From Candidatus Electronema aureum (GTDB lineage: Bacteria; Desulfobacterota; Desulfobulbia; Desulfobulbales; Desulfobulbaceae): DNA of 7,672 nucleotides. How positions within the stretch are numbered: the first letter of the stretch is position 1; each line of letters begins with the position of its first letter. The position numbers were made by a program, and so were the translations under genes. The stretch covers positions 1 through 7,672 of the forward strand of contig NQJD01000066.1 of assembly GCA_004284765.1 (NCBI GenBank). Reading direction: 5' to 3'. Shown here piece by piece: positions 1 through 7,672 of the stretch. Below the pieces are notes generated by a model. That model did not search any database, was not told where the DNA came from, and worked only from the letters and a program-made list of their open reading frames with translations.

Positions 1-2
1 GC

Positions 3-899
3 ATTAGTCAGGAAGACATTGTCGTTTTCGAGAAGCATTGAAAACTTAACTGCATCTGTTTGGAGATTTATTAATCACTACAACGATTGTATTTTATTTC
101 ATTGATCACTCACAGATCTCTATTACCGGAAATTACGAAAAATAATATTATCAATCAACAGTTCTCGCTTTTTGGATTTGATGCTTGCCTGATGGCTTCT
201 CTGGAAGTTTTATGTGAACTTCGCCAATACGCAGAAATATTTGTTGCCTCGTTAAATGAAGTGCCGCTGGACGGATGGCCTTATGTTGAGGTAATAAAAA
301 AATTCAAGAGAAATTATCAAGAGGATACATTCTGGAACATAGCAAAAGAGATAGTTGATGTCTATATAGCCTTCTACAACTCGAAAGAGTCTGTTGATTA
401 TGCTAATTGCACCGCTATAAGATCATCTATATTGGAAGCTATATTGGAAGATTTTGCATCCATTGTGGAGCTATTCTCAAAAGAGTGCCTTTCTAATCTT
501 GAACATGTTGAATTTGGAGAGAAAATAGAAAACAATGTGATGCTTCCAGCGTTCAAGAAGTGTCATTCGGTGTATGGTCCGGCAACAGATATTTTGTCAA
601 TAATGTCCTATGTCGCAAAATATCTTGATGAATATTCAAGGGAAAATATCCTGTTTAAGGAAGCATCCAACAAGATCATCAAGGCACTTAACCAGCTTAA
701 CGATTTGATAGTAAATAATATTTCTTTTAAAGAAACATCGAAAAATAGTAGTCAAAAGATGCTCTGCGGTGTTTCTGTATGGAGATTAATGTATGAAGAG
801 AAATGGAATATGCAAATTGATTGTTATAAAACACTGCAATTTTATAAAAAATACCCATCATGGGGAAATCTTATAATGAAAATTTTTGCTATTAGCTGA
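3..899 (+). pseudogene. Clostripain-like (MEROPS C11) cysteine peptidase, C-terminal ~2/3; frame interrupted by stops near the window start
   Basis: ORF 87-899 reads ...QQFSLFGFDACLMASLEVLCELRQYAEIFVAS... This is a hydrophobic strand plus the D-A-C-L-M catalytic-Cys motif typical of C11 peptidases, about 34 residues into the ORF. The ORF starts at TTG and lacks the catalytic-His strand. The same frame upstream is broken by TGA (39-41) and TAA (72-74). Before the TGA it reads ISQEDIVVFEKH, a plausible His strand ~50 codons upstream of the Cys. The gene runs off the left edge. Stop is TGA 897-899. Confidence 0.6.
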
Positions 900-919
900 T
901 AATCGTAAATTACAGAACT

Positions 920-2053
920 CCTGCTCCATCTCCTGCAATAAATTTCCCCACCACTGCATCAGCTCGCGCCGCTGCTCCAAATATTCGCTTCTATGATAGG
1001 CCACCCGCACCTTGTTGCGCTGCTCATGGGCAAGAGCCTTCTCAATCACGTCGCCGTCAAAGCCTTTCTCGTTCGCCATAGTGGAGAAGACCCGCCCGGA
1101 AGCCATGCACCGTTGCTTTGGAATGGTAGCCCATGCGGTACAGGGCATAAAGCATGGTGTTCTCAGAAAGCGGCTTCACGCCGTCCCTGCCGGGGAAAGT
1201 CAGCCCTTCTCTGCCATAGAGCCTGCCCGCTCGCTCAAGGATTGCGACCGCCTGCCGGGACAAGGGCACTGTATGTGGGCTGTCCATCTTCATTCTTGCG
1301 CCGGGAATGCGCCACAAGGCCGCGTCAAGGTTGATCTCCGCCCATGTCGCCCCCCGCGTCTCACCGCTCCGGGCGGCTGTCAATATGGTGAACTGCAAGG
1401 CAAGTTTCGTGGCTGTGTCAATGTCCGCCCGCATAAGAGTCTGCATGAACTCCGGCAGCTCATCGCCGGACAGCGCGGCCCGGTGAACGACCTTGCGGCT
1501 TTTTAAGACTCCCTGCATGTCGGCAGCGGGGTTATAAGTGGCCCTGCCAGTCTGCACCGCATAGCCGAACACGGCGTTCATTCGTTGCAGTAGTTGCCGT
1601 GCGATCTCCAAGGCTCCCCGCTTCTCAATATTCTTGGCGATCTCAAGAACCATCGGCGGCGTTACCGCCTCAACCGGACAGTCACCGATAAAGGGGAAGG
1701 CATCGCGTTCCAGCTCCCACCGGACGGCTTTGGTATGGCTGCCGCTCCATCCATTCGCGGGCCACCGCCTCACGCCCGGCTTTCTGCTGCTCTATGACCG
1801 CCTGCTTCTCCTTCTGCCGCTCATGGGACTGATTTTTTCCCGCCTTGACCTGCTCCCGCGCCTGCTCAAGGCTCATGTCGGGGTATTCCCCCAGAACGCA
1901 GGTTGACTCCTTGCCGTCAATCCTGAAACGATAACGCCATGTGCTTTTTCCAGACTCGGCGACATGAAAATAAAGCCCCTGACCATCAGGCAGCTTGTAG
2001 GGCTTTTCTTTTGGCTTGGCTTGGCGGATTTGAACAGCAGTAAGTTTTGACAT
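920..2053 (-). pseudogene. int: P4-type (DUF4102 N-terminus) tyrosine integrase, split over three reading frames and lacking its native stop
   Basis: Minus-strand pieces read as one integrase. Piece 1 (ATG 2051-2053): MSKLTAVQIRQAKPKEKPYKLPDGQGLYFHVAESGKSTWRYRFRIDGKE...AVAREW. Piece 2: WSGSHTKAVRWELERDAFPFIG...TILTAARSGETRGATWAEI...HTVPLSRQAVAIL...ATVHGFRA. Piece 3: FSTMANEKGFDGDVIEKALAHEQRNKVRVAYHRSEYLEQRRELMQWW. The Arg box, HGFR box and Tyr region are all present but in different frames. Break 1 is at 1750: the Trp codons at 1751-1753 and 1747-1749 are separated by one nt. Break 2 is at a G/C run, ~1091-1097. The last frame stays open into AT-rich DNA until 858. Confidence 0.85.
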
Positions 2054-2185
2054 GGTGCGGCTATCGGGAAGGCAGCGCAAATAACGCAGCGGGTATGTTG
2101 TTTATCTTGTCAGATACCCGCAGTTATACCCGCTTCATGCAGCGGAAGTCAACGCACTTTTTTGGACGAAAACGGAAGGAAAGAC

Positions 2186-2218
2186 AAAAAAAAACCCGCT
2201 AACCTGTTAAGGTTGCGG
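2186..2218 (-). terminator. Rho-independent terminator (minus strand)
   Basis: The minus strand reads CCGCAACC-TTAACA-GGTTAGCGG-G-TTTTTTTTT. That is an 8-bp stem with one bulged A (plus coordinates 2211-2218 pairing with 2196-2204), a 6-nt loop (2205-2210) and a T9 tract (A9 on plus, 2186-2194). It lies downstream of the vapBC operon and tRNA-like element and upstream of the integrase. Confidence 0.7.
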
Positions 2219-2257
2219 ACTTTATGGTACGTTAATGGACGTTACTGAACTATGATA

Positions 2258-2346
2258 TGGTGCCGAAGGGGAGATTCTTTCCAACAACCAGCAGGGCTTT
2301 GTATTTTATTGTTTTTATTCTATATTTTTCGTTACCTTCGGCACCA
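2258..2346. repeat. Perfect 12-bp inverted repeat made of two opposed copies of a tRNA 3' end (acceptor arm + discriminator A + CCA); att-like relic, not an intact tRNA
   Basis: TGGTGCCGAAGG (2258-2269) and CCTTCGGCACCA (2335-2346) are exact reverse complements around an AT-rich 65-nt spacer. Read on the minus strand, 2277->2258 is GAATCTCCCCTTCGGCACCA. That is the end of a T-loop, a T-stem 3' half, acceptor CTTCGGC, A and CCA. It matches the GCCGAAG/CTTCGGC-A-CCA acceptor of enterobacterial tRNA-Leu as I remember it. No cloverleaf folds on either strand. Confidence 0.6.
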
Positions 2347-2427
2347 AGCATGTACCTACGCTTTGTACCGTCCACTATAATACTATGCTTGCCAAGCAGA
2401 AGCCAGCATATTTTGCTCTCGAAAGAC

Positions 2428-2829
2428 TTACAGCCAATCTTCAAGCCTTAGCTCTTTGATTCTGCCAAAATGCCGAATATTTCCAGTGACAAGAATCAAA
2501 TTTTCGGCAATAGCGATTGAGGCAATCTCAAGGTCGGCAAGATCAAGCGGCTGTCTCTTTTTCTCCAATTCAGCCCGGAGCCGCCCGCAAACGCAGGCTG
2601 CTTTACTGTCAAAGCTGACCACATTCACGGAAGGAAGCAGAATTTGCTCAAGGTTGTTCAGGTGATATGCCGCACGGCTGCTTTTCATAGCCCCGTAAAC
2701 AATCTCTGAAACCGTAACCGTTGAAATGTGTTGCTGATGCTTAGGAAGCAGGGCAAGCCGCTCAAGCAAACATTGAGAGGGCTGTTTTTTCAGCACATTG
2801 GTTATTATATCGGTATCAAAGAGATACAT
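2428..2829 (-). CDS. vapC: VapC-family PIN-domain toxin (type II TA)
   Basis: 133 aa: MYLFDTDIITNVL...TVSEIVYGA...PLDLADLEIASIAIAENLILVTGNIRHF. It has the N-terminal acidic D-x-D, the SE(I/L)xxG glutamate, the D..IA..A segment and the T-x-N..F end typical of VapC/FitB PIN toxins. ATG is at 2827-2829 and TAA at 2428-2430. The start overlaps the upstream antitoxin gene by 14 nt. Confidence 0.9.
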   Translation of the reverse strand: MYLFDTDIITNVLKKQPSQCLLERLALLPKHQQHISTVTVSEIVYGAMKSSRAAYHLNNLEQILLPSVNVVSFDSKAACVCGRLRAELEKKRQPLDLADLEIASIAIAENLILVTGNIRHFGRIKELRLEDWL

Positions 2830-3094
2830 TTTGCCGAGTCCCAGAATCAGTACGCAGGTTTGCTGTGTTGCTGATCAGCTCTTCCACTTCCTCAAAGTCC
2901 TGCCACTGTCCAACTATTGAGGCCAAGCCTTGCCGCTCTTCGCTTTGTTCAATTATTTTAAGGTCTTCCAAGCTGACCAAAGCGGCAACTGGTTTGTTTC
3001 TTCTTGTAATGATAAACCGCTCATGTGTATAGGAGGTTTTTGCTAACAATTCGGAAAGACGGCTTTTTACCGTAGCTACGGATACAGCAGGCAT
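2816..3094 (-). CDS. Phd/YefM-family antitoxin partnered with VapC
   Basis: 92 aa: MPAVSVATVKSRLSELLAKTSYTHERFIITRRNKPVAALVSLEDLKIIE... This matches the Phd/YefM N-terminal fold signature (ls.ll..v....e.v.Itr.gkPvA.lvs.ed). AAGGA lies ~9 nt before ATG 3092-3094. It is translationally coupled to vapC: its TGA at 2816-2818 lies inside the vapC start region. Confidence 0.85.
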   Translation of the reverse strand: MPAVSVATVKSRLSELLAKTSYTHERFIITRRNKPVAALVSLEDLKIIEQSEERQGLASIVGQWQDFEEVEELISNTANLRTDSGTRQNVSL

Positions 3095-3302
3095 GGTATT
3101 TTTCCTTTGATTTAAAGTTGGTCATTATGATCTTTATGACTATATCGTAGCCGGTTTTCAATTTAAGATCAACTTCAAAAATAGAGGTGGATGTTCCGGT
3201 ATTCCGATCAGCCACCCACCATATATTTTTCACCCTCTGGATTTGATTCCCCAAACAAGAAACGAATCCAGAATGTGGGGCAGGTAGATACGGGTGAACA
3301 TT

Positions 3303-3336
3303 CCGGCCTTCCAAGAAATGGCGCAAAGCCATGCAG
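3303..3336 (+). repeat. 34-bp composite repeat copying two separated segments of the downstream recombinase pseudogene
   Basis: 3303-3320 CCGGCCTTCCAAGAAATG matches 4230-4247 CCGGCCTTTCAAGAAATG (17/18). 3314-3336 AGAAATGGCGCAAAGCCATGCAG matches 4618-4640 AGAAATGGCGCAAGGCCATGCAG (22/23). The two matches overlap in AGAAATG, which is present at both downstream positions (4241-4247 and 4618-4624). Confidence 0.85.
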
Positions 3337-3345
3337 CAATTTTTA

Positions 3346-3456
3346 TGTCCATTAAACTGTACTTTTCTTGACACAACTTCCAGCCGTCCAAAACCGCATT
3401 CTTTCGTGTCCAAAAAAGTCCTTTTTTAATTTCTTGACACTGTGTCCAGAATAGTC
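3346..3456 (+). promoter_or_regulatory. res-like array of resolvase half-sites (TGTCC/CGTCC ... GACA) overlapping the recombinase promoter
   Basis: Forward half-sites: TGTCCATTAAAC 3346-3357, CGTCCAAAACCG 3385-3396, TGTCCAAAAAAG 3407-3418, TGTCCAGAATAG 3443-3454. Inverted half-sites: CTTTTCTTGACA 3362-3373 and AATTTCTTGACA 3428-3439. 3346-3373 is a 28-bp unit (12+4+12) with TGTC...GACA ends. 3407-3439 is a 33-bp unit. GTGTCCA-N5-AGTC occurs twice, at 3406-3420 and 3442-3456 (13/15). TTCTTGACAC is repeated exactly at 3365-3374 and 3431-3440. The palindrome GACAC-T-GTGTC spans 3436-3446. Confidence 0.5.
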
Positions 3457-3462
3457 TATAGT
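3434..3462 (+). promoter_or_regulatory. Sigma70-type promoter of the serine recombinase gene
   Basis: TTGACA (3434-3439), a 17-nt spacer, then TATAGT (3457-3462). AGGAG follows at 3482-3486, 7 nt before ATG 3494. Confidence 0.7.
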
Positions 3463-3493
3463 GTTTATATACACAAAAAACAGGAGATCAATT

Positions 3494-4087
3494 ATGGCAA
3501 ACGGTAATGGACACAACGTTGGTTATGTACGGGTTAGCTCAATTGCTCAAAATTTGGATCGGCAGTTGAACGGCATTGAGCTTGATAAAGTTTTTACCGA
3601 AAAGGCGAGTGCCAAAGATGCAAAACGACCCATTCTCAAAGAGTGCATGGGCTATTTAAGAGAAGGTGACACGCTCCATGTGCATTCAATTGACAGGCTT
3701 GCCCGCAATCTTGTTGATCTGCAAAACATCATTCAAGAGTTGAACAGCAAAAACGTGTCAATTCAGTTTCATAAGGAAAATTTGTTGTTCACCGGTAATG
3801 ACAATGCCATGTCTAAATTGATGCTGAATATGATGGGAGCTTTTGCCGAGTTTGAACGTAACTTAATCAAAGAGCGGCAAATGGAAGGCATCAAGGTGGC
3901 GCAAGAGAAAGGTGTTAAATTCGGTAGGAATAAAACACTGACTGGCGAGCAGATTCTTGAAATAAAAGATCGTATTGCCAAAGGTGAGAAAAAGACAGCC
4001 TTGGCAAAAGAGTATAATGTGAGCAGACAAACTATTTATTCAGCAATTTATCAAGGAGAACTGCTGGATAACAACAAGCATGGTTAA
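3494..4087 (+). CDS. Small serine recombinase (resolvase/invertase family) with C-terminal HTH
   Basis: 197 aa from ATG 3494; the track's GTG at 3461 lies inside the promoter -10 element. MANGNGHNVGYVRVSSIAQNLDRQ carries the catalytic Ser motif. Also present: SIDRLARNLVDL, MMGAFAEFERNLIKERQMEGIKVAQEKGVKFGRNK, and the HTH ALAKEYNVSRQTIYSAI. Stop is TAA 4085-4087. Confidence 0.9.
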   Translation: MANGNGHNVGYVRVSSIAQNLDRQLNGIELDKVFTEKASAKDAKRPILKECMGYLREGDTLHVHSIDRLARNLVDLQNIIQELNSKNVSIQFHKENLLFTGNDNAMSKLMLNMMGAFAEFERNLIKERQMEGIKVAQEKGVKFGRNKTLTGEQILEIKDRIAKGEKKTALAKEYNVSRQTIYSAIYQGELLDNNKHG

Positions 4088-4179
4088 AAGGAAAAGAAAT
4101 GAATTTTATCCTCTCGGTTAATCCAAGGATGTGTAACAAGAGTTGATTTTGTTTTTTGTGCCGCCCAGAAATCCGGTTG

Positions 4180-4763
4180 GTTCGGACTATCCCCCTGATC
4201 AGAACTGCTTTGGTAAAAAACAACCCGCCCGGCCTTTCAAGAAATGATCACGGATATTCTGAGCAACGGGGTGTGGCGGAGATTGTGGAACGTCTTGACA
4301 GGCTGGCACGGGAATACATGGTTCAGGAGCAGCTTCTTGTTTATCTTGCGGCCAAGGGAATTTCTATATATAATGCGGCTACTGGCGAGAATATCACAGA
4401 GGCGGTAAAATCTGACCCGATGAAAAAGGCAGTCATCCAGATTCAAGGCGTGTTTGCCGAGCTGGAAAAATCGCTGCTTGTTAAGCGGCTTGCCAGAGCC
4501 AGAGAACGAAAGCGGGTAGAAAATGGCAAATGCGAAGGCAAGAAAGGCTGGAATGACACAGAGCCGGAACGCAAGGCTGAGATTCTGAAGATAGTCAAGG
4601 CAATGCGGAGAAAGACGAGAAATGGCGCAAGGCCATGCAGAGTTATCAAGCCATTGCTGATCGGTTGAATGCAGAAGGGAAGGTTTCGTTCACCGGAAAA
4701 AGCTGGACGGCTCAGGGTGTGAGAGACTTTCATGTGAAGAATTTATCCACGCAGTTGGCTTGA
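4180..4763 (+). pseudogene. Second serine recombinase, 5'-truncated (no catalytic-Ser segment) and frameshifted at least three times
   Basis: The sense reading hops frames. Frame 1: ...GKK. Frame 2 (from 4217): TTRPAFQEMITDILSNGV. Frame 3: AEIVERLDRLAREYMVQEQLLVYLAAKGISIY...IQIQGVFAELEKSLLVKRLARARERKRVENGKCEGKKGW...ILKIVKAMRRK. Frame 4: ...MQSYQAIADRLNAEGKVSFTGKSWTAQGVRDF...QLA, ending at TGA 4761-4763. Frame changes are at the A6 run 4215-4220, at GTGTG ~4271-4275, and somewhere in 4581-4668. No Y-x-R-V-S-x-x-x-Q segment exists upstream. The 5' limit is approximate. Confidence 0.75.
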
Positions 4764-4796
4764 TAATACTCAAGAAAATATAGCAAGAAAGGAAAA

Positions 4797-5492
4797 ATGG
4801 CCAAACGTATGAAAGAAGTTTTTAGGTGCTATTACGGATTAGAAGAATCGGAATATGCTGTTCTTTGGAAAGATGCTATTTTTATTTTTGATGCAAATGT
4901 TTTGCTGAATTTGTATCGTTACAAAGAGAAAACTCGCAATGAACTTCTTGATGTTATTGATAAATTAAAAAATAGATTGTGGATACCGCATCAAGTCGGG
5001 CTTGAATTTCAGAGAAATCGTATCACCGTCATAAATGAACAGAACAAAAAATTCTCTGAAGTCAAGAAGATAATAAAAGAACATATTTCTGGAATAGAAA
5101 ACGATTTTAACAACATTCAGATAGACAAGAAACATGCGAATATTGACCCGACAGATATAATTTCTGCCTTCAAAAAAATTCAAGAAGATTTTTTTTCTAA
5201 ATTAGATGAATTAGAGAATAGCAGCATCAGGTTCAATTCAAATGATGCAATCAGAGATAGGTTAGATGACGCAATTCAAGAAAATATTGGCCCTCAGCCG
5301 GAAAATCAAGAATATCTTGATAATTTATATAAAGAAGGAGAACAGAGATTTAGCAGCAAAATCCCACCCGGATACAAAGATGACAGCAAAGGTGATAAGG
5401 AGTTCACTTTTGCTGGCCTTAAATATAAAAATAAATATGGAGACTTGATAGCATGGAAACAGATAATTGCTCATGCAAGAGATGTATCGTAG
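4797..5492 (+). CDS. PIN-like domain protein (DUF4935-type), N-terminal part; ends prematurely at TAG
   Basis: The ORF reads ...AVLWKDAIFIFDANVLLNLYRY...LWIPHQVGLEFQRNR...YKEGEQRFSSKIPPGYKDD...KYGDLIAWKQIIAHAR. This matches the PIN-like family consensus as I remember it (FD.NvLLnLYRY, IP.qV..E..rN, IPPGY.D, YGDlI.W.QI). AAGGA precedes ATG 4797. The expected following segment (..IIFVTDD.KEDWW..GPRPEL..) is absent. Confidence 0.75.
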   Translation: MAKRMKEVFRCYYGLEESEYAVLWKDAIFIFDANVLLNLYRYKEKTRNELLDVIDKLKNRLWIPHQVGLEFQRNRITVINEQNKKFSEVKKIIKEHISGIENDFNNIQIDKKHANIDPTDIISAFKKIQEDFFSKLDELENSSIRFNSNDAIRDRLDDAIQENIGPQPENQEYLDNLYKEGEQRFSSKIPPGYKDDSKGDKEFTFAGLKYKNKYGDLIAWKQIIAHARDVS

Positions 5493-6078
5493 CGAAAAAT
5501 TTATTGAACATGCAAATAAATTTTTAAGTACAAATATAAGTGAATCTGTAATCGAAGAAGTTAAAGAGATAAGGCAATACGATGAATCGCTGAAAGCTAC
5601 TGCCGCAAAGACTTCCAGTTATTCATTACAGAATGAAGCAGCAAGAGCTGCGTTAACTGAAAGTGGCTTTGATGTAGAGTCGGCACTTGAAGCATTGAGA
5701 GCTTATGATAATAACTTTCGGAAAGAGATAGATGCAACAAGAGGAATTATAGCAAAAGAAGCAGGCTTGGTATCTTTGAAAGATGAAATCTGTGCTACGA
5801 AGCCTTGCACTACTGCATATGAAGAAATATTGGCTTTTACTAAAGGACAAAGTGCAAAATCCATTGCTGAGTTAACAGAAGCAAATTTTTCCAATTGGAA
5901 CTCTGCTGGAGAAATATCGGCATTTGAAATGCAACAAACAGCTATTGATAAAATACAGAAAGAGATAGATGCAGTAAGAAGATATGCAGGAGATACTGTA
6001 GCAAGCAAAGCAGGCTTGGTAGCTTTAGCCTCTGCTGCTGAAGTTATAGCAGGTTATGATAAATTTGACAAAAAATAA
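5473..6078 (+). CDS. Continuation of the PIN-like protein in the +1 frame (C-terminal helical/repeat region); probably not an independent gene
   Basis: It begins ...QEMYRSEKFIEHANKFLSTNISESVIEEVKEIRQ, which resembles the F.MYs..rFle.A...l......eEv segment that follows the PIN-like core in full-length homologues. It overlaps the previous ORF by 26 nt in another frame. No Shine-Dalgarno precedes ATG 5473 or 5482. Stop is TAA 6076-6078. Confidence 0.6.
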   Translation: MQEMYRSEKFIEHANKFLSTNISESVIEEVKEIRQYDESLKATAAKTSSYSLQNEAARAALTESGFDVESALEALRAYDNNFRKEIDATRGIIAKEAGLVSLKDEICATKPCTTAYEEILAFTKGQSAKSIAELTEANFSNWNSAGEISAFEMQQTAIDKIQKEIDAVRRYAGDTVASKAGLVALASAAEVIAGYDKFDKK

Positions 6079-6101
6079 ACTGCCTTCAAGTCTTGAAACT
6101 G

Positions 6102-6133
6102 CCGGGTGGCCTTTATCCCTCACCGCCACCCGG
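6102..6133. terminator. GC-rich hairpin between convergent genes (candidate terminator; weak U-tract)
   Basis: CCGGGTGGC (6102-6110) pairs perfectly with GCCACCCGG (6125-6133), with a 14-nt loop. It is the only GC-rich element in an AT-rich convergent intergenic region. Only a distant TATTTTC follows on the plus strand. Confidence 0.4.
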
Positions 6134-6273
6134 ATTCGCAACTATTTTCAATTGATTTCAACATGCTTTCAAGAGAACGCACAAAATTTGCTTTAAATCA
6201 AATTTTACTGGCAAACATAGAATCCTATTAGCTGCCAGCGGAAAATCAATTATAGGCGATTTTAAGCAGCCTC

Positions 6274-7594
6274 TCATTCAAGATCAACGATAGCCTGTAA
6301 CTCATCAGGCAATGATTGTTCTTTTCCAATCACCTTTCGTTCAATAAGAGCTTTTTTCAGTACCTTCCTGTAGCTTATTTCCATCTGATTATTGACTTCA
6401 TCAATATTTTTTCTTTCGCATAATATTTCATCATGGACGCTTAAAATAAAAATTCCTTTCTTTATCATGAGTTCAGATAGGCAATCCGTAATAATATTAG
6501 AGTCATAATACATTGCCTTAATCCCAAAATCAGAGGTGATGAAGCTGTCTAGCAAGACCTTCTTCTTTCAGTTTTTTACAAATAGCAATAATTGCAGAAT
6601 GCTCACTCTCAGCATTAAATGCAACAAGAGCCACTATCTTAAATATATCTCTATATTCATTACCATATCCATTTATGATATACGGGTCTTCGCAATATGC
6701 GATTCCTTTTAAGTGATAAGCTAAACGAGGGTGCATTGCTTTAAAATCAAGTCTTGCTAAAGGCTCATCAGAATTATTCAAATATATATTCTTTCTGCAT
6801 ATCTTTGGAAGATTAACCTATAATCCACCATACCAACGCCCATGCAATGACCATGAATTTCTGGAATACACCCGAAACATACTTTTCTTGTTTATTTCAA
6901 AATACATTTTATTGATATTTAATAAATCATTGCCTTTCTTTCCAGCATATTCATTTCGTGGATTTACTCCATTGAAATCATTGCATATTTCGTAATTTTG
7001 AATTAGTAACGATAACCTTCCTCTAACCTCTCCCTTGTATTCCTTTACCTCTTCCCCTCTTTTATCTGTCACTATTATTAAATTATCTTTCATCGAAGAA
7101 AGTTTCTCTAAATATCTCAGACTATAGTAATTTCTATTATCTATTTCAATCTTGTCTGAATCTATTATTTCACAATTCAATTCTTTCAAGATTATGCTAT
7201 TACTCTTCATGTATCCATACATATCATCTACGAAAGAAACTTTATCAACGGTCATATCTTCAGCCTTAACTGTAATATTTGACTCTTGATAAATCTTATT
7301 AACTTTTTTTATAAACTCTTTATCTCTTCTTATCTCTACTGAATCTTCATATTTTACAATTTTTGTAAAATATTTAGTTTTCTTCCCTTCTTTAATCGAA
7401 ATTCTTTCTGTCTTAACAATCAAATCATGGTCTAAAATATTTTCAAATATAACATTTCCTTTAATAGGAGAAAATAAATGCCTTCCTTGATCACTGAATA
7501 CCATCCTTGACTCTTTCCCTCTCTTTTCAGATTTATCAAAAAAATGGTAATGGTGAACCATGAGTGGCAAAGCGGACGGCTCCCTAAAAAACAC
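6274..7594 (-). pseudogene. Compact family-A (Pol I palm)-like polymerase gene with an unrecognised N-terminal region; one in-frame TAG and one +1 frame change
   Basis: There are three minus-strand pieces. Piece 1 is 7594-6818, ending ...SWSLHGRWYGGL-TAG. Piece 2 is 6817-6530 in the same frame: VNLPKICRKNIYLNNSDEPLARLDFKAMHPRLAYHLKGIAYCEDPYIINGYGNEYRDIFKIVALVAFNAES... Piece 3 is 6555-6274 in the +1 frame: ...MYYDSNIITDCLSELMIKKGIFILSVHDEILCERKNIDEV..., ending at TGA. The motif order matches Pol I: TGRLSS..PNLQNIP; motif A DYSQIELRxxAHL; D(I/P)(H/Y) then R-x3-K (motif B); QGxAADI; motif C (Q/S)VHDE. Candidate starts are GTG 7594, ATG 7561 and ATG 7504. Confidence 0.7.
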
Positions 7595-7672
7595 ATTGAA
7601 TTTACCATTAAAAACAATATAATATTGAAAAAGTTGACTTCCGACTTGGTCTCAGTTTTCAGAGGGCGAATG

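Follow-up and report, generated by a model that had tools for sequence, protein, structure and literature searches.

The window analysed here is a stretch of 7,672 nucleotides of Candidatus Electronema aureum. Three open reading frames on its minus strand (6818-7594, 6530-6781 and 6274-6555) raise the question of which enzyme they encode and whether the interruptions between them are damage. The original prediction joined the three ORFs into one gene, and this was borne out by the reading-frame check: an in-frame TAG (6818-6820) lies between the first and second ORFs, and a frameshift near 6550 parts the second and third. Translation also placed the motifs that it had quoted where it had put them. 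The 250-aa product showed 100% identity with an Electronema aureum protein, and megablast found no match to the window among plasmids or E. coli genomes. The region 6274-7594 is a decayed copy of a probable replication gene from a family of tRNA-side integrative islands of cable bacteria (Candidatus Electronema). The features of the locus are as follows.

7546..7672, no strand assigned: end of an IS1-family element with the terminal repeat GGTAATGGTGA..., running past the window edge and truncating the polymerase gene
6821..7544, minus strand: remnant of the N-terminal region, about codons 176-416 of the intact paralogue, with the HGRWYGGL beta-hairpin motif at its end
6844-6821, minus strand: translation HGRWYGGL, carrying the invariant Gly-Arg
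6818..6820, minus strand: amber codon TAG, in frame and conserved in the clade; Trp (TGG) at this place in two relatives
6551..6817, minus strand: first part of the polymerase core, with VNLPKICRKNIY, then motif A and then the fingers helix R...K
From 6817, minus strand: translation VNLPK
6751-6710, minus strand: translation LDFKAMHPRLAYHL, motif A with the catalytic Asp
From 6655, minus strand: translation YRDIFK, fingers helix R...K
6550..6551, minus strand: junction of a 62-nt deletion private to the window copy, with about 21 codons gone and the frame shifted
6274..6549, minus strand: remainder of the core, read in the shifted frame, with DSFITSDFG, MYYDSNIITD, motif C, the C-terminal tail and the stop TGA (6274-6276)
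6513-6484, minus strand: translation MYYDSNIITD
6444-6415, minus strand: translation LSVHDEILCE, motif C with the second catalytic Asp

The window copy of the polymerase gene is a dead pseudogene, as its start and about 175 codons were lost to IS1 and its core is broken by the 62-nt deletion. Both lesions were mapped against an intact paralogue in the same genome (L019). The IS1-family element at 7544/7545 cuts about 175 N-terminal codons from the gene. The 127 nt at 7546..7672 were 100% identical to L019 14209-14335, where an IS1-like element encoding InsA/InsB-like ORFs ends, and ~17 codons at the start of the listed 258-aa ORF belong to this IS end and not to the polymerase. Homology to L019 begins exactly at 7544, at FFDKSEKRG (7543-7517), and the remnant at 6821..7544 showed 90.8% DNA identity with L019 9238-10209. 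At the second lesion the BLASTN alignment breaks at 6551/6550, where L014 and L019 have ~60-83 extra nt. The ~21 deleted codons correspond to TVNYKEAKKLLIDFREQHHAI of P0001, and the segment is present in all homologues. Two lesions had been expected; there are three lesions or oddities, namely the IS1 truncation, the 62-nt deletion and a clade-wide TAG.

Intact relatives have 611-646 codons (~611-620 aa in Electronema islands and up to 646 aa in others), so the predicted protein of ~445 aa was too short. The N-terminal part (~370-400 aa) is family-specific, and a minimal family-A polymerase core of TV-Pol type occupies the C-terminal ~240 aa, with a beta-hairpin carrying an invariant Arg, the motif A Asp, a fingers helix R...K and the motif C HD(E/S). 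The ~250-aa N-terminal domain of the original prediction is really the rear 235 residues of a ~400-residue region, but the view that it resembles nothing recognised was upheld in that no curated family matches it. In the AlphaFold (AF2) model this region begins with ~165 helical residues and continues as mixed alpha/beta. The impression of strongly shortened fingers was in part a product of the 62-nt deletion. Neither the repaired protein nor any of 40 homologues had a meaningful match in Pfam, NCBIfam or PADLOC. In PADLOC none of the 40 homologues matched below E 0.001, and the three matches listed (E 0.0018-0.0033) involved one member each. The only match was PHROG 4756, annotated as 'unknown function'. 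No exonuclease family in Pfam or NCBIfam matched the same sequences, in line with what had been predicted. The family ranges over Desulfobulbaceae islands, Proteobacteria and their phages. It was found in 128 INPHARED phage records, and large Vibrio and Aeromonas phages carry homologues as single genes; scans of IMG/VR with two alignments gave no relatives.

The C-terminal part is predicted to be a family-A (Pol I-like) polymerase core, which is supported by profile comparison and by the structural model. The AF2 model showed a pLDDT of 81.9 and a pTM of 0.78; a model from a 10-sequence alignment had a pLDDT of 60 and was too poor for use. A Foldseek search of the PDB returned family-A DNA polymerases for every one of its first 37 matches (best E 7.7e-6, prob 1.0). 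In viral structures, uncharacterised phage proteins of 400-450 aa ranked first, ahead of Pol I and T7-like RNAPs. With hhalign, the family core matched an 8-sequence Pol I alignment over 169 columns (Prob 85%, E 6e-6), pairing GR..NLP (TGR..PNLQNIP), motif A (DYSQIELR) and motif C (HDE; QVHDELVFE in Pol I) collinearly, and the segment 6551..6817 matched E. coli Pol I around D705. This profile comparison was convincing only against the Pol I alignment and not against single sequences: with E. coli Pol I alone only motif A aligned (E 0.071), and with T7 RNAP nothing aligned. Searches of PDB sequences by phmmer and hmmsearch gave chance matches only and no polymerase. Profile and structure searches had been proposed as the check on the family-A palm; those by sequence against Pfam and the PDB gave no polymerase, whereas Foldseek returned family-A polymerases, and together with the hhalign result this supports the palm.

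Seven residues were invariant across the 40 homologues (G403, R404, R418, D434, K470, N478 and D560 in P0001 numbering), and R466 was nearly so. In the model, G403 and R404 belong to the paired strands 391-394/402-406, D434 closes strand 431-435, and D560 sits between strands 555-558 and 561-564. R466 and K470 fall within helix 463-478, after motif A. The assignment of motif B is less direct, as hhalign set the Pol I motif B RRSAK against the next helix (QRSAITAI) and not against the R466/K470 helix. The O-helix Tyr of motif B was not conserved in the family.

The neighbours of the gene point to a mobile element. The toxin-antitoxin pair, resolvase and PIN-like nuclease noticed earlier were recovered by Pfam in the window as PhdYeFM/PIN, Resolvase and PIN_8, and a split phage integrase was also found. 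The intact gene stands directly after an island integrase, beside tRNA-Leu or tRNA-Pro, with variable cargo and resolvases behind it. The integrase precedes the gene in L001, L013, L014, L019 and in Paracoccus, and resolvases are close by in the window, L001, L002, L014 and L019. Cargo changes between islands, with defence-like genes (DUF2326/MC6/SMEK_N, PhdYeFM-PIN, PIN_8) among it, and polymerase and integrase are paired throughout. Only L012, L014 and L019 have a small ORF (95-121 aa) behind the gene, and no helicase is conserved beside it in the island loci compared. The integrase adjoining L019 is itself broken by an IS.

Minimal superfamily-A polymerases of transposons and viruses were described as TV-Pol by Iyer, Abhiman and Aravind in 2008 (PMC2579912). 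They have an absolutely conserved hairpin Arg, two Asp in an RRM palm, a fingers RxxxK and no nuclease domain; a subset combines an extra N-terminal domain with a location beside a lambda-type integrase or gamma-delta resolvase in integration hot spots (PMC2579912). By fold, motifs and context alone, the Electronema gene fits these polymerases. The hairpin Arg, the two palm Asp, the fingers R466/K470 and the absence of a nuclease match are all present here, the integrase/resolvase setting is exactly that of the TV-Pol subset, and homologues occur in Paracoccus, a genus named in that work (PMC2579912). Two differences were noted: the N-terminal domain predicted for TV-Pols is all-helical, whereas the modelled region here becomes mixed alpha/beta, and an in-frame stop codon is unreported for TV-Pols. 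Ma-LMM01 gp134 was considered as a TV-Pol proxy and rejected, as it is an unrelated DnaG-type primase.

CCPol-MP of SCCmec is the only biochemically tested enzyme of the TV-Pol kind (PMC7581432), and de novo primer synthesis was shown for its A-family domain (PMC7581432; bioRxiv 10.1101/2022.12.02.518924). It is likewise a mobile-element A-family polymerase near site-specific recombinases and lacks active exonucleases. However, CCPol depends on MP, a small OB-fold partner, and has the Cch2 helicase after it; beside the Electronema gene neither is conserved. NCBI calls CCPol PolA, while the Electronema family has no Pfam or NCBIfam match, and CCPol belongs to Firmicutes. The original view that no characterised family could be named thus holds for the curated libraries and fails for the compact mobile-element type described as TV-Pol and CCPol-MP. 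If CCPol-MP and what was predicted for TV-Pols are taken as a guide, the polymerase would most likely be the island's own primase-polymerase, priming and extending DNA on the excised island.

The premature TAG does not seem to be damage. It occupies the codon 6818-6820 in 13 copies drawn from separate genomes and metagenomes (window, L001/L002, L003, L004, L005, L007, L011, L012, L013, L014, L019, L020 and L021), and two relatives (L008/L009 and L010) have TGG (Trp) there. As the TAG is common to all close relatives, it is not a private lesion of the window copy, for which it had been taken. Every intact relative in the Electronema clade keeps it at the same codon, and the enzyme therefore seems to be made only upon readthrough of the stop. 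The position lies inside the conserved motif GRWYGGL-x-VNLPK, between the hairpin Arg and motif A. In the core clade TAG was found in 9 of 9 copies (10 counting the window). The share of 4-fold sites that are invariant is 30% for the core clade and 12% across clades, so chance keeping of all three TAG bases would have a probability of ~0.03 to 0.002. In an NJ tree the TAG and TGG lineages are interleaved with 97-100% bootstrap; the TAG is common to lineages only 39-57% identical, and one TGG lineage is nested between them.

Selection is visible on both sides of the codon. In seven TAG copies the full downstream frame of 201-203 codons is stop-free, in a gene of 30% GC. The dN/dS after the TAG was 0.07-0.21 at dS 0.3-1.5, and before it 0.14-0.35. 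The 12 codons right after the TAG, R418 among them, retain N, P, K, R, K, I and Y via synonymous changes. Each conserved TAG stands where relatives have a Trp codon. This includes a second TAG common to L020 and L021, at the Trp of SRNSW, with the two UAGs ten codons apart. Four of the five independent in-frame stops were TAG, against ~30% expected (p~0.03). In the family member L010 an ORF that is otherwise conserved contains eight in-frame TAGs, which the gene caller rendered as Gln. Besides the window copy, L004, L013 and L014 are decaying (one extra stop each in L013 and L014; extra TAGs in L013 and L004), so part of the clade is not under selection now.

With the in-frame UAG before motif A, purifying selection on both sides and no conserved restart codon after it (the nearest ATG is out of frame), the catalytic half appears makeable only by decoding of the UAG. 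We consider it reasonably probable that this is a TV-Pol-type replication gene of the island in which programmed or conditional UAG decoding gates the polymerase output, the window copy having decayed. Most ribosomes would stop at the UAG and release a 409-aa N-terminal product, and a minority of them, or all under a particular condition, would pass it and complete the full polymerase. The UAG would then be a gate on the dosage or timing of the enzyme. No stimulatory RNA structure was detected 3′ of or around the TAG (RNAalifold consensus −0.75 and −0.65 kcal/mol, no covariation), Rfam gave no match in the window, and a scan of the window and 11 loci found no tRNA(CUA). In L020/L021, with their two UAGs in series, weak leaky readthrough would be extremely inefficient. 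Of the recoding papers listed, none mentioned cable bacteria.

A more specific proposal, which we judge unlikely, is that the UAG or UAG pair is a conditional switch and that the polymerase is completed only when UAG decoding arrives in trans. The source could be a suppressor tRNA(CUA) or RF1 interference from an infecting TAG-recoded phage, in which case island replication would be triggered by that phage in a satellite-like manner. Alternatively, A-to-I editing could convert UAG to UIG (Trp), and the amber/W site of hepatitis delta is a precedent for such editing. The Trp-replacing TAGs, the active keeping of TAG with no drift to TGG and the eight-TAG gene of L010 are compatible with a switch of this kind.

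Other explanations of the TAG account for part of these data. The TAG could be a true stop, with the 409-aa protein and a catalytic fragment of ~190-200 aa, made by coupling or reinitiation, forming a two-subunit polymerase. Gene callers annotate a separate 189-aa ORF with an in-frame TTG start 36 nt past the TAG, purifying selection on both halves would be expected from two genes too, and in TV-Pols the N-terminal domain is sometimes encoded by a separate adjacent gene (PMC2579912). However, the TTG is TTA in L004 and L007, ATA in L011 and CTC in L020, and the 12 codons between TAG and TTG are conserved as protein, including the invariant R418. The stop also falls inside a motif and not at a domain boundary, and the TGG-bearing relatives are single polypeptides, which makes a split enzyme quite unlikely. 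Constitutive decoding by the host, through a natural amber suppressor tRNA or a pyrrolysine system of Electronema, is fairly improbable to a like degree. TAG is the rarest stop among host neighbour genes, and the second TAG of L020/L021, the extra TAGs in L013 and L004 and the excess of TAG among independent in-frame stops suggest a specific tolerance of this codon. Nevertheless, 5 of the 46 neighbouring genes end in TAG as an ordinary stop, and no other island gene had a conserved in-frame TAG in the host loci scanned. Under constitutive decoding TAG and TGG should swap freely in the core clade, yet all of its copies have TAG. The literature search found no link of cable bacteria with pyrrolysine use; the only two works with both terms concern ANME archaea. 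An L004 integrase was the sole candidate for a second TAG-bearing gene and was rejected as a plainly degraded copy.

An inherited knockout, with the TAG as an ancient inactivating change and all its carriers as drifting pseudogenes, is extremely improbable. The four decaying copies and the IS-broken integrase on the L019 side would agree with it, but the downstream dN/dS lies below the upstream value at dS up to 1.5, 201-203 downstream codons stay open in seven copies despite the low GC, and the TAG spans distant lineages with a TGG lineage nested between. A dS of 0.3 up to saturation excludes very recent copying, and this explanation is strongly disfavoured. A role of the polymerase as a defence or conflict effector, making DNA or RNA in an anti-phage response with the TA, PIN and ABC-3C-like neighbours, is also very unlikely. 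The islands do bear defence-like cargo, but that cargo varies by island while the polymerase-integrase pairing does not, and PADLOC gave a match below E 0.001 for 0 of 40 homologues. Homologues are single genes in large Vibrio/Aeromonas phages and integrase-adjacent in Paracoccus. Of the two roles first suggested, replicase or defence, the mobile-element setting stands, whereas nothing indicates a defence role for the polymerase itself.

Gated UAG decoding of a replication gene can be compared with known leaky stops before viral polymerases, such as the UAG of MuLV gag-pol, the UAG of tobamovirus 126K/183K and the UGA of alphavirus nsP3/nsP4 (reviewed in PMC7026636). As there, a conserved in-frame stop precedes the catalytic part, and an abundant N-terminal product with a rare full polymerase is predicted here. 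Those examples come from RNA viruses of eukaryotes, in which the 3′ context is defined or a pseudoknot is present, whereas no such signal was found here, and the Electronema stop lies within a polymerase motif at a Trp position, with two UAGs in one clade. Phages that recode TAG to Gln make a code switch with a suppressor tRNA (bioRxiv 10.1101/2021.08.26.457843; PMC9523058). Their in-frame TAG genes are thought to need suppressor tRNA made during infection, which resembles the eight TAGs of L010. In contrast, the Electronema islands are part of the chromosome of a host for which TAG is a stop codon, conserved TAGs (one or two) are confined to a single island gene, and no island suppressor tRNA was found.

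Little work has been done on minimal family-A polymerases from mobile elements, and the branch described here is without any curated model. Gene callers split or mistranslate such genes, giving 409-aa and 189-aa 'hypothetical protein' entries or placing Gln at the TAG. If the proposed decoding is true, it would be a rare case of bacterial recoding that controls a replicase, through an amber codon in the catalytic core with selection on both sides. It would also give a testable handle on the UAG decoder in cable bacteria, on the gating of island replication and on the use of recoded-phage codes by islands.

By ORF listing and translation, the polymerase gene at 6274–7594 on the minus strand was divided into three ORFs. 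The first and second were split by an in-frame TAG (6818–6820), and the second and third by a frameshift near 6550. The first ORF's 250-aa product was identical to an annotated protein of Candidatus Electronema aureum, a cable bacterium. The neighbours named in the original prediction, a toxin-antitoxin pair (PhdYeFM/PIN), a resolvase, and a PIN-like nuclease (PIN_8), were all present, along with a resolvase fragment and a split P4-type integrase.

Polymerase ORFs and selected neighbours in the window
6818–7594, minus strand: first ORF of the polymerase gene
6530–6781, minus strand: second ORF of the polymerase gene
6274–6555, minus strand: third ORF of the polymerase gene
1057–2080, minus strand: P4-type integrase (Arm-DNA-bind_3, Phage_int_M, Phage_integrase), frameshifted into two overlapping ORFs
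87–899, plus strand: clostripain-family (Peptidase_C11) fragment (Pfam E 6e-22, profile positions 132–307 only)
4797–6078, plus strand: PIN_8 protein (E 8e-53), then a 203-aa ORF that overlaps it and lacks Pfam matches

The stretch holding the split integrase (about 1000–2000) had a GC content of 58–61% compared with 30–45% in the remaining window, and the integrase region was 86% identical to 14801–16221 of the homologous locus L001. Part of the PIN_8/203-aa pair was 88–92% identical to another such locus (L013, 5095–5867), pointing to cargo that moves between islands.

Intact relatives of the polymerase had 611–646 aa. The full-length paralogue in the same genome, L019, consisted of 416 codons, TAG, and 201 codons, and comparison with it mapped two lesions private to the window copy. 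Polymerase homology began abruptly at 7544 (FFDKSEKRG), and 7546–7672 matched, at 100% identity, the terminus of an IS1-family element located at another place in the genome; the gene start and ~175 codons were therefore lost, and the listed first ORF opens with ~17 IS-derived codons. The second lesion, a 62-nt deletion at 6550/6551, removed ~21 codons, shifted the frame, and partly produced the shortened fingers described originally. The window copy is a dead pseudogene. IS1-family ends were present at both window edges (1–127 and 7546–7672) in the same orientation, 98.7–100% identical to the IS1-like element at L019 14209–15091, so that they enclose the intervening 7.4-kb segment in the manner of a composite transposon. 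Close to its end, the left copy had an internal duplication of ~22 nt, and it appears to have cut the Peptidase_C11 fragment.

For the polymerase family, Pfam, NCBIfam, PADLOC, and sequence searches of the PDB were empty. Among 1.84 billion representatives searched by profile, 141 relatives were found, many of 520–620 aa and of the same architecture. PHROG 4756 (‘unknown function’) was matched by 40 of the 40 aligned members, and the C-terminal domain occurred in three plasmids or chromids and in 128 phage records, most of them from large phages of Vibrio and Aeromonas. The AlphaFold model from the 40-sequence alignment was confident (pLDDT 81.9, pTM 0.78). In Foldseek against the PDB, the best 37 matches were all family-A DNA polymerases, including apicoplast Pol, Aquifex, Bst, Klenow, Taq, and Pol nu, followed by Pol theta and mitochondrial RNA polymerases. 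Among viral structures, uncharacterised phage proteins of 400–450 aa were closest, and then Pol I and T7-like RNA polymerases.

Profile–profile comparison (hhalign) of the family core with a Pol I alignment of eight sequences, assembled for this analysis, gave a probability of 85% and an E-value of 6e-6 over 169 columns. It paired HGRWYGG..VNLPK with TGRLSS..PNLQNIP of Pol I, LDFKSLHARLAYHL with DYSQIELRIMAHL, and VHDEIL with VHDELV, where distant members carried HDS in place of HDE. Fold and profile thus support the original family-A reading. G403, R404, R418, D434, K470, N478, and D560 (numbering of the database homologue P0001) were invariant in the 40 sequences. Motif B was the sole uncertain correspondence, being R466/K470 by invariance and the next helix by hhalign.

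No characterised family had been recognised originally, but enzymes of this type have already been outlined in the literature. TV-Pol, the minimal superfamily-A polymerases of transposons and viruses, are defined by an Arg in the hairpin, two Asp in the palm, RxxxK in the fingers, and the lack of a nuclease; they may carry an N-terminal domain and adjoin a lambda-type integrase or resolvase (PMC2579912). The Electronema polymerase has these defining features and is a candidate member. The sole tested enzyme of this kind, CCPol of SCCmec, becomes a primase-polymerase together with an SSB-like partner, MP (PMC7581432), whereas no conserved MP-like partner or helicase was found beside the Electronema gene.

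In the Electronema islands, the gene came directly after the island integrase, next to a tRNA-Leu or tRNA-Pro, and was itself followed by resolvases and variable cargo (PIN_8, DnaJ/TPR, a toxin-antitoxin pair, and an ABC-3C-like set among others). A 619-aa homologue in Paracoccus versutus likewise followed an integrase. A DUF2326/MC6/SMEK_N three-gene cargo adjoined the polymerase at L001 10043–13093 and L002 2454–5504, and presumably resembles an ABC-three-component conflict system. A small ORF (95–121 aa, 91–96% identical between loci) followed the gene in three islands (L012 2959–3309, L014 3934–4299, L019 10812–11099) and was absent after it in the others. From family and context, we infer an island-borne primase-polymerase that would be used after excision.

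What had been taken for a lesion to repair, the TAG after GRWYGG-L, is a conserved amber codon; the original observation was largely right. TAG occurred in the window and in L001/L002, L003, L004, L005, L007, L011, L012, L013, L014, L019, L020, and L021, from four named Electronema genomes and independent metagenomes, and TGG (Trp) in L008/L009 and L010. The ‘Gln’ of P0001 at this site was artefactual, its gene having been called with TAG=Gln. The downstream frame (201–203 codons) was wholly open in seven copies, with pairwise dN/dS of 0.07–0.21 (dS 0.3–1.5) against 0.14–0.35 upstream. The 12 codons after TAG, which include the family-invariant R418, were kept through synonymous changes (AAT/AAC, CCA/CCT/CCC, AAG/AAA, AGA/AGG). 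The TTG taken as a restart by gene callers was not conserved, being TTA, ATA, or CTC in several copies. Four-fold degenerate sites were invariant at 30% in the core clade and 12% across clades, so the chance of keeping all three TAG bases is about 0.03 to 0.002. These results show that selection keeps the catalytic half translated and that the stop, too, has been retained.

In the neighbour-joining tree, TGG-bearing L008 was sister to the core TAG clade (97%) and TAG-bearing L020 and L011 branched outside both, which gives at least two TGG/TAG switches at the same codon. The uninterrupted L008 copy shared its 10.9-kb contig (region 3867–9941) with a RelE/MqsA-like pair and a Rep_3 plasmid initiator, so the stop-free version may reside on a plasmid and not in an integrated island; a 61-aa ORF, excisionase/AlpA-like in look, preceded this copy.

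In a diverged clade, L020 and L021, another in-frame TAG stood ten codons before the first, where SRNSW has its Trp (FRVYSRGS-TAG-SCHGRYYGGL-TAG-TNLPK, L020 1750–1960; both TAGs at Trp positions), and the remainder of the 621-codon frame was intact in L020. Four of the five in-frame stops that arose independently in the clade were TAG, against ~30% expected from codon content (p~0.03). Decaying copies had an extra TAG at a Tyr/Phe codon (L013, ~2880) or at Leu213 TTG (L004, ~7282), and L014 had TGA at a Gly codon; TAA, with ~45% expected, was not seen among the extra stops.

We infer that production of the polymerase is gated by decoding of the UAG. Simple leakage can account for one UAG but accounts poorly for two in series, so the double-TAG clade favours suppression that is efficient or conditional. 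TAG ended 5 of 46 neighbouring host genes, which argues that the host is not recoded, and no other island gene had a conserved in-frame TAG. The window and the 11 scanned loci had no tRNA(CUA), the window had no Rfam match, and no conserved RNA structure was seen around the TAG or downstream of it. A weak hairpin of five pairs (UAUGG-N4-YUAUA; window 6817–6833, minus strand), with the U and A of UAG in its stem, occupied the same place in all TAG copies. It was kept in 10 of 10 sequences only through bases that coding also constrains, with negligible energy and no covariation. A 40%-identical relative, L010 (705–2627), had an ORF ending in TAA that was conserved apart from eight in-frame TAGs, with TGG at the site, and was translated by the gene caller with TAG=Gln; its 3.7-kb contig is too short to judge phage origin or whole-genome recoding. 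L010 shows that the family also occurs in settings that read TAG as a sense codon, as TAG-recoded phages do, and motivates, but does not demonstrate, the hypothesis of a suppressor supplied by a helper phage. The conserved amber codon is the feature worth pursuing in this family.
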